In this document: positions 1 through 57,853 of the stretch, one piece after another
Position numbering within the stretch: the stretch's first letter is position 1
Layout: the number at the start of each line of letters is the position of its first letter
Virus record (IMG/VR): IMGVR_UViG_2663762886_000011
Length of the DNA stretch: 57,853 nucleotides
Source: a virus
Taxonomy: Duplodnaviria; Heunggongvirae; Uroviricota; Caudoviricetes
Strand: one strand, 5' to 3'
Translations under genes and position numbers: made by a program
Notes under the pieces: generated by a model
The model's database searches: none
Told to the model about the DNA's origin: nothing
Seen by the model: the letters and a program-made list of their open reading frames with translations, nothing else

Positions 1-1236
1 CTACGATAACCGCGCATTCAACATGGCTACCTGTTCGTCGTTCATGTCATCAATCCACATACCGTAAATTTCATACACCATCTGCGCAGTTTCATGCCCC
101 ATCTGGCTGGCTATAAACGCCGGGTTCGCTCCTGCCGTCAACAGCCAGCAGGCAAAAGTATGCCGCGTATGGTACGGATTACGGCGGCGAATACCAGCAC
201 GTTTTACTGCTGCATTCCATCTCGCACCCAAACTGCTTACCGAGTAATAAGGTTTCTGTTTTCCGTTACACACTCTGGGCATGAAAACAAAATGCAGTTT
301 TTGCTTTTCGGTTCTGCCGTACTCCCGATGATAAAAAGTGATTTCGCTTTTGCGATGATGCCCGGTCAGTTTGTATTGCTCCTTCAGTGCTTCAAGAGCA
401 GGCTGCAGTAGTGTTACCGTCCGGATCCCCGCATTTGTTTTTGGGGGACCGAACATATCCAGTATCGTCAGGTTTCTTCTGACATTCACAACTCCCTTCT
501 CGAAATCCACATCCTCCCACGCCAGAGCAGCCAGTTCCCCGTGACGAAGCCCGGAGTATACGGCAAATTTCCACAAGTTCTGGCTCTGTCCTTTTTCACT
601 TTCCATTAATGCATTGAATTCTGTTTTAGATAACGGGTCAGGCTTTATTCTGTTTCTCTGTAATTTCTTTACTCCTTCAAATGGTTTGGTTGATATAAAT
701 CCCGACTGATACGCAAAACGTAACAACGAACAGAGCAGGGCGATATAGTTATCAACTGTGCGCACGGTTCTTCCTTTTTTGTTGGATCTTGGATTATCCA
801 GGTAAAGCGTTTCTCCATGCAGCAGTTCATTCCGGTAGTTTAAGATATCGCTATAACGAATATGCGATATCGGAGTACTCTCACAAATTATTATCCTGAG
901 TGTTTTTAATTGTGATTTCGTTTTCTTCATTGTGTTTGTTGTTAACTCTGTTTCTTTAATTTTTGTCCAGATATCACAAAGCTCCCCGAACGTTTTTATG
1001 ACCCTCGTTGTCACCATTTTTGCCCCAGTGCTGGACTGGGGAAAACGTCTTAAATACTCAAACTCACCGGAATTGATTTCATGAACTATCAACGCTCTTA
1101 AATTCCCGGCTTTTTTAATGTTACTGTTAGTAACCTCCCAGCCTTTCAATGTTTCCCGACATCGTTTTCCTCGAAACATGAACCAGATGCGAATGTATTT
1201 ACCTCGAATCTCGACACCTGTTGGTAATTTAGACAT
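1..1236 (-). CDS. intR: Prophage integrase, tyrosine recombinase, 411 aa
   Basis: Complete minus-strand ORF whose stop abuts the window edge; translation matches Rac-type integrase as I recall it; excisionase gene lies immediately upstream as in lambdoid int-xis modules. Confidence 0.9.
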   Translation of the reverse strand: MSKLPTGVEIRGKYIRIWFMFRGKRCRETLKGWEVTNSNIKKAGNLRALIVHEINSGEFEYLRRFPQSSTGAKMVTTRVIKTFGELCDIWTKIKETELTTNTMKKTKSQLKTLRIIICESTPISHIRYSDILNYRNELLHGETLYLDNPRSNKKGRTVRTVDNYIALLCSLLRFAYQSGFISTKPFEGVKKLQRNRIKPDPLSKTEFNALMESEKGQSQNLWKFAVYSGLRHGELAALAWEDVDFEKGVVNVRRNLTILDMFGPPKTNAGIRTVTLLQPALEALKEQYKLTGHHRKSEITFYHREYGRTEKQKLHFVFMPRVCNGKQKPYYSVSSLGARWNAAVKRAGIRRRNPYHTRHTFACWLLTAGANPAFIASQMGHETAQMVYEIYGMWIDDMNDEQVAMLNARLS

Positions 1237-1237
1237 A

Positions 1238-1453
1238 TCATGAGTCTTTGATAAACTGATTTATCTTTGGATAGTTATACCAGATAATCCCTCGCTTACT
1301 GTCTGGCTTCCCTAAAGGAGATACTCGTTTGAAGTGGAAGCCTTCCACCCAACAGTTCTGGCGGTATGCTTCAATTTGTCTGGCCCCCAGACCAGTGCGA
1401 AGCATCAGGCCGTATTCAACCATCCACTCTTCATTAAAGATTACTTGTGCCAT
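1238..1453 (-). CDS. ydaQ: Excisionase-like protein, 71 aa
   Basis: Small ORF upstream of int, start taken at internal Met ([10 protein letters not shown]...); length and position match Rac ydaQ/xis. Confidence 0.75.
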
Positions 1454-1552
1454 CGCATCACCTCTGGCAGGCGCCAATGTTAGACTTAAATTGACGCCCG
1501 ATGTTGATTATTAATAATCAGCTATGAAGTTTTAATTTGAATACAATGCAAT

Positions 1553-1741
1553 TCACGAGGACTGAAGTTTCTCGCAATTAAAATTTATCAGTTTTACTTT
1601 CTGCTCTCTGGAAACGCCTGCTTCTTTTTTACCTGAGAGCATTTTTTCGCATTCTGATTTCGTTAGTTTAGATTTTGAATATCTTGTCCAGTTAGTAGGA
1701 GTGCCACCTTCCTTTTCAATAGTGGCGGTAATTTTATACAT
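1553..1741 (-). CDS. Small Rac early-left protein, YdaC-like
   Basis: Track ORF 1553-1813; start placed at internal ATG (MYKITATIEKEGG...) that overlaps the ralR stop; upstream extension of the track ORF is the ralR 3' region read in another frame. Confidence 0.5.
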   Translation of the reverse strand: MYKITATIEKEGGTPTNWTRYSKSKLTKSECEKMLSGKKEAGVSREQKVKLINFNCEKLQSS

Positions 1742-1928
1742 GAACACCTCCATTATTATTTCCAGTGGTTCGTTTATTTCATCGTTCGAGTGCTTCTTTT
1801 TCACTTCCACCATAACCGGTTCGGGATTCGCATCCGTTACACTTCGCTCGGTAATATCCTGAAATGGCTTTCACCGTTACTGATGGACAACCACAAAATG
1901 GACATGGTTTAACATTGTCATATCTCAT
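1734..1928 (-). pseudogene. ralR: Restriction alleviation protein RalR/Lar, interrupted by in-frame TGA
   Basis: Complement translation gives MRYDNVKPCPFCGCPSVTVKAISGYYRAKCNGCESRTGYGGSEKEALER, then TGA (1779-1781), then in-frame NKRTTGNNNGGVHV and stop; reads as RalR with Trp codon changed to opal. Confidence 0.6.
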
Positions 1929-1983
1929 AATTTTTCTCATAAAAATATTTCAAGTTGGCGGTGCATTACACCGCCAGGCTGAA

Positions 1984-2793
1984 TTATTCCTCTGAATTAT
2001 CGATTACACTGTATTCCCCGGTTAATACAGAGGAATCTGCAGGATCGATTGTCAGTGGTTCCTTTTCATCCATTGATACTGCACGCTGGATCTCAATTGA
2101 TACGGGCAGATATTTGAACAGGCGACGAATAGCCGTTTTCTTTGCCATTTCTTCCCAGTGAGTTACCCACGGCCCGTTATTACCAGCTTTACTCTGGCTG
2201 CGCACCAGCTCAATCTGTTTGCGCGTCATAACTTCAAACTGAGTACCTCCGTCTTTCAGTCTTGCGACAGCATAGACGTGGGTAACAGGGGCATCTTCGT
2301 TTTCTCCTGGGCGGTGTATTAACTTTTCATCAAGGCCAAATTCGAAATTAAACTCGTCACCTTCACGGACAACACGGGCTGACAGGCTGGCGATTTGACC
2401 TGAACGGCGAGCCAGATCAATCATGCCGCGATAGCCAATGATTAGCTGAACGTTTTTTTTACCGCTCTTTTCGTTTTTATTACCAAAAGGCAGTAAATAT
2501 GCATGACCGAGGGCGCTACCGGGCTCAAGTCCGAGCTGTGAACACTGTACGATTGCACTGACAAAACTCATAGTGTCACAGTTTCCTAACGCCGGAACTT
2601 TACGAATTTCTGTGGTGGCGATACGGATCATACGTTCAGCCGTCATATGGCGTGGAAGAGCTGCTGCCAGTTGCTCTTTCATTGATGGCTGGTTAATAAA
2701 ACTAATCACGTCGTTATTTTTAATTGCTGCTGGTGCACGGTTTCCCTGAGTTTTTTGCAGATCGGCTTTTGCGATTGGTGGTTGCTTAGTCAT
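1984..2793 (-). CDS. recT: Recombinase RecT, single-strand annealing protein, 269 aa
   Basis: Translation from [17 protein letters not shown]... matches RecT; immediately downstream of recE with 8-nt overlap. Confidence 0.9.
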
Positions 2794-5386
2794 TTGCATA
2801 TTCCTTAGCCCAGCGGGGCAGTGATAACGTCTTAATAGCTGGCCATTCATCGGTATTGAGGCAGTCAGCCAGGGTTCGCAGATTGCGGTGATATTCCAGC
2901 TGACCTGCCAGTTTTGCTTCTTCGCCCATCATGAAAATTTCAACCGGATAACGTCCGCATTCAATAGTTGTGCTGGCAACCAGAAAAACGAAAGTTGGCT
3001 GCACTCCAAACTGTGCTTCATAACCGTCACTGTAGAATGCATCCTGAACGTGATAGCGGTAGTCGTAATAAGCGGTTTTGAATCGTTGAATATCCGCCGT
3101 AGTTTTCACGTCCATGATCCAGTGAAATTCAGGGATAATTTTGTCCGGACGGCACCGACACAAAATTGCTGTTTCAGGATCTTCCCAGTAAATTGATGAT
3201 TCAGCGTGTCCGGCGCTTTCAACAAGCCATTGCCCCAGCGGCAAAGCCATAACGCTCTGATACATGAGTTCAATTTTCCGGCCTTCTTCGGCAGTGATAA
3301 CCGTTTTTCCTGTGCTTGCGCATTCCCTCAGAAACGCTTTCTCTTCTTCTTTTCCGGAGTTTGTCCGGCGGTTAAATTCAGGTGCTACGATAAAGCGGTT
3401 ACTGAATTCTTCCGGCTCAAGTACCCGGCAGTGGAAAGCGGTTCCTAAATCGAGCGTTTTTGTCTTTGTGGTGTCCACGGGGGCATTTTTACGCCACAAA
3501 TACAGTGCCGGAGTATCAGCAATGTCATCGAGCTGAGACTTACTGACACCGGGACCCGCGTGGTAATTCTCATTCGAAATTCCGTAATAAATACCTGGCT
3601 CTATGTCTTCTACGATTACGGGATCTGCGACTTCGCCAGTTTCATCACTGCAATCGCGATGCGGATCGCTGCCAGCATTCTCATTGTGCGGATGTTCAGC
3701 GCCTTCCATTTCCTCCGGATCATTTTCCTTAGCTTCAACCTGACTCTCTTCATCGAATGTTTCCTGGTATGTTGCGTCGCCCATCACCGCACCACAGTCA
3801 GGGCAGTTATCCCCGCCAGTCTGGCCGCAGGCATTGCAGGCTATTTCCGGTTCCTGTTGCACTACTGGCTCAGGTTGATTCATATCCGGGCTGGTTTTTT
3901 CCGTTTCTGGCTGGTTCTGGTACACACAATCGCGAGTCTGGATCCCCTTTACCCATTTCGGATCGTTCGGGTCGCTAATTCCGTCAACAAATTCACCACG
4001 TGATGCAGCAAGCAATTTATCGGCATCGACAGGATTTTTTGATGGAATGTTTTTCCGGGCTTCATGGAGTTCTGCCCGCAGTTCCTGATATTTCGCATCA
4101 ACAGAATTTACCTGTGACTGAGCATCCAGCGGCTGCGTGTCCTGATGATGTTCAGTTGCGTCCGGTTCCATTGTTTCAGCCTCTCCCTGTTCAACTGCCG
4201 TTGTTCCAGATGGTTGCGGTTTTTCTTCATCATCCTGTTTTCCTTCTTCTGTTACTCGCTGCGGCATCGGGGCAGAGGAGCGACCGCAGGCAATATCCAC
4301 GATTTCCGGATCAGGGTTGGCATGATCGGTTTCAGTCAGTACTTTGTTCAGATATTCAGTGACGTGCGCGGGGATGACCTCGATCCCAATTGGTGCTTCT
4401 TTTACGGACGCAACCACGATGGCGCGGGAATAATCCAGCCCGCCAGGCATGGTGATGAATTTGTCGCGGAAAACAGAAAAGGGCGGTTTATTTTCAGCGA
4501 TAATTTCCTCAATGCGTTTAGCGTGTGCCGGATGAAGGTTATAGATGTCCAGATCCATTGAACGGGCCAGTACGCCAGTGGCTACGTCCCGCGCCAGTGA
4601 CGTCAGATCGTGTACGAAACCTTCGCCGCGATCGGTGAGGTTTCCGCCGCCAGCATTAGCACCGGAAGCCGTGCGAGTGATGTGTGAAACACGATTACCC
4701 TTCATCCACTCTTTTGTCAGCAGTCCTCGATCGGTGTAGTCAGCGTTCAGGTATGCTTCGAAAAAAGCAGTTATCAGTCCCAGGTTTGAATTACCAGGAT
4801 TAGGGAAAACTTTGTCAGTGTCACGAACCAGTTTGTGGAGTTCGCGAATTTCCAGCGGGTCGAGCAGGCTGGTTTTGTGGGAAACAGCCAGGGCAGTAAC
4901 AGCCGGTAGTTCTTCAGCCCGAGCAATGTGTAATGCCTGGAGTCCGTCGCGTGAAACGTGCGTTACCGGTTTTTCGCTGCCGTGTTGAGCAAGCCAACGA
5001 ATGGGCAGTTCCTGGCCAGAAATTGGGAGTAGCATATTCTCCTCAATCTCAGTCATGTCTTCGCCGTTGACGTTGGTATTGCCTTGATAGTGAGCGTTGT
5101 CTGGTGCTGCTCCCGGTTTTAGTTCCCATGTCATGGAGTCTTTGCTGAGTTGATAGCGTTCACTCCAGGTAAAATCGATCTCACCTTCAGCGGGCAGGTC
5201 ATTAACGACAGGAAAATTCGTGGCAACAGCTTTAAAATAGCTGCTCAGTTTTTTACCTGACTTAACGATCAGGTAGTCCAGAGTGGCACAGGTCGATTCA
5301 AAATCGTTGCTTGCCCACAGGACGACGTCAGGTTCACCGGATGATTTTTTCGCTTTCCGTAACAGGAAGAGTGGTTTTGTGCTCAT
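2786..5386 (-). CDS. recE: Exodeoxyribonuclease VIII RecE, 866 aa
   Basis: 866-aa ORF with RecE-like sequence and length, upstream of recT. Confidence 0.9.
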
Positions 5387-5487
5387 TGTTTTTTAACCTC
5401 AACTCAGATTAAAATTCGTTTTGTTCAGTGAATGATCTTGCCGGATACACACTGTTCATAGCCTGCGCCATACGCAGGCTATTTCTT

Positions 5488-5763
5488 TCAGATTTCACCT
5501 TTTAATTTCATTGCAATTAGAGTTGCCAGAAATTCGGCTTTTTTTTCTGCGGGCAGATTCTTTCCGATATGCACCAGGCACATTTTTTTGACACCTTCAT
5601 CAAGTGTTTTTACGTTGCCTGATGGACCATCGATATCAACCACAGTGAATGGGGTTTCTTTATTTTCTGTTTTAATTACGTAGCCAATGCGCTTTCCTTC
5701 CAGATTCACCTCGTGAACAATGTCATCGGTAGTTACAACAGTGGCTTCATAATTGGTAATCAT
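5488..5763 (-). CDS. racC: RacC protein, 91 aa
   Basis: Start at internal Met (MITNYEATVVTTDD...); position between recE and kilR as in Rac. Confidence 0.75.
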   Translation of the reverse strand: MITNYEATVVTTDDIVHEVNLEGKRIGYVIKTENKETPFTVVDIDGPSGNVKTLDEGVKKMCLVHIGKNLPAEKKAEFLATLIAMKLKGEI

Positions 5764-5837
5764 GTTTTTCTCCTTAATTAAGGTTGAGCGAATACCTGCC
5801 ATTTCTGGCATAAATTCAGTTTCGAATAGTCAATTAA

Positions 5838-6008
5838 TTAAAGTTCATGTGCCATCTGGTCTTTTTCGGCACAAGCTTCACTGCAATATTTTCTCGGTTC
5901 GTCTTTTGATAAAATCCCGTGCATGAAGTGAAGCATTCTTTCAATAGCTTTGCTTTCTTCAACGTCTTTTTTGCAAAGGTGGTAAGCACATTTTATTTTC
6001 TTAGTCAT
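5838..6008 (-). CDS. ydaE: Small Cys-rich protein YdaE, 56 aa
   Basis: Not in ORF track (under 60 aa); complement translation [56 protein letters not shown]; ATG directly follows kilR stop. Confidence 0.6.
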   Translation of the reverse strand: MTKKIKCAYHLCKKDVEESKAIERMLHFMHGILSKDEPRKYCSEACAEKDQMAHEL

Positions 6009-6229
6009 CACCATGACTCCGCCTTTACAGGTAAACCATCACGACCGAGGAAGACTTTAATCATGCGGTCAGTAATGCATGTTTTTGTGGTCAGGTTACG
6101 AATATATAGTTTTCGCTTTTTAATATTGTTTGCCGAGGCAATATATGTCCGGCCTTCATGAAGAACATAATCGCCAGGAGTCACACACTGACGTGGTATT
6201 TCATCAGTTCCGAAGTGATGTGCAATCAT
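6008..6229 (-). CDS. kilR: FtsZ inhibitor KilR, 73 aa
   Basis: Translation from [26 protein letters not shown]... matches KilR; track ORF trimmed to internal Met. Confidence 0.8.
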
Positions 6230-6670
6230 AATTATCTCCATTTTTACAAATGAACTTTGTTGATGCGGTGCCTGGTGCCTCCAGGTGACTGCAACCAGTT
6301 AACAATTACAGTCGGCTTTCCCACCCAAACCAATAAGGACTAACATGACTTTTAACTGTGCCACGTGCGCTTAGCCGCATTCACCGCATCACAAAATTCA
6401 CTTTAAAAAGGGCGGACATCAGCCGAACTTCAAGAAAAAAACTGATGCCGCCAGGACTACACACAGCAATGTCGTTATTTACAACCGGAGGCGCACTCCC
6501 ACCATTTAAATTTAACAGACAAGACCGACTCTTTATGGATATCGGAAATGCGCCTTCGTGTTGTGCCCGGTTTTATTTCACCACCTCCGGGCTTCGGTGG
6601 TCTCGGCTATACCCCTACAGCGAGAGCTTGTGTTAACATTTCAATACCCTTACAGTTGAGAGTTATTGAT

Positions 6671-7159
6671 ATGTTGGATGTATTTACTCCATTGTTGAAA
6701 CTTTTTGCTAACGAGCCACTCGAAATACTTATGTATACGATTATCATTTTTGGTCTCACTCTCTGGCTGATACCGAAAGAGTTTACTGTCGCATTCAATG
6801 CTTATACTGAAATACCTTGGCTCTTTCAGATTATCGTTTTTGCCTTTTCTTTCGTGGTCGCCATTTCCTTCTCAAGATTGCGAGCACATATTCAAAAGCA
6901 TTATTCATTACTACCAGAGCAACGAGTATTGCTTCGTTTATCTGAGAAAGAAATCGCTGTATTTAAAGATTTCCTTAAAACAGGAAATCTTATTATCACT
7001 TCTCCTTGCCGTAACCCGGTTATGAAAAAATTAGAACGGAAGGGCATCATTCAACATCAGAGTGATAGCGCAAACTGTTCTTATTATCTCGTCACCGAAA
7101 AATACTCCCATTTTATGAAGTTATTCTGGAACAGCAGGAGTAGACGTTTTAATCGTTAG
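6671..7159 (+). CDS. sieB: Superinfection exclusion protein SieB, 162 aa
   Basis: Start at MLDVFTPLLKLF...; hydrophobic N-terminal region; matches SieB family. Confidence 0.8.
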   Translation: MLDVFTPLLKLFANEPLEILMYTIIIFGLTLWLIPKEFTVAFNAYTEIPWLFQIIVFAFSFVVAISFSRLRAHIQKHYSLLPEQRVLLRLSEKEIAVFKDFLKTGNLIITSPCRNPVMKKLERKGIIQHQSDSANCSYYLVTEKYSHFMKLFWNSRSRRFNR

Positions 7160-7321
7160 CTTACTGTGTGCTTCTCCAACCATCGGCGCGCACCAGTTTC
7201 GGTTTTAAATGTTTTGCTTTTGGTATACGTCATGGCAGTGAACGTTCCATCCTGGTTGGGGAACACGCCGCACACCAGGGATTCGTTGTTGCCGAGGTCG
7301 ATTTTTTGCATTTTGCGAATC

Positions 7322-7456
7322 TCACATCTTGTTGCTGTGTATAGCGACTTCTGCCTGCCAGAGATCCCAGTCGTTGCTGCGTAAAGCCTGCACAGCCTGG
7401 TTGTAAGTGATACCGCAACAATCCATCAAATACTGAACTACTTCGTAATGCACCAT
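7322..7456 (-). CDS. ydaF: DUF1391 small protein YdaF
   Basis: Start at MVHYEVVQYLMDCCGITYNQ... with SD AAGGGGAGAG 5 nt upstream. Confidence 0.65.
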   Translation of the reverse strand: MVHYEVVQYLMDCCGITYNQAVQALRSNDWDLWQAEVAIHSNKM

Positions 7457-7647
7457 CTTATCTCTCCCCTTAACGCCGGGTGGCGGAACTGAAACCTGCT
7501 GCACTGCAAAATCTGAACCCTGCCGTCATGTTCATACGCCTCGGGCTGGCTACTTAACCCCTGACCACTGCCTGGTAACTCGAAGTATTGCCCTGCGTTC
7601 TGTGGGGCGGGGTGGGTTGGTAGGTATATAATGTACTTTGTGTTCAT
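7438..7647 (-). CDS. Hypothetical small protein (ydaG position)
   Basis: Track ORF only; start uncertain; lies between operator region and ydaF. Confidence 0.3.
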   Translation of the reverse strand: MNTKYIIYLPTHPAPQNAGQYFELPGSGQGLSSQPEAYEHDGRVQILQCSRFQFRHPALRGEIRWCITK

Positions 7648-7675
7648 TGATGTAAAGTACTATAAGTACATTTTG
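7625..7675 (-). promoter_or_regulatory. OL-like operator/promoter: nested inverted repeats with ATGTACT half-sites
   Basis: AATGTACTTTG ... AAAGTACT ... AGTACATT arranged as inverted repeats; on the minus strand overlaps TTTACA and ATTATAT -35/-10-like hexamers directed leftward. Confidence 0.5.
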
Positions 7676-7746
7676 TGTGTAAAAAAATGAGATGGGATAA
7701 AGTGAAGCACAAACCCGGAGGGGGACGCTACCGGATTTATGCTGGT

Positions 7747-8184
7747 TTAAGAGGCTTTTTGTTTTTTCTTTCGTGCTAGCTCTTCGTAAATTGCATTGTA
7801 CTTCTGTTTTTTCTCCTCAAGAGTTTTTAAAAGTTCATCTGTCTCACTGTCAGGGAGCTCGTCCAGAAGGTCAATGATGATTTTTTGTCTTGGATTTAAC
7901 TCCTGATAGAAACGTACCTGTCCACTTTCTTCTGTATCCTCTCCCAAAAGATAGGTTGGTGTTGTTCCAATGAGTGTTGCTAATTCCCTTAATTTCTCTC
8001 GGCGAGGAATTGTTTCGCCATTAAACCATTTGCTAACCGCTTTTGGTGTTAATTTCATTCGACGGGCAATTTCTGCCTGCCTTCCATGTTGTTCATAACC
8101 AGCGTTTTCACAGGCTAGCGCAAGCCTACTGGCGAACTCTTTACGCGCTTTATCTTCATGAACCATAAGTTCAATGATATTCAC
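7747..8184 (-). CDS. racR: Prophage repressor RacR, CI-like HTH protein
   Basis: ORF divergent from ydaS with HTH-like region (GRQAEIARRMKLTPKAVSKWFNG); exact start uncertain. Confidence 0.75.
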   Translation of the reverse strand: MNIIELMVHEDKARKEFASRLALACENAGYEQHGRQAEIARRMKLTPKAVSKWFNGETIPRREKLRELATLIGTTPTYLLGEDTEESGQVRFYQELNPRQKIIIDLLDELPDSETDELLKTLEEKKQKYNAIYEELARKKKQKAS

Positions 8185-8245
8185 TCTTGAATGTACTGTC
8201 AGTTCTGTTATAGCATGTACTCAAAGTTCACATTGTGAGGGTGAT
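8185..8245. promoter_or_regulatory. OR-like divergent operator region between racR and ydaS
   Basis: Two copies of ATGTACT-containing half-sites (GAATGTACTG, GCATGTACTC), the same motif as in the OL-like region. Confidence 0.5.
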
Positions 8246-8500
8246 ATGAACCAGAAAACACTTGAAGATGTAATCAAAACTGTTCGCGTTTCTGTTGTGG
8301 CCGACGTTTGTGGTGTCAGCCAAAGAGCAATCTACAAATGGATGGATAACGGAAAATTGCCTCGCACAGAATATACCGGCGAAACAAATTACGCTGAAAA
8401 AATCGCTCATGCATCAAACGGATTATTTTCTGCTGATGTAATTTTAACTATTGGCAGAAATAAAACTACTACGAAAAAGCTGATGGGAGTTGATTCATGA
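8246..8500 (+). CDS. ydaS: Cro-like HTH protein YdaS
   Basis: Divergent from racR; start placed at MNQKTLEDV... to avoid overlap with racR start; true start uncertain. Confidence 0.65.
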   Translation: MNQKTLEDVIKTVRVSVVADVCGVSQRAIYKWMDNGKLPRTEYTGETNYAEKIAHASNGLFSADVILTIGRNKTTTKKLMGVDS

Positions 8501-8919
8501 AAATCAAGCATGAGCACATCGAGTCAGTGTTGTTAGCCCTGGCAGCCGAAAAAGGGCAGGCATGGGTAGCCAATGCCATTACTGAAGAATATCTGCGCCA
8601 GGGGGGCGGCGAATTGCCCCTGGTACCAGGCAAGGACTGGAATAATCAGCAGAATATCTATCACCGTTGGTTGAAAGGTGAAACGAAAACGCAAAGAGAA
8701 AAAATTCAGAAGCTGATCCCAGCAATTCTGGCAATCCTTCCGCGCGAGCTGCGTCACCGACTCTGCATCTTCGATACCCTGGAACGCCGTGCATTACTGG
8801 CGGCGCAGGAAGCGTTAAGTACGGCAATTGATGCGCATGATGATGCAGTCCAAGCCGTTTACCGGAAAGCGCATTTCAGCGGCGGCGGGTCTTCCGACGA
8901 TTCTGTCATTGTTCATTAA
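8497..8919 (+). CDS. ydaT: YdaT protein, 140 aa
   Basis: Overlapping start with ydaS stop; sequence MKIKHEHIESVLLALAAEKGQAW... matches YdaT. Confidence 0.75.
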   Translation: MKIKHEHIESVLLALAAEKGQAWVANAITEEYLRQGGGELPLVPGKDWNNQQNIYHRWLKGETKTQREKIQKLIPAILAILPRELRHRLCIFDTLERRALLAAQEALSTAIDAHDDAVQAVYRKAHFSGGGSSDDSVIVH

Positions 8920-8931
8920 GCAAAAGTTTCC

Positions 8932-9789
8932 ATGCTGTTTGTGCTTATTCTAAGCCACCGGGCAGCATCATACGGGGCAATTATGGCCGCATTACCATAC
9001 ATGCAACTGTACATAGCTGATTACCTGGCTGACACCATGCATTTGTCAGCAGAGGAGCATGGTGCGTATTTGTTGCTGATGTTCAATTACTGGCAAACAG
9101 GAAAGCCAATACCTAAAAACAGGCTGGCAAAAATTGCCCGTCTGACTAACGAGCGATGGGCTGATGTTGAACCATCCTTGCAGGAGTTTTTTTGCGATAA
9201 CGGCGAGGAATGGGTGCATCTTCGGATTGAGGAAGATCTGGCATCAGTCAGGGAAAAATTAACCAAAAAATCAGCCGCAGGAAAAGCATCTGTTCAGGCC
9301 AGAAGAAGCAGAAAGGAAGCAGATGTTCAAACAAAACAAGAGAGAAATTTAACAGGTGTTCAAACAGATGTTGAAGTGGTGTTTGAACATGATGTCAACA
9401 CAAAGGCAACTAATAAAGATACAGATAAAGATCTAAAAACAGATCCCCCCCTAAATCCCCCCCGGGGGAATCGAGGTGTCAAAAAGTTTGACCCTCTGGA
9501 TATTGCTTTGCCGAACTGGATTTCTGTCTCGCTTTGGCGTGAGTGGGTTGAATTTCGCCAGGCATTGCGAAAACCGATTCGAACGGAGCAGGGCGCTAAC
9601 GGGGCGATACGGGAACTGGAAAAATTCCGTCAGCAGGGTTTTACACCTGAGCAGGTGATTCGACACAGCATCGCCAATGAATACCAGGGCTTGTTCGCGC
9701 CGAAAGGTGTTCGACCTGAGACGTTACTCCGACAGGTTAACACCGTCTCGTTACCGGATAGTGCGATCCCGCCAGGCTTCAGGGGGTAA
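8932..9789 (+). CDS. ydaU: DUF1376 replication-associated protein YdaU
   Basis: 285-aa ORF; alternative start at MAALPYMQLYIADYLADT (8983) fits the DUF1376 N-terminus. Confidence 0.75.
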   Translation: MLFVLILSHRAASYGAIMAALPYMQLYIADYLADTMHLSAEEHGAYLLLMFNYWQTGKPIPKNRLAKIARLTNERWADVEPSLQEFFCDNGEEWVHLRIEEDLASVREKLTKKSAAGKASVQARRSRKEADVQTKQERNLTGVQTDVEVVFEHDVNTKATNKDTDKDLKTDPPLNPPRGNRGVKKFDPLDIALPNWISVSLWREWVEFRQALRKPIRTEQGANGAIRELEKFRQQGFTPEQVIRHSIANEYQGLFAPKGVRPETLLRQVNTVSLPDSAIPPGFRG

Positions 9790-9795
9790 CTGACC

Positions 9796-10542
9796 ATGAA
9801 AAATATTGCGACAGGCGACGTTCTTGAACGTATCCGCAGACTGGCCCCGTCACATGTAACCGCGCCATTCAAGACGGTAGCGGAGTGGCGCGAGTGGCAA
9901 CTTTCCGAAGGCCAGAAACGTTGTGAGGAGATCAACCGTCAGAATCGTCAGTTGCGGGTGGAAAAAATTCTGAATCGCTCAGGCATCCAGCCATTGCACC
10001 GCAAATGCTCGTTTTCGAATTACCAGGTGCAGAACGAAGCGCAGCGATACGCGTTGAGTCAGGCGAAATCCATCGCTGATGAACTGATGACCGGGTGTAC
10101 AAATTTTGCGTTCAGCGGAAAACCTGGTACCGGGAAGAACCACTTAGCGGCAGCTATCGGGAATCGCCTGCTGAAAGACGGTCAGACAGTGATTGTGGTT
10201 ACCGTGGCTGATGTTATGAGTGCCCTGCACGCCAGCTATGACGATGGGCAGTCAGGCGAAAAATTTTTGCGGGAACTATGCGAAGTGGATCTGCTGGTTC
10301 TTGATGAAATTGGCATTCAGCGCGAGACGAAAAACGAGCAGGTGGTGCTGCACCAGATTGTTGATCGCCGGACAGCGTCGATGCGCAGCGTGGGGATGCT
10401 GACAAACCTGAACTATGAGGCCATGAAAACATTGCTCGGCGAGCGGATTATGGATCGCATGACCATGAACGGCGGGCGATGGGTGAATTTTAACTGGGAG
10501 AGCTGGCGTCCGAATGTCGTCCAGCCAGGAATTGAGAAGTAA
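9796..10542 (+). CDS. ydaV: DnaC/IstB-like replication ATPase YdaV
   Basis: Walker A GKPGTGKN and Walker B LLVLDEIG motifs in translation. Confidence 0.85.
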
Positions 10543-10564
10543 TTTTTACCGGGAGGAAATTTTT

Positions 10565-11326
10565 ATGGAGACTGTTTTTGACGCACTGAAAGCAATGGGA
10601 AAAGCCACATCCATAGAACTTGCTGCGCGACTTGATATCAGTCGTGAAGAAGTGCTGAACGAACTATGGGAACTGAAAAAAGCTGGTTTCGTTGATAAAA
10701 GCGCGTACACCTGGCGTGTGGCTGATAACAACGTTCAGCAGGAACAGCCAATGCAGGCAGAACTGCCGGAAGAAACCACCACGGCAACTGTAGTGAAAAT
10801 CTCAGAGTGCGATTTAACCGCGACGATTGAACAACGCGGACCACAAACGGCGGATGAACTGGCTACGCTGTTCGGTACAACATCCCGCAAAGTTGCTTCA
10901 ACGCTGGCAATGGCAATCAGCAAAGGACGCCTGATTCGCGTAAACCAGAACAGTAAATTTCGTTACTGCATGCCGGGCGATAATTTACCAGCAGAGCCGA
11001 AAGCTGCATCGGTAGCGGAAACTGATGGTAAAGCCTTTCCTCAGCCAGCCGGTGTTGCGTTACCAGTACAGGAAGCGGCAACACAGGAAGATATTAAAAC
11101 AGAAACTGTGGCGGACATTGTGCAGTCGCTGCCATCGTTTACTGAAACGCAAGCGGATGACCTAGTTTTACCATCGCTGCATATGGCAAACCGCGAACTG
11201 CGTCGGGCGAAAAATCATGTCCAGAAGTGGGAGCGAGTCTGCGCCGCGCTGCGGGAGCTGAACAAGCACCGGGATATTGTCCGACAGATTGTCGATTCCT
11301 CCAGTCGTATTGTGTCGGAAAAGTGA
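10565..11326 (+). CDS. Tandem winged-helix protein (ydaW position)
   Basis: Start at [13 protein letters not shown]...; two HTH-like segments. Confidence 0.5.
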
Positions 11327-11341
11327 TTGCCGGGGGCGCTT

Positions 11342-11758
11342 ATGGCAAAAGTATTTACACAGGAAGAGCGTGAAAAAATTAAGGAGCAGGTTGTTGAGTT
11401 GGTACGCCAGAGTGGGCGCGAGACGTTAAGGCAACTGGAGGCCAAGACAGGTGCGACAAGATATCTGATGAGCATTCTTGCCAGAGAGTTGGTTGCCAGT
11501 GGCGATGTATACAACTCTGGTTACGGGTTATTCCCGTCTGAACAGGCGCGTAAGGATTGGAAAAACGCCCGCAAAAAACTATCCAGGGCAAAGGTGAAAA
11601 AAACGGTTGTGGTTGATCCTGACCTTATCTGGTCATTACCAGACGGAGAAATACGCCGCTATGACAGGCGTCAGAACATAATCTGTCGCGAGTGCCGGAA
11701 GAGTGAAGTTATGAAACGTGTACTGGCATTTTATCAAGGAAATCTTCGGTATTTATAG
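11342..11758 (+). CDS. Hypothetical phage protein
   Basis: ORF with backbone-like GC content; ATG at MAKVFTQEEREK... Confidence 0.5.
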   Translation: MAKVFTQEEREKIKEQVVELVRQSGRETLRQLEAKTGATRYLMSILARELVASGDVYNSGYGLFPSEQARKDWKNARKKLSRAKVKKTVVVDPDLIWSLPDGEIRRYDRRQNIICRECRKSEVMKRVLAFYQGNLRYL

Positions 11759-11896
11759 ACGTTACTAGATCAAAGAGCATTAGTTCATATGTAAATTGAC
11801 ATTTTTCTGGCACAGGGGAGAGCTAGCGTGGTTGTCCGCTTTGTGCCAATAGCGGACATTGCTGGCTCATGGTATGTTAGTTTAAGGAGGCAGGTT

Positions 11897-12919
11897 ATGC
11901 CCTGTATTTCGCTGTGGTATAATAGTTGCGCAATTGATACAAGGGAGCGTTACATCGTGAAAATTGTTTTCGAGGTTAATGGAAAGAAAGTTCCACTAAA
12001 ATCTTTAAAATACATAAGCAAAAAAGATCAACTCGAAGTAATGAAAAACTGGTTCTTTGAAAACTTTGAAGATCCGGCAAATGCTTGTCCGTATGAAAGT
12101 AGAGAAGGTGGCTATGCTTACATATATGGCGGGCCGTATGATGCGAGCGAAGAACTACAATCCATCTTCGGTCAATATGTTAAATCTGAGTATATTGAGG
12201 AATTAGTAGATGAATTACAAACACAATGTTTTGACTGGTCTGGAAACTCAAATAATATAGATGATTGGTACGATGATGATATCTACGACGCTGTAACGTC
12301 TTCCGGTAATCCGTATTTAAAATTCATTGATAATATCGATAAAATAAAAAAACTTGCAAAAGATAAAACTGAACAACAGCAAAAAAACCACTTGCTTAGT
12401 TTGCTCTACACGAATGTTATTACAGCTTTGGAAACGCTTTATGTTGAGCTATTCATTAATTCTATAGAGAAAGATGATGTCTACATAGCCAATTGTATAG
12501 AAAAAGGTAAGACTGAATTTAAAGTAAGCAAAGATATTGCTGCGTTGCCTTTCAAGGGTGAACCCATCGAGAAAATTAGGGGAGAGCTAATCAGGTCAAT
12601 CAAGGAACACTTGATCAGTGCAAGCTGGCATAGCACTAAAAAGGTAATCGACCGCTATGAAGCTACATTCGATATAAAAGTACAAAAAGACTGTCCGATA
12701 GAAGCTATTGAATTGGCAACCCTCAATCGAAATCACTTAGTGCATCGTGGTGGAAAGGATAAAGAAGGGAACCTCGTAGTGATTACAGACCAGGATCTTG
12801 AAACGCTGATTGAAAATGCATCGAACCTGGCAATTATGCTCTACAACAGTTTAAATGTAGCAACGAATAAAACCACCATTTTGCAACCAGATGACAAACC
12901 GTTCATTCATGAATTTTAA
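11897..12919 (+). CDS. Candidate defence protein A with HEPN-like Rx4H motif, about 340 aa
   Basis: AT-rich ORF; SD TAAGGAGG 6 nt before ATG 11897 (alternative GTG 11957 preceded by AAGGGAG); C-terminal LNRNHLVHRG matches HEPN R-x(4-6)-H. Confidence 0.6.
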   Translation: MPCISLWYNSCAIDTRERYIVKIVFEVNGKKVPLKSLKYISKKDQLEVMKNWFFENFEDPANACPYESREGGYAYIYGGPYDASEELQSIFGQYVKSEYIEELVDELQTQCFDWSGNSNNIDDWYDDDIYDAVTSSGNPYLKFIDNIDKIKKLAKDKTEQQQKNHLLSLLYTNVITALETLYVELFINSIEKDDVYIANCIEKGKTEFKVSKDIAALPFKGEPIEKIRGELIRSIKEHLISASWHSTKKVIDRYEATFDIKVQKDCPIEAIELATLNRNHLVHRGGKDKEGNLVVITDQDLETLIENASNLAIMLYNSLNVATNKTTILQPDDKPFIHEF

Positions 12920-12934
12920 TAGCGCAGGTCATAC

Positions 12935-13936
12935 ATGGATATTCGCACACGAAAGACAAAATTTTTAGAGTCGTTAGATTCAACTGAAGTGATACGCAAA
13001 GCAGTAAGTCTCGCTATAGATTGCATTATTGATAATCATAATAGTAATGAAGATACCCCCTTAGTTATTACCAGCTATGATGATCTCTGTAGAATCCAGG
13101 TGCTAAATTATGTACAGGAGTTTTGCGAAGCTGCATTCCCTGATATGGATGAATATTACTTTAGTCCTAACATACTTCGCATCAACGGCAAGACTAGTGA
13201 AGAAGCTTGTATTAACTTAATTAAACTCTTAAGAAGTACAAAAGGCATGCTATTCTGGTCCGATGCCCCATCGTGGTTCGCTAGCCTCCCCGACGGATTA
13301 TTCCATGTTGTTAACATTGATCAAAAAATCGTTACTCGCGGCCTTAATAAGAAAAACTCTAAGCCGACAATAATCAATAAAGATTACAGTGTAGATACAC
13401 TACTATCAGAGCTATTTTTGAATGGCGCACACATGGAGCAACCCAACGTACACAACGTTTCTGAGGGAAACATGAAGTTCTATGATGAATGCCATGCTGG
13501 ATTAATCAGACCAATACCCGCTCCAATAGGCGCGTCATACGATGAAGAGATCACAATTAATTCTCCAGATTGGCAAAAGCTCGCGTGTGTAGCTTTACGC
13601 CGCTATCAGTCGAAGGAATGTCATGACGGAATGCAATGGGATACAACCGATCATGGTTGGACTGATGTAATCGCGTATCCATTCGTCGAAGAAATACAAT
13701 CAATGGATAATAGTGGTTATCGACAATGTTTAGTTGGGCTGGTCACAATAAACAATTCAAATGCAAATTCTCCGTACCTATCTACCGTTTGGATACATCC
13801 ATTTTATCGCAGGAGAGGGTTATTAAGTAAGTTATGGCCAAAATTACAAGAGTTATATGGAAGTAACTTCGAAATTGAGCGACCTAATGAAAATATGAAA
13901 GCATTTCTGAAAAGTGCGAAACACGCAGATTACTAA
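12935..13936 (+). CDS. Candidate defence protein B with GNAT-like C-terminal motif, 333 aa
   Basis: AT-rich ORF 15 nt downstream of protein A; C-terminus STVWIHPFYRRRGLLSKLWPKL resembles GNAT motif A. Confidence 0.6.
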   Translation: MDIRTRKTKFLESLDSTEVIRKAVSLAIDCIIDNHNSNEDTPLVITSYDDLCRIQVLNYVQEFCEAAFPDMDEYYFSPNILRINGKTSEEACINLIKLLRSTKGMLFWSDAPSWFASLPDGLFHVVNIDQKIVTRGLNKKNSKPTIINKDYSVDTLLSELFLNGAHMEQPNVHNVSEGNMKFYDECHAGLIRPIPAPIGASYDEEITINSPDWQKLACVALRRYQSKECHDGMQWDTTDHGWTDVIAYPFVEEIQSMDNSGYRQCLVGLVTINNSNANSPYLSTVWIHPFYRRRGLLSKLWPKLQELYGSNFEIERPNENMKAFLKSAKHADY

Positions 13937-14496
13937 TTTATGAATCAGTCTGTGGAGTTAGGGTTGGTGTGAACAAGTAGGGTAAGAGCCTCAACGTGAT
14001 GCTATGCCGACCTGCTCCCTGAGAATTCACACAGAAGGCTGCTAGCAATGTCTGCAGATCGCTCAAAGCGGACTAAAATGTTGGCTTGTTTCTGACTTAG
14101 AGCATTTAAGGAAGTGCTGGTGGTGACTGGTTGTTGTGTTCCATTTCTACAGAATAAAATCACAGAAACTATACCCAATAGTTGTATTGAATCACTGACG
14201 AGACAGCCTCATATTTATCAGGACTGGTGTGCGTCTAATACAGGGGGTTGTCGTGCTGGTTCTCAAATGTGCGCTGGCTATTGCGGCTGTAATGGCAATT
14301 TATTGTCTTGCTGTTGTTCTTATGGAGCGGCTTTCTGATTGATTACATACTGGCTAGAAAAAAGGTGTTACCTTGGTTTATCTTTGTCCGGCAAGGTGCG
14401 CTCATTAATCTTAAGTAAATTTATTGCTCAAGTATTCAGATTACTTCTTATGGTTGAAGTCTCCTGTCAATGTAGAACCAATATATTTACAAAAAT

Positions 14497-14530
14497 GAGA
14501 CCCGTCGGGGATAGCCCTGCCGGGTCTGAC
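14497..14530 (-). terminator. Intrinsic terminator downstream of yeaR-like gene
   Basis: Inverted repeat AGACCCG...CGGGTCT followed by T-run on the minus strand. Confidence 0.5.
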
Positions 14531-14556
14531 TGTTAAAGCATTTTTAATATGATCAT

Positions 14557-14895
14557 CTATTTTTTGGTGCTATAGACTTTTTCGCCCGAAAAGTCTGGAG
14601 CGACCCAAAAGTTAATATTAAACTGAGCATCATCGCTTAGTTCAACACGGTGCCAGTATTGTGGTGGGCTTGTTGCAAAAGCGCCAGCATTAATGACTAC
14701 TTTTATCTCCGGTTCAGTAGCATTCTCATCAGTAAAACCATAATATGTTACAGTGCCTTCCATTACGCACAACTGCCCAAAAACACCTGCTGCTGTATTA
14801 TGATGTGTTAATAACGCTGAAGGTACGTTCTCTTTTGTGAAGAACGGAGTTGAGCGTTTGATTACCCAATCTTTAGGAATTCTCTTGTGTGTCAT
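14557..14895 (-). CDS. YeaR-like DUF1971 protein, 112 aa
   Basis: Translation (RSTPFFTKENVPSA...CVMEGTVTYYGF...PPQYWHRVE...FNINFWVAPD) parallels E. coli YeaR; SD GGAGGAGGTGG before ATG 14895. Confidence 0.75.
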   Translation of the reverse strand: MTHKRIPKDWVIKRSTPFFTKENVPSALLTHHNTAAGVFGQLCVMEGTVTYYGFTDENATEPEIKVVINAGAFATSPPQYWHRVELSDDAQFNINFWVAPDFSGEKVYSTKK

Positions 14896-14910
14896 AACCA
14901 CCTCCTCCAA

Positions 14911-14933
14911 AACATGCATTAAAAATGCATCTT
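14911..14933. promoter_or_regulatory. NsrR-type operator (11-1-11 inverted repeat)
   Basis: AACATGCATTA-A-AAATGCATCTT immediately upstream of the yeaR-like SD; TTGACA on the minus strand about 20 nt further upstream. Confidence 0.5.
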
Positions 14934-15708
14934 TTGGAGGGTTATGTCAAGCTGTTATGAAACACATAATTGATATGTTGATTAGAGGAGAAGATAGAAT
15001 AAATATGGTTGTTTTTCGTATAACTATTTGTTTTACTTTTAGTTTATGCATTCTGTGTGTTAGGAATAAGTTATTAAAGTTTAATCAAAAAATCTCGATG
15101 TAGTCCACATAGATTACTGTTACTGAACCTTATTGTGTGTATTAGTTGTGTTCTGAAATTTCAGCTTAATTATTTATGATGTATTTTTTAACGATAAATA
15201 TTTTCCCAGGATACCTTTACTGTGTATATAAATAAATTATATACGCATAAATAATGTAAAGGCGTCCTTTTAGATATATCTTATCAAATGTTAATGACTT
15301 GAGTGGGAAATATGATTCCAGCAACTTATCATGTGGCTACTTTATAAAAATAATGCCCATATAAAACAACAAGCGAAAAGGATTACGGATAAAAAAGGAG
15401 CGAGATGTGCGAACTTGTTATTTTCCATGTTTAACCACCTTAAATAATTGATGATGACGGGATGATTGCATCTGTAATGCTTTTATTGAAATGTTATGAT
15501 AAAAAAGAACTTTTGCATAACATTAAAATGTAATTTATCTAATCGTTTTTAATAATAAGTGTCGTATTTCTATCCTTGTACCAGCTATTTGATATGTAGT
15601 GTTTGTTCATGCTATGTGGGGCTTTACACCATAGCCAGTTTATTTATACTTTATTCGTCAGCCTGAACAACTGGCATCTGCTGCGCTGCGCCATCGAGAG
15701 ATTGAGAA

Positions 15709-16308
15709 ATGGCGCATATACAACTGGTCAAACAAACCTCTTCTGGTTTACTTCTCCCGGCGACGCCGGAGAGTTGCGATTTTCTGCATCAAATCAAAAT
15801 AGGTGAGTGGATACACGCAGACTTTAAGCGTGTGTGTAACTACGCATTCCACAAGCGTTTTTTCAAACTCCTGCAACTGGGTTTCGATTACTGGACTCCG
15901 GTCGGTGGGGCGATCACGCCTCGCGAACGAGAACTGCTGTCTGGTTTCGTTGATTACCTGTGCGAATCAGTTGGTCGGGAACACACGCCAGCCCTGAGTG
16001 ATGCCGCAGAGCAATACCTTAACACCGTTGCGACTCGTAGAACCCGGGATACGGCGTTGCTAAAGTCGTTTGAGGCTTTCCGCGAGTGGGTAACCATTCA
16101 GGCCGGATTTTACACCGAGCATATTTATCCGGACGGTAGCCGTGGGCGTCGGGCAAAATCCATCGCTTTTGCGAATATGGACGAAGTCGAGTTTCAGCAG
16201 GTTTATAAATCTGTACTGAATGTGCTGTGGAACTGGATTCTGTTCCGTAAATTCTCCTCTCAGGAGGAAGTTGAAAATGTGGCCGCACAACTACTGGAGT
16301 TTGCGTAA
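15709..16308 (+). CDS. Conserved lambdoid nin-region protein, 199 aa
   Basis: ORF upstream of DUF1364-like gene and Q-like gene; family assignment uncertain. Confidence 0.5.
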   Translation: MAHIQLVKQTSSGLLLPATPESCDFLHQIKIGEWIHADFKRVCNYAFHKRFFKLLQLGFDYWTPVGGAITPRERELLSGFVDYLCESVGREHTPALSDAAEQYLNTVATRRTRDTALLKSFEAFREWVTIQAGFYTEHIYPDGSRGRRAKSIAFANMDEVEFQQVYKSVLNVLWNWILFRKFSSQEEVENVAAQLLEFA

Positions 16309-16598
16309 TGGTGAATTTACGTAAAGCGGCTAAAGGCCAGATGTGCCAGATCAGAATCCCTGGCTACTGCAATCACAATCCCGAAACCTCTGTGCTGGCG
16401 CATTACAGGCTGGCGGGGACGTGCGGGACAGCGACAAAACCACATGATATGCAGGCGGCGATAGCCTGTAGCTCATGCCACGATCTAATCGACGGGCGGG
16501 TAAAAACCAGCGATTACACCAAAGAAGAATTGCGCCTGATGCATGCTGAAGGGGTTTTTCGCACACAAGAAATCTGGAGAAAGAAAGGTCATTTATGA
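16308..16598 (+). CDS. DUF1364 YbcO-like Cys-cluster protein, putative nuclease, 96 aa
   Basis: Translation MVNLRKAAKGQMCQIRIPGYCNHNPETSVLAHYRL...ACSSCHDLIDGR resembles YbcO-type proteins. Confidence 0.6.
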   Translation: MVNLRKAAKGQMCQIRIPGYCNHNPETSVLAHYRLAGTCGTATKPHDMQAAIACSSCHDLIDGRVKTSDYTKEELRLMHAEGVFRTQEIWRKKGHL

Positions 16599-17137
16599 TT
16601 TACCCAACGAATACAGGAAAAAGCGGAGAACACCTTCGCCTCACCACGCTGGAAAGTGTCTGGATTCAGGGAAAACTACGTATGTGGGGGCGCTGGTCGT
16701 ATATTGGCGGTGGCAGGTCAGGGAATATGTTCAATCAGTTGTTGGCATCCAAAAAACTGACGAAAACAGCCATTAATGAAGCCCTGCGCAGAATGAAAAA
16801 AGCGGGAATAGAGAAAGCTGAGCTGGAAGCGTTTTTGCGAGAGATGATCAACGGCAAGCAAAAGAGCTGGCTGGCGCATTGTACTGATGCAGAGGCGTTA
16901 TGTATTGATCGAGTCATAAGTGAGGTGCTGGCAGAGCATCCAGGATTGATTTGCATTCTCCGGCAACGCTATGAAGGGCGGGGGATGACTAAGCGCAAAA
17001 TGGCTGAATTGCTAAATGATGCACACCCAGAGTGGTGTTTTAGCACATGCGAAAAACGGATTGCTAATTGGTTAGCTGTTGCTGAGTATGCCCTATATAT
17101 TCCCATGCGTGAATCATTTGCTGAGAAAATGGCTTGA
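16595..17137 (+). CDS. Putative late-gene antiterminator (Q-like by position), 180 aa
   Basis: Last gene of the nin-like block, directly followed by a strong intrinsic terminator and then the lysis region; no motif-level confirmation. Confidence 0.45.
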   Translation: MIYPTNTGKSGEHLRLTTLESVWIQGKLRMWGRWSYIGGGRSGNMFNQLLASKKLTKTAINEALRRMKKAGIEKAELEAFLREMINGKQKSWLAHCTDAEALCIDRVISEVLAEHPGLICILRQRYEGRGMTKRKMAELLNDAHPEWCFSTCEKRIANWLAVAEYALYIPMRESFAEKMA

Positions 17138-17215
17138 TTTCTTACGTATAAACTGCTTCAATTTTGCTATGCTTCGCAAAGCTGTATCGCGAGGCGGATT
17201 GCAGACATGGACATC

Positions 17216-17245
17216 GTAAAAAAACCGCTTAATGCGGTTTTTTTA
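17216..17245 (+). terminator. Intrinsic terminator (tR'-like) downstream of Q-like gene
   Basis: AAAAAACCGC-TTAAT-GCGGTTTTTTT: perfect stem, A-run before and T-run after (bidirectional). Confidence 0.65.
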
Positions 17246-17562
17246 CGTCAGGAAAGCAGGGGAGAATGCTGCTAGTTGGGCAACTGGTCTTTCTGCTCCA
17301 AATTATAACAGAGACCAGTTATAGTTTCGGTGCTGTGTTTTTTTTACAATATTGTGATAACACATTGCTGGCGGGAGTTTTGATATTTCTTGGCAGGGGC
17401 TGATGATGCGTTATCCTGATGTCGTCAACTCATATAAAATGAGATGAGAGATCATTGCAGGGTGGTTTGTAATTCGCTGTTTAGCGGGACAATATGTTGT
17501 CTGATACAAGACACCCGACGCCTCAGATTACTATAATAAAGACGAAGCATCCTTTGTATTGA

Positions 17563-17595
17563 CCAACCGCCTGTTTAGGCGGTTCTTTTTGGGCT
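17563..17595 (+). terminator. Second hairpin plus T-tract
   Basis: AACCGCC-TGTTTA-GGCGGTT followed by CTTTTT. Confidence 0.45.
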
Positions 17596-18122
17596 GGTTT
17601 ATTGTATGCCAAATGATTATTAAAAAGGTTGTGTTAATAACAAGATCCGAAATAATATGCCTGCATATTTTTATCTTGCTTATATTCTGCATATTGTGCA
17701 TAGCAGGCTCATCCCTGCAATCAAAACTGTATGATGAGTATTTTTTGTTTTCCTTTTTTCCAGTCATCTGATGATGACCTGCTTCTTTTTAATCCGGATC
17801 GACATCAGTTTTTTAAGATAATTCCTGCGAGTTATATGCATAAATGCCACAAACTCCGCATTTTATGTGGTTGGGAGTTGCCGGGCGCGCAGTGAGTTTG
17901 CTAAGAAAACTCCTGCATGGTGAATCCCCCTGTGCGGTGGGGTGATACCATTAACCTTTTCTGTCGCCGACAGGTATCACGAACATTTTGTTCACCGGGA
18001 GGCACCCGGCACCATGCACTTCAATAGATTCTCTCCACATTATGGATATTCTTTCAGAATATCCCACGCAGACTTTGTGTAAATGTTAACAAATGTGCGT
18101 TTTATTTGATCTGATTCGCTGT

Positions 18123-18152
18123 TTGAGCGTCCAAAACAACGGTATATATAAT
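18123..18152 (+). promoter_or_regulatory. Candidate sigma70 promoter for lipoprotein gene
   Basis: TTGAGC then about 18 bp then TATAAT, roughly 30 nt upstream of SD GAGGA and ATG 18182. Confidence 0.4.
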
Positions 18153-18181
18153 CCTTTACTATATGACATATGTGAGGAAAA

Positions 18182-18610
18182 ATGGGTTTTCGTAGCGCAT
18201 CAATTCTTACGTTGATTATTAGTGGGATTATTATCGGGTGCACTGATGCTGTATCGACAAATTATCATGACCGTACATCATATTACTCCGATAAAGCAAT
18301 AGAGACACAGTATGTGAGTTCATCTGAACGTACTTCTGATGTTAGTGAGGATATCCGTCTGTATGCCCATCAAATCAAGAGCGCCATCGAAAAACAGTTC
18401 GGGGATGCGAGTAAGTATTCAGGAAAAGAGTGTACACTGAGAATGCATATGGCCCCGAATGGCCTTCTACTGGAGGTTAAAAGAGAAAGTGGAGACCTCG
18501 ATTTATGTCGTGAAGCGATGAATGCGATAAAGAATGCTGATATACCTGCCCCCCCTTCGCCGGAAGTATATAAAGTATTTCAAAATGGGGTGCTGGATTT
18601 TAAACCCTGA
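18182..18610 (+). CDS. Lipoprotein with TolA domain III-like C-terminus, 142 aa
   Basis: Signal peptide with lipobox IIGC; C-terminal YAHQIKSAIEKQFGDASKYSGKECTLRMHMAPNGLLLEVK...CREAMNAIKNADIPAPPSPEVYKVFQNGVLDFKP resembles the TolA C-terminus including both Cys. Confidence 0.8.
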   Translation: MGFRSASILTLIISGIIIGCTDAVSTNYHDRTSYYSDKAIETQYVSSSERTSDVSEDIRLYAHQIKSAIEKQFGDASKYSGKECTLRMHMAPNGLLLEVKRESGDLDLCREAMNAIKNADIPAPPSPEVYKVFQNGVLDFKP

Positions 18611-18760
18611 TATTTATTGTTTTGTAATAAACGGTTTCGGCTTAGGTTTGTTCTGACACAGCTACGGCACTGAGCTAAATTTAGCGGATAGTCAGCTCTG
18701 AGCCAGTGGCGGACGTAACAACTACTATTGCTGAGATTTTAATGGATTGAGGAGCAAGAA

Positions 18761-19156
18761 GTGGGATTAAAGAAAATCGTTATGTTGACTTTTTGGGTCG
18801 GTTTTGTTGCGGGATGCACACCTTTACACCCTTCAGATTGCCACAAAACTACTGCTACAGGTAGTTGCAGTTCAGGACGCTGGGATGATCAGGATGAATG
18901 GGGGGCGCAAGCGCGGGGAATCAGAGCTGCAATTAATGCCAAACTTGATGAGCCGCATAACTGGAAAGGGAAAAAATGCAGGTTGCATATGGAATTCTCT
19001 CAGGATGGCACGGCGTTAAAAATATCTACCAGTAACGGTGATAAAGCCTATTGCGAAGCGATAAAGTCCGCAGCTCATAAAGCCAAATTTCCGGCCTTCA
19101 ACAATCCGGAAGTCTACAGAGATTTTCAGAAATCTGGCTTTGACATGCGAGGTTAG
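18761..19156 (+). CDS. Paralogous lipoprotein with divergent TolA-III-like domain, 131 aa
   Basis: GTG start with SD GAGGAG; lipobox VAGC; shares GKKCRLHMEF...CEAIKSAAHKAKFPAFNNPEVYRDFQ pattern with the upstream lipoprotein. Confidence 0.7.
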   Translation: MGLKKIVMLTFWVGFVAGCTPLHPSDCHKTTATGSCSSGRWDDQDEWGAQARGIRAAINAKLDEPHNWKGKKCRLHMEFSQDGTALKISTSNGDKAYCEAIKSAAHKAKFPAFNNPEVYRDFQKSGFDMRG

Positions 19157-19281
19157 CTCTTCAATTACTATATCTCATTCATAGCAAACTGACAGATTTG
19201 ATGATGTTCTATATACGAAACCTGTGATGTCAAGTCTGAGCTAATACAAATAAACATAATATCAGAGAAATACATTTTATT

Positions 19282-19304
19282 AGCTCGCTACGGCGAGCTT
19301 TTTA
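19282..19304 (+). terminator. Intrinsic terminator after lipoprotein genes
   Basis: AGCTCGC-TACG-GCGAGCT followed by TTTT. Confidence 0.5.
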
Positions 19305-19407
19305 TATTGCATCGTCTCCAGCATATATATCAATTAAGGCTCTGATTGATGTGTCTGAAAGCCTACACATAATAACTATGCCATCCGTTCCGTGCGGAGG
19401 TGAGGCT

Positions 19408-19623
19408 ATGAAATCCATGGACAAAATTTCAACAGGCATTGCCTACGGCACCTCCGCAGGCAGTGCTGGCTACTGGTTTTTACAGTTGCTCGATAGAGTA
19501 ACTCCGTCACAGTGGGCTGCAATCGGTGTGCTGGGTAGTCTGGTATTTGGCCTGCTGACGTACCTGACAAACCTTTATTTCAAGATTAAAGAAGATAAGC
19601 GCAAGGCTGCGAGAGGTGAATAA
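19408..19623 (+). CDS. Holin, 71 aa
   Basis: [25 protein letters not shown]... with transmembrane segments and charged C-terminus; first gene of the lysis cassette. Confidence 0.8.
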
Positions 19624-20120
19624 TGCCTCCATCATTACGAAAAGTCGTTGCTGCTGCTATTGGTGGCGGAGCAATTGCTATAGCATCAGTGTTAATCACT
19701 GGCCCAAGTGGTAACGATGGTCTGGAAGGTGTCAGCTACATACTATACAAAGATATTGTTGGTGTATGGACTGTATGTCACGGGCATACAGGAAAAGACA
19801 TCATGCTCGGTAAAACGTATACCAAAGCAGAATGCAAAACACTCTTGAATAAAGACCTTGCCACTGTCGCCAGACAAATTAACCCGTACATCAAAGTCGA
19901 TATACCGGAAACAACGCGCTGCGCTCTTTACTCGTTCGTTTACAACGTGGGCGCTGGCAATTTCAGAACATCGACGCTTCTTCGCAAAATAAACCAGGGT
20001 GATATCAAAGGCGCATGTGACCAGCTACGTCGCTGGACATATGCTGGCGGTAAGCAATGGAAAGGTCTCATGACTCGTCGTGAGATTGAGCGTGAAATCT
20101 GTTTGTGGGGTCAGCAATGA
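19623..20120 (+). CDS. Endolysin (phage lysozyme), 165 aa
   Basis: Lysozyme-like sequence; ATGA overlap with holin stop. Confidence 0.85.
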
Positions 20121-20581
20121 ACAGAGTAACCGCGATTATCTCCGCTCTGGTTATCTGCATCATCGTCTGCCTGTCATGGGCTGTTAATCATTACCGTGAT
20201 AACGCCATTACCTACAAAGCCCAGCGCGACAAAAATGCCAGAGAACTGAAGCTGGCGAACGCGGCAATTACTGACATGCAGATGCGTCAGCGTGATGTTG
20301 CTGCGCTCGATGCAAAATACACGAAGGAGTTAGCTGATGCGAAAGCTGAAAATGATGCTCTGCGTGATGATGTTGCCGCTGGTCGTCGTCGGTTGCACAT
20401 CAAAGCAGTCTGTCAGTCAGTGCGTGAAGCCACCACCGCCTCCGGCGTGGATAATGCAACCAGCCCCCGACTGGCAGACACCGCTGAACGGGATTATTTC
20501 ACCCTCCGGGAACGACTGGTAATGATGCAGGCCCAACTTGAAGGTGCTCAGCAATACATAACCGAGCAGTGTTTAAAGTAA
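20117..20581 (+). CDS. rzpR: Spanin inner-membrane subunit Rz
   Basis: N-terminal TM segment, coiled-coil rest; follows endolysin with ATGA overlap. Confidence 0.8.
20337..20522 (+). CDS. rzoR: Spanin outer-membrane lipoprotein Rz1, embedded in Rz
   Basis: 61-aa ORF in +1 frame inside Rz; lipobox VVGC; Pro-rich. Confidence 0.75.
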
Positions 20582-20718
20582 AATCTTAACTACAATATGA
20601 TTCATTTTGATGATTGTTTCATAAGGAACAGTGAAGTAAGATCTAAGAGGAGTTAAATTTTATACAGTATAATCATAATATTGCAGCAAGGTGGTTATAA
20701 TTGAAAGAATATTTAGAT

Positions 20719-22176
20719 ATGAATACATCTCATGTAAGAGTTGTTACTCATATGTGTGGGTTCCTGGTTTGGCTCTATAGTCTTTCAATGTTGCCACCAA
20801 TGGTTGTAGCATTGTTTTATAAAGAAAAAAGCCTGTTCGTTTTCTTTATAACTTTCGTTATATTTTTTTGCATTGGTGGCGGAGCGTGGTATACAACTAA
20901 GAAATCTGGCATTCAATTACGTACCCGTGATGGGTTTATTATAATTGTAATGTTTTGGATTTTGTTTTCTGTTATTAGTGCATTCCCTTTATGGATTGAC
21001 TCAGAACTTAATTTAACGTTCATTGATGCTCTGTTTGAAGGGGTTTCTGGAATAACAACAACAGGAGCAACTGTAATTGATGATGTTAGTTCATTACCTC
21101 GGGCATATTTGTACTATCGGTCACAGTTAAATTTTATAGGTGGTTTAGGAGTTATTGTTCTGGCGGTTGCAGTATTGCCATTATTGGGTATTGGTGGTGC
21201 AAAGCTTTATCAGTCAGAAATGCCGGGGCCATTTAAGGATGACAAACTCACTCCCCGCCTGGCCGATACGTCACGGACACTGTGGATAACTTATTCTTTA
21301 TTAGGTATTGCTTGTATTGTCTGTTATAGACTTGCAGGAATGCCTTTGTTTGATGCTATTTGTCACGGGATTTCCACAGTTTCGCTTGGTGGTTTCTCAA
21401 CTCATAGCGAGAGTATCGGATATTTTAATAACTATTTGGTTGAGCTGGTGGCTGGTTCTTTTTCCCTGCTATCGGCTTTCAACTTCACTCTTTGGTATAT
21501 TGTTATTAGCAGAAAAACGATAAAACCTTTAATCAGAGATATTGAACTTCGTTTCTTTCTGTTAATAGCCTTAGGGGTGATCATTGTTACCTCTTTCCAG
21601 GTCTGGCATATAGGTATGTATGACTTGCATGGAAGTTTTATTCATTCGTTTTTTCTTGCCAGCTCCATGCTCACTGATAATGGTTTAGCTACGCAGGATT
21701 ATGCAAACTGGCCCACGCACACGATAGTGTTTTTGCTGTTGTCAAGTTTCTTTGGGGGATGTATAGGTTCAACCTGTGGTGGAATTAAGTCACTTCGATT
21801 TCTTATACTTTTCAAACAAAGCAAACACGAGATAAATCAGCTTTCTCATCCCAGAGCGTTGTTGAGTGTAAATGTAGGAGGGAAGATAGTTACAGATCGT
21901 GTAATGAGGTCTGTATGGAGTTTCTTTTTTCTTTATACTCTCTTCACGGTGTTTTTTATACTGGTGTTAAATGGTATGGGATATGATTTTCTTACATCAT
22001 TTGCAACAGTGGCTGCATGTATTAATAATATGGGATTAGGTTTTGGGGCTACTGCATCGTCATTCGGAGTGCTTAATGACATTGCAAAATATTTAATGTG
22101 CATAGCTATGATTCTTGGTCGCCTTGAAATTTATCCTGTTATTATATTGTTTTCAGGTTTTTTTTGGCGCTCCTAA
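20719..22176 (+). CDS. trkG: Potassium uptake protein TrkG, 485 aa
   Basis: Polytopic membrane protein sequence matching TrkG; AT-rich codon usage; same position after rzoR as in Rac. Confidence 0.9.
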   Translation: MNTSHVRVVTHMCGFLVWLYSLSMLPPMVVALFYKEKSLFVFFITFVIFFCIGGGAWYTTKKSGIQLRTRDGFIIIVMFWILFSVISAFPLWIDSELNLTFIDALFEGVSGITTTGATVIDDVSSLPRAYLYYRSQLNFIGGLGVIVLAVAVLPLLGIGGAKLYQSEMPGPFKDDKLTPRLADTSRTLWITYSLLGIACIVCYRLAGMPLFDAICHGISTVSLGGFSTHSESIGYFNNYLVELVAGSFSLLSAFNFTLWYIVISRKTIKPLIRDIELRFFLLIALGVIIVTSFQVWHIGMYDLHGSFIHSFFLASSMLTDNGLATQDYANWPTHTIVFLLLSSFFGGCIGSTCGGIKSLRFLILFKQSKHEINQLSHPRALLSVNVGGKIVTDRVMRSVWSFFFLYTLFTVFFILVLNGMGYDFLTSFATVAACINNMGLGFGATASSFGVLNDIAKYLMCIAMILGRLEIYPVIILFSGFFWRS

Positions 22177-22313
22177 TATATGGCTGATTTATAATTGTGA
22201 GTTTAATATTATGTTGACTCACTCATTGATCCAATACCTAACTTTACCAGCAACACCTCCGCCCCCAGTAGCACTGGCTGCTGGGGTGCGTTTTATTCAT
22301 AAAGCAAGGCTGT

Positions 22314-23102
22314 ATGAGCGAGAAATTAAAGATAGTCTATCGCCCATTACAAGAATTGTCACCGTATGCGCACAACGCCAGGACGCACAGTACTGAGCAG
22401 GTGGCACAACTGGTAGAAAGTATTAAGCAATTCGGCTGGACTAATCCGGTGCTGATTGACGAAAAGGGCGAAATTATTGCGGGTCACGGTCGTGTTATGG
22501 CGGCTGAAATGCTCAAAATGGATTCTGTTCCGGTCATTGTTCTGTCTGGCCTGACGGATGAGCAGAAAAAGGCGTACCGCCTGGCAGATAATCGCCTGCC
22601 GATGAATGCTGGCTGGGATGAAGATCTGTTGCGGATGGAGCTGTCGGACCTAATCAATGCTGATTTTGATGTCTCCCTGACAGGCTTCATCCCGGCAGAA
22701 ATTGATGAACTGTTGACGGATGTTTTGCCCGGTACAGGAAATGAGGAGGAGCCGTATACGACGAAAATTGATACGCCTGTTTATGAGCCGTCAGGCGGTA
22801 AACCGGATATCAGTGAACTGTACGACGATACGAAAACTCAGGAGCTGATCAGCCGGATACGTTCGGCGTCCCTTGATCCTGATATTGAGAAATTCCTCCT
22901 GTGTGCAGCAGAACGTCACACGGTGTTTAATTTCAGCAGAATTGCGGACTATTACGCTCATGCCCCCGCTGAAATTCAGTGCCTTTTCGAGGAGTCGGCG
23001 CTGGTGATCATTGATTATCAGCAGGCTATTGAAAATGGATTTGTCCGAATGACGCAGCGCATGGTGGAGATCATGCATGGCGGGGAGGAGGAATATGCGT
23101 GA
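22314..23102 (+). CDS. ynaK: ParB-like nuclease domain protein, 262 aa
   Basis: N-terminal ParB/Srx-like motif (GHGRVMAA); position upstream of terminase. Confidence 0.7.
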   Translation: MSEKLKIVYRPLQELSPYAHNARTHSTEQVAQLVESIKQFGWTNPVLIDEKGEIIAGHGRVMAAEMLKMDSVPVIVLSGLTDEQKKAYRLADNRLPMNAGWDEDLLRMELSDLINADFDVSLTGFIPAEIDELLTDVLPGTGNEEEPYTTKIDTPVYEPSGGKPDISELYDDTKTQELISRIRSASLDPDIEKFLLCAAERHTVFNFSRIADYYAHAPAEIQCLFEESALVIIDYQQAIENGFVRMTQRMVEIMHGGEEEYA

Positions 23103-24027
23103 TGATTTTTGCGCCTTTATTCTGACTCACGGGCGACCGGACAAAGTTCTGACTTACCGGACGTTGCGTCGTGCTGGCTATACCGGGAAAATTTTTATCG
23201 TTGTTGATGATGAAGATAAGACACGGCATCAGTACATGGCTGAATTTGGTGAACAGGTGCTGGTATTTTCCAAAGCCGATATTGCTAGTCGTTTTGACGA
23301 AGCCGATAATTTTAGTGACCGCCGCTCAATTTTTTACGCCCGTAATGCCTGTTTCGACCAGGCAAAACTGGTCGGGTGTAAATACTTCATTCAGCTCGAT
23401 GATGATTATCACGAGTTCCAGTTTCGGGTGGATCGCAACTATGACCAGGCCTATTTCCCGATAAGGAAACTGGATGAGATCCTTTCTGAAATGCTTGCGT
23501 ACTACGAATCAATACCTGCTCTTTCCATCGCTATGTCGCAGGGCGGGGATTTTCTTGGTGACAATGGCGGCCATGCTTCGTGGGTGAAACGCAAGGCAAT
23601 GAACAGCTTTATCTGTTCGGTTGATCGACCGTTCTCATTCATGGGGCGCATTAACGAGGATGTGAATACGTACACGAATCTCGGTCGCTGTGGTGAATTG
23701 TTTATGACGATCGGTGCTGTCCAGTTAGGGCAGAAACAGACGCAGAAAAACAGCGGCGGAATGACCGAGCTGTATCTGGATTCCGGAACCTACGTTAAAA
23801 GTTTTTACTCCGTCATGTATGCGCCGTCGTGCGTAAAAATCTCACTTATGGGTGCCAGTCATAAACGCATTCACCATCAGGTCACCTGGAACAACGCTGC
23901 AGTAAAAATCCTTCACGAAAAATACAGGAAGAAGACACCCTGCATATCAATGGGGGTGACAAATGATTCCGTATTCGAAAGTCGAGTCTCTGGCAGCGTG
24001 CCGGATGACTGCACAACAAATCGCTGA
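23095..24027 (+). CDS. Hypothetical protein with acidic DDD cluster, about 310 aa
   Basis: SD GGAGGAGG before ATG 23095, overlapping ParB-like stop; contains IVVDDEDK and IQLDDDYHEF. Confidence 0.5.
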   Translation: MRDDFCAFILTHGRPDKVLTYRTLRRAGYTGKIFIVVDDEDKTRHQYMAEFGEQVLVFSKADIASRFDEADNFSDRRSIFYARNACFDQAKLVGCKYFIQLDDDYHEFQFRVDRNYDQAYFPIRKLDEILSEMLAYYESIPALSIAMSQGGDFLGDNGGHASWVKRKAMNSFICSVDRPFSFMGRINEDVNTYTNLGRCGELFMTIGAVQLGQKQTQKNSGGMTELYLDSGTYVKSFYSVMYAPSCVKISLMGASHKRIHHQVTWNNAAVKILHEKYRKKTPCISMGVTNDSVFESRVSGSVPDDCTTNR

Positions 24028-24214
24028 CGTTCTGGATGTTGATCTGAACCGACTGAAAGAAAATCGGGAAGCAATGACAGATTTTTATGCGGCCATCCGT
24101 AAGGGCAGAGCGAAAGGTGAAGCCGAGTTACGAGCGGCATTGTTTAAGCTTGCCAGAAAAGGGGATGCCTTTGCTCTGCGCGAACTACTCAGGGTGGATA
24201 AAAATCAGGACTAA
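24005..24214 (+). CDS. Small HTH-like protein
   Basis: Track ORF 23963-24214; MTAQQIADVLDVDLNRL... helix-turn-helix-like; overlaps 3' end of upstream gene. Confidence 0.35.
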   Translation: MTAQQIADVLDVDLNRLKENREAMTDFYAAIRKGRAKGEAELRAALFKLARKGDAFALRELLRVDKNQD

Positions 24215-24217
24215 CTG

Positions 24218-25312
24218 ATGAGCAGACCGGACTGGGGGGCGTTGCAGCAGGAGTATATTGCTGAATACACCCGCTCCGGTATATCTCCGGTGGCATGGTG
24301 TGAAGCAAGGGGACTGAATTACGCAACAGCCCGTCGTTACATCAAAAAAACTCCGAAAAATGCGCAGACAGAAATGTGCAAAACTGCGCAAAAAAGTGCG
24401 CAGAAAAAATCTGCGCAGACTGCACAAAAGCGGAACGAAAAATCTCAGGAAAAAAAGCCAGTATTCGATGCGGGCCTGAATGAGGGCGACGCGGAGGAAT
24501 TTTCGTTCTGTCCCGATGAATTCGGCATTTCTGACCAGCAGGCTAAGTTTGCGATGCTTGTTGCTCAGGGTAAAAAGCCGACAGAGGCGTACCGACTAGC
24601 CGGTTATGAGGGGCAAGGTGCGACAGCTAACAGCAACGCCAGTCGTATGCTTAGAAATGCCAGGGTTTTTCGCGCTATCAGCTACTTCCGCAATCAGTAC
24701 CAGAAACGCTATACCGCAGACCTGGATTTACTAGTGAGTCAGTTGATGGCTATTGTCCTGGCCGACCCCAATCAGCTTGCACAATTTCGCCGTGTTAACT
24801 GCCGTTATTGCTGGGGCGAGAATCATCTCTACCAGTGGCGCGATATAGCAGAATTCGACAAGGCAGCGGCGCAGGCTTCCAGAGATGGCAAACCCGAACC
24901 GGAATATGGAGGCCTCGGCTTTGTTGATAACGCCATACCCAATCCGGACTGCCCGAAGTGCTGCGGTGAGGGAACGGGACAGCTTTATATGGCTGATACC
25001 ACTCTGCTTGATGGGGATGCGCGGCAATTATATGCAGGGGCAAAATTCGGAAAATTCGGCGTTGAGATCCTGCTGGAGGATAAGGCTGCCGCCCGGCGTG
25101 AATTGTTGCGTTTGTTTTCTGCTGGCGGGGCTTTATGTGCAGATAAGCGGCTACGGGAACTGGAAATTGAACGGCGCAGAATGGAAAACCAGAAGCTGCG
25201 CAAAGAGATCGAAACGGTGGAAGATAATGAACATCCCCAGCCTGTGGCGATCAATATTAATGTGGTTGATGCCAGAGTAAGGAGTGATGAAGATGATCTC
25301 TCCGACGCTTAA
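24218..25312 (+). CDS. Terminase small subunit
   Basis: N-terminal HTH and segment FAMLVAQGKKPTEAYRLAGY typical of TerS; precedes TerL. Confidence 0.7.
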   Translation: MSRPDWGALQQEYIAEYTRSGISPVAWCEARGLNYATARRYIKKTPKNAQTEMCKTAQKSAQKKSAQTAQKRNEKSQEKKPVFDAGLNEGDAEEFSFCPDEFGISDQQAKFAMLVAQGKKPTEAYRLAGYEGQGATANSNASRMLRNARVFRAISYFRNQYQKRYTADLDLLVSQLMAIVLADPNQLAQFRRVNCRYCWGENHLYQWRDIAEFDKAAAQASRDGKPEPEYGGLGFVDNAIPNPDCPKCCGEGTGQLYMADTTLLDGDARQLYAGAKFGKFGVEILLEDKAAARRELLRLFSAGGALCADKRLRELEIERRRMENQKLRKEIETVEDNEHPQPVAININVVDARVRSDEDDLSDA

Positions 25313-26594
25313 TGTGCCTCAGGCGCGATTTCTTTCAATGCCCCATAAATTTAAAGCCTATATTGCTGGTTTTGGCTCGGGCAAAACATGGGTTGGGTGT
25401 GGCGGCATATGCAAGGGGATTTGGGAGCATCCAGGTATAAATCAGGGATATTTTGCGCCAACGTATCCCCAAATTCGCGATATTTTTTACCCTACAGTGG
25501 AAGAAGTTGCTGCTGACTGGGGATTGAACGTAAAAATTAATGAGGGAAATAAAGAGGTTCACTTTTATTACGGACGCCAGTATCGGGGAACCACTATCTG
25601 CAGATCGATGGAGAAGCCACAAACGATCGTCGGTTTCAAAATTGGTAATGCGTTGGTGGATGAACTGGACATTTTGCCGAAGGAAAAAGCCAGAACGGCG
25701 TGGCGCAAGATAATTGCACGTATGCGTTATAAGATTGATGGACTTCGCAACGGTATTGACGTTACAACCACGCCGGAAGGATTCAAATTTGTCTACGAGC
25801 AGTTTGTTAAAGCCGTGCGTGAAAAAACAGAGCTGGCCTCACTGTATGGTCTGGTGCAGGCATCTACTTTCGATAATGAAAAGAACCTGCCAGCAGATTA
25901 CATTCCTTCGCTTCTTGAATCATACCCTCCAGAGCTGATTAAAGCCTATCTTCGAGGACAGTTTACTAACCTGACAAGTGGTACTGTTTACCATCAGTTT
26001 GACCGGAAACTGAATAATTGCGAAGAAGTGGAGCAGCCAGGGGAGCCGATTTATATTGGGATGGATTTTAACGTTGGAAAGATGGCGGGAATCGTCCATG
26101 TGCTGCGTTTGGGGCTTCCATGTGCGGTAACTGAAATCATCAATGCCTACGATACGCCGGATATGATCCGCATCATTAAAGAACGCTTCTGGCTGTATGA
26201 TGGGAATGATTACCGGAAAGTGAGGGAAATTTATATTTATCCAGATGCTTCCGGGGATTCCAGAAAATCAAGTAACGCAAGTACGACGGATATAGCCCAG
26301 CTTAAGCAGGCTGGTTTTAACGTTGTGGTGAACAGCTCGAACCCGCCAGTAAAAGATCGCGTTAACTCAATGAATGCAATGTTCTGCAATGCCAATGGTG
26401 AGCGTCGCTATAAAGTTAATGTGAAGCGTTGCCCGTTATATGCCGAATCTCTGGAGCAACAGGTCTGGGATGAGAAGGGGGAGCCTGATAAAAAATCTGG
26501 CAATGATCACCCGAATGATGCCGGAGGTTATTTCATCGTTAAGCAATTCCCTATTGTCAAACCGACCGGAAGAGTCACATCACTTCGGATTTAA
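25284..26594 (+). CDS. Terminase large subunit
   Basis: Walker A GFGSGKT near N-terminus; between TerS and portal. Confidence 0.8.
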   Translation: MMKMISPTLNVPQARFLSMPHKFKAYIAGFGSGKTWVGCGGICKGIWEHPGINQGYFAPTYPQIRDIFYPTVEEVAADWGLNVKINEGNKEVHFYYGRQYRGTTICRSMEKPQTIVGFKIGNALVDELDILPKEKARTAWRKIIARMRYKIDGLRNGIDVTTTPEGFKFVYEQFVKAVREKTELASLYGLVQASTFDNEKNLPADYIPSLLESYPPELIKAYLRGQFTNLTSGTVYHQFDRKLNNCEEVEQPGEPIYIGMDFNVGKMAGIVHVLRLGLPCAVTEIINAYDTPDMIRIIKERFWLYDGNDYRKVREIYIYPDASGDSRKSSNASTTDIAQLKQAGFNVVVNSSNPPVKDRVNSMNAMFCNANGERRYKVNVKRCPLYAESLEQQVWDEKGEPDKKSGNDHPNDAGGYFIVKQFPIVKPTGRVTSLRI

Positions 26595-26596
26595 TT

Positions 26597-28003
26597 ATGG
26601 CTGATATATCAACACCCAACCTCGACTATAACGATATGCTGGAGGCGTGGGATATTAACGACGCACTGATGGGCGGTACGCTTGAAATGCGCAGGCAGGG
26701 GGAAAATTATCTCCCAAAATGGCCTAACGAAGATGAAGACGCTTATAAAAAACGCCTGTCTGTGGCTACGCTACTTCCTGTGTATGAAGAAAGCATCAAG
26801 CAAAATATTGGGCGCATATTTGCAGAGCCGACAGTATTGAGTGAGGAAACGCCGGCAAAAATCAGGGAATATGCAGAAAATATCGACATGGAGGGGAGCC
26901 GACTGGATGTGTGGGCGCAGCAATTTTTCAGCCTCGCATTTCAGTATGGTGTGGCACATGCGCTGGTGGACTATCCACGAACGGATATGAAAGAGATTCG
27001 GACAAAAGCCGATGAAAACGCGACCGGTGGTCGTCCGTACGTTACGATGCTGAATCCACGCCAGGTTATTGGATGGAAATCGAAAGTTGAAAAAGGGAAA
27101 GTTGTTCTCACTGATTTGCGTATAAAAGAGGTCATCATTATTGATGGTGATGATTTCGGGCAGAAGAAGGTGGAGCAGATCCGCCATATTATGCCCCGTC
27201 GAGTTGAAATTTATCGACGTAGCGAAGGCACTAATGGCGAATCTGTCTGGACGCTTCATGAGTCATGGAATACCAGCCGTGATGATATTCCTCTGGTAAC
27301 ACTGTACACGAAGAAAACAGGATTTATGCGTGGTACACCGCCATTGCTTAATCTTGGCTTGCTGAATATCAAGCACTGGCAAAGCCAGAGCGAGCAGGAC
27401 AATATTCTTCATGTTGCCCGCGTTCCATTGCTGGTGGCCTACGGGCTGGACAGGAATGAAGAACTGACGGTTGGTGCATCCACCGCTACGATTTTTGAGG
27501 ACAGAACAAAAAATGGCCTCGAATATGTTGAACATAGTGGCGCAGCGATAGAATCTGGCGAAACATCACTTGAGAAGCTGGAAAATCAGATGCGTCATGC
27601 CGGCGCTAAACTTCTGCGTGCTGAAAATACATCCACCAAATCTGTTGATCAGACTAATGAAGAGCGAATGCAGGAAAACTCGCCGCTTTATACAATGGCG
27701 AACTCCCTCGAAGATGCCCTCGATAATATTCTCCAGATAATGGCGGAATGGATCGGAGAGAGTTGCGGTGGCAATGTGGATGTGCGCACTGAACTGGATG
27801 TATCTGCCCAGGTGTTTGACTCATCCTCCGCGCTGGCTGTTCAGTCATTGCGTCAGGGCGGTGATATACGTCAGATTGATGCGGTTCGGGTGTTGCAGGC
27901 GTTGAAATTTATCGATCAGGATTCCCGTCCAGAGGAAGTGATCGATGAATTAAAAAATCAGAGTGTAATGCTGATGGAAATCAATGATGCAAACCGTGAA
28001 TGA
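26597..28003 (+). CDS. Portal protein
   Basis: Size and position immediately after TerL. Confidence 0.7.
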   Translation: MADISTPNLDYNDMLEAWDINDALMGGTLEMRRQGENYLPKWPNEDEDAYKKRLSVATLLPVYEESIKQNIGRIFAEPTVLSEETPAKIREYAENIDMEGSRLDVWAQQFFSLAFQYGVAHALVDYPRTDMKEIRTKADENATGGRPYVTMLNPRQVIGWKSKVEKGKVVLTDLRIKEVIIIDGDDFGQKKVEQIRHIMPRRVEIYRRSEGTNGESVWTLHESWNTSRDDIPLVTLYTKKTGFMRGTPPLLNLGLLNIKHWQSQSEQDNILHVARVPLLVAYGLDRNEELTVGASTATIFEDRTKNGLEYVEHSGAAIESGETSLEKLENQMRHAGAKLLRAENTSTKSVDQTNEERMQENSPLYTMANSLEDALDNILQIMAEWIGESCGGNVDVRTELDVSAQVFDSSSALAVQSLRQGGDIRQIDAVRVLQALKFIDQDSRPEEVIDELKNQSVMLMEINDANRE

Positions 28004-29099
28004 ACGGCTGCGTGATGAATCAATTGCTCATGCAGTCTGGATATCCCGCTATAGCACTGGCGTGGCTGCCAGAATGGTGAAAATACTGAATGACAGCGAT
28101 GCGGAACTTACTGCTCGCCTGCTGATAGCACTGGACAGCCTCGATCCAGGTAGTTTTACCGTTAAGCGCCTGGAGTCACTTCTGGCGAGCGTCAGAGAGG
28201 TTAACCGCACTGCTATTAACAGCATGTTTACCAGTCTCTCCGGAGAGCTGAACGAGCTGGCAATTTATGAGGCTGGTTATCAGTTAAGTCTGTTTGATTC
28301 TATGCTACCTGATTTTGTTGCTGATGTTCACCCTCTGGTTGGTATCTCTCCTGATGCACTTTATGCCGCTGCAATGGCGCGACCATTCCAGGGACGACTG
28401 CTCAGTGAGTGGGCCTCAGATCTTGAGGCGGATCGGCTCAGACGCATAACAAATACAGTGCGTCAGGGTTTTTTGCTGGGGGATACCAATGAGCAGATCG
28501 CAAGAAAAATTCGGGGACATGTCAGTAAGGGATTTCAGGATGGTGCATTGCAGATGAGCCGGGCTAATGCGGCCAGCATTGCAAAAACAGCGGTTGGACA
28601 TCTTGCTGCTACTGCCCGTGAGAGTTTTGCCAGCGCGAATAATGATTTGATTAAGGGTAAGCAATGGTTATCAACGCTTGATAATCGTACTACGCCACAA
28701 TGTCGAATCAGGGATCGCCTCAAATATACGCTGAATAATAAACCTGTAGGTCACAGCGTGCCTTATTTGCAGGGGCCGGGAAAAATTCATTTCTGCTGCC
28801 GCTCAACGGAAACGTTCATTCTGAAATCAGCGAAGGAACTGGGTATTGATGTTCGCGATATTTCCCCGGCTGAGCGGGCCAGCATGGATGGCGTGGTGGC
28901 CGGAGATACAACCTACAGGGAATGGTTTTTGCGTCAGCCTTACACCAGACAAAAACAGATTGTGGGGGAAAGCCGAGCAAAGCTGATTCGGGATGGTGGT
29001 ATGTCGCCAGATGAATTTTACACCGATAAAGGCGAATGGCTGACGCTGAAGCAGCTCCGTGAGCGTGATGCACAGGTATTCAGAAAAGCAGGGATTTAA
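27984..29099 (+). CDS. Head morphogenesis protein (SPP1 gp7 / Mu F-like)
   Basis: Position after portal; overlapping start. Confidence 0.6.
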   Translation: MMQTVNERLRDESIAHAVWISRYSTGVAARMVKILNDSDAELTARLLIALDSLDPGSFTVKRLESLLASVREVNRTAINSMFTSLSGELNELAIYEAGYQLSLFDSMLPDFVADVHPLVGISPDALYAAAMARPFQGRLLSEWASDLEADRLRRITNTVRQGFLLGDTNEQIARKIRGHVSKGFQDGALQMSRANAASIAKTAVGHLAATARESFASANNDLIKGKQWLSTLDNRTTPQCRIRDRLKYTLNNKPVGHSVPYLQGPGKIHFCCRSTETFILKSAKELGIDVRDISPAERASMDGVVAGDTTYREWFLRQPYTRQKQIVGESRAKLIRDGGMSPDEFYTDKGEWLTLKQLRERDAQVFRKAGI

Positions 29100-29203
29100 A
29101 TAAATCATTTATTACAACAGGCTACCTTCGGGTGGCCTTTTTTATTGCTGCGATCCGGATGGTGAGCAGCGTAACTGTCGGAAGACTTAAACCAGGTACT
29201 AAT

Positions 29204-29968
29204 ATGAAACTGAAAACGGTCGAGATTAACGGAAAACAATACGCAGAAATTGATACTGCTGGCCTGCCAGTTTATGTGCACGACGATGGTAAAGAAATTG
29301 GCTTCGATGCACCGCTGGCGACAAAAAAAATTACAGAGCTTAATGGCGAGGCAAAAAATCATCGCCTGGCTAAAGAAGCTGCAGAGGAAAAACTGGCTAA
29401 GTTTGCCGCTATCGAAGACCCGAAGAAGGCGATCGAGGCACTGGAAATGCTGTCAAAAATCGACCAGAAAAAGCTGCTCGATGCGGGACAGGTTGACCAG
29501 GTTAAGGCAGAAATTACGAAAAATTTTCAGCAGCAATTAGATGAAGAAAAGCAACGCTCTCAGATGCTGGAGAAGCAGCTTTACGATTCTATGATTGGCG
29601 GTAGTTTTGCGGGTTCAAAATATATTGCCGATAAAATTGCGATCCCGGCAGATTTATTACAAGCCCGCTTCGGGCAGGCATTCAAAGTGGAAGAAGGGAG
29701 GATCGTTGCTTATGACGCTTCCGGCAACAAAATTTATTCCCGCGCGAAGCCTGGCGAACTGGCGCAGTTTGATGAGGCGCTGGAGTTCCTTGTCGAAAAT
29801 TACCCTCAGAAAGACTACATCCTGAAAGCCAGTGGCAACAATGGCGGCGGCTCCCGTCCGACACAGCATGATATTGGTCAGAAAACGATGAAACGCTCTG
29901 CTTTTGATGCACTGGATGTTGCAGGTAAGCAAAACGCATTGAAAGACGGTATCACAATCGTTGATTAA
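29204..29968 (+). CDS. Scaffolding protein
   Basis: Helical, charged, Ala/Lys/Glu-rich protein between morphogenesis and capsid genes. Confidence 0.55.
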   Translation: MKLKTVEINGKQYAEIDTAGLPVYVHDDGKEIGFDAPLATKKITELNGEAKNHRLAKEAAEEKLAKFAAIEDPKKAIEALEMLSKIDQKKLLDAGQVDQVKAEITKNFQQQLDEEKQRSQMLEKQLYDSMIGGSFAGSKYIADKIAIPADLLQARFGQAFKVEEGRIVAYDASGNKIYSRAKPGELAQFDEALEFLVENYPQKDYILKASGNNGGGSRPTQHDIGQKTMKRSAFDALDVAGKQNALKDGITIVD

Positions 29969-30066
29969 CACATTTGTCAGCTTCCGGATGGGAGCTGGTG
30001 TCAGGGCTGGATAGCTCATTACTCCATCTATTCACAATTACGCAAATTTTTAAGGAATATTTAATT

Positions 30067-31206
30067 ATGGCTGGAAATACCCTGACCGGGTTGATCCCGA
30101 CTATTTATACCGCCCTGGATGTTGTATCCCGTGAGCAGGTAGGTTTTATCCCTGCGGTAGCAAAAAACGCAAAAGCTGACGCCGCAGCAAAAGATCAGAC
30201 GGTAACCGCGCCAGTTGCGCCTGAGGCGAAAACCGAAGATATCGTACCGGGGCCGTCAGCTCCGAATACCGGTGATCAAAATATTGGCACTGTTGATGTA
30301 AAAATTACTAAATCCAAAATGGCACCGGTTAAATGGAATGGTGAAGAACAACTGGCTCTTGGCCCTTCAGGGACTTACAACACCATTCTGGCTGATCAGT
30401 TCAAGCAGGCTTTTCGCGCCCTTGCAAACGAGGTTGAGGCTGATCTTGGTGCGTTGTATTTCGGTGCTTCCCGCGCCGTGGGAACCGCAGGGACAACGCC
30501 GTTTGGTGTTAAAGATGATCTTTCTGATGCTGCTCTGGCTCGTCAGGTTCTGGAGGATAACGGCGCACCGACAACCGATCTGCAGATGGTGCTTGGCTCC
30601 ACTGCCATTGCTAATTTGCGCGGAAAACAGTCTGTATTGTTTAAAGTGAATGAATCCGGCACTGAACAGCTACTGCGTGAGGGCGTGTTGGGGCGTCTGG
30701 AGGGATTCAATATTCACAGTTCGGCAGGTGTGAAACGAGCGCCAAAGGTTGCTGCAACTGGTTATCTCGTGAATGGAGAGAAAAAAGAAGGCGATGTTCT
30801 TATTTCCATTGATACTGGTTCGGGGAGTATTTCTGCAGGTCAGATTGTTACGTTCGCTGGTGATCCGAATCAGTATGTTGTGGCAGCAGCGACCAGCAAT
30901 CTGATTACTCTTGCAGCGCCCGGACTGCGTCAGGATCTGGCCGATGATACTGCCATCACAGTTGTTGGGGCCTTTACTGCAAATATGGCGTTTGATCGCA
31001 ACGCGTTTCTGCTGGCATCCCGTACTCCGGCAATGCCGGAAGGTGGCGATAATGCTGATGATGTAATGAATGTTACGGACCCGATTTCAGGGATTACGTT
31101 CCAGATTGCACTGTATCGTCAGTATCGCCAGGTGCGCTATGAAGTTGGACTGGCATGGGGTGTTTCATCAGTGAAGCCGGCACATGGTTGTCTGATTCTT
31201 GGTTAA
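30067..31206 (+). CDS. Major capsid protein
   Basis: SD AAGGAA before ATG 30067; about 380 aa; followed by strong hairpin. Confidence 0.65.
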   Translation: MAGNTLTGLIPTIYTALDVVSREQVGFIPAVAKNAKADAAAKDQTVTAPVAPEAKTEDIVPGPSAPNTGDQNIGTVDVKITKSKMAPVKWNGEEQLALGPSGTYNTILADQFKQAFRALANEVEADLGALYFGASRAVGTAGTTPFGVKDDLSDAALARQVLEDNGAPTTDLQMVLGSTAIANLRGKQSVLFKVNESGTEQLLREGVLGRLEGFNIHSSAGVKRAPKVAATGYLVNGEKKEGDVLISIDTGSGSISAGQIVTFAGDPNQYVVAAATSNLITLAAPGLRQDLADDTAITVVGAFTANMAFDRNAFLLASRTPAMPEGGDNADDVMNVTDPISGITFQIALYRQYRQVRYEVGLAWGVSSVKPAHGCLILG

Positions 31207-31248
31207 ACATTCAAACGGGGCTTCGGCCCCATTTTTAATGGGGGGCAT

Positions 31249-31428
31249 ATGGCCGGATTAACTAAAGAGCAAAGAGCACAGCGTGAAGCCGCACAAAAAA
31301 CGCAAATTGAGTTAGTGGTTATGGTGACCGATTATCAGATGTTTCCCGGCGCACCAACTATCGCTAATGTTCATCCTGATGAAGTTGACAACTGGAAGGC
31401 TATGGGCTGGAAAACTCAGGAGTAACAC
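31249..31428 (+). CDS. Small ORF, 59 aa
   Basis: Not in track; ATG after hairpin and G-rich SD-like run; ends at start of next gene. Confidence 0.3.
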
Positions 31429-31824
31429 ATGATCACTTACGTGACCTGTGATGACGTTGATAATGCGTTTGGGAACGCCTGGACGAGTGAGAACGCTAAA
31501 AATAAAGCTGTTTTAATGGCTAATGCCTGGCTTAATGGCTTCAACCTGAAAATTAACCCATCCCGTATTCCGGAAGAGGTAAAACTTGCGGGAGCATATG
31601 CAGCCAGAATTGCCTCATTCGGTAAGTTGTTTCAGCAGAAAAATGATTCTGGCGTTGTTATCAGTAAAGCCGTGTCGGCTGACGGGGTCAGTGTATCGAA
31701 ATCATTTTCTGAGTTGCCAGCAAACAGCACTGCATTGCTTGAACCCGATTTACAGCTTGCGATAGCACTGCTGAAACCGTACGGACTTAGTCGCTCACAA
31801 GTCAGGGTTGTGAGGGGGGGATAA
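31429..31824 (+). CDS. Head-tail connector / head completion protein
   Basis: Position and size in head-tail joining block. Confidence 0.5.
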   Translation: MITYVTCDDVDNAFGNAWTSENAKNKAVLMANAWLNGFNLKINPSRIPEEVKLAGAYAARIASFGKLFQQKNDSGVVISKAVSADGVSVSKSFSELPANSTALLEPDLQLAIALLKPYGLSRSQVRVVRGG

Positions 31825-32207
31825 TGGGGCTTCGTGAAGAGATTCAGTCAGAGGTTGCCGCTGCTTTTGATGAGGATTTAGCGGACGCCGTGAGTGATTT
31901 TTCTGGTTCTTACGTTACGCACCGGCACTGGGATCCTGTGACGGAAACTGGCGGCGAATCCACCGCAATCTATACCGGGCGAGGCGTGTTGACACGTTAT
32001 AAGCTGGGCAGAATTGATGGGATTAATATTTTGCATGGTGACCTTAAATTAACCGCTCTGGTATGCGAGGTTACGGATAAACCAGCTGTCGACCATATTA
32101 TTGAGATTTATGATCCTGTATCAAGGCAGTTACAACGATACGAGGTAATTACAGCAAGTGTAGATCCTTCCGCATCAGTTTACTCTATCCAGTTAAGGAG
32201 AGCGTAA
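31824..32207 (+). CDS. Head-tail joining protein
   Basis: Overlapping start-stop; position. Confidence 0.5.
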   Translation: MGLREEIQSEVAAAFDEDLADAVSDFSGSYVTHRHWDPVTETGGESTAIYTGRGVLTRYKLGRIDGINILHGDLKLTALVCEVTDKPAVDHIIEIYDPVSRQLQRYEVITASVDPSASVYSIQLRRA

Positions 32208-32588
32208 ATGGCAAAGGCATGGGATATAGAACCGTCAATATTTGCCGGGATGATTGAGGAAGATGTAGGGCTGAAGATTCGCTACATCGCTATGCAGATT
32301 CTTACTGCTATTGATATTGCTGCTCCGGTTGATACCGGACGTTTCAGAAATAACAACCTGGTGTCGTTACAGCATCCCGATTTTGGTATATCTGATAACG
32401 TGGATCCGAACGGTACGATTGCTGTTCAGCGTGGGATCGGGGTTATTTCGAAAGCTGCAAATTACGGGGTTATTTATATCCAGAATAACCTTCCTTATGC
32501 AGAGGCTCTTGAAAACGGTCATTCACAACAAGCGCCAACTGGCGTGTATGCCAACGCTTTTCATGGTGTTTTACAGGCTTACAAATGA
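32208..32588 (+). CDS. Tail component (HK97 gp10-like)
   Basis: Position; size. Confidence 0.5.
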   Translation: MAKAWDIEPSIFAGMIEEDVGLKIRYIAMQILTAIDIAAPVDTGRFRNNNLVSLQHPDFGISDNVDPNGTIAVQRGIGVISKAANYGVIYIQNNLPYAEALENGHSQQAPTGVYANAFHGVLQAYK

Positions 32589-32977
32589 AGTTTACTGAAA
32601 TCAGAAATACGGTTATTTCCAGAATGACGGCACAGACGATTATTGATGGAAAAGACGTATTGTATCCGAACGGGCCAACGTTCGATCCTTCCGGTAAGTT
32701 AATCTGGGCGCGGTTAAGTAATATTCCCGGGCAGGCTGGAGTTAATGAAATTGGCGCGGGGCCGGTTGTTTATCGCACGGGGATAATCATTATTCAGTTA
32801 TTTGTCCCCGCAGGTTCTGGTTCAAAACTCATTACTGAGACAGCCGATAAATTGCGGGAACTGTTTGAGTTTCAGGATGACGATCGTCTCAGTTACCAGG
32901 CTGTTTCCTCAATAGCCGTTGGCGAAAAGAATGGCTGGTTCCAGCTTAATCTTCAAATTCCATATCGCGCGCTCTAG
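32585..32977 (+). CDS. Tail completion protein
   Basis: Position before major tail protein. Confidence 0.5.
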   Translation: MKFTEIRNTVISRMTAQTIIDGKDVLYPNGPTFDPSGKLIWARLSNIPGQAGVNEIGAGPVVYRTGIIIIQLFVPAGSGSKLITETADKLRELFEFQDDDRLSYQAVSSIAVGEKNGWFQLNLQIPYRAL

Positions 32978-33003
32978 CGCAATTAATGACATAGGAGGCT
33001 CCT

Positions 33004-33966
33004 GTGAGTTCAGGTGCAAAGGTTATCTCGGCATTTATCCGGGAGACGGTTGCAGGCACTACGCCAGCAAGTGGTGACTGGAGTTTATTAAAACGCACAA
33101 GCTGGGGAGTAAAACCCACCCAGAATAAAGGCGAAAATAATGAGATTGGTGGCTCCCGGATGGCTCAGGGGGCGACGCCTGGCACTGTGGATGTCGGCGG
33201 TGATGTTGGTACCAAATTTCGCTGGGGTCAACATGATGATTTTCTTGCATCCTGTTTCGGCGCGGAATGGTCAGGCGATTCTCTGACAATGGGGAATGAG
33301 CGAATAACATTTTCTCTGGCGACCTATGCGTCCGATGTCGGAATTGCCTCTGTCGTCAGAGGAGCGCAGGTTGGCTCATGGAAAATGCAGATCCCTAACG
33401 ACGGCGATATTACAGCGACCGTAACCTTTGCCGGACTGGACTGGGAATCAAAGGCCGATGATACGAATTTTATCAAAGGCGAACCTGTGGATAGTGCAGG
33501 AAAGCTACGTTATTCGTTTAAGGAGGTTTCAGCAGTAAGCCTGAATGGTGTTGCCGGAGGTAACGGTTTTTGTATCGACAGTTTTGATATTCAGTTCGAT
33601 AACAAACTCCAGACACAGCGTTGTATCGGGACTGGCTCGCCTTATGCAGGAGCAAATATTCCGACTACTTTTACACCGTCCGGTACGGTGACGCTTTCAT
33701 GGTCTAAAGCCGCGTGGGAAATCTGGAGTAAAACACTGACTGGAGAAACAGTTCCGTTCAGCTTCACGCTTTCGAATGGAGAGGGGGCATACACTTTCAG
33801 TTTCCCGAAGGTTCAGGTGTCAGGTGAATGGCCTGATGGGGGTAATAGCGACATTATCCAGGTTCAATTGAGCATTACCGCAGCAGATGAAGCACCTACG
33901 ATAACCAGAAAAAAAAATTCCCCGGCTGCCGTGATCGCAAAAGCCAGTGCTGAGGCGATTAGTTGA
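33004..33966 (+). CDS. Major tail protein
   Basis: 320-aa Gly/Thr/Ser-rich protein upstream of tail chaperone and tape measure. Confidence 0.6.
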   Translation: MSSGAKVISAFIRETVAGTTPASGDWSLLKRTSWGVKPTQNKGENNEIGGSRMAQGATPGTVDVGGDVGTKFRWGQHDDFLASCFGAEWSGDSLTMGNERITFSLATYASDVGIASVVRGAQVGSWKMQIPNDGDITATVTFAGLDWESKADDTNFIKGEPVDSAGKLRYSFKEVSAVSLNGVAGGNGFCIDSFDIQFDNKLQTQRCIGTGSPYAGANIPTTFTPSGTVTLSWSKAAWEIWSKTLTGETVPFSFTLSNGEGAYTFSFPKVQVSGEWPDGGNSDIIQVQLSITAADEAPTITRKKNSPAAVIAKASAEAIS

Positions 33967-34014
33967 TTTTCCGTTATTCCTCCTGTGGTACTGCCCTACA
34001 GGGGGACGCATTGA

Positions 34015-34476
34015 ATGAGGTTATGGATGTTTATTCTTAATCAGAAAATTATCATTGGTGGAGAACGCTGGTTTACGCCAATGAAGGACTTAAAACCTGT
34101 AGACGGGTTAAAACTGTTGGTGGCAAGCAGCGATAACGATCAGTATCGCTCCCGTAATGCATTAATCCGTCGCCACATTGAGAAAATGGATGCCAGTTTG
34201 CACGTCGGAACGAAGGAGTTTGATATTTCAAAGGTTTCCGAGGTGGATTCTGTTGATGATTTACTCATTGATAATGCCGCTCGTTATCTGCTGAAAGACT
34301 GGAAAGGGGTTGGTGAACTGGTTAATGGTGTTGAGGTTGCACTGGAATATACGGCAGAACGAGGGATCGCGCTGCTTAAGCAGAATCCAGAGTTGTACTG
34401 GCAGATCCTTGCAGAAGCAGCCAGCATCGCCCAGGGTAAAGAGCAGCAGAAGCAGGATACGATAAAAAAGCCATAG
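34015..34476 (+). CDS. Tail assembly chaperone (G-like)
   Basis: Precedes tape measure; ends with slippery A AAA AAG. Confidence 0.65.
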   Translation: MRLWMFILNQKIIIGGERWFTPMKDLKPVDGLKLLVASSDNDQYRSRNALIRRHIEKMDASLHVGTKEFDISKVSEVDSVDDLLIDNAARYLLKDWKGVGELVNGVEVALEYTAERGIALLKQNPELYWQILAEAASIAQGKEQQKQDTIKKP

Positions 34477-34784
34477 CTGCCCAGCGGTGGTTATCGGAGT
34501 TCGGGGGAGAAAGGGGGGAAAAGGCAAGATGGAAGCGAGAAAAACTCAGGTTGCCACCGATACCGGAACCAGAAATAGACCCGGTGCTTAAGGAGTTGTT
34601 GTACGCCTATTCGGTAATATCCCGTGCCCGACGTTATGCTGGAATGGCTGGGGTGCCTTTGCCTTTATCTCTGACAGAGATAAATGAATATTTAGCCACT
34701 CATCCGGTATTGATTGAGCGCGATGAATTTGAAGCAGTGATCTTTGCACTGGATGACCAGTATTTTCAGGAGCAGTGTGTGTAG
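34015..34784 (+). CDS. Tail assembly chaperone -1 frameshift product (G-T-like)
   Basis: Slippery heptamer A AAA AAG at 34464-34470; the -1 frame is open to 34784. Confidence 0.55.
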
Positions 34785-34949
34785 TTGTTAATTACGTACA
34801 CTCTGTTACAGAGATGTGATGGTGTCTTTAATTAAATCGATGATGCTCCTGGAGAAAAGCATTGCGTGGCCTCGTAATCGCTATATCTACTATTATGTCG
34901 CCTGAAACCCACTTCGCGGTGGGTTTTTTGTTGTCAGGAGTTTTAATAA

Positions 34950-37900
34950 ATGGCAGAGCAAACCTCGCGTCTCGCAATAATTATTGATAGCACTGGAGCG
35001 AAAAATAATGCTGACAATCTGACCTCCTCATTAGTCAAAATGACGCAGGCTGGGGAAACTGCTGCAAATAGCGCAGGGAAAGTGACTAAGGCAACAGAAG
35101 ATGAGAAGAACGCGCTCGCAAAATTAAAAGCAGCTATTGATCCAGTTGGTGCCGCAATTGATACTGTCGGTCGACGCTATTCTGAATTAAAGAAATTTTT
35201 CGATAAAGGGCTTATTGATAAAGAAGAATATGAATTTCTTGTCCGTAAACTTAATGAAACCACAGAGGAATTGAGCGGGGTTGCGCAAGCGCAGAGAGAA
35301 GCCGAGAAGGCCGGAAAACTTGCTGCCGCCCAGCAGGAAGCGCAGGCTCAGGCCTTTCAAAGAATGCTGGACAAGATCGACCCTCTGGCTGCGGCGCTAA
35401 GAAATCTTGAACAACAGCATGATGAACTTAATGCTGCGTTTGCATCCGGGAAAATAAATGGTTCTCAGTTTGAGAATTATAGCCGAAAAATACAGGAAAC
35501 ACGGCGAGAGCTTACCGGAGAGGCTCAGGCAGAGCGAGAAGCAGCAAAAGCGCATGATGAACAGGTTGTTGCTTTGCAACGTCTGATTGCTCAACTTGAT
35601 CCTGTCGGAACTGCTTTTAATCGTCTGGTAGAACAACAGAAACAGCTCAATGAAGCAAAAGCTAAGGGGATGCTTTCTCCTGAAATGTATGAGGAGCTTT
35701 CTGGAAAACTTCGTGCTATGCGGAGTGAGCTTGAGGTTACTCAATCACAATTAAGCAAAACCGGAATGTCGGCAAAACAAACGGCTTTTGCTATGCGCAT
35801 GTTGCCTGTACAAATGACGGATATTGTTGTTGGGTTGTCCACTGGTCAGTCGCCATTTATGGTGTTAATGCAGCAGGGCGGCCAGCTAAAAGATATGTTC
35901 GGTGGGATTGGCCCGGCGATCAAAGGTGTAGGTTCTTATGTGCTGGGATTAATTAATCCTTTTACCCTGGCCGCAGCAGCCGTTGGGGTCTTAGGACTGG
36001 CTTACTATAAAGGCTCTCAGGAGCAGGACGAATTTAATAAATCTCTTATTCTTACCGGAAATCAGTTGGGGACAACCAGCGGGCAATTGGGCGATATAGC
36101 TCAACGTGCCGGGAATGCGGCTGATTCGACAACTGGTGCTGCGGCGGCAGTATTAAATCAGCTTGTGCGTTCGGGAAAGGTAGCGAGCAGTTCGCTGGAG
36201 CAAGTGACGACAGCGATAGTAAAAACGAGCGAAGTAACAGGAATATCAACCGAACAACTGGTTAATGACTTCAATGAAATTGCAAAGGATCCTGTCAGTG
36301 CCATATCAAAACTTAATGATCAGTACCATTTTCTGACACTTGCGACTTATAACCAGATTAAGGCGCTACAGGATGAAGGGAACCAGCAGGAGGCCGCCCG
36401 CATTGCGACAGAAGAATACTCATCCTCAATGATCCAGCGCACCAACCAGATTAAAGAAAATCTTGGTTATCTTGAGACTGCATGGAAAGCTGTCGCAGAC
36501 TCCGCAAAATGGGCATGGGATTCCATGCTGGATATTGGCCGTGAGGCCTCCCTTGATCAAAAAATCTCAGATGTTCTCCGTCAAATTGATGAAATAGAAA
36601 AAAATACCCGACCCGGAGTTTTCGGGTTAGGTGGCATTGGAGATGGCGGAGCTCAAAATAAAAGGCTGGCACGATTAAAGCAGCAATTGGGCGTACTTCA
36701 AGCAGAAAAAATTGCTCAGGACGTACTAAATTCATCAATAAACGATTACAACAAGCGACAACAGGAAGGAATTGAACTCAGACAGAGAGCAGATGCCTTT
36801 TCAAAACAATATCAGACCCGGGAGCAGCAGAGAGCTAGTGAACTTGCAAAACTGGAAAAGCTAAAGAATCAGTATTCAAAGGAAGAATATAATAATCTTA
36901 TCGCTCAAATAAATGAGCGTTATAAAGATCCAAAGCAACCAAAGGCGAAAGGTTATTCTGATGATGCAGCCCAACGAATGATTGATCATCTGAATCAACA
37001 GAATGCGTTACTAAGTTCACAAGCTGAGTTGACCGTTAAATTAAGTTCCTCTGAACAGGAACTGGTTAAGTGGCGTCAGCGGATTGCCGACCTAGAGTCA
37101 CGACCATCATCGAAATTAACCCAGGATCAGAAATCGCTTCTCTTACACCGGGAAGAAATAACCACGTTGATGGAGAAAAATGTTGCGATTGAAAAAAATA
37201 ACAGGCTAATCAAGGAATCCGCCGAAATAACAGCATGGCGTGATTCATTGCAGGCTTCGATTGATAATCGTCAGCAGGGGTATGATATTCAGATTGCTGG
37301 TTATGGGGTTGGCGATAAAAATCAGCAACGCCAGCAGGAATTACTGCGGATTGAACATGGATATAACAATCAGCGTCTGCAACTTGAACGTGACTATGCA
37401 GATAAATCCCGTGGAATGTCAGATCATGTTTTTCAAGAGAAAATGCAGGCTCTGAATGATGCTCTGGAACGGGAAAAAGAAATTGTCAGACAGAAAAACG
37501 AGCAGCTCGATATTCAGGCAGGAGACTGGGTTAGTGGTGCCTCCCAGGGATTCAATAACTGGCTGGATGACACTAAGGATATCAGTGAGCAGATAAAATC
37601 AACCACGACTCAGATGTTTGATGGGATGACCGATGCGCTGGGTGATTTTGTCACGACAGGCAAGGCAAATTTTCGTTCTTTCGCTACTTCCGTGATTTCG
37701 GATCTTAGTCGAATAGCATTAAAGGCTTCAATTACTGGGATTTTCGACAGCATTAGTAACAGTTCTTCTGGGGGGATTTTAGGAACTATCGGGAGTGCTA
37801 TTAGTAAATTTATTCCGAATGCAAAGGGCGGTGTTTATGAGTCTCCGTCATTGAGCACGTATTCGAACGGTATTTATGATTCCCCGCAATTTTTTGCTTT

Positions 37901-38183
37901 TGCAAAAGGGGCTGGTGTTTTTGGTGAGGCTGGACCGGAAGCCATTATGCCATTAACACGAACTTCCGATGGTTCTCTTGGTGTCAGAGCTATTAATAGT
38001 AAAAGTGGTAATGGAGGCGGAGATATTACCTATGCCCCTGTATACCAAATCACTATTCAAAATGACGGCCAGAATGGAGAGATTGGCCCTCAGGCAATAA
38101 AAGCACTTATGGGGATGGTTGATCAGCGGGTGCAGGGCAATCTGTTAAATATGCGACGTGATGGGGGAATGTTAAGTGGCTAA
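34950..38183 (+). CDS. Tail tape measure protein, 1077 aa
   Basis: Long coiled-coil-rich ORF between chaperone and M/L/K genes. Confidence 0.85.
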
Positions 38184-38514
38184 TACGGAAGAATTTCACT
38201 GGTTACCAGAGGATGGAATGAAAACAGAAAATAAACCATCGATAAAAACTGTAAGATTTGGTGATGGTTATGAGCAACGAAGTCCAAATGGACTTAATCA
38301 TTCTCTGCGCGTTTTCACCTGTGATTTCAAAGTTGAGGCGAATGAACGTGATTCATTTGAAAAATTTTTAGCCCGGCATGAAGGCTATAAATCTTTTTTT
38401 TGGCGCCCGCCGGGTATTAACAGAAAAATCAGAGTGGTGTGTCGAACGTGGTCAGCGACAGAACATATCACCTATACCGATTTTTCGTGTCAGTTTGACG
38501 AAGTGGTGATCTGA
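38176..38514 (+). CDS. Minor tail protein M-like, 112 aa
   Basis: Shares VRFGDGY...FLW.PP pattern with lambda M but otherwise divergent. Confidence 0.75.
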
Positions 38515-39212
38515 TGCAGGACATACAACAGGAAACGCTGAATGAATGCATTCGTGCGGAGCAGTCGGCCAGCGTGGTGCTCTGGGAAATCGACCTGACC
38601 GAGGTAGGCGGGGATCGCTACTTTTTCTGCAATGAGCAGAACGAGAAAGGAGAGTCTGTCACCTGGCAGAGTCGGCAGTATCAGGCCTATCCCATTCAGG
38701 GGAGTGGATTTGAGATGAACGGCAAAGGTGCCAGTGCAAGGCCAACGCTGAAAGTCTCTAATCTGCACGGCATGGTCACCGGGATGGCGGAAGACCTGCA
38801 GAGTCTGGTCGGCGGAACGGTGGTCAGGCGTAAGGTTTACGCCCGTTTTCTGGATGCGGTGAACTTCGTCAACGGAAACAGTGACGCCGATCCGGAGCAG
38901 GAGGTGATCAGCCGCTGGCGTATTGAGCAGTGCAGCGAACTGAGCGCGGTCAGTGCCTCCTTTGTACTGTCCACGCCGACGGAAACGGACGGCGCTGTTT
39001 TTCCGGGGCGCATCATGCTTGCTAATACCTGCACCTGGACCTATCGCGGTGATGAGTGCGGTTATCACGGTCCGGCTGTCGCGGATGAATATGACCAGCC
39101 AACGTCCGACATCACGAAGGATAAATGCAGCAAATGCCTGAGCGGTTGTAAGTTCCGCAATAACGTCGGCAACTTTGGCGGCTTCCTTTCCATTAACAAA
39201 CTTTCGCAGTAA
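38514..39212 (+). CDS. Minor tail protein L, 232 aa
   Basis: Nearly identical to the L copy at 55382-56080. Confidence 0.85.
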   Translation: MQDIQQETLNECIRAEQSASVVLWEIDLTEVGGDRYFFCNEQNEKGESVTWQSRQYQAYPIQGSGFEMNGKGASARPTLKVSNLHGMVTGMAEDLQSLVGGTVVRRKVYARFLDAVNFVNGNSDADPEQEVISRWRIEQCSELSAVSASFVLSTPTETDGAVFPGRIMLANTCTWTYRGDECGYHGPAVADEYDQPTSDITKDKCSKCLSGCKFRNNVGNFGGFLSINKLSQ

Positions 39213-39968
39213 ATCCCATGACAGAGACAGAATCAGCGATTCTGGCGCACGCCCGGCGATGTGCGCCAGCGGAGTCGTGCGGCTTCGTGGTGAGAACACC
39301 GGAGGGGGAAAGATATTTTCCCTGCGTGAATATTTCCGGTGAGCCGGAGGAGTATTTCCGGATGGCTCCGGAGGACTGGCTGCAGGCAGAGATGCAGGGT
39401 GAGATTGTGGCGCTGGTCCACAGCCACCCCGGTGGTCTGCCCTGGCTGAGTGAGGCCGACCGGCGGCTGCAGGTGCAGAGTGATTTGTCGTGGTGGCTGG
39501 TCTGCCGCGGGGCGATTCACAAGTTCCGCTGTGTGCCGCATCTCACCGGGCGGCGCTTTGAGCACGGGGTGACGGACTGTTACACGCTGTTCCGGGACGC
39601 TTACCATCTGGCGGGAATTGAGATGCCAGATTTTCATCGTGAGGACGACTGGTGGCGTAATGGTCAGAATCTCTATCTGGATAATCTGGAGGCTACAGGG
39701 CTGTATCAGGTGCCGTTGTCAACGGCGCAGCCGGGCGATGTGCTGCTGTGCTGTTTTGGTTCATCGGTGCCGAATCATGCCGCCATTTACTGTGGTGACG
39801 GCGAGCTGCTGCACCATATTCCTGAACAACTGAGTAAACGAGAGAGGTACACCGACAAATGGCAGCGACGCACACACTCCCTCTGGCGTCACCGGGCATG
39901 GCACGCATCTGCCTTTACGGGGATTTGCAGCGATTTGGCCGCCGCATCGACCTTCGTGTGAAAACGGG
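38790..39968 (+). repeat. Near-identical repeat of L-K region shared with second prophage
   Basis: From about codon 92 of L onward the two L proteins are identical and K is near-identical. Confidence 0.7.
39218..39961 (+). CDS. Tail tip assembly protein K (JAMM/MPN plus NlpC/P60-like)
   Basis: HSHPGGLPWLSEAD JAMM-like motif; 3' end runs into the N-gap. Confidence 0.8.
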   Translation: MTETESAILAHARRCAPAESCGFVVRTPEGERYFPCVNISGEPEEYFRMAPEDWLQAEMQGEIVALVHSHPGGLPWLSEADRRLQVQSDLSWWLVCRGAIHKFRCVPHLTGRRFEHGVTDCYTLFRDAYHLAGIEMPDFHREDDWWRNGQNLYLDNLEATGLYQVPLSTAQPGDVLLCCFGSSVPNHAAIYCGDGELLHHIPEQLSKRERYTDKWQRRTHSLWRHRAWHASAFTGICSDLAAASTFV

Positions 39969-39977
39969 NNNNNNNNN
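39969..39977. other. Assembly gap (9 N)
   Basis: Run of n characters. Confidence 1.
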
Positions 39978-40874
39978 GCACGCGCCCTTATTGCCCGGGG
40001 ATGGGGAGTAAGCTTAGTCAGCCGTTGTCTCCGGGTGTCGCGTGCGCAGTTGCACGTCATTCTCAGACGAACCGATGACTGGATGGATGGCCGCCGCAGT
40101 CGTCACACTGATGATACGGATGTGCTTCTCCGTATACACCATGTTATCGGAGAGCTGCCCACGTATGGTTATCGTCGGGTATGGGCGCTGCTTCGCAGAC
40201 AGGCAGAACTTGATGGTATGCCTGCGATCAATGCCAAACGTGTTTACCGGATCATGCGCCAGAATGCGCTGTTGCTTGAGCGAAAACCTGCTGTACCGCC
40301 ATCGAAACGGGCACATACAGGCAGAGTGGCCGTGAAAGAAAGCAATCAGCGATGGTGCTCTGACGGGTTCGAGTTCTGCTGTGATAACGGAGAGAGACTG
40401 CGTGTCACGTTCGCGCTGGACTGCTGTGATCGTGAGGCACTGCACTGGGCGGTGACTACCGGCGGCTTCAACAGTGAAACAGTACAGGACGTCATGCTGG
40501 GAGCGGTGGAACGCCGCTTCGGCAACGATCTTCCGTCGTCTCCAGTGGAGTGGCTGACGGATAATGGTTCATGCTACCGGGCTAATGAAACACGCCAGTT
40601 CGCCCGGATGTTGGGACTTGAACCGAAGAACACGGCGGTGCGGAGTCCGGAGAGTAACGGAATAGCAGAGAGCTTCGTGAAAACGATAAAGCGTGACTAC
40701 ATCAGTATCATGCCCAAACCAGACGGGTTAACGGCAGCAAAGAACCTTGCAGAGGCGTTCGAGCATTATAACGAATGGCATCCGCATAGTGCGCTGGGTT
40801 ATCGCTCGCCACGGGAATATCTGCGGCAGCGGGCTTGTAATGGGTTAAGTGATAACAGATGTCTGGAAATATAG
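39978..40874 (+). CDS. insD: IS2 transposase InsD, N-terminally incomplete
   Basis: See IS2 fragment; ORF continues from the gap to CLEI stop. Confidence 0.85.
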
Positions 40875-40884
40875 GGGCAAATCC
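39978..40884 (+). mobile_element. IS2 fragment (3' part, truncated by the gap)
   Basis: Translation from [27 protein letters not shown]... matches IS2 InsD; terminal sequence GGGGCAAATCCA at about 40873-40884. Confidence 0.85.
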
Positions 40885-41053
40885 AATCGTCGCCGTATTC
40901 CCGTATTAACAGAGACCGTAGCCCGACGGGGAACTCCTTCTGCGCGAGTGTGCGGGAATAATCAAAAACGATGCACACCGGGGTTACCGGGTACACATAT
41001 TTCATCATGCCAGCGAGTCCGGTTCTGGCACGGAAGAAACCGGACGTTATGAT

Positions 41054-41479
41054 TTAGTGCGGAAATATTTGTGTAGTGTTCTGTATGTTCTCAGTAAAGA
41101 GTAATGAATTATCAAAGGTATAGTAATACCTTTTGTTTTCGTGGATATTTGTAATCCATCTGAAAACCCCTGCTGTAGCAAGATTTTTCCTGTATTCGTA
41201 AAATGATAACTCTCCTGATTTGAATCCTTTTAAGGTGGCTTCTATAAGGCATTTATTTTTTGAAAATCTTACATTTACAACCTTACCCTGTCCTTTTATT
41301 AAAACCGTATTATCGTTTTCAAGAACAAGATGAATATTCTCTGTGGCTAAATAGTAAATGTAATGTGAGACATTGTGACGTTTTAGTTCAGAATAAAACC
41401 AGTGATAGTTTAAATTATTTCGCACTTTATCGAATATTTGTTTAAAAATGGCAACCTGAGCCATTGTAGTACCTTCCAT
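41054..41479 (-). CDS. DUF1398 protein, YdfO-like
   Basis: Translation [45 protein letters not shown]... resembles YdfO-family prophage proteins. Confidence 0.7.
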
Positions 41480-41521
41480 GTGATATGAGGGGGCGTAGTC
41501 TGCACGATTATCTAAATTGCT

Positions 41522-41755
41522 TCAATCTGGTCTAACCTGTTTTCTGAGCAATTCAGTAATGTCACTCTTTTCTTTGTTTGCTTCAGGCGAAACTCTTTTT
41601 TCTGAGCACAGTCTCCGGCGGCAGGCTTCAATGACCCAGGCTGAGAAATTCCCGGACCCTTTTTGAACAAGAGCGATGTTAATTTGTTCAATCATTTGGT
41701 TAGGAAAGCGGATGTTGCGGGTTGTTGTTCTGCGGGTTCTGTTCTTCGTTGACAT
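41522..41755 (-). CDS. DUF3950 protein, YnfO/YlcI-like
   Basis: Small basic protein adjacent to cos/Nu1 as in Qin and DLP12-type prophages. Confidence 0.6.
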   Translation of the reverse strand: MSTKNRTRRTTTRNIRFPNQMIEQINIALVQKGSGNFSAWVIEACRRRLCSEKRVSPEANKEKSDITELLRKQVRPD

Positions 41756-41919
41756 GAGGTTGCCCTGTATTCAGTGTCGCTGATTTGTATTGTCTGAAGT
41801 TGTTTTTACGTTAAGTTGATGCAGATCAATTAATACGATACCTGCGTCATAATTGATTATTTGACGTGGTTTGATGGCGTAGATGCACGTTGTGACATGT
41901 AGATGATAATTATTATCAT

Positions 41920-42143
41920 TTTGCGGGTCCTTTCCGGCGATCCGACAGGTTACGGGGCGGAAGGCGCGCGGGTTTTCGCTATTTATGACAATTTTCCGGT
42001 TTAAGGCGTTTCCGTTCTTCTTCGCCGTAACCTAATGTTTTTATTTAAAACACCCCCTGAAAAGAAAGGAAACGACAGGTGCTGAAAACGGGCTTTTTGG
42101 CCTCTGTCGTTTCCTTTCTCTGTTTTTGTCCGTGGAATGAACA
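41920..42143 (+). other. cos site (cosQ-cosN-cosB) of lambda-like phage
   Basis: Near-identity to lambda ends: ...GGTTACG / 12-nt cosN / CGCGGGTTTTCGCTATTTATGA...; R3, R2, R1 terminase-binding repeats present; cosN hexamer differs from lambda. Confidence 0.85.
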
Positions 42144-42663
42144 ATGGAAGTCAACAAAAAGCAGCTGGCTGACATTTTCGGTGCGAGTATCCGTACCATT
42201 CAGAACTGGCAGGAACAGGGAATGCCCGTTCTGCGAGGCGGTGGCAAGGGTAATGAGGTGCTTTATGACTCTGCCGCCGTTATAAGATGGTATGCCGAAA
42301 GGGATGCTGAAATTGAGAACGAAAAGCTGCGCCGGGAAGTTGAAGAACTGCGGCAGGCCAGCGAGACAGATCTCCAGCCAGGGACTATTGAGTACGAACG
42401 CCATCGACTTACGCGTGCGCAGGCCGACGCACAGGAGCTGAAAAATGCCAGAGACTCCGCTGAAGTGGTGGAAACCGCATTCTGTACTTTCGTGCTGTCG
42501 CGGATCGCAGGTGAAATTGCCAGTATTCTCGACGGGATCCCCCTGTCGGTGCAGCGGCGTTTTCCGGAACTGGAAAACCGACATGTTGATTTCCTGAAAC
42601 GGGATATCATCAAAGCCATGAACAAAGCAGCCGCGCTGGATGAACTGATACCGGGGTTGCTGA

Positions 42664-42689
<26 letters not shown>
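42144..42689 (+). CDS. nu1: Terminase small subunit Nu1, 181 aa
   Basis: Translation near-identical to lambda Nu1 (MEVNKKQLADIFGASIRTIQNWQEQGMPV...). Confidence 0.95.
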
Positions 42690-46370
<3,681 letters not shown>

Positions 46371-46390
<20 letters not shown>

Positions 46391-47690
46391 TCTCCCGCAT
46401 ATTGCCAGCATGGCTTTTAATGAGCCGCTGATGCTTGAACCCGCCTATGCGCGGGTTTTCTTTTGTGCGCTTGCAGGCCAGCTTGGGATCAGCTGCCTGA
46501 CGGATGCAGTATCCGGCGACAGCCTGACTGCCGGAGAGGCACCCGCGGCGCTGGCGTTATCCGGTGATGATGACGGACCACGACAGGCCCGCAGTTATCA
46601 GGTAATGAACGGCATCGCCGTGCTGCCGGTGTCCGGCACGCTGGTCAGCCGGACGCGGGCGCTGCAGCCGTACTCGGGGATGACCGGTTACAACGGCATT
46701 ATCGCCCGTCTGCAACAGGCTGCCAGCGACCCGATGGTGGACGGCATTCTGCTCGATATGGACACACCGGGCGGAATGGTGGCGGGAGCATTTGACTGCG
46801 CTGACATCATCGCCCGTGTGCGTGACATAAAGCCGGTATGGGCGCTGGCCAATGACATGAACTGCAGCGCAGGTCAGCTGCTTGCCAGTGCCGCCTCCCG
46901 GCGTCTGGTCACGCAGACCGCCCGGACAGGCTCCATCGGCGTCATGATGGCTCACAGTAATTACGGCGCTGCACTGGAGAAACAGGGCGTGGAAATCACG
47001 CTGATTTACAGCGGCAGCCATAAGGTGGATGGCAACCCCTACAGCCATCTACCGGATGATGTCCGGGAAACATTGCAGTCCCGGATGGATGCAACCCGCC
47101 GGATGTTTGCACAGAAGGTGTCGGCATATACCGGCCTGTCCGTGCAGGCTGTGCTGGATACCGAGGCTGCAGTGTACAGCGGTCAGGAGGCCATTGATGC
47201 CGGACTGGCTGATGAACTTGTTAACAGTACCGATGCGATCACCGTCATGCGTGATGCACTGGATGCACGTAAATCCCGTCTCTCAGGAGGGCGAATGACC
47301 AAAGAGACTCAATCAACAACTGTTTCAGCCACTGCTTCGCAGGCTGACGTTACTGGCGTGGTGCAAGCGACGGAGGGCGAGAACGCCAGCGCGGCGCAGC
47401 CGGACGTGAACGCGCAGATCACCGCAGCGGTTGCGGCAGAAAACAGTCGCATTATGGGGATCCTCAACTGTGAGGAGGCTCACGGACGCGAAGAACAGGC
47501 ACGCGTGCTGGCCGAAACCCCCGGTATGACCGTGGAAACGGCCCGCCGTATTCTGGCCGCAGCACCACAGAGTGCACAGACGCGCAGTGACACTGCGCTG
47601 GATCGTCTGATGCAGGGGGCACCGGCACCGCTGGCTGCAGGTAACCCGGCATCTGATGCCGTTAACGATTTGCTGAACACACCAGTGTAA
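46371..47690 (+). CDS. C: Capsid protease/scaffold protein C (with nested Nu3), 439 aa
   Basis: GTG start after GAGGAG; translation VTAELRNLPHIASMAFNEPLMLEPAYARVFF... as lambda C. Confidence 0.9.
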
Positions 47691-47699
47691 GGGATGTTT

Positions 47700-48032
47700 A
47701 TGACGAGCAAAGAAACCTTTACCCATTACCAGCCGCTGGGCAATAGTGACCCGGCTCATACCGCAACCGCGCCCGGCGGATTGAGTGCGAAAGCGCCTGC
47801 AATGACCCCGCTGATGCTGGACACCTCCACCCGTAAGCTGGTTGCGTGGGATGGCACCACCGACGGTGCTGCCGTTGGCATTCTTGCGGTTGCTGCTGAC
47901 CAGACCAGCACCACACTGACGTTCTACAAGTCCGGCACGTTCCGTTATGAGGATGTGCTCTGGCCGGAGGCTGCCAGCGACGAGACGAAAAAACGGACCG
48001 TGTTTGCCGGAACGGCAATCAGCATCGTTTAA
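47700..48032 (+). CDS. D: Capsid decoration protein D, 110 aa
   Basis: [27 protein letters not shown]... as lambda D. Confidence 0.9.
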
Positions 48033-48087
48033 CTTTACCCTTCATCACTAAAGGCCGCCTGTGTGGCTTTTTTTACGGGATTTTTTT

Positions 48088-49113
48088 ATGTCGATGTACA
48101 CAACCGCCCAGCTGCTGGCGGCAAATGAGCAGAAATTTAAGTTTGATCCGCTGTTTCTGCGTCTCTTTTTCCGTGAGAGCTATCCCTTCACTACGGAGAA
48201 AGTCTATCTCTCACAAATTCCGGGACTGGTAAACATGGCGCTGTACGTTTCGCCGATTGTTTCCGGTGAGGTTATCCGTTCCCGTGGCGGCTCCACCTCT
48301 GAATTTACGCCGGGATATGTCAAACCCAAGCATGAGGTGAATCCGCAGATGACCCTGCGTCGCCTGCCGGATGAAGATCCGCAGAATCTGGCGGACCCGG
48401 CTTACCGCCGCCGTCGCATCATCATGCAGAACATGCGTGACGAAGAGCTGGCCATTGCTCAGGTCGAAGAGATGCAGGCAGTTTCTGCCGTGCTCAAGGG
48501 CAAATACACCATGACCGGTGAAGCCTTCGATCCGGTTGAGGTGGATATGGGCCGCAGTGCGGCGAACAACATCACACAGTCCGGCGTCACGGAGTGGAGC
48601 AAGCGTGACAAGTCCACGTATGACCCGACCGACGATATCGAAGCCTACGCGCTGAACGCCAGCGGTGTGGTGAATATCATCGTGTTTGACCCGAAAGGCT
48701 GGGCGCTGTTCCGTTCCTTCAAAGCCGTCAAGGAGAAGCTGGATACCCGTCGCGGCTCTCATTCCGAGCTGGAGACAGCGGTAAAAGACCTGGGCAAAGC
48801 GGTGTCCTATAAGGGAATGTATGGCGATGTGGCCATCGTCGTGTATTCCGGACAGTACGTGGAAAACGGCGTCAAAAAGAACTTCCTGCCGGACAACACG
48901 ATGGTGCTGGGGAACACTCAGGCTCGCGGTCTGCGCACCTATGGCTGCATTCAGGATGCGGACGCACAGCGCGAAGGCATTAACGCTTCTGCCCGTTACC
49001 CGAAAAACTGGGTGACCACCGGCGATCCGGCGCGTGAGTTCACCATGATTCAGTCAGCACCGCTGATGCTGCTGGCTGATCCTGATGAGTTCGTGTCCGT
49101 TCAACTGGCGTAA
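48088..49113 (+). CDS. E: Major capsid protein E, 341 aa
   Basis: MSMYTTAQLLAANEQKFKFDPLFLRLF... as lambda E. Confidence 0.95.
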   Translation: MSMYTTAQLLAANEQKFKFDPLFLRLFFRESYPFTTEKVYLSQIPGLVNMALYVSPIVSGEVIRSRGGSTSEFTPGYVKPKHEVNPQMTLRRLPDEDPQNLADPAYRRRRIIMQNMRDEELAIAQVEEMQAVSAVLKGKYTMTGEAFDPVEVDMGRSAANNITQSGVTEWSKRDKSTYDPTDDIEAYALNASGVVNIIVFDPKGWALFRSFKAVKEKLDTRRGSHSELETAVKDLGKAVSYKGMYGDVAIVVYSGQYVENGVKKNFLPDNTMVLGNTQARGLRTYGCIQDADAQREGINASARYPKNWVTTGDPAREFTMIQSAPLMLLADPDEFVSVQLA

Positions 49114-49154
49114 TCATGGCCCTTCGGGGCCATTTTCTCTCTGTGGAGGAGTTC

Positions 49155-49553
49155 ATGACGAAAGATGAACTGATTGCCCGTCTTCAGGAGCTGGGTGAGC
49201 AATTGAACCGCGATGTCAGTTTGACGGGAACGAAAGAAGAACTGGCGCTTCGTGTGGCAGAGCTGGAAGAAGAGCTTGATGACACGGATGAAACTGCCGG
49301 TCAGGACACCCCTCTCAGCCGGGAAAATGTGCTGACCGGGCATGAAAATGAGGTGGTATCAGCGCAGCCGGATACCGTGATTCAGGATACGGCTGAACTG
49401 GTCACGGTCGTGGCACTGGTGACGCTGCATACTGATGCACTTCACGCCACGCGGGATAAACCTGTGGCATTTGTGCTGCCGGGAACGGCGTTTCGTGTCT
49501 CTGCCGGTGTGGCAGCCGAAATGACAGAGCGCGGCCTGGCCAGAATGCAATAA
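49155..49553 (+). CDS. FI: DNA packaging protein FI, 132 aa
   Basis: MTKDELIARLQELGEQLNRDVSLTGTKEELA... as lambda FI. Confidence 0.85.
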   Translation: MTKDELIARLQELGEQLNRDVSLTGTKEELALRVAELEEELDDTDETAGQDTPLSRENVLTGHENEVVSAQPDTVIQDTAELVTVVALVTLHTDALHATRDKPVAFVLPGTAFRVSAGVAAEMTERGLARMQ

Positions 49554-49564
49554 CGGGAGGCGCT

Positions 49565-49918
49565 GTGGCTGATTTCGATAACCTGTTCGATGCTGCCATT
49601 GCCCGCGCCGATGAAACGATACGCGGGTACATGGGAACGTCAGCCACCATGACATCCGGTGAGCAGTCAGGTGCGGTGATACGTGGTGTTTTTGATGACC
49701 CTGAAAATATCAGCTATGCCGGACAGGGCGTGCGCGTTGAAGGCTCCAGCCCGTCCCTGTTTGTCCGGACTGATGAGGTGCGGCAGCTGCGGCGTGGAGA
49801 CACGCTGACCATCGGTGAGGAAAATTTCTGGGTAGATCGGGTTTCGCCGGATGATGGCGGAAGTTGTCATCTCTGGCTTGGACGGGGCGTACCGCCTGCC
49901 GTTAACCGTCGCCGCTGA
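49565..49918 (+). CDS. FII: Head completion protein FII, 117 aa
   Basis: Lambda FII-like. Confidence 0.9.
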   Translation: MADFDNLFDAAIARADETIRGYMGTSATMTSGEQSGAVIRGVFDDPENISYAGQGVRVEGSSPSLFVRTDEVRQLRRGDTLTIGEENFWVDRVSPDDGGSCHLWLGRGVPPAVNRRR

Positions 49919-49929
49919 AAGGGGGATGT

Positions 49930-50508
49930 ATGGCCATAAAAGGTCTTGAGCAGGCCGTTGAAAACCTCAGCCGTATCAGCAAAACGGCGGTGCCCGGTGC
50001 CGCCGCAATGGCCATTAACCGCGTTGCTTCATCCGCGATATCGCAGTCTGCGTCACAGGTTGCCCGTGAGACAAAGGTACGCCGGAAACTGGTAAAGGAA
50101 AGGGCCAGGCTGAAAAGGGCCACGGTCAAAAATCCGCAGGCCAGAATCAAAGTTAACCGGGGGGATTTGCCCGTAATCAAGCTGGGTAATGCGCGGGTTG
50201 TCCTGTCCCGCCGCAGGCGTCATAAAAAGGGGCAGCGTTCATCCCTGAAAGGTGGCGGCAGCGTGCTTGTGGTGGGTAACCGTCGTATTCCCGGCGCGTT
50301 TATTCAGCAACTGAAAAACGGCCGGTGGCATGTTATGCAGCGTGTGGCCGGGAAAAACCGTTACCCCATTGATGTGGTGAAAATCCCGATGGCGGTGCCG
50401 CTGACCACGGCGTTTAAACAGAATATTGAACGGATACGGCGTGAACGTCTTCCGAAAGAGCTGGGCTATGCGCTGCAGCATCAACTGAGAATGGTAATAA
50501 AGCGATGA
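49930..50508 (+). CDS. Z: Tail completion protein Z, 192 aa
   Basis: Lambda Z-like. Confidence 0.9.
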   Translation: MAIKGLEQAVENLSRISKTAVPGAAAMAINRVASSAISQSASQVARETKVRRKLVKERARLKRATVKNPQARIKVNRGDLPVIKLGNARVVLSRRRRHKKGQRSSLKGGGSVLVVGNRRIPGAFIQQLKNGRWHVMQRVAGKNRYPIDVVKIPMAVPLTTAFKQNIERIRRERLPKELGYALQHQLRMVIKR

Positions 50509-50900
50509 AACATACTGAACTCCGTGCAGCCGTACTGGATGCACTGGAGAAGCATGACACCGGGGCGACGCTTTTTGATGGTCGCCCCGCTGTTTTTGAT
50601 GAGGAAGATTTTCCGGCAATTGCCGTTTATCTCACCGGCGCTGAATACACGGGCGAAGAGCTGGACAGCGATACCTGGCAGGCGGAGCTGCATATTGAAG
50701 TTTTCCTGCCTGCTCAGGTGCCGGATTCAGAGCTGGATTCGTGGATGGAGTCCCGGATTTATCCTGTGATGAGCGATATCCCGGCACTGTCAGATTTGAT
50801 CACCAGTATGGTGGCCAGCGGCTATGACTACCGGCGCGACGATGATGCGGGCCTGTGGAGTTCAGCCGATCTGACTTATGTCATTATCTATGAAATGTGA
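50505..50900 (+). CDS. U: Tail terminator protein U, 131 aa
   Basis: Lambda U-like. Confidence 0.9.
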
Positions 50901-50907
50901 GGACGCT

Positions 50908-51648
50908 ATGCCTGTACCAAATCCTACAATGCCGGTGAAAGGTGCCGGGACCACCCTGTGGGTTTATAAGGGGAGCGGTGACCCTTATGCGAACCCGCTT
51001 TCAGACGTTGACTGGTCGCGTCTGGCAAAAGTTAAAGACCTGACGCCCGGCGAACTGACCGCTGAGTCCTATGACGACAGCTATCTCGATGATGAAGATG
51101 CAGACTGGACTGCGACCGGGCAGGGGCAGAAATCTGCCGGAGATACCAGCTTCACGCTGGCGTGGATGCCCGGAGAGCAGGGGCAGCAGGCGCTGCTGGC
51201 GTGGTTTAATGAAGGTGATACCCGTGCCTATAAAATCCGCTTCCCGAACGGCACGGTCGATGTGTTCCGTGGCTGGGTCAGCAGTATCGGTAAGGCGGTG
51301 ACGGCGAAGGAGGTGATTACCCGCACGGTGAAGGTCACCAATGTGGGACGTCCGTCGATGGCAGAAGATCGCAGCACGGTGACGGCGACGACCGGCATGA
51401 CGGTGACACCCGCCAGTGCTTCCGTAGTGAAAGGGCAGAGCACCACGCTGACCGTGGCATTCCAGCCGGATGGCGCAACCGACAAGAGCTTCCGTGCGGT
51501 GTCTGCGGATAAAACAAAAGCCACCGTGTCGGTCAGTGGTATGACCATCACCGTGAAAGGTGTTGCTGCAGGCAAGGTCAACATTCCGGTCGTATCTGGT
51601 AATGGTGAGTTTGCTGCGGTTGCAGAAATCAACGTCACCGCCAGTTAA
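50908..51648 (+). CDS. V: Major tail protein V, 246 aa
   Basis: [31 protein letters not shown]... as lambda V. Confidence 0.9.
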
Positions 51649-51663
51649 TCCGGAGAGTCAGCG

Positions 51664-52086
51664 ATGTTCCTGAAAACCGAATCATTTGAACATAACGGTG
51701 TGACCGTCACGCTTTCTGAACTGTCAGCCCTGCAGCGTATTGAGCATCTCGACCTGATGAAACGGCAGGCAGAACAGGCGGAGTCAGACAGCAACCGGAA
51801 GTTTACTGTGGAAGACGCCATCAGAACCGGCGCTTTTGTGGTTGCGATGTCCCTGTGGCATAACCATCCGAAGAAGACGCAGATGCCGTCCATGAATGAA
51901 GCCGTTAAACAGATTGAGCAGGAAGTGCTTACCACCTGGCCCACAGAGGCAATTTCTCATGCTGAAAACGTGGTGTACCGGCTGTCCGGTATGTATGAGT
52001 TTGTGGTGAATGATGCTCCTGAACAGGCAGAGGACGCCGGGCCTGCAGAGCCTGTTTCTGCGGGAAAGTGTTCGACGGTGAGCTGA
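51664..52086 (+). CDS. G: Tail assembly chaperone G, 140 aa
   Basis: Lambda G-like; ends just after slippery site. Confidence 0.9.
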   Translation: MFLKTESFEHNGVTVTLSELSALQRIEHLDLMKRQAEQAESDSNRKFTVEDAIRTGAFVVAMSLWHNHPKKTQMPSMNEAVKQIEQEVLTTWPTEAISHAENVVYRLSGMYEFVVNDAPEQAEDAGPAEPVSAGKCSTVS

Positions 52087-52502
52087 GTTTTGCCCTGAAA
52101 CTGGCGCGTGAGATGGGGCGACCCGACTGGCGCGCCATGCTTGCCGGGATGTCATCCACGGAGTATGCCGACTGGCACCGCTTTTACAGTACCCATTATT
52201 TTCATGATGTTCTGCTGGATATGCACTTTTCCGGGCTGACGTACACCGTGCTCAGCCTGTTTTTCAGCGATCCGGAGATGCATCCGCTGGATTTCAGTCT
52301 GCTGAACCGGCGCGAGGCTGACGAAGAGCCTGAAGATGATGTGCTGATGCAGAAAGCGGCAGGGCTTGCCGGAGGTGTCCGCTTTGGCCCGGACGGGAAT
52401 GAAGTTATCCCCGCTTCCCCGGATGTGGCGGACATGACGGAGGATGACGTAATGCTGATGACAGTATCAGAAGGGATCGCAGGAGGAGTCCGGTATGGCT
52501 GA
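51664..52502 (+). CDS. T: Tail assembly chaperone G-T (-1 frameshift product)
   Basis: Slippery heptamer G GGA AAG at about 52062-52068; -1 frame continues as KVFDGELSFALKLAREMG... to 52502. Confidence 0.85.
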
Positions 52503-55056
52503 ACCGGTAGGCGATCTGGTCGTTGATTTGAGTCTGGATGCGGCCAGATTTGACGAGCAGATGGCCAGAGTCAGGCGTCATTTTTCCGGTACGGAAAGTG
52601 ATGCGAAAAAAACAGCGGCAGTCGTTGAACAGTCGCTGAGCCGACAGGCGCTGGCTGCACAGAAAGCGGGGATTTCCGTCGGGCAGTATAAAGCCGCCAT
52701 GCGTATGCTGCCTGCACAGTTCACCGACGTGGCCACGCAGCTTGCAGGGGGGCAGAATCCCTGGCTGATCCTGCTGCAACAGGGTGGTCAGGTTAAGGAC
52801 TCCTTCGGCGGGATGATCCCCATGTTCAGGGGGCTTGCCGGCGCGATCACCCTGCCGATGGTGGGGGCCACCTCGCTGGCGGTGGCGACCGGTGCGCTGG
52901 CGTATGCCTGGTATCAGGGCAACTCAACCCTGTCCGATTTCAACAAAACGCTGGTCCTTTCCGGTAATCAGGCGGGACTGACGGCAGATCGTATGCTGGT
53001 CCTGTCCAGAGCCGGGCAGGCGGCAGGGCTGACGTTTAACCAGACCAGCGAGTCACTCAGCGCACTGGTTAAGGCGGGGGTAAGCGGTGAGGCTCAGATT
53101 GCGTCCATCAGCCAGAGTGTGGCGCGTTTCTCCTATGCATCCGGCGTGGAGGTGGACAAGGTCGCTGAAGCCTTCGGGAAGCTGACCACAGACCCGACGT
53201 CGGGGCTGACGGCGATGGCACGCCAGTTCCATAACGTGACGGCGGAGCAGATTGCGTATGTTGCTCAGTTGCAGCGTTCCGGCGATGAAGCCGGGGCATT
53301 GCAGGCGGCGAACGAGGCCGCAACGAAAGGGTTTGATGACCAGACCCGCCGCCTGAAAGAGAACATGGGCACGCTGGAGACCTGGGCAGACAGGACTGCA
53401 CGTGCATTCAAATCCATGTGGGATGCGGTGCTGGATATTGGTCGTCCTGATACCGCGCAGGAGATGCTGATTAAGGCAGAGGCTGCGTTTAAGAAAGCAG
53501 ACGACATCTGGAATCTGCGCAAGGATGATTATTTCGTTAACGATGAAGCACGGGCGCGTTACTGGGATGATCGTGAAAAAAAACGCCTGGAGCGGGATGC
53601 AGCCCAAAAGAGGGTAGATCAACAGCGTCAACAGGACAAAAATGCGCAGCAGCAGAGCGATACCGAAGCGTCACGGCTGAAATATACCGAAGAGGCGCAG
53701 AAGGCTTACGAACGGCTGCAGACGCCGCTGGAGAAATATACCGCCCGTCAGGAAGAACTGAACAAGGCACTGAAAGACGGAAAAATCCTGCAGGCAGATT
53801 ACAACACGCTGATGGCGGCGGCGAAAAAGGATTATGAAGCGACGCTGAAAAAGCCGAAACAGTCCGGCGTGAAGGTGTATGCGGGCGATCGTCAGGAAGA
53901 CAGTGCTCATGCGGCCCTGCTGACGCTTCAGGCAGAACTCCGGACGCTGGAGAAGCATGCCGGAGCGAATGAGAAAATCAGCCAGCAGCGCCGGGATTTG
54001 TGGAAGGCAGAAAGTCAGTTCGCGGTACTGGAGGAGGCGGCACAACGTCGCCAGCTGTCCGCACAGGAGAAATCCCTGCTGGCGCATAAAGACGAGACGC
54101 TGGAGTACAAACGCCAGCTGGCTGCACTTGGTGACAAGGTTACGTATCAGGAGCACCTGAATGCGCTGGCGCAGCAGGCGGATAAATTCGCACAGCAGCA
54201 ACGGGCAAAACGGGCAGCCATTGATGCGAAAAACCGGGGGCTGACTGACCGGCAGGCAGCGCGGGAAGCCACGGAACAGCGCCTGAAGGAACAGTATGGC
54301 GATAATCCTCTGGCGCTGAATAACGTCATGTCAGAGCAGAAAAAGACCTGGGCGGCTGAAGACCAGCTTCGCGGGAGCTGGATGGCAGGCCTGAAGTCCG
54401 GCTGGAGTGAGTGGGAAGAGAGCGCCACGGACAGTATGTCACAGGTTAAAAGTGCAGCCACGCAGACCTTTGATGGTATTGCACAGAATATGGCGGCGAT
54501 GCTGACCGGCAGTGAACAGAACTGGCGCAGCTTCACCCGCTCCGTGCTGTCCATGATGACAGAAATTCTGCTTAAGCAGGCAATGGTGGGGATTGTCGGG
54601 AGTATCGGCAGCGCCATTGGCGGGGCTGTTGGTGGCGGCGCATCCGCGTCAGGTGGTACAGCCATTCAGGCCGCTGCGGTGAAATTCCATTTTGCAACCG
54701 GGGGATTTACGGGAACCGGCGGCAAATATGAGCCAGCGGGGATTGTTCACCGTGGTGAATTTGTCTTCACGAAGGAGGCAACCAGCCGGATTGGCGTGGG
54801 GAATCTCTACCGGCTGATGCGCGGCTATGCGGAAGGTGGTTATGTGGGCGGTGCCGGAAGTCCGGCGCAGATGCGGCGGGCTGAAGGCATTAATTTTAAT
54901 CAGAACAATCACGTGGTGATTCAGAACGACGGTACGAATGGTCTGCCAGGTCCACAGATGATGAAGGCCGTGTATGACATGGCCCGCAAGGGTGCCCGTG
55001 ATGAAATTCAGACACAGATGCGTGATGGTGGCCTGTTCTCCGGAGGTGGACGATGA
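52495..55056 (+). CDS. H: Tail tape measure protein H, 853 aa
   Basis: Length and sequence as lambda H. Confidence 0.95.
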   Translation: MAEPVGDLVVDLSLDAARFDEQMARVRRHFSGTESDAKKTAAVVEQSLSRQALAAQKAGISVGQYKAAMRMLPAQFTDVATQLAGGQNPWLILLQQGGQVKDSFGGMIPMFRGLAGAITLPMVGATSLAVATGALAYAWYQGNSTLSDFNKTLVLSGNQAGLTADRMLVLSRAGQAAGLTFNQTSESLSALVKAGVSGEAQIASISQSVARFSYASGVEVDKVAEAFGKLTTDPTSGLTAMARQFHNVTAEQIAYVAQLQRSGDEAGALQAANEAATKGFDDQTRRLKENMGTLETWADRTARAFKSMWDAVLDIGRPDTAQEMLIKAEAAFKKADDIWNLRKDDYFVNDEARARYWDDREKKRLERDAAQKRVDQQRQQDKNAQQQSDTEASRLKYTEEAQKAYERLQTPLEKYTARQEELNKALKDGKILQADYNTLMAAAKKDYEATLKKPKQSGVKVYAGDRQEDSAHAALLTLQAELRTLEKHAGANEKISQQRRDLWKAESQFAVLEEAAQRRQLSAQEKSLLAHKDETLEYKRQLAALGDKVTYQEHLNALAQQADKFAQQQRAKRAAIDAKNRGLTDRQAAREATEQRLKEQYGDNPLALNNVMSEQKKTWAAEDQLRGSWMAGLKSGWSEWEESATDSMSQVKSAATQTFDGIAQNMAAMLTGSEQNWRSFTRSVLSMMTEILLKQAMVGIVGSIGSAIGGAVGGGASASGGTAIQAAAVKFHFATGGFTGTGGKYEPAGIVHRGEFVFTKEATSRIGVGNLYRLMRGYAEGGYVGGAGSPAQMRRAEGINFNQNNHVVIQNDGTNGLPGPQMMKAVYDMARKGARDEIQTQMRDGGLFSGGGR

Positions 55057-55382
55057 AAACCTTCCGCTGGAAAGTGAAACCCGGTATGGATGTGGCTTTG
55101 GCCCCTTCTGTAAGAAAGGTGCGCTTTGGTGATGGCTATTCCCAGCGAGCGCCTGCCGGGCTGAATGCCAACCTGAAAACGTACAGCGTGACGCTTTCTG
55201 TCCCCCGTGAGGAGGCCATGGTACTGGAGTCGTTTCTGGAAGAGCACGGGGGCTGGAAAGCCTTTCTGTGGACGCCGCCTTATGAGTGGCGGCAGATAAA
55301 GGTGACCTGCGCAAAATGGTCGTCGCGGGTCAGTATGCTGCGTGTTGAGTTCAGCGCAGAGTTTGAACAGGTGGTGAACTGA
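55053..55382 (+). CDS. M: Minor tail protein M, 109 aa
   Basis: Lambda M-like. Confidence 0.9.
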   Translation: MKTFRWKVKPGMDVALAPSVRKVRFGDGYSQRAPAGLNANLKTYSVTLSVPREEAMVLESFLEEHGGWKAFLWTPPYEWRQIKVTCAKWSSRVSMLRVEFSAEFEQVVN

Positions 55383-56080
55383 TGCAGGATATCCGGCAGG
55401 AAACACTGAATGAATGCACCCGTGCGGAGCAGTCGGCCAGCGTGGTGCTCTGGGAAATCGATCTGACAGAGGTCGGTGGAGAACGTTATTTTTTCTGTAA
55501 TGAGCAGAACGAAAAAGGTGAGCCGGTCACCTGGCAGGGGCGACAGTATCAGCCGTATCCCATTCAGGGGAGTGGTTTTGAACTGAATGGCAAAGGCACC
55601 AGTACGCGCCCCACGCTGATGGTTTCTAACCTGTACGGTATGGTCACCGGGATGGCGGAAGATCTACAGAGTCTGGTCGGCGGAACGGTGGTCCGGCGTA
55701 AGGTTTACGCCCGTTTTCTGGATGCGGTGAACTTCGTCAACGGAAACAGTGACGCCGATCCGGAGCAGGAGGTGATCAGCCGCTGGCGCATTGAGCAGTG
55801 CAGCGAACTGAGCGCGGTGAGTGCCTCTTTTGTACTGTCCACGCCGACGGAAACAGATGGCGCTGTTTTTCCGGGACGTATCATGCTGGCCAACACCTGC
55901 ACCTGGACCTATCGCGGCGATGAGTGCGGTTATCACGGTCCGGCGGTCGCGGATGAATATGACCAGCCAACGTCCGACATCACGAAGGATAAATGCAGCA
56001 AATGCCTGAGCGGTTGTAAGTTCCGCAATAACGTCGGCAACTTTGGCGGCTTCCTTTCCATTAACAAACTTTCGCAGTAA
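55382..56080 (+). CDS. L: Minor tail protein L, 232 aa
   Basis: Lambda L-like. Confidence 0.95.
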   Translation: MQDIRQETLNECTRAEQSASVVLWEIDLTEVGGERYFFCNEQNEKGEPVTWQGRQYQPYPIQGSGFELNGKGTSTRPTLMVSNLYGMVTGMAEDLQSLVGGTVVRRKVYARFLDAVNFVNGNSDADPEQEVISRWRIEQCSELSAVSASFVLSTPTETDGAVFPGRIMLANTCTWTYRGDECGYHGPAVADEYDQPTSDITKDKCSKCLSGCKFRNNVGNFGGFLSINKLSQ

Positions 56081-56085
56081 ATCCC

Positions 56086-57308
56086 ATGACAGAGACAGAA
56101 TCAGCGATTCTGGCGCACGCCCGGCGATGTGCTCCAGCGGAGTCGTGCGGCTTCGTGGTAAGAACGCCGGAGGGGGAAAGATATTTCCCCTGCGTGAATA
56201 TCTCCGGTGAGCCGGAGGCGTATTTCCGTATGTCGCCGGAAGACTGGCTGCAGGCAGAGATGCAGGGTGAGATTGTGGCACTGGTCCACAGCCACCCCGG
56301 TGGTCTGCCCTGGCTGAGTGAGGCCGACCGGCGGCTGCAGGTGCAGAGTGATTTGCCGTGGTGGCTGGTCTGCCGGGGGGCGATTCACAAGTTCCGCTGT
56401 GTGCCACATCTTACCGGGCGGCGCTTTGAGCACGGGGTGACGGACTGTTACACGCTGTTCCGGGATGCTTACCATCTGGCGGGGATTGAGATGCCGGATT
56501 TTCATCGTGAGGATGACTGGTGGCGTCACGGTCAGAATCTCTATCTGGATAATCTGGAGGCCACAGGGCTGTATCAGGTGCCGTTGTCAGCGGCGCAGCC
56601 GGGCGATGTGCTCCAGCGGAGTCGTGCGGCTTCGTGGTGAGAACACCGGAGGGGGAAAGATATTTTCCCTGCGTGAATATTTCCGGTGAGCCGGAGGCGT
56701 ATTTCCGTATGTCGCCGGAAGACTGGCTGCAGGCAGAGATGCAGGGTGAGATTGTGGCACTGGTCCACAGCCACCCCGGTGGTCTGCCCTGGCTGAGTGA
56801 GGCCGACCGGCGGCTGCAGGTGCAGAGTGATTTGCCGTGGTGGCTGGTCTGCCGGGGGGCGATTCACAAGTTCCGCTGTGTGCCACATCTTACCGGGCGG
56901 CGCTTTGAGCACGGGGTGACGGACTGTTACACGCTGTTCCGGGATGCTTACCATCTGGCGGGGATTGAGATGCCGGATTTTCATCGTGAGGATGACTGGT
57001 GGCGTCACGGTCAGAATCTCTATCTGGATAATCTGGAGGCCACAGGGCTGTATCAGGTGCCGTTGTCAGCGGCGCAGCCGGGCGATGTGCTGCTGTGCTG
57101 TTTTGGTTCATCGGTGCCGAATCATGCCGCCATTTACTGTGGTGACGGCGAGCTGCTGCACCATATTCCTGAACAACTGAGTAAACGAGAGAGGTACACC
57201 GACAAATGGCAGCGACGCACACACTCCCTCTGGCGTCACCGGGCATGGCACGCATCTGCCTTTACGGGGATTTGCAACGATTTGGCCGCCGCATCGACCT
57301 TCGTGTGA
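56086..57308 (+). pseudogene. K: Tail tip assembly protein K disrupted by 479-bp internal tandem repeat
   Basis: Track splits K into 56086-56640 and 56634-57308; segment about 56134-56612 repeats at 56613-57091, shifting frame. Confidence 0.75.
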
Positions 57309-57853
57309 AAACGGGGGCCGAAGCCATCCGGGCACTGGCCACACAGCTCCCGGCATTTCGTCAGAAACTGAGCGACGGCTGGTATCAGGTGCGCATTGCC
57401 GGGCGTGATGCAGGCGAAAATGAATTATCTGCCCGTCTTAATGAACCGCTGGCAAATGGTGCCGTGATCCACATCGTTCCGCGTCTGGCGGGTGCCAAAA
57501 GTGGCGGTGTGTTTCAGGCGGTGCTGGGTGCGGCGCTGATTGCGGTGGCATGGTGGAACCCTGTGGGCTGGCTGGGGGCCGCGGCTGTATCGGGTATGTA
57601 TGCAGCAGGGGCCAGTATGATCCTGGGTGGTGTGGCGCAGATGCTGGCACCGAAAGCCAGGACGCCCACGGCAGCCAGTACAGATAACGGCAAACAGAAC
57701 ACGTATTTCTCGTCACTGGATAACATGGTTGCCCAGGGTAATGTTCTGCCTGTTCTGTACGGGGAAATGCGCGTGGGGTCACGTGTGGTTTCTCAGGAGA
57801 TCAGCACGGCAGACGAAGGGGACGGTGGTCAGGTTGTGGTGATTGGTCGCTGA
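57206..57853 (+). CDS. I: Tail tip assembly protein I, 215 aa
   Basis: MAATHTLPLASPGMARICLYGDLQRFGRRIDLRVKTGAEAIRA... as lambda I; stop at window end. Confidence 0.9.
   Translation: MAATHTLPLASPGMARICLYGDLQRFGRRIDLRVKTGAEAIRALATQLPAFRQKLSDGWYQVRIAGRDAGENELSARLNEPLANGAVIHIVPRLAGAKSGGVFQAVLGAALIAVAWWNPVGWLGAAAVSGMYAAGASMILGGVAQMLAPKARTPTAASTDNGKQNTYFSSLDNMVAQGNVLPVLYGEMRVGSRVVSQEISTADEGDGGQVVVIGR

Follow-up and report, generated by a model that had tools for sequence, protein, structure and literature searches.

Two adjacent genes, here called A and B, lie in the window (the whole stretch of viral DNA analysed, 57,853 nucleotides). An original prediction, made from the letters alone, had joined them into one candidate defence system, a toxin-like HEPN RNase with an acetyltransferase-like partner. 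Do the two genes form such a system, or are they separate genes that travel on the same piece of mobile DNA? The two co-oriented reading frames are there as described: open reading frame A ends at 12919 on the plus strand and gene B occupies 12935-13936 on the same strand, leaving a spacer of 15 nt.

The genes are situated in a Rac-type lambdoid prophage of E. coli, in a slot immediately past a DUF977 gene. The GC content is 0.34-0.43 across 11800-14000 and 0.48-0.54 across 9400-11600. AT-rich DNA continues to the right of B up to about 15600 (GC 0.27-0.44), so that the contrast with the phage backbone, originally claimed for both sides, is valid on the left side only. Separate acquisition as a moron is borne out, and the unit has sharper bounds than the 11760-13940 first proposed. 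It extends from 11834 to 14073, about 2.2 kb, and is bounded by inverted repeats:

11834-11866, no strand: left terminal inverted repeat, made of a 24-nt hairpin (11834-11857, GTCCGCT-TTGTGCCAAT-AGCGGAC) and the inner 9 nt ATTGCTGGC
14041-14073, no strand: right terminal inverted repeat, made of GCTAGCAAT and the hairpin GTCTGCA-GATCGCTCAA-AGCGGAC, a degenerate copy

Homology with about 15 other contexts begins at 11833/11834 on the left; on the right, homology with other contexts stops at 14069-14074, or restarts there past an indel at 14010. The left repeat pairs with 14041-14086 as inverted repeat I1, of which the right terminal repeat is the second arm. The left hairpin folds as single-stranded DNA (z of -3.4), the right copy folds poorly (z of 0.4), and the stem motif has three occurrences in the window where 0.10 would be expected. 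Neither the hairpins nor the leader has a match in Rfam. In the phage GenBank collection the cassette is absent, and just the first 100 nt of the flank are present.

The same ends recur on some 100 further cassettes from enterobacterial prophages. Their cargo includes SIR2, DarTG, RES and AbiH, and also BCCT and MFS transporters, LysR, HAD+NUDIX, hydrolases and an APH-type phosphotransferase. Where two cassettes are neighbours, they are joined by a 24-nt hairpin, a regular 18-nt spacer and a second 24-nt hairpin; none of 69 flank-to-flank intervals is an empty slot. These units resemble integron cassettes (attC) and the pdif modules of Acinetobacter in being small, with or without a promoter, bounded by short dyad-symmetric sequences, arranged in arrays, spread over many contexts and enriched in defence genes. 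The boundaries were not accepted as attC sites, since the units lack the RYYYAAC...GTTRRRY boxes, carry genes in both orientations and have no linked intI in their arrays; unlike pdif modules, their junction has no XerC/D-like 11-6-11 site. Transposon ends with target duplications were not supported, there being no target site duplication and a regular 18-nt spacing from right to left end. Judged from these boundaries, positions 11834-14073 form a discrete, mobile cassette of cargo genes with 33-nt inverted-repeat ends and a putative promoter of its own, inserted into a cargo-exchange slot.

Gene A and the signals in front of it are as follows:

11915-11923, plus strand: extended -10 promoter element TGGTATAAT, the putative cassette promoter
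11941-11947, plus strand: Shine-Dalgarno sequence AAGGGAG for GTG 11957, read in the sequence
11957-12919, plus strand: gene A, 320 aa, WP_014639476.1, a PF18870 N-terminal domain followed by a RiboL-PSP-type HEPN domain
12029-12331, plus strand: HEPN/RES N-terminal domain 1 (PF18870), residues ~25-125, a putative sensor or regulatory domain
12332-12847, plus strand: HEPN domain (RiboL-PSP type), residues ~126-297
12728-12745, plus strand: predicted Rx4H catalytic motif R258-N-H-L-V-H263, numbered from GTG 11957

The reading frame offers possible starts at 11828, 11897 and 11957. The start first proposed was ATG 11897, and its Shine-Dalgarno sequence TAAGGAGG is indeed present at 11883-11890, but the ATG and this sequence vary among homologous cassettes and the codon has become ATA in three of them (L097, L100, L101). 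The alternative signals that had also been pointed out, the extended -10 element and the AAGGGAG in front of GTG 11957, are present and conserved. When cassettes from different contexts are aligned, the former reads TGGTAYAAT throughout and the latter is conserved as AAGG(R)(R)G, and the GTG itself is conserved in homologous cassettes and coincides with the RefSeq start of A. As the extended -10 element and GTG 11957 are conserved, RefSeq uses the same start and ATG 11897 is variable, gene A most likely begins at GTG 11957 and codes for a protein of 320 residues. In cassette L098 a deletion of A begins directly after the extended -10 element and thereby places B behind it. A consensus scan for promoters and terminators performs at chance level overall, and the element is therefore regarded here as a putative promoter; the same kind of scan finds no intrinsic terminator downstream of B.

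The N-terminal domain of A scores 22.2 bits against PF18870, under the cut-off of 27.4, and 66 of 72 relatives match this family. Residues P45, G58-G59-P60, F71 and W94 are invariant in the PF18870 region of the A homologues. An exhaustive search with residues 1-116 of A gives 1402 representatives, several of them above the PF18870 cut-off. When only the N-terminal domain is used as the query, a word-indexed search returns mainly fragments. Elsewhere PF18870 is fused to PIN_8, KAP NTPase, GmrSD_N, DUF3644 and RES; its fusions to the RES, PIN, KAP NTPase and GmrSD_N effectors fit a role as a shared sensor module.

The C-terminal domain of A is a HEPN domain, with no match to RES (PF08808). The AlphaFold2 model of the single chain (pLDDT 87) displays the all-alpha HEPN fold. 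Against PF18735 A itself has no match at E<=1, while half of the relatives (36/72) do match and P0099, P0101 and P0061 (59% identical to A) exceed the cut-off of 28.4 bits. All 72 homologues, including those with as little as 26% identity, keep R258, H263 and R264. The RNHLVH stretch singled out originally is a genuine Rx4H motif, and A is predicted to be an RNase.

The second gene has a different architecture:

12935-13936, plus strand: gene B, 333 aa, WP_000354966.1, an N-terminal domain followed by a C-terminal GNAT domain
13502-13933, plus strand: GNAT fold, residues ~190-333, with motif A at 13808-13825

The GNAT assignment made from the letters holds, including the replaced second glycine. 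The model of the single chain (pLDDT 90) contains the GNAT fold, and motif A reads YRRRGLL, or R292-x-x-G295-x-L297; set against the consensus Q/R-x-x-G-x-G/A, R292 never varies, G295 is conserved at 70-90%, and leucine occupies the final position. PF00583 gives 19.9 bits with B, against a cut-off of 20.7, and matches 19 of 47 relatives (best E 6e-6). Searches of BFVD and the PDB with B find matches to the GNAT part only and none to the ~190 N-terminal residues. B has a GNAT fold and is carried on a mobile element, as are the GNAT toxins of type II toxin-antitoxin systems (TacT, AtaT, KacT) and Brc113/BrcP, an integron cassette product demonstrating that a single GNAT can give phage resistance. 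Unlike these proteins, B is twice as long, possesses the ~190-aa N-terminal domain and has no RHH antitoxin as a neighbour; no sequence similarity to the solved GNAT toxins was found.

Two known kinds of protein help to place gene A. The antiphage RES-domain proteins (aRES), in which PF18870 is combined with RES, were validated in 2026 (Osterman et al., bioRxiv 10.64898/2026.01.28.702374); they are stand-alone proteins that arrest growth upon infection and reside in defence islands of Enterobacterales (bioRxiv 10.64898/2026.01.28.702374). Like A, they are two-domain proteins with PF18870 and without a conserved operon partner (for A, at 78 loci). Their effector is a RES NADase making ADPR-1''-phosphate, whereas A carries a RiboL-PSP-type HEPN in its place, so that its predicted target is RNA rather than NAD+. 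With its C-terminal HEPN and no RES match, A is not an aRES and would be an effector-swapped sibling. The other protein is HepS, a solo HEPN abortive-infection protein of the Gifsy-1 prophage, which is triggered by the tail-tip protein J and targets tRNA anticodon loops (PMC13043305). HepS provides a precedent for a solo HEPN occupying this type of prophage slot; it has no detectable sequence relationship to A and lacks the PF18870 domain. A is best read as an analogue of HepS and a HEPN-effector sibling of aRES.

By combining this information, a function for the locus can be proposed. A is likely a self-sufficient abortive-infection effector, with B a separately evolved second conflict gene or a dispensable modulator; we give this reading a probability of about 0.58. 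The PF18870 domain of A would sense infection or keep the protein inactive. On activation, the HEPN RNase at the C-terminus, with an Rx4H active site probably formed between the two subunits of a dimer, would cleave RNA of host and phage alike, perhaps tRNA, and growth would stop before the invading phage finishes its cycle. B, a putative acetyltransferase of the GNAT type, would have evolved apart, joined A in one enterobacterial/Aeromonas lineage and become co-transcribed with it. It is probably an independent conflict gene or a dispensable modulator and not the antitoxin of A.

In a different explanation A and B form an obligate two-component system, in which B controls the RNase A for example by acetylating either A or its RNA or tRNA target, much as MNT AMPylates HEPN toxins, and defence would require both genes. 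The operon is tight (in L094 and L108 the 15-nt gap is replaced by a 4-nt overlap), A and B occur 209:209 in E. coli genomes, and their identities drop together across cassettes. Every B of at least 73% identity with enough upstream DNA has A in front of it, except in L098, which keeps B alone; and one stand-alone relative of B, in Marinomonas, adjoins an Abi_2 (HEPN-type) gene. The pair appears, from these counts, to be highly stable within its clade, as a functional pair would also be. Outside this clade, however, the genes part. B is present at only 4 of 82 genomic loci of A and missing from the other 78; among those without it are the A relatives of 63-76% identity in Aeromonas, Yersinia and Pantoea, and 20 E. 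coli genomes contain a divergent A and no B. A has no other recurrent neighbour either: when 1220 neighbouring ORFs were clustered, the largest cluster covered three loci (transposases, integrases). Relatives of B at <=56% identity never accompany A, and the distant ones are solo, often beside AAA_13, T5orf172, HerA-like or Abi_2 genes. In E. coli strain SF-173 an IS1 element (IS1A) interrupts B, whereas the A gene behind the promoter is identical in sequence and undamaged; this natural knockout is one genome, in which A may be silent. Neighbours conserved across the family and intolerance to loss of the antitoxin, both expected of a toxin-antitoxin pair, are thus contradicted by the 4 loci out of 82 and by SF-173, respectively. 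In the type VII system HEPN-MNT, the toxin is AMPylated by a nucleotidyltransferase partner that is always adjacent, whereas the neighbour of A is a GNAT that most A loci lack and SF-173 dispenses with. Moreover, aRES and HepS act alone. The proposal of a toxin with a dedicated partner is therefore weak and an obligate system unlikely; with their pairing restricted to one clade, A and B look like independent passengers.

It is also conceivable that the locus has nothing to do with phages and is a moron with some other benefit or a selfish addiction module. A could be an RNase of RNA processing or stress, and B could acetylate a small molecule or an antibiotic. The transporters, regulators, hydrolases and phosphotransferase on cassettes of the same type speak for this, and with such cargo in the family location alone is no proof of defence. 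The original prediction had suggested a PADLOC scan as well as structure models; the models confirmed both folds, but no PADLOC system model matches either protein (PADLOC-DB v2: best E 0.01 for A, nothing for B). Nevertheless, A combines an intact Rx4H HEPN with PF18870, a domain otherwise joined only to nuclease, NADase and NTPase effectors. In L101 the identical cassette is flanked by Gabija and by other cassettes, in L095 by Eleos on one side and Gabija on the other, and in E. coli the slot itself can also be occupied by AbiH, among others. Solo A genes are found at prophage ends and on small integrative elements: in Serratia one adjoins a prophage integrase, in Dickeya one is beside ParE/HTH and an integrase, and in E. 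coli one is on a tRNA-Arg element. The defence context is strong and lends support to the originally proposed defence role; a function unrelated to phages is quite improbable. Finally, AT-rich DNA can contain long ORFs by chance, and both genes are annotated merely as hypothetical proteins. That they are spurious or decaying is refuted by more than 120 homologue clusters for A and 66 for B, spread across phyla or classes, and by purifying selection (dN/dS 0.13-0.21 for A, 0.28-0.39 for B), together with the invariant catalytic residues and the confident models.

The original description of the system as undescribed holds only in part. PHROGs lists both proteins, as unknowns, the two domains of A belong to Pfam families and aRES has been validated; the HEPN version and B are known as predictions only. 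NCBIfam offers nothing informative for either protein, profile searches against PDB sequences give no real match, and we found no description of A and B, of their domain pairing or of the cassette boundary sequences in the literature.

The cassette is carried by 209 of 5426 complete E. coli genomes (~4%), among them the ExPEC/NMEC strains UTI89, S88 and IHE3034 and the type strain ATCC 11775. Given this distribution, which includes well-studied strains, it would affect a host range relevant to phage therapy. If A defends, PF18870 would be a portable infection sensor that drives both RNase and NADase effectors, and its trigger could be sought directly by comparing A with aRES. The stable yet non-obligate association of A with B provides a test case of how independent defence genes become co-transcribed.

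More tentatively, the A-B unit may be cargo of a cassette-exchange system, and A the first HEPN-effector member of an aRES-type sensor family. Cassettes of ~0.5-7 kb with 33-nt inverted-repeat ends would meet in a composite site of ~66 nt (24-nt hairpin, conserved 18-nt spacer, inverted hairpin). Some recombinase, or phage recombination functions, would shuffle them between the lambdoid prophages, the chromosomal islands and the plasmids of Enterobacterales, and together they would serve as a stock of defence genes (Gabija, Eleos, DarTG, SIR2, RES, AbiH and the HEPN protein A) and other morons. We could not find an earlier description of such a system. If the ends do constitute a recombination system, it would explain the transfer of morons and defence genes between prophages, and the two 24-nt motifs would be a simple handle for mining new defence genes. 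The abundant unknown cargo already seen between such ends includes a family of 269-aa proteins, present in 19 cassettes.

The window is a Rac-type prophage: strain FORC_081 has a locus identical to the window's at ttcA, with intR, xisR, recET and kilR, and the RalA sRNA, the antitoxin of RalR, lies at window 1557-1735 (225 bits, above the Rfam gathering score). The sRNA STnc100 was also matched above the gathering score, at 17885-18071 (87 bits). The two co-oriented ORFs of the original prediction are real and are separated by a 15-nt gap. RefSeq annotates both products as hypothetical (protein A, WP_014639476.1, 320 aa, called from GTG 11957; protein B, WP_000354966.1), and PHROGs places each in a family of unknown function. 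GC content is 0.34-0.43 across A and B versus about 0.5 in the upstream replication genes, and the AT-richness continues downstream to about 15600. About 15 unrelated contexts share homology with the window from 11833/11834 up to 14069-14074, which gives a cassette with these parts:

11834-11866, left end, 33-nt terminal inverted repeat: 24-nt hairpin GTCCGCT-N10-AGCGGAC plus 9 inner bases
11957-12919, plus strand, gene A from its putative start codon
12935-13936, plus strand, gene B
14041-14073, right end, 33-nt terminal inverted repeat with a degenerate copy of the hairpin

Gene A had been predicted to start at ATG 11897, with its TAAGGAGG. Alignment of the cassette upstream region with its counterparts from 11 other contexts speaks against this start: neither the ATG nor TAAGGAGG is conserved, and three cassettes have ATA in place of the ATG. 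The conserved elements are TGGTAYAAT (11915-11923), an AAGGRRG SD and GTG 11957. Because of this conservation, and because members of the A family (310-320 aa) have N-termini starting at the same point, GTG 11957 is taken as the likely start codon. In E. coli, read-through transcripts may also yield a longer isoform.

Protein A has 122 homologue clusters. Its own scores are below the Pfam thresholds; PF18870 (HEPN/RES N-terminal domain 1) matches 66 of 72 family members and PF18735 (RiboL-PSP-HEPN) 36 of them, and three relatives pass the curated PF18735 cut-off, one of them with 59% full-length identity to A. From the position of these matches in the relatives, the HEPN domain spans residues about 126-297. 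R258, H263 and R264 of the RNHLVHR motif are invariant in the 72-sequence alignment, which extends down to 26% identity, as are E159, W224-H225 and the GGP/W/F set of the N-terminal domain. The family matches to PF18735 and the invariant R258 and H263 uphold the earlier HEPN call, and the assignment is sound.

An exhaustive search with residues 1-116 yielded 1402 cluster representatives. Besides A-like proteins, this domain is found fused to PIN_8 RNases, KAP NTPase, GmrSD_N and DUF3644. A domain that recurs in fusion with many toxic effectors usually marks a sensor or regulatory module, and for this reason the N-terminal domain of A is read as a putative sensor. In a 2026 preprint (10.64898/2026.01.28.702374), the antiphage RES-domain protein aRES, a validated stand-alone defence protein, is defined by its combination of RES and PF18870; upon infection it is reported to cause growth arrest and NAD+ depletion, and to have no partner gene. 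PF18870 is common to A and aRES, whereas the effector is HEPN in A and RES in aRES. In other words, A is a sibling of aRES that carries HEPN as its effector.

The original prediction joined A and B into a toxin-plus-partner pair. A genome scan found relatives of A in 352 species, and 80 loci from the scan and two E. coli loci were examined. B adjoins A in four of these 82 loci, all near-identical copies, and was not found within 8 kb of A in the other 78, which include A relatives at 63-76% identity; nor was any other recurrent neighbour family found in the examined A loci. Among 46 metagenome loci examined from the B side, each B of at least 73% identity whose upstream DNA is long enough is directly preceded by A, except in OLIH01000023.1 (L098:1382-2957), where A is cleanly deleted (window 11934-12855 is missing) and the remaining B is directly behind the conserved -10 element. 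A was not found beside any B at 56% identity or less in these 46 loci. Purifying selection acts on both genes, which co-diverge within the clade; their versions at 95% identity or more number 209:209 in complete E. coli genomes, and in a further 20 E. coli genomes a divergent A (WP_032328110.1, about 75% identical in nucleotide sequence) occurs without B. In E. coli SF-173 (L366), IS1A splits B, and A is intact and identical. The surveys from both sides and the SF-173 locus indicate that the A-B pairing is a single, stable, lineage-restricted union of elsewhere-autonomous genes, which argues against an obligate toxin/antitoxin logic, and the logic of the proposed pair has to be corrected. A can probably do without B, and a modulatory link between them is possible. 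In E. coli MB56 (L367), gene A is flanked by two copies of ISSen4: the first separates it from the promoter region, the second from B.

Genomic context favours a defence role. Solo A adjoins a prophage integrase in Serratia; in Dickeya its neighbours are a ParE/HTH pair and an integrase. The divergent solo A of E. coli CE12-1 (L141:6979-7920) is carried by a small integrative element, located at tRNA-Arg/yfdC, that also encodes an integrase, serine recombinases and a rolling-circle replication protein. AAA_13, T5orf172/DUF4041, HerA-like or Abi_2 genes are frequent neighbours of solo B; one solo B locus has plain housekeeping surroundings. The cassette directly follows Gabija (GajA, E 9e-205; GajB, 7e-123) in metagenome contig L101, and in L095 its neighbours are Eleos (LeoA, 5e-164; LeoBC, 4e-154) on one side and, one cassette further on, Gabija on the other. 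The solo HEPN protein HepS of the Gifsy-1 prophage mediates abortive infection independently of a partner (PMC13043305). HepS and A occupy the same kind of prophage slot, and HepS is a precedent for a partner-free solo HEPN. Protein A is a credible candidate for a HEPN effector that mediates abortive infection on its own and belongs to the aRES sensor family; RNase activity, a trigger, abortive infection and acetylation are suggested by homology and context.

Protein B has 66 homologue clusters, mostly gammaproteobacterial, and a confident AF2 model (pLDDT 90). Acetyltransf_1 scores just below threshold for B and matches 19 of 47 relatives. Motif A is R292-x-x-G295-x-L297 with an invariant R292, as originally described, and the GNAT prediction is credible. 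The N-terminal ~190 residues have no match in any database searched.

The two cassette ends are mutually inverted, the reverse complement of the left differing from the right at two loop positions, and together they constitute an inverted repeat of 46 nt (72%) in the window. The stem motif occurs three times in the window versus 0.10 expected. Thermodynamic support for the hairpins is mixed: the left copy has a folding z of -3.4, the degenerate right copy one of 0.4. At junctions of abutting cassettes a hairpin is followed by a spacer and an inverted hairpin; 38 of 61 such spacers measure 18 nt, and the spacer core, CTTCAGCTCAGT, is conserved. No attC boxes, linked integrase or recombinase, target duplications or empty site were found in the cassette loci examined, the end sequences had no Rfam match, and a literature search found no description. 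The hairpin ends are read as putative protein-recognised recombination sites. The third copy (18691-18714, GTCAGCT-CTGAGCCAGT-GGCGGAC, 2 mismatches) falls between two TolA-like ORFs, 18182-18610 and 18761-19156, that precede the lysis genes; it may be the boundary of a further cargo unit. IS110/IS1111 elements target hairpin-like repeats, and at L101:6650-7773 the array's last hairpin is directly adjoined by an IS110-family transposase gene; a P4-type integrase fragment and ychF-pth come next.

The left flank and hairpin are present in 2267 of 5426 E. coli genomes. Alternative cargo of the E. coli slot, after DUF977 and before hokD, comprises AbiH with a gene of unknown function, NUDIX+HAD, and BCCT/DUF2254/LysR/GGCT/MFS; the BCCT unit is also found on a plasmid, beside the hairpin. 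IMG/VR scans for the hairpin ends in two orientations matched at least 119 and at least 120 contigs. Among the matches listed, 224 loci yield about 100 different cassettes, 0.45-6.8 kb in size, with 137 cargo protein families. Pfam matches among 104 cargo representatives include SIR2_2, RelA_SpoT, Macro+DarT, RES, AbiH, YobI-ATPase, AAA_13 and Pycsar-type TIR, and also MFS, LysR, BCCT, SDR and others. Hairpin-bounded cassettes occur in prophages, chromosomal islands and one plasmid, their cargo mixing known defence systems with transporter/metabolic morons. Arrays and examples are as follows:

L101 (92-6673), L095 (4865-8822), L097, L100, L093: cassette arrays
many IMG/VR loci among L142-L365: hairpin-bounded cassettes
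L234:10157-10966, and L340:5695-6339 with L358:5608-6246: IMG/VR cassettes with the commonest cargo

The commonest IMG/VR cargo among the matches listed is a HAD + NUDIX hydrolase pair (21 cassettes) and a 269-aa protein of unknown function (19), both candidates for phage-related functions.

Just 3' of the cassette, on the opposite strand, a DUF1971/TehB-family gene (14557-14919, minus strand) is probably a further moron. The segment 14800-15600, between the cassette and the DUF1367/DUF1364/DUF1133 block, is almost ORF-free (GC 0.27-0.31) and has no Rfam match at the gathering score; hokD occupies the equivalent position in S88-type prophages. The 26-nt string GTCTGCCCTGGCTGAGTGAGGCCGAC occurs at 39435, 56303 and 56782 with identical 15-nt flanks, a sign that the late (tail-fibre?) region contains repeated segments.

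Follow-up and report, generated by a model that had tools for sequence, protein, structure and literature searches.

A DUF1971 gene of the STM1808 type behind a predicted NsrR-controlled promoter in Rac-like prophages of Escherichia coli

When a prophage carries a small gene with its own promoter, one should ask what the gene encodes, which regulator is likely to govern it, and whether gene and control moved together. Here, we put these questions to a locus in IMG/VR virus record IMGVR_UViG_2663762886_000011, the whole 57,853-nt stretch of which is called the window below. An original prediction, made from the sequence alone, had placed a paralog of yeaR here under nitric oxide (NO)-responsive control. 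We consider it quite probable, judging by sequence comparison, that the gene is a phage accessory gene (a "moron") of a Rac-like prophage at ttcA, repressed by NsrR and induced by NO.

The gene is the following.

14557–14895 (stop codon included), minus strand: 112-aa DUF1971 gene of the STM1808 type, as indicated by Pfam, ortholog identity, and pN/pS.

Reading from 14895 to 14557, the protein begins with MTHKRIP. It matches Pfam PF09313 (DUF1971) over profile positions 1–80 of 80 (E 2.3e-26; 92 bits, cutoff 23.1). It can be aligned with K-12 YeaR over 111 residues, 41% of them identical, so the claim that a minus-strand gene here encodes a DUF1971 protein parallel to YeaR holds. An alternative ORF of 120 aa opens with an ATG at 14919, within the operator described below. 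We take 14895 as the true start, since family N-termini line up at M-[S/T]-H in the alignment, the RefSeq annotation of a strain identical over our 701-nt query is the 339-bp gene, and the 120-aa ORF has no Shine–Dalgarno (SD) sequence.

Identity to YeaR should be set against the 73–82% shared with a separate, highly conserved DUF1971 subfamily of 111–114 residues (mean column identity in the alignment, 82%). Its members are found in Kluyvera, Leclercia, Pantoea, Enterobacter, Citrobacter, Klebsiella, Raoultella, and Salmonella, and also in Vibrio, Aliivibrio, Photobacterium, and Shewanella. A recent duplicate of yeaR was considered and rejected on the grounds of the low identity and the lack of a yoaG downstream; inspection by eye of the small minus-strand ORFs downstream found no YoaG (DUF1869) look-alike, and a terminator hairpin follows the stop codon. 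The gene is thus a member of the STM1808-type subfamily and not a YeaR ortholog: a DUF1971 paralog does lie inside the prophage, as had been proposed, but it is no recent relative of yeaR.

The ortholog of Salmonella enterica subsp. diarizonae lies directly after fadR-nhaB-dsbB, and that of Kluyvera has sugar-metabolism and fimbrial genes as neighbours; both are ordinary chromosomal settings. From LT2 locus numbering, together with gene order, we take the slot after dsbB to be STM1808. Karlinsey et al. are said to have found STM1808 to be a zinc protein whose His32 and His82 are needed for zinc binding and NO resistance, and the protein reportedly aids Salmonella growth under nitrosative stress and in mice. 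In our two protein alignments, one of which includes YeaR, neither histidine varies. The Salmonella DUF1971 proteins share about 79% identity with the prophage protein and STM1808 is equal to it in length, keeps His32 and His82, and has an NsrR-type operator upstream that overlaps the -10. STM1808 differs in being chromosomal, after dsbB, whereas the prophage copy is AT-rich and has a consensus TTGACA as its -35; operator scores also differ, at 27.8 bits for the prophage copy versus 20.7 for the S. diarizonae ortholog. STM1808 is counted among the NsrR-regulon genes and credited with a role in virulence in PMC7527575, which refers to Karlinsey et al. 2012 (Mol Microbiol 85:1179), and Rodionov et al. 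2005 (PMC1274295) predicted that the NsrR regulons of enterobacteria and of Photobacterium include a "tehB homolog". These two are the direct precedents for NsrR control of the prophage gene. The earlier argument, that the yeaR promoter is an NsrR target, is right about yeaR but only an analogy here, because the gene belongs to a distinct subfamily, is 41% identical to YeaR, and has no yoaG.

The name "TehB family protein", which RefSeq gives to some copies, is misleading. A TehB SAM-dependent methyltransferase was rejected: the NCBIfam TehB profile scored 49 bits where the cutoff is 303, and it matched only at positions 11–106 of 289, its N-terminal third. True TehB (N-terminal domain, PDB 3M70) has a SAM-dependent methyltransferase domain, which is absent from the prophage protein. 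A Vibrio fischeri protein deposited as "tellurite resistance protein B" (PDB 3DL3) does match the prophage protein over its full length (E 3.5e-59), so the subfamily has a solved structure. The structure of YeaR (3BB6; E 1.6e-24) is more distant, though YeaR belongs to the same Pfam family and presumably has the same fold.

As for the setting, the window is a Rac-like lambdoid prophage, and the element lies beside ttcA in two annotated genomes. An ORF of 411 aa (1–1236, minus strand) occupies the intR position of the strain identical over the 701-nt query, and the window also holds the RalA sRNA, large ORFs that match recT and recE in position, a DUF1367/YbcO/DUF1133 block, and morphogenesis-sized ORFs. 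The DUF1971 gene lies between the replication region and the DUF1367/YbcO/DUF1133 (Q-like) block, on the opposite strand and pointing against both. No Rfam family was detected in 14000–16000, the hits in the window being RalA and STnc100 elsewhere, and PADLOC returned zero hits for the two neighbouring hypothetical genes. Alignment of Rac-like copies shows that the gene is part of a larger conserved unit.

14570–15535, minus strand: conserved cassette made up of the gene, its promoter-operator, and about 640 nt of AT-rich upstream DNA.

Its bounds were drawn from per-column variation among 36 sequences (the window and 35 loci), with conservation breaking down beyond -640 and +325 relative to the ATG. 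The gene has a GC content of 41% and the approximately 800 nt upstream of it one of 31%; the value for the window is 48.9%. With its place between modules, its atypical composition, and an apparent promoter and terminator of its own, the gene has the look of a prophage moron.

The gene is carried by 457 of 5426 complete E. coli genomes (8.4%), and all copies are at least 95% identical. Sensitive blastn across the same 5426 genomes recovered only copies of at least 95% identity and no diverged chromosomal ortholog; occurrence in E. coli is limited to Rac-like prophages at ttcA. Three E. coli phages whose 38-kb genomes are deposited as complete contain the same cassette; they are related and Rac-like, and no other entry in a set of 50,697 phage records has a DUF1971 homolog. 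Of the 36 IMG/VR contigs with the gene, 34 encode a protein 97–100% identical to that of E. coli. No recent donor emerged from the sampled genera: synonymous sites are saturated against every one of them (pS 0.8–0.97), so none of the chromosomal orthologs can be named as a recent source.

Between prophage alleles, pN/pS is 0.09–0.16, and the gene is under purifying selection. This bears on the suggestion that it might be a neutral passenger of a decaying cryptic prophage, its operator a relic and the gene contributing nothing in E. coli. Many Rac copies are indeed defective, with IS2 insertions and truncated genes, and the operator region is unusually variable. We nevertheless think such a passenger very unlikely, given a pN/pS of about 0.1, the retention of at least 80% of the gene at no less than 95% identity in 453 of the 457 copies, a -35, SD, and start codon that are invariant in all copies examined, and the presence of the gene in phage genomes deposited as complete.

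Control of the gene is best approached through the palindrome upstream of it.

14911–14933, palindromic: NsrR-type operator, an 11-1-11 inverted repeat reading AAGATGCATTTTTAATGCATGTT on the minus strand, recognized by consensus match and matrix score.

At exactly these positions stands AACATGCATTAAAAATGCATCTT, which is two mismatches away from AAGATGCATTTNAAATGCATCTT. When the NsrR pattern AAGATGCATTT-N-AAATGCATCTT is searched for at up to three mismatches, the operator is the single match in the 57.8-kb window, and 100 shuffles gave none. We also built a symmetrised NsrR matrix from the 26 distinct published 11-1-11 sites of strain CFT073 (Table 4, ChIP-seq, PMC5320621). On this matrix, the operator scores 27.8 bits and would rank second among the published CFT073 sites, with only ytfE (31.3 bits) above it; hcp scores 25.8 and yeaR 23.9, and the runner-up within the window reaches 13.8. 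It differs from the ytfE site only at the spacer, at one inner position, and at one position where G is common among the listed sites. The repeat had thus been recognized correctly as NsrR-type, both in its 11-1-11 form and in its position. The NsrR ChIP-seq target list of CFT073 contains no such gene, a point against the model should that strain be a carrier; a literature search for NsrR ChIP or expression data from a carrier strain found none.

The promoter and the hairpin were established by direct reading, by comparison with orthologs and ytfE, and by folding. One can read the following elements around the operator.

14945–14950, minus strand: -35 hexamer TTGACA, by direct reading.

14922–14927, minus strand: probable -10 hexamer CATTTT in the left half-site of the operator, placed by the 17-nt spacing and by the geometry of ytfE and the orthologs.

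14901–14908, minus strand: SD sequence GGAGGAGG, an 8-nt purine run ending 5 nt before the ATG, by direct reading.

14491–14527, minus strand: intrinsic terminator-like hairpin with a U-run downstream of the gene, by RNA folding.

The TTGACA is perfect and on the same strand, as described before, but it stands 11 nt from the operator edge and not about 20 nt; 17 nt separate it from the CATTTT. It is invariant in 34 of 34 E. coli-type viral-contig copies and in a Shigella locus. The putative -10 matches the consensus at only three of six positions, and a generic promoter scan did not report TTGACA-17-CATTTT for this reason; the same scan found no better minus-strand promoter upstream. With its consensus -35, the promoter is proposed to be strong when not repressed. 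No convincing FNR or NarL site was seen near the -35 on inspection by eye. The SD has its counterpart in orthologs, which carry GGAGG or AGGAG at the equivalent place. Beyond the stop codon, a stem of AGACCCG and CGGGUCU is followed by CAUUUUU (81-nt fold, -19.4 kcal/mol; z -2.1), so that a hairpin with a T-run does come after the gene as predicted, though outside the interval that had been assigned to this locus. A simple terminator scan did not call it. Sequences diverge from just before the stop codon onward, and the terminator region is therefore common to only part of the prophage copies.

Did this control region arrive with the gene? The NsrR matrix was run over the upstream 250 nt at 80 species-representative loci. 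A site of 20.7–30.4 bits, ending 15–27 nt before the ATG, was found in 51 of the 52 Enterobacterales loci, and best scores elsewhere in the same 8-kb loci were just 4–14 bits; the sole exception looks like a one-base deletion within the site. Among the other 28 loci, two have a site, both in Photobacterium. The V. fischeri protein may resemble that of the prophage over its full length, but most Vibrionaceae orthologs have no upstream NsrR site, unlike the prophage gene. The upstream regions align and keep a common layout of a -35-like hexamer, 11–12 nt, and the operator. The hexamer is TTTACA in the Kluyvera clade, TTGACG in Klebsiella, TTGCCT in Citrobacter, and TTGACA in the prophage, and a candidate -10 of the form (C/T)AT(T/A)TT falls at operator positions 7–12, giving, for example, TTTACA-17-TATTTT and TTGACG-17-CATATT in orthologs. 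Since 51 of the 52 Enterobacterales orthologs have the site at a like distance from the start, behind a homologous promoter, it appears that promoter, operator, and gene were captured together, and the proposal that the prophage copy arrived with its control is well supported.

The nearest layout outside the family is that of ytfE. In K-12, ytfE has TTATAG-17-CATTTA, with the same succession of -35, 11 nt, and operator and with its -10 in the left half-site, and in CFT073 its operator, AAGATGCATTTAAAATGCATCTT, is nearly identical to that of the prophage. The differences are that ytfE has a poor -35 (TTATAG), a palindrome that stops at 23 bp where that of the prophage extends further, and an unrelated downstream gene, which encodes a di-iron repair protein. 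The yeaR-yoaG operon resembles the prophage locus in having an NsrR site, AAATGGTATTTAAAATGCAAATT, in its promoter region, but the yeaR operator is weaker, at the score given above, and yoaG follows yeaR, not the prophage gene. In addition, yeaR is described in the literature as NarL-activated, while the prophage promoter combines its consensus -35 with no evident activator site.

Orthologs of the Kluyvera clade have a Fur-box-like 19-mer (13–17 of 19 positions matching) at -83 to -85 from the ATG. In the prophage copy, no Fur box of this kind is found, the best match of 11/19 being at background level, and this copy has lost it.

One should also consider that another regulator, either a member of the Rrf2 family or a phage-encoded repressor, binds the palindrome in response to a signal other than NO. 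Binding sites of Rrf2-family regulators can look alike, and the additional Fur-like box of the Kluyvera-clade orthologs tells us that other inputs exist in the gene family. We nonetheless hold this to be the most improbable of the readings weighed here: the site is near-identical to that of ytfE, the top-ranked E. coli NsrR site, the same site precedes chromosomal, non-phage orthologs in many genera, and the Salmonella ortholog is itself reported to be NsrR-regulated (PMC7527575).

The inverted repeat does not end with the operator.

14904–14940, palindromic: extended inverted repeat with 17-nt arms, CCTCCAAAAGATGCATT and AATGCATGTTTTGGAGG, 94% complementary in an inverted-repeat search.

The right arm takes in the GGAGG of the SD. 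An RNA that started upstream and contained both arms is predicted to fold at -30.2 kcal/mol (z -6.8), burying the SD and the AUG. Flank positions 12–18 are complementary in 54% of cases, compared with 23–36% when the partner is slid by 1–3 nt. The region is also unusually variable, with 17 variable columns among prophage copies in the 50 nt before the ATG against 0–6 per 25 nt in the rest of the conserved cassette; in what we call allele B, a single one of the 339 gene positions departs from the window, but 5 changes fall within about 40 nt of the operator region. Several changes preserve or improve the symmetry, as in the series CCCTC..GAGG, CCCTC..GATG, and CCATC..GATG. Operator scores across the prophage alleles range from 17.7 to 28.6 bits, with 27.8 for the allele of the window (allele A) and 20.7 for allele B, so repression may vary in strength by strain or be weak in some. 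In Citrobacter, the palindrome is likewise extended with covariation (GGCATTTAT/ATAAATGCC, GGCATCTAT/ATAGATGCC, and GGCACCTAT/ATAGGTGCC).

Such a structure invites the thought that control is exerted on the RNA, by a leader hairpin in which CCUCC pairs with the SD GGAGG and UCAUAAC pairs with GUUAUGA across the start codon, and that the match to NsrR is secondary or coincidental. The reach of the 17-nt arms into the SD, the stable fold of an upstream-started RNA, and the paired changes that keep the outer stem among prophage alleles would all fit. With the conserved -35/-10 geometry, however, transcription would begin within the right arm, so RNA made from this promoter would lack the left arm. 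The generic scan showed no better promoter on the minus strand upstream, the extended palindrome of Citrobacter excludes the SD, and the core 23-mer is kept as a sequence, beyond what mere pairing would ask for. Taken together, these points make control by the leader RNA quite improbable.

For the symmetry itself, we favour a mutational cause, namely a quasi-palindrome symmetrised by template switching, over a designed RNA switch, because transcription is predicted to start within the right arm and, in Citrobacter, the extension stops short of the SD. It is conceivable, if rather unlikely, that a fast-mutating quasi-palindrome of this kind (possibly through template switching) generates alleles that differ in NsrR affinity and NO threshold, while the hairpin keeps read-through RNA untranslated. 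If so, only transcripts from the NsrR-gated promoter would make protein, and near-identical prophages would differ in their NO threshold.

NsrR repression of an accessory gene thus stays the preferred reading, and we picture it as follows; NsrR binding, the position of the transcription start, and NO induction are what we infer from the DNA. In a lysogen, NsrR of the host, a [4Fe-4S] repressor, would occupy the -10 and keep RNA polymerase out, the promoter being TTGACA-17-CATTTT with a near-consensus operator covering the -10. NO would damage the cluster of NsrR, which would then leave the operator. The gene would be transcribed with a short leader, unstructured when folded from the predicted start, and translated from an exposed GGAGG, and transcription would end at the hairpin at 14491–14527. 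The protein would then act as STM1808 does in Salmonella, with a presumed role in tolerance of nitrosative stress.

Prophage accessory genes under host regulators are familiar from the Fur-controlled stx1 and from prophage sodC. The DUF1971 gene resembles these in belonging to a lambdoid prophage, in apparently having its own promoter and terminator, and in its probable dependence on a host stress regulator and not on the phage repressor; it differs in that the regulator would be NsrR. The literature searched yielded neither a case of a prophage accessory gene under NsrR control nor a publication on the prophage-borne copy of this gene.

A phage-borne member of a known NsrR-regulated gene family would be a tidy and unsurprising case of accessory-gene wiring into a host stress regulon, and accepted knowledge of NsrR or of DUF1971 proteins is unchanged by it. 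What it adds concerns E. coli, a species without a chromosomal ortholog of the STM1808 type, in which about 8% of complete genomes gain one through a Rac-like prophage, and this copy seems to come with its link to the host NO sensor in place. If the gene is functional, a "cryptic" prophage would add strain-variable NO tolerance in the gut, the urinary tract, or macrophages, and the locus would be a clean case of a phage bringing promoter, operator, and gene as one cassette to a host with the matching repressor.

The NsrR-type operator of the DUF1971 gene is part of a larger symmetrical structure:

14893-14960, a larger quasi-palindrome with the outer stem TCATAAC/GTTATGA, which takes in the -35, the operator, the Shine-Dalgarno sequence, and the start codon.

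RNA across this region has a folding energy of -30.2 kcal/mol (z -6.8), and on this modelled fold, read-through transcripts would be silenced. At the orthologous loci of Citrobacter (L026-L051) and Yokenella (L060), the NsrR palindrome is centred on the operator, with arms reaching ~20 nt each, and its flanks covary from species to species (TTT/AAA, TCT/AGA, and CCT/AGG).

Versions of the DUF1971 protein of 120-121 aa exist in public protein sets. These apparently begin at an ATG at window position 14919, that is, within the operator itself (ATGCAT core), and this start has very likely been mis-called.

Among otherwise near-identical Rac-like prophage copies (the window, L003, and L084-L117), window positions 14896-14945 form a local hot spot of variation, with 17 of the columns variable over the 50 nt. 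The same comparison yielded at least six operator alleles, ranging from 17.7 to 28.6 bits on the NsrR weight matrix, and part of the changes in this region are paired, such that the palindrome is preserved.

The operator lies within a non-coding stretch of the prophage, and two genes precede the cassette (gene, promoter-operator, and upstream DNA):

14896-15708, non-coding DNA of ~810 nt and 31% GC, between the DUF1971 gene and the divergent DUF1367 gene.
11828-12919 and 12935-13936, plus strand, two adjacent hypothetical genes a short way before the cassette.

About 640 nt of the non-coding DNA is kept with the cassette in every Rac-like copy compared. The downstream junction of the cassette is a recombination boundary, located just 5' of the stop codon; in the Rac variant of strain elppa5, a hok/gef-family toxin gene (L120 16425-16550) follows the DUF1971 gene and occupies the place of the window's terminator region. 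The two hypothetical genes, whose 363-aa and 333-aa products gave sub-threshold matches to a HEPN/RES N-terminal domain and to GNAT, respectively, and which found no match in PADLOC, could form a pair, of the toxin type or for defence, sharing the variable slot of the cassette. Two small RNAs were matched in Rfam:

17885-18071, plus strand, downstream of the Q-like (DUF1133) gene, STnc100 sRNA (86.6 bits).
1557-1735, plus strand, RalA antitoxin sRNA (225 bits).

Orthologs in Kluyvera, Leclercia, Pantoea, Enterobacter, Buttiauxella, and Silvania (L004-L025) carry an additional upstream element, which the prophage copy is without:

About -85 to -65 from the ATG, immediately 5' of the -35 (e.g., L004 3916-3934), a Fur-box-like 19-mer matching GATAATGATAATCATTATC at 13-17 of 19 positions.

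This element suggests dual control of these orthologs by Fur and NsrR. The Neptunomonas and Parendozoicomonas orthologs (L067, L070, and L077) have no NsrR site immediately upstream; paired NsrR-type sites of 18-24 bits lie 0.7-1.1 kb away within the same locus, which suggests that the neighbourhood of these orthologs is NO-related.

Follow-up and report, generated by a model that had tools for sequence, protein, structure and literature searches.

The window analyzed here, a stretch of 57,853 nucleotides (IMG/VR record IMGVR_UViG_2663762886_000011), contains a prophage of the Rac type from E. coli. Two genes, here referred to as ORF1 and ORF2, are located between its Q and holin genes (Table 1). 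An earlier note on this DNA had placed them in this slot, and the Q-like gene upstream (PHROG 753) together with the holin and endolysin genes downstream bears this out. In the PGAP annotation, the gene at 16595-17137 is labelled DUF1133. The hairpin with a T-run immediately 3′ of Q is likely tR′ of a short PR′ transcript; an isrK-like Rfam match at 17171-17244 is weak (21.6 bits, under the gathering score).

ORF1 and ORF2 are carried by a mobile module, of which an STnc100-family RNA element is the first part and the holin gene the last. Homology to phage mEp460 begins at 17894. By our reading, the holin is of the phage 21 type. Its gene is inherited together with ORF1 and ORF2 both in mEp460 and in loci from IMG/VR, and the ORF1-ORF2 cassette is accompanied by either of two Q genes and by two different endolysins. 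The GC content of the cassette is 40-46% compared to about 51% in the adjacent nin-region genes, with the Q and lysis genes being intermediate. Two transcription signals had been proposed for the cassette. The terminator, expected at about 19282-19304, was recovered as a hairpin at 19282-19299. The promoter holds in part: a TTGAGC-18-TATAAT site is present at 18123-18152, but promoter-like sites are not commoner in this region than in shuffled sequences (11 versus 7.3 ± 2.9) and, therefore, the site stays a candidate. With a candidate promoter, a clear terminator, a lower GC content and varied Q and endolysin backgrounds, the ORF1-ORF2 unit has the anatomy of a moron. The Stx-phage pattern of tRNA genes in the Q-to-holin gap was looked for, and there are no tRNA genes in the window.

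Table 1. Coordinates of the features in and around the ORF1-ORF2 cassette
Feature	Position	Strand	Evidence or remark
Q-like late-gene antiterminator	16595..17137	+	PHROG 753 'anti-termination protein Q-like', E=2e-79; marks the upstream border of the slot
Hairpin and T-run AAAAAACCGCTTAATGCGGTTTTTTTA immediately 3′ of Q	17219..17245	+	Sequence read directly
STnc100-family RNA element	17885..18071	+	Rfam RF02076, 86.6 bits (gathering score 47), model matched full-length
Candidate sigma-70 promoter for ORF1-ORF2, TTGAGC-18-TATAAT	18123..18152	+	Consensus scan, 10/12 matches
ORF1, 142-aa lipoprotein	18182..18610	+	PF06519, E=2.4e-23
ORF1 signal peptide and lipobox (I-I-G-C), aa 1-20	Cys20 codon 18239-18241		Start MGFRSASILTLIISGIIIGC
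ORF1 linker, aa 21-54 (34 residues)			AF2 prediction mostly disordered
ORF1 TolAIII domain, aa 55-142	18344-18607	+	
ORF2, 131-aa lipoprotein, GTG start	18761..19156	+	PF06519, E=1.3e-14
ORF2 signal peptide and lipobox (V-A-G-C), aa 1-19	Cys19 codon 18815-18817		Start MGLKKIVMLTFWVGFVAGC
ORF2 linker, aa 20-44 (25 residues), conserved, contains Cys and Trp			AF2 prediction mostly disordered
ORF2 TolAIII domain, aa 45-131	18893-19153	+	
Intrinsic terminator ending the ORF1-ORF2 unit, upstream of holin	19282..19307 (hairpin 19282-19299)	+	AGCTCGCTACGGCGAGCT then TTTTTATATT; 7 pairs, 5 G-C
Holin	19408..19623	+	PHROG 9876 and PHROG 20 'holin'

Domain architecture and binding surfaces of ORF1 and ORF2

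Both open reading frames are present as the earlier note had read them, each preceded by a ribosome-binding site (GAGGA, 4 nt upstream of the ORF1 ATG; GAGGAG, 6 nt upstream of the ORF2 GTG) and each starting with a lipoprotein signal peptide, with the lipoboxes IIGC and VAGC, respectively. The note had also likened the C-terminus of ORF1 to domain III of TolA (TolAIII), the tip of this host protein, at which many colicins and filamentous phages dock. In agreement with this, ORF1 scores 82.6 bits against Pfam TolA_C PF06519 (cut-off 25), and its residues 55-142 align without gaps to residues 334-421 of E. coli TolA (E about 1e-27, phmmer against PDB), with 60% identity to E. coli TolAIII and with both Cys residues and the terminal LDFKP inside the alignment. 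ORF2 is, as had been suggested, the more divergent of the two, i.e. it scores 54.6 bits against PF06519 and is 34% identical to TolAIII while keeping the Cys pair and the PEVY..F segment. Moreover, the AF2 models have pLDDT values >90 over residues 54-142 of ORF1 and in the domain of ORF2, and in Foldseek comparisons both superpose on solved E. coli TolAIII structures, as the proposed relationship predicts (ORF1 on 2x9a_B with TMt 0.96 and rmsd 0.6 Å; ORF2 on 3qdp with TMt 0.92 and rmsd 1.1 Å). Both share the fold and the disulfide of E. coli TolAIII (1TOL, 1S62, 2X9A, 3QDP/3QDR), and the pairs C84/C109 in ORF1 and C73/C98 in ORF2 align to C363/C388 of TolA.

By contrast, the remainder of TolA is missing. 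Domain I, the N-terminal transmembrane anchor that couples TolA to TolQR, and the long helical domain II are absent, and instead a short linker connects TolAIII to a lipoprotein signal peptide. Matches of both proteins to TolA models are confined to the last 79-98 model positions. Neither protein reaches the equivalog cut-off of 213 of NCBIfam NF007065 (ORF1, 107.8; ORF2, 53.7); against TIGR02794 (cut-off 59.45), ORF2 scores below with 47.2 and ORF1 scores above with 75.6, although this is a local match only. In addition, the two genes are not in a tol-pal operon. Existing annotation, in which such genes are labelled 'TolA' or tolA pseudogene, is misleading.

The lipobox, [LVI][ASTVI][GAS]C, is conserved in both families. 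In both proteins the residue at position +2 after the lipobox Cys is Thr and not Asp and, therefore, Lol-dependent sorting to the outer membrane is predicted by the +2 rule. [quoted passage not shown] Both are real genes under purifying selection, with dN/dS values of 0.08-0.36: for ORF1, dN/dS is 0.36 overall and 0.24 within the domain in comparison with a homologue of 66% identity, in which the signal peptide differs but the lipobox is kept; for ORF2, it is 0.08-0.12 in comparison with plasmid and Enterobacter orthologues. The lipobox has been retained despite a replaced signal peptide: the P0028 homologue can be aligned from codon 19 onward only.

In E. coli TolA, the β3 strand (A415-K420) is the site at which g3p-N1, colicin N and TolB bind by β-strand addition (PMC4339652, PMC7066135). 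In ORF1 this strand reads GVLDFKP compared to APLDFKP in TolA, with L417, D418, F419, K420 and P421 all being identical. In ORF2 it is altered to SGFDMRG, in which the Asp alone is identical and the remaining changes are conservative. Most of the site bound by colicin A (PMC3365938) is also retained in ORF1 in our own mapping (LLEVKR compared to LLDIKP, with K379 and K396 kept), whereas the contacts are lost in ORF2, in which E78, S89 and H106 replace K368, K379 and K396. Tyr-352 of TolA has been implicated in TolB binding by Walburger et al., as cited in PMC2707214. The matching position, which is Y353 in our count, is occupied by Gly in ORF1 and by Asp in ORF2, and conservation at this position is 0.21 in short lipoproteins compared to 0.67 in long TolAs.

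Relatives on prophages, plasmids and chromosomes

The ORF1 family is confined to lambdoid prophages of E. coli and Shigella, where it occupies the Q-to-holin slot every time, and an ORF1 homologue is found without ORF2 in other lambdoid phages. The identical ORF1 sequence is present on at least 1000 contigs, and the exact cassette in 775 of 5426 complete E. coli genomes (about 14%); in a search of a phage collection, mEp460_ev081 was the only match. The distribution of ORF2 is different. Genes 88% identical to ORF2 lie on E. coli plasmids of the IncI complex and on pO157 (WP_001453090); in the former, the orthologue (WP_001335086) is a backbone gene directly after the relaxase gene nikB. About 600 sequenced plasmids bear an ORF2 orthologue. 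In Enterobacter, an ORF2-family gene with a dN/dS of 0.08 is chromosomal and outside of prophages, in a conserved neighbourhood between the genes for a glutathione peroxidase and a RidA-family protein.

The earlier note had described ORF1 and ORF2 as paralogous. This is overstated: identity between the two proteins is 31%, and ORF1 lies nearer to TolA than to ORF2. Together with the separate distributions, this rules out a recent tandem duplication, and ORF1 and ORF2 represent two separate lineages.

The same architecture of lipobox, linker and TolAIII is found in at least four lineages on mobile elements that face Tol-dependent attack, namely IncI-complex, pO157, ColRNAI and IncFIB plasmids, and the settings vary between a relaxase operon, a hok/psiB neighbourhood and a bacteriocin operon. 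On cloacin-type ColRNAI plasmids of Klebsiella, the TolAIII lipoprotein gene (WP_001237044) adjoins a bacteriocin operon and a gene for a signal-peptide-bearing TonB_C protein (WP_072354022); on Klebsiella IncFIB plasmids, it adjoins a gene for a DsbC-like thioredoxin. The plasmid homologues bear automated names only. A profile search of a library of 1.84 billion proteins gave 581 matches, including many diverse short TolAIII lipoproteins, and among the best 150 of these matches at least 62 of the 95 short proteins have a lipobox.

In line with the earlier statement that no function has been described for such proteins, we found no functional study of them in the open-access PMC and bioRxiv literature. 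In PHROG, the sole strong match is to family 5772 ('unknown function'), and a structural search of BFVD returned nothing significant. PADLOC, which has no model for ORF1 or ORF2, gave no match, ruling out a known defence system.

A possible decoy function and its alternatives

Because the relatives of ORF1 and ORF2 sit on conjugative and colicin plasmids, both proteins are probably decoys or modulators of the Tol system, and the recurrence of the same architecture on IncI-complex, pO157 and cloacin-type plasmids makes this idea more plausible. Specifically, we tentatively suggest a model, to which we assign a probability of roughly 0.45, in which ORF1 and ORF2 are outer-membrane-anchored TolAIII decoys that give colicin tolerance or exclusion of filamentous phages. 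In this model, both proteins would end up in the inner leaflet of the outer membrane, on linkers of 25-35 residues, and the anchored domains would present the β-strand-augmentation surfaces of real TolAIII while being uncoupled from TolQR and the proton-motive force. The translocation domains of group A colicins (A, N, K and E1) and the N1 domain of filamentous-phage g3p would meet the decoy on crossing the outer membrane and would be captured unproductively; colicins E2-E9 would be affected indirectly via the TolB N-terminus. As a consequence, the lysogen or the plasmid host would become tolerant to colicins and would exclude phages of the Ff/If1 type. We infer that the lysogen would express the genes as a moron, driven by the promoter of the unit itself, and that Q-modified polymerase would transcribe through them once the prophage is induced. 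The near-invariant, Cys- and Trp-rich linker of ORF2 might provide a further contact, e.g. to TolB; in a phmmer comparison of this linker with the PDB, made with a colicin-E9-like TolB box in mind, there was no colicin match.

In favour of the model are the TolAIII fold with its disulfide, the β3 strand and most of the colicin A site kept in ORF1, the retained lipobox, the moron anatomy of the unit and, as a precedent, the effects of periplasmic TolAIII described below. Pili of IncI-complex plasmids are the receptor for phage IF1. The g3p of IF1 binds TolAIII (PDB 2x9a). On the other hand, the loss of the colicin A contacts and the altered β3 strand in ORF2 argue against a decoy, as do the promoter, which is a consensus match, and the absence of a PADLOC model, and the stable chromosomal ORF2-family gene in Enterobacter hints at a physiological role. 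A decoy would also carry a cost because TolAIII that is free in the periplasm harms the outer membrane, making E. coli leaky (PMC6195910).

The same leakage of periplasmic proteins (PMC6195910) is also what the main alternative, though a less likely one, would build on. Here, the anchored TolAIII would compete with TolA by binding to the N-terminus of TolB, resulting in less mobilisation of Pal and a looser outer membrane. The outcome could be more vesicles in the lysogen or, at times of strong transcription together with the lysis cassette, an outer membrane that ruptures more easily and lets phages out. A role in lysis also fits the joint inheritance of the module with the holin gene, and the genes are in the late operon directly upstream of holin. 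ORF1 has kept the β3 strand used by TolB. In addition, the TolA-annotated gene EDL933_2012 of prophage CP-933O, a possible homologue, is reported to be induced 32-fold by ciprofloxacin (PMC11125564). However, a terminator lies between ORF2 and holin, Rz/Rz1-type genes are already present in the phage (at about 20105-20581), orthologues are present in plasmid backbones and chromosomes without lysis genes, and the Tyr is replaced at the position for which PMC2707214 cites a role in TolB binding.

It is less likely still that the proteins are housekeeping envelope lipoproteins, for instance outer-membrane partners of a periplasmic protein, that are merely carried by mobile elements, with the phage copy having neither a defence nor a lysis function. 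The conserved, non-mobile neighbourhood and the low dN/dS in Enterobacter and the many diverse short TolAIII lipoproteins among the profile matches would suit such a role, but phages, conjugative plasmids and colicin plasmids have captured such genes repeatedly and independently, which argues for a benefit linked to the ecology of mobile elements, as does the pairing with a protein with a TonB C-terminal domain on a bacteriocin plasmid. Finally, a reading of ORF1 as the dead remnant of a tolA gene that was captured is extremely improbable. PGAP calls it a tolA pseudogene in NZ_CP033250 ('incomplete; missing N-terminus'), and the match to TolA is indeed limited to its last 88 residues. Nevertheless, the pseudogene call is ruled out by the intact lipoprotein reading frame, complete with ribosome-binding site and signal peptide, by the dN/dS values and by a lipobox that is conserved even next to a different signal peptide; moreover, the identical sequence recurs across contigs, and with only 60% identity to host TolAIII, ORF1 is not a recent tolA fragment.

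If ORF1 and ORF2 are decoys, they would represent a new principle of exclusion in which a mobile element copies a host co-receptor rather than masking it. Broad tolerance to colicins and klebicins would then be borne by plasmids and phages, which would matter for the ecology of colicins, for therapeutics based on bacteriocins and for attempts to combat plasmid-bearing bacteria with filamentous or pilus-specific phages. If they are Tol-Pal modulators instead, they would be natural tools to tune TolB-TolA coupling and vesiculation. On a broader scale, and with somewhat less confidence than for the decoy model itself, we speculate that mobile elements of Enterobacterales (lambdoid prophages and IncI-complex, pO157-type and cloacin-type Col plasmids) carry widespread "import-hub mimics", i.e. 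lipid-anchored TolAIII domains, in one case accompanied by a TonB C-terminal domain that is secreted, and that these would make their carriers broadly tolerant, independently of immunity proteins, to Tol-dependent (and Ton-dependent) bacteriocins and would keep out filamentous phages preying on pilus-bearing cells.

Comparison with known systems

Periplasmic TolAIII, as studied by Levengood-Freyermuth et al. in 1993, is said to confer tolerance to colicins E1, E2, E3 and A. The recombinant constructs (Levengood-Freyermuth 1993, Wan & Baneyx 1998) are likewise isolated, exported domains uncoupled from TolQR. However, they are overexpressed soluble proteins with the very sequence of the host domain, whereas ORF1 and ORF2 are diverged, borne by a mobile element, under purifying selection and, by prediction, lipid-anchored.

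Cor (phi80/N15/HK022), Llp (T5) and TraT (F) are small envelope lipoproteins of mobile elements that are made in the cell carrying the element and block the entry of competitors. ORF1 and ORF2 resemble them as small envelope lipoproteins of mobile elements, and by analogy we propose that they may also block competitors. The two groups are without sequence relationship and, while Cor, Llp and TraT inactivate a receptor (FhuA, OmpA), ORF1 and ORF2 would imitate a periplasmic co-receptor. In Ff-infected cells, g3p occupies host TolA and blocks Tol-dependent entry, giving exclusion and colicin tolerance. ORF1 and ORF2 would conversely occupy the incoming ligand, although the interaction targeted, between TolAIII and g3p-N1 or a colicin, would be the same (binding site in PMC4339652). 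Further counterparts are the plasmid homologues WP_001335086, WP_001453090 and WP_001237044, which have lipobox, linker and TolAIII in common with ORF1 and ORF2 and differ from them in their genomic settings.

TolAIII-domain lipoproteins

ORF1 and ORF2 are predicted lipoproteins that contain the C-terminal domain III of TolA (TolAIII) and are not TolA, because both lack domains I and II and score below the cut-off of the NCBIfam TolA equivalog NF007065. Their likeness to TolA is far above chance. PF06519 (TolA C-terminal, Pfam; cut-off 25) matches ORF1 with 82.6 bits and ORF2 with 54.6 bits, and residues 55-142 of ORF1 align gap-free to E. coli TolA 334-421 (phmmer against PDB, E ~1e-27); identity to TolAIII is 60% for ORF1 and 34% for ORF2. 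In AlphaFold2 models, the C-terminal domains have pLDDT >90, while signal peptides and linkers are of low confidence. With Foldseek against PDB, the top matches of both models are E. coli TolAIII structures (ORF1 to 2x9a_B, TMt 0.96, rmsd 0.6 Å; ORF2 to 3qdp, TMt 0.92, rmsd 1.1 Å), with TonB C-terminal domains following far below. The TolA disulfide C363-C388 is kept in both proteins. Alignment and modelling thus bear out the TolAIII-like C-termini that the earlier note had recognised.

The lipoprotein signal peptides described in the same note are also present: both N-termini open with a short n-region that carries charges, followed by a hydrophobic core and a canonical lipobox, and a good Shine-Dalgarno sequence precedes each gene. 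For ORF2, GTG is the better start because the downstream ATG used by PGAP drops the charged n-region. In both proteins Thr follows the lipobox Cys, from which the +2 rule predicts anchoring in the outer membrane. PGAP calls ORF1 a tolA pseudogene fragment; this is ruled out by dN/dS (Nei-Gojobori) of 0.36 for the whole gene and 0.24 for the TolAIII domain relative to a 66%-identical homologue. For ORF2, dN/dS is 0.12 against the pO157 orthologue and 0.08 against the Enterobacter orthologue.

On TolAIII, g3p-N1, colicin N and the TolB N-terminus share a published site, β3 (A415-K420), which is engaged by β-strand addition with the backbone of D418 and K420 being critical (PMC4339652; PMC7066135). 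The colicin A site is β2 (L375-P380) plus K368, K379 and K396 (PMC3365938). Judged by sequence, both surfaces are preserved in ORF1; ORF2 has preserved the fold and lost the colicin A contacts. Family-wide, L417, D418 and F419 are as conserved in short lipoproteins as in long TolAs, and conservation of the 351-353 region is lower in the former, a pattern compatible with, but no proof of, weakened TolB binding. The ORF2 linker (CTPLHPSDCHKTTATGSCSSGRWDDQDEWG) varies hardly at all and has two extra Cys. We took it to loosely resemble the colicin E9 TolB box; comparison with PDB sequences gave no support for this likeness.

Ligand-binding positions of TolAIII in ORF1 and ORF2
Position	E. coli TolA	ORF1	ORF2
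β3 strand	APLDFKP	GVLDFKP	SGFDMRG
β2 strand	LLDIKP	LLEVKR	ALKIST
K368 / K379 / K396	K / K / K	H89 / K100 / K117	E78 / S89 / H106
Y353 (Tyr-352 of Walburger et al.; PMC2707214)	Y	G	D

Two families in a mobile cassette

In the PGAP annotation of an identical chromosome, the prophage is of Rac type and full length; its genes include intR, xisR, rcbA, ralR, recT, recE, kilR and sieB, and later trkG, ynaK and ydaY. As proposed, ORF1-ORF2 lie between a Q-like antiterminator gene (PHROG 753) and the holin, which is followed by endolysin and Rz-like genes. K-12 Rac presumably lacks the Q-to-lysis (Q-to-Rz) segment, which would account for the absence of a K-12 name or genetics for these genes. A hairpin with a T-run immediately 3' of Q, overlapped by a weak isrK-like Rfam match, is probably tR' of a short PR' transcript. 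Further on in the ORF-poor 1-kb Q-ORF1 gap, a promoter-like sequence and hairpin may give a very short transcript. The proposed terminator was recovered; the promoter was found as a consensus match only. Directly 5' of this candidate promoter is an STnc100-family RNA element, which is inherited together with the cassette, as seen in mEp460 and IMG/VR loci, and could here act as an sRNA or leader or mark the boundary of the module. GC content is 40-46% in the cassette, ~51% in the adjacent nin-region genes and intermediate in Q and the lysis genes.

As a mobile module, the cassette recurs in phage mEp460_ev081, where homology spans the STnc100 element, ORF1, ORF2, terminator and holin, and the Q gene and endolysin are not the same. 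Two alternative Q genes and two alternative endolysins accompany the cassette across 80 IMG/VR loci, and several pairings of them are seen. The whole 1.2 kb is present at ≥99% identity in 775 of 5426 complete E. coli genomes.

The earlier description of the pair as paralogous goes too far: the two genes are only 31% identical, their families are distributed separately, and they represent two lineages, with no recent duplication. The ORF1 family (46 clusters) is confined to E. coli/Shigella. The 66%-identical homologue is found without ORF2 in other lambdoid prophages, with a different Q, TfpB and AraC-like cargo genes on its 5' side and terminator hairpins on its 3' side; at L007, the most complete such locus, a DUF1737/SASA-domain gene, holin and lysozyme follow. 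One hairpin there resembles the STnc100 3' terminator. Variants of this kind are found in ~150 more genomes, STEC among them. DNA homology between the two ORF1 types starts only at codon 19, and by this comparison the signal peptide has been swapped and the lipobox retained.

The ORF2 family comprises at least 370 clusters, and an 88%-identical orthologue is carried by ~600 E. coli and Shigella plasmids. On IncI1/B/O, IncK/Z and IncIγ plasmids it is the first gene after the relaxase, 68 bp 3' and facing trbCBA; this orthologue, WP_001335086, belongs to the conserved backbone of I-complex conjugative plasmids, right 3' of nikB. Since no separate promoter or terminator was found for it, co-transcription with the oriT operon is probable. 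On pO157, the orthologue sits between hok/psiAB and toxB. In Enterobacter, the gene is chromosomal and phage neighbours are absent.

Features of the window and of comparison loci (locus-internal coordinates after a locus name)
Feature	Location	Strand	Remarks
Rac-type element, full length	1-41000		intR, recET, kilR, sieB, intact Q-lysis segment
sieB	6548-7159		looks intact; pseudogene in ECCHD184
ORF, 363 aa	11828-12919	+	
ORF, 333 aa	12935-13936	+	
Promoter-like AAGACA-18-TATAAT and hairpin	17508-17584	+	10/12 matches; strong terminator hairpin (17565-17584) within ~30 nt
STnc100-family RNA element	17885-18071	+	Rfam RF02076, full-length match, 86.6 bits (gathering score 47)
Homology to mEp460_ev081	17894-19624		
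Candidate promoter of ORF1-ORF2	18123-18152		
ORF1, lipoprotein	18182-18610	+	142 aa; N-terminus MGFRSASILTLIISGIIIGC
ORF2, lipoprotein	18761-19156	+	GTG start, 131 aa; N-terminus MGLKKIVMLTFWVGFVAGC
Terminator	19282-19299		3' of ORF2
trkG	20701-22176		between lysis genes and ParB-like gene
IS-type transposase	40035-40874		rve domain
Lambda-type terminase gpA	42664-44589		large ORFs onward to 57853
TolAIII lipoprotein + TonB_C pair	L003 4908-5641		Klebsiella pneumoniae p1_020030, NZ_CP028788.2, 10-kb plasmid
STnc100-like terminator hairpin	L007 6612-6631		3' of ORF1 homologue
WP_001335086	L014 6965-7396		IncK2/Z
WP_001335086	L015 6965-7396		IncI1/B/O
WP_001335086	L096, L097 3965-4396		IncIγ/K1

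Possible function of a recurrent architecture

Searching 1.84 billion representative proteins with a profile yielded 581 matches. Among the best 150 of these, 95 are shorter than 175 aa, at least 62 of the 95 with a lipobox, and some other short proteins have ordinary signal peptides. On Klebsiella ColRNAI cloacin-type plasmids, the gene for a TolAIII lipoprotein (lipobox LTAC, C-terminus NAPLDFRP) overlaps a signal-peptide TonB_C gene and is adjoined by bacteriocin, immunity and lysis genes; the pair has been named merely as annotation (PMC10269471). Klebsiella IncFIB plasmids encode a further TolAIII lipoprotein (lipobox ITAC) alongside a DsbC-like thioredoxin. The database names of the family are all automated ('TolA', 'TolA family', 'colicin import membrane protein'), and the PHROG match, 5772, is labelled 'unknown function'.

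We tentatively suggest, at a probability of roughly 45%, that ORF1/ORF2 are putative outer-membrane-anchored TolAIII decoys. Uncoupled from TolQR, such a decoy would intercept g3p and the translocation domains of colicins at their point of entry into the periplasm. This suggestion is based on the conserved surfaces of ORF1, the moron anatomy and the recurrence of the architecture on mobile elements facing Tol-dependent attack, for which we cite two cases: a bacteriocin plasmid has the pairing with a TonB C-terminal domain, and IncI plasmids encode the pili used by phage IF1. IF1 g3p has been crystallised with TolAIII (PDB 2x9a). Experiments offer a precedent for the decoy: Levengood-Freyermuth in 1993 reportedly found that periplasmic TolAIII renders cells colicin-tolerant. 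Periplasmic TolAIII also makes cells leaky (PMC6195910). The main rival to a decoy, modulation of Tol-Pal or an aid to lysis via TolB capture, draws on the cassette adjoining the holin and being co-inherited with it, and we consider it unlikely. A housekeeping role in the envelope, to which the chromosomal ORF2-family copies in Enterobacter point, appears somewhat less likely still.

The earlier note knew of no described function, and we likewise found no functional study of a phage-, plasmid- or chromosome-encoded TolAIII lipoprotein in open-access PMC and bioRxiv full text. The TolAIII domain is already known and the genes have been annotated by homology; envelope lipoproteins of mobile elements are known as a kind, and the new trait is that here one is built from a copy of a host co-receptor domain. 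Interest comes from how common the genes are, how misleadingly they are annotated and how easily they can be tested.

Other features of the window

The cargo slot that separates NinB from the replication module (DUF1376, DnaC-like, DUF1627) is filled by neighbouring ORFs of 363 and 333 aa, which match nothing in Pfam, NCBIfam or PADLOC and may form a so far uncharacterised pair with a defence or accessory role. In strain ECCHD184, transporter and regulator genes occupy this slot instead. Beyond the IS-type transposase lies another set of phage structural genes, which points to a second prophage, or the remnant of one, adjoining the Rac-type element.

Follow-up and report, generated by a model that had tools for sequence, protein, structure and literature searches.

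Does gene K in the lambda-like module of a tailed-phage record really carry a tandem duplication, or was the duplication created when the genome was assembled? The question is raised by IMG/VR virus record IMGVR_UViG_2663762886_000011, a stretch of 57,853 nucleotides that we refer to as the window. The deposited sequence contains a 479-nt head-to-tail repeat within K (56134-56612 / 56613-57091), and the same record holds a second, closely related K gene.

The repeat in gene K and its reading frames

Position-wise comparison of each base i with base i+479 gave the same base throughout 56123-56612, except at 56160, 56166, 56187 and 56202. Tandem Repeats Finder described the repeat in K with a period of 479, 2.0 copies, 98 % matches, no indels and a score of 1916, and a separate repeat search of the window also recovered the 479-nt tandem. 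Chance alone would come nowhere near producing a repeat so long and so nearly identical. An inverted repeat of 20 nt with 85 % identity (56116-56135 / 57388-57407) was judged to be a chance match. The repeat and its surroundings are arranged as follows:

56123-56133, + strand: natural 5' copy of GGCGATGTGCT, K positions 38-48
56134-56612, + strand: repeat copy 1, pure lambda-module allele
56602-56612, + strand: junction microhomology at the novel join, consisting of the natural 3' GGCGATGTGCT (K positions 517-527), followed by K position 49 at 56613
56613-57091, + strand: repeat copy 2, K positions 49-527
57081-57091, + strand: third GGCGATGTGCT, the 3' site of copy 2, followed by GCTGTGCTG, the normal continuation
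57092-57315, + strand: 3' end of K in single copy, an allele mosaic

The 11-mer GGCGATGTGCT starts at 56123, 56602 and 57081, and occurs once more at 39734, which is the 3' site of the other K gene. In intact K genes it is located at K positions 38 and 517, and it is the sole exact direct repeat of at least 10 nt inside K. A short direct repeat is thus present at both ends of the repeated segment and at the join of the head-to-tail copies, as would be expected of a real duplication. At the 5' site the two alleles differ in the final base of the 11-mer (56133), with T in the lambda type and G in the Rac type; accordingly, the 5' site is a complete 11-mer in the lambda-type allele and matches over 10 nt only in the Rac-type allele. 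We compared the two copies with the closest complete chromosome to see which is native: removal of copy 2 left 13 mismatches in 4431 nt, and removal of copy 1 left 17.

Intact K consists of 744 nt and encodes 247 amino acids. Because 479 (3 x 159 + 2) is not a multiple of three, the repeat splits K into two ORFs, listed here together with the intact second gene:

56086-56640, + strand: ORF1, 184 aa, the 5' 527 nt of lambda-type K followed by 9 out-of-frame codons and a stop
56634-57308, + strand: ORF2, 224 aa from a GTG start, K minus its first ~23 residues, with a partial JAB and a complete NlpC/P60 domain
39218-39961, + strand: intact Rac-type K, 247 aa, origin of the foreign alleles in copy 2

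The ORF1 product contains a complete JAB/MPN domain (Prok-JAB) and the first part of the NlpC/P60 sequence; at the Pfam level this fragment is recognized as Prok-JAB only. In the deposited annotation ORF2 is called as a protein of 199 aa that starts at the ATG at 56709. K proteins of 199 aa are called elsewhere too, but these were rejected as further split K genes, as the genes concerned are intact, 744 nt long, and called from an internal ATG. The intact Rac-type K gave Pfam matches above the cut-offs to both Prok-JAB (PF14464) and NLPC_P60 (PF00877). The two fragments jointly hold the same domains, and the gene has the features of a gpK / C40 peptidase, i.e., a JAB and an NlpC/P60 domain in about 247 aa, encoded between L and I.

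A sequence-only reading of this stretch had described a 479-bp direct repeat bounded by an 11-bp microhomology that occurs naturally near both ends of K, and a K gene split in two since the repeat length is not a multiple of three. The position-wise comparison and Tandem Repeats Finder confirm the repeat, the microhomology is indeed found at K positions 38 and 517, and the split corresponds to the ORFs of 184 and 224 aa.

Allele mosaic and gene order along the scaffold

The window contains two prophage modules. The first carries intR, xisR, racC, recT and recE, and window 1-6000 is 100 % identical to E. coli chromosomes. The second is lambda-like, with the gene order Nu1, A, W, B ... H (853 aa), M, L, K, I. 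The L-K-I regions of the two modules are 93-97 % identical, and the Rac-type K is located 17 kb upstream of the lambda-type K.

Two complete chromosomes served as references for the allele mosaic, NCTC10444 for the Rac type and CP104423.1 for the lambda type. The Rac prophage of NCTC10444 is collinear with window 1-39968 and shows three differences in the last ~4,450 bases, and the lambda-type module of CP104423.1 is 99.7 % identical to the window. At the site where collinear tail genes were expected, the chromosome of FORC_081 has a short Rac followed by paa/fea genes; NCTC10444 was used instead.

Copy 1 equals the intact K of close relatives at every informative site. In copy 2, the four bases that differ from copy 1 (56639 G, 56645 A, 56666 T and 56681 T) are the bases of the other K gene at 39292, 39298, 39319 and 39334, and all four cluster within the first 69 nt past the junction. 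They mark one further feature:

56613-56697, + strand: Rac-allele patch opening copy 2, with informative sites 56639, 56645, 56666 and 56681

The last 16 nt of this patch (56682-56697) are identical between the alleles and separate it from the first lambda-allele site at 56698. Hence, all of the copy differences (4/4) belong to a second template present in the sample, the Rac-type K, as would be expected of a false duplication. A real duplication should yield copies that are identical at formation and acquire new mutations later; the four differences are instead alleles of the paralog.

The mosaic continues beyond the repeat. Across 56613-57394, each informative site agrees with one of the two parents, in the order Rac (4 sites), lambda (18), Rac (2), lambda (1) and Rac (7). 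After the four Rac-type sites of the patch come 18 lambda-type sites across 56698-57069, two Rac-type sites at 57182 and 57197, a lambda-type site at 57277 and seven Rac-type sites across 57316-57394. Past 57404 the identity with the lambda-type relative falls to ~91 %, while a single base, as far as the scaffold end, departs from the Rac-type locus of a neighbouring-accession assembly (L014). The lambda-type alleles of the terminal piece give way to Rac-type ones at 57316, which is the base right after the equivalent (57315) of the position where the Rac-type contig stops, and this base is preceded by 38 nt that are identical between the alleles. That the first module is of the Rac type, and that copy 2 starts with Rac K alleles and then returns to the local allele, had been proposed earlier from the sequence alone. 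The genes named above bear out the first proposal, and the mosaic bears out the second, with the switch placed between 56681 and 56698.

Upstream of the junction, the two modules are more similar than they should be:

55946-56132, + strand: 187-nt run identical between the modules in this assembly only, from the 3' end of L to K position 47

This run stops one base before 56133, the first site of allele difference. Within 115 nt of it, true differences are erased at 55978, 56011, 56014, 56023 and 56092 in alternating directions. At 55978 and 56092 both copies have the lambda allele, and at 56011, 56014 and 56023 both have the Rac allele. The lambda-type copy departs at the latter three sites from four close relatives, and the Rac-type copy departs at 39110 and 39224 (the equivalents of 55978 and 56092) from NCTC10444 and most sister loci. 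K618 and K633 also show the Rac allele on both copies. Lambda alleles also turn up in the Rac-type K of other assemblies, at sites that differ from one assembly to the next (39412, 39722, 39835/39850 and 39930).

From these comparisons we judge that the 187-nt identity between the modules is not genuine. Alternating flips are predicted by a consensus choice made per bubble in collapsed repeats, and not by conversion tracts. Gene conversion should leave a contiguous tract in one direction, but there are five blocks downstream and three alternating patches in 115 nt upstream. Because the directions alternate within 115 nt, a single conversion tract cannot be the source. Furthermore, S. sonnei, the species to which the scaffold belongs, expanded only recently as a clone and varies very little in sequence, so that such a large number of independent conversions is unlikely. 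The faulty region is larger than 56100-57100: upstream its limit is at ~55946, and on the other side it takes in the rest of the window.

The position of gene I relative to the breaks in the record also has to be considered:

39969-39977, no strand: scaffold gap of 9 N, separated by 7 nt from the stop codon of Rac-type K; 39968 is the last base of the contig before it
57316-57853, + strand: gene I, carrying Rac-type alleles from its first informative site on

The end of the Rac-type contig at 39968 corresponds to 57315. The 9-N gap implies that the record is a scaffold, and the window is part of a scaffolded, Illumina-era short-read draft. The scaffold ends 115 nt past the window, which is 54 nt into J and 877 nt after copy 2. 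With a scaffold gap after the Rac-type K and the scaffold end past I, both K copies are located at assembly breaks; a location at or near a contig end or gap is typical of false duplications. Gene I and the start of J are absent at the 9-N gap, beyond which the sequence resumes inside an IS3-family transposase gene.

Most likely, gene I belongs after 39968 in the Rac-type module and not after the lambda-type K. When window 38514-39968 was joined to 57316-57853, the product matched NCTC10444 and NCTC9082 in one piece at 99.8 %. The actual L-K-I region of the window had a best match of 97.6 % among 5,426 complete E. coli genomes, and each of its best 40 matches spans 1,992-1,993 nt, which corresponds to an unduplicated K. 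In six neighbouring-accession assemblies (L014, L018-L020, L024 and L025), the Rac-type K is followed without a break by the same 202-aa I and by J. The order in L023 is I, 730 nt of J, N, IS, DUF1398, DUF3950 and Nu1. This order indicates that the succession of Rac, IS and lambda-type module in the window is probably real, and that the piece absent at the 9-N gap is the piece at the scaffold end. We also considered that the lambda-type prophage really gained the Rac-type I by recombination, and that I is a collapsed repeat. A true gain of I, although possible, would leave the alternating single-site flips unexplained, and it is at odds with the sister scaffold in L021, where an intact lambda-type K is followed by a lambda-type start of I.

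Occurrence of the junction and neighbouring assemblies

An exact look-up mapped the 184-aa ORF1 product, deposited as CST49169.1 / WP_072109572.1, to one contig, CXFW01000004.1 (69,372 bp) of the Shigella sonnei assembly GCA_001251215.1. This was the only contig with the ORF1 product, and thereby the junction, among ~15 billion proteins. The product was present in NCBI-derived sources only and not in Logan or ENA, which is a weak negative. We searched nucleotide collections with junction-spanning motifs of 23-43 nt. The junction motif had 0 matches in the viral contigs of IMG/VR, compared with 20 for the wild-type 5' site used as a control, and 0 matches in JGI metagenome contigs. A scan of genome contigs also gave 0 junction matches, but the wild-type 5' site was likewise absent there. 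Among the complete E. coli genomes, no match was found to a junction 43-mer of which neither half seeds alone; as the wild-type controls found the 5' allele with T in only 40 genomes, this negative has modest power. Of 58 loci that were fetched, one contains the junction, and this is the window's own contig. A junction query of 140 nt seemed to be covered in 3114 genomes, but these hits were rejected, as the tool had joined the 5' and 3' sites of K that are located 479 nt apart.

A total of 5,306 indexed blocks contain the exact lambda-type L protein, and an intact 247-aa K was present at 10/10 of the loci examined. The duplication is therefore absent from independent assemblies of relatives, which have an intact K at these ten loci and an intact lambda-type K in L021; this, too, is expected of a false duplication.

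Assemblies with neighbouring accessions show how the two L-K-I regions can come to lie side by side. In L021, a single N separates a lambda-type L'-K-I' of 1,069 nt from a downstream Rac-type L'-K-I that is 95.8 % identical, and a second tandem of 947 nt straddles another single N. In L017, a block of 1,255 nt is repeated at 97 % across a single N, with a third copy after a further N. In both assemblies the repeat unit starts immediately after the N every time. In these cases, paralogous contigs have been chained head to tail by the scaffolder. The window has the same layout, with a lambda-type piece followed by a piece that is led by Rac alleles, but here the join has been closed. The same error is thus found at the same locus in other samples, as tandems of 947-1255 nt at single-N joins, and the neighbouring accessions suggest that these samples went through a shared pipeline.

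Origin of the duplication and comparison with known systems

Judged read-free from the assembled sequences, the duplication in K is in all likelihood a false tandem duplication that arose by scaffolding or gap closing, and the K of the lambda-type prophage itself is probably ordinary and intact. The sequence-only reading had offered a choice between gene conversion between the two prophages and a chimeric assembly of their K copies. The second option is strengthened by the scaffold breaks, the mosaic, the homogenised sites and the neighbouring tandems, whereas gene conversion is not favoured.

The false duplication may have been formed as follows. During short-read assembly, stretches that are identical or nearly so between the Rac-type and lambda-type modules would collapse into shared pieces, and allele differences within the collapsed pieces would be resolved either way at random. 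One product would be a hybrid piece that starts at K position ~38-49, spans I and takes in the first 54 nt of J. The scaffolder would then set this hybrid piece after the lambda-type contig, which already holds K up to position 527. Because of the four allele mismatches in the true overlap of ~490 nt, an exact suffix-prefix test would miss this overlap and find only the 11-mer. The pieces would merge at this sole exact suffix-prefix match, the 11-nt GGCGATGTGCT, which would repeat 479 nt of K and break the frame.

The joining program was likely part of a pipeline of the type Velvet, SSPACE and GapFiller, as we infer from accession style, date and species. The prokaryote pipeline of the Sanger Institute uses Velvet, 16 rounds of SSPACE with a threshold lowered to five linking read pairs, and 120 rounds of GapFiller (Page et al. 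2016, PMC5320598). Its scaffolding and gap filling take only reads that are not proper pairs, the authors warn that SSPACE and GapFiller, being greedy, 'can lead to false joins', and the dataset includes 299 S. sonnei (PMC5320598). GapFiller trims 10 nt at the gap edges and extends by single bases with 30-mers (Boetzer & Pirovano 2012, PMC3446322); it halts at balanced alternatives, and by default closes a gap at an overlap of at least 10 nt (PMC3446322). The 38 shared nt before the stop of the Rac-type contig exceed the 29-nt context of GapFiller, in keeping with this stopping rule. A join of 11 nt is likewise long enough for the closing rule, with the submitter's -n setting taken to be the default. 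A join made by pure k-mer logic, i.e., by a de Bruijn path or by 30-mer extension, was rejected since 11 and 16 identical nt are too short. With switch identities this short, either two overlap merges (with a threshold of at most 11) or chimeric or aberrant reads are needed.

Reads of the latter kind are central to a variant of the artefact that we consider possible, though rather unlikely, in which the gap filler built the join from a few chimeric library molecules produced by PCR template switching between the K copies. With proper pairs removed and thresholds lowered stepwise, aberrant reads are enriched (PMC5320598). The patch between the short-identity switch points measures 85-96 nt, about one read length, and neither switch can be obtained by 30-mer extension of normal reads (PMC3446322). 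However, an overlap merge at the default n = 10 alone accounts for the junction, and the pipeline behind the record is only a likely one. We think it improbable that K was duplicated in the bacterium itself, by RecA-independent slipped misalignment or unequal sister-strand exchange at GGCGATGTGCT, followed by a Rac conversion patch of 43-85 nt, with inactivation of K. Slipped misalignment would leave just such a join, with an 11-nt microhomology that is the longest direct repeat in K, and the full 11-mer is present at the 5' site of the lambda-type allele compared with only 10 nt in the Rac-type allele. The join also lacks an N, and in k-mer assemblers joining information is normally read-derived. 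Moreover, two K copies of 93-97 % identity on one chromosome are a substrate for conversion, and alternating patches could in principle also come from patchy mismatch repair along a single long heteroduplex. Yet this history takes at least two independent rare events, and more to cover the switches at 57182-57197, 57277 and 57316 and the homogenised sites at 55978-56092. It would be unique among thousands of assemblies with the same L protein, and it would coincide with the patched part of the scaffold, where an N gap, a misplaced I and the scaffold end come together. In addition, neighbouring-accession assemblies show the same tandem layout in the form of obvious scaffold joins.

A single real event could produce both features of the repeat, namely a template switch of the MMBIR/FoSTeS type, guided by microhomology, from position 527 of the lambda-type K to positions 38-48 of the Rac-type K, with ~70-85 nt copied before a homology-guided return to the lambda-type K near positions 118-133. 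The junction is indeed the very start of the foreign patch, which is over within 85 nt, and there are short identities at both switch points (10-11 and 16 nt). We nevertheless hold such an event to be very improbable, as it leaves the three downstream allele switches and the homogenised sites upstream unexplained, the T of the junction is a G at the Rac-type 5' site, and the uniqueness of the junction and its assembly-break context also count against it. If the template-switch reading were true, K would present a bacterial templated-insertion duplication between co-resident prophages, in a clinical isolate of Shigella sonnei.

Under the favoured reading of a false tandem duplication, the repeat in K is most likely without importance as biology, and its value is one of data hygiene. 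The split K is present in public databases as a distinct 'C40 family peptidase' (CST49169.1, WP_072109572.1 and a UniRef100 entry), and the same scaffold misplaces I and conceals ~1.4 kb or more behind the 9-N gap. Prophage typing, pseudogene counts and inferences of recombination or conversion between prophages would be misled by drafts of this kind. The allele-mosaic test, in which informative sites are compared with two independent complete references, offers a cheap flag for such regions that works without reads.

How does the K locus compare with known systems? The gene shares with the gpK family of phage lambda ('C40 family peptidase') its JAB/MPN and NlpC/P60 domains and the L-K-I position in a Nu1-A-W-B...H-M-L-K-I module, but the deposited K consists of a JAB-only fragment and an N-terminally truncated copy. 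In bacteria, RecA-independent slipped misalignment at short direct repeats gives rise to tandem duplications. The K repeat resembles these in its head-to-tail copies and in the single copy of a short direct repeat at the join, which is the longest in the gene. In contrast to such fresh copies, which should be identical, copy 2 has four alleles of the paralog and the surrounding 2 kb are a mosaic. Co-resident lambdoid prophages undergo gene conversion and recombination, and the alleles of one prophage in the homologous gene of the other agree with this. However, the direction here alternates within 115 nt and the patches vary between otherwise near-identical assemblies, which fits a choice per bubble better.

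Greedy joining by SSPACE and GapFiller is matched by the short N runs in the record, the single-N joins in its neighbours and the contig stop at a balanced two-allele site, although the gap-size check of GapFiller should normally reject such a closure, and the pipeline and default -n are presumed for this record. False duplications through incorrect gap filling have been documented in eukaryote assemblies (Ko et al. 2022, Genome Biol 23:205, PMC9516828). As in these cases, one scaffold carries near-identical versions of a locus next to each other, the variants that separate the copies are those that distinguish the templates, and false or split gene models result. The site is likewise a gap or a wrongly closed gap at a boundary between identical and divergent sequence. 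The templates in the eukaryote assemblies are diploid haplotypes, whereas here they are paralogous prophages in a haploid bacterium, and the gap was closed without N on an 11-nt coincidence. By analogy, the K case can be regarded as the bacterial, paralog-driven equivalent of the false duplications in eukaryote assemblies.

Homogenised sites and gene I behind the lambda-type K

In the window assembly, five sites of the lambda-type module (55978, 56011, 56014, 56023 and 56092) are identical to the corresponding sites of the Rac-type module (39110, 39143, 39146, 39155 and 39224, respectively), although the two prophage copies should differ at all five. The direction of homogenisation alternates along the sites, from lambda to three times Rac and back to lambda. 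The five homogenised sites therefore create a spurious 187-nt run of identity between the prophage copies. A single base at 55099, in a region without homology to the Rac-type module, is T in the window and C in all four lambda-type relatives; this base may be a genuine SNP of the strain, or else the allele of a third paralog.

Gene I at the window end (57316-57853) is the Rac-type allele, with 99.8% identity to the complete E. coli chromosome NCTC10444. Its 202-aa product is identical to the one encoded after the Rac-type K in many assemblies, whereas relatives carry a different allele downstream of their lambda-type K. Hence, gene I was probably placed wrongly on the scaffold.

The frame-shifted, truncated product of 56086-56640, from the split lambda-type K, has become a separate public-database entry (CST49169.1, WP_072109572.1, UniRef100_UPI0006633A26), under the names C40 family peptidase and tail assembly protein. 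A 20-nt inverted repeat (56116-56135 / 57388-57407; 85% complementary, 1252 nt between the arms) overlaps the 5' microhomology of the split K with one arm, and was judged to be a match by chance.

The gap behind the Rac-type K and scaffolding chains

The sequence behind the intact Rac-type K contains the following features:

39969-39977: scaffold gap of 9 N, 7 nt past the stop of the Rac-type K
within 39978-40874: IS3-family transposase gene (HTH_21/rve; 263-aa call); the post-gap sequence opens inside this gene
after the transposase gene, minus strand: DUF1398 and DUF3950 genes
42144, after the DUF1398 and DUF3950 genes: Nu1

At the position equivalent to the gap, the NCTC10444 prophage runs on into I and J, as do those of other assemblies. 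The 9 N conceal at least ~1.4 kb, and the gap size is therefore badly underestimated. A sister scaffold (L023) suggests that the Rac-type J was cut short by this IS3-family element, with the lambda-type prophage following immediately after the insertion.

Two assemblies with neighbouring accessions (GCA_001255815.1 and GCA_001254215.1) contain paralogous L-K-I-J segments of 947-1255 nt each in tandem, at 3544-6609 of locus L017 and 899-5969 of locus L021, respectively. Single N characters separate the copies, which are evidently scaffolding chains.

The Rac-type prophage

The first module (1-39968) is a full-length Rac-type prophage, running from intR, xisR, racC, recT and recE to the tail genes. 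Its late region includes a 36-nt tandem repeat (24356-24429; 2.1 copies, 80% matches). The prophage is collinear with that of NCTC10444 over 38.5 kb, and far exceeds in length the short Rac remnant found in strains such as FORC_081.
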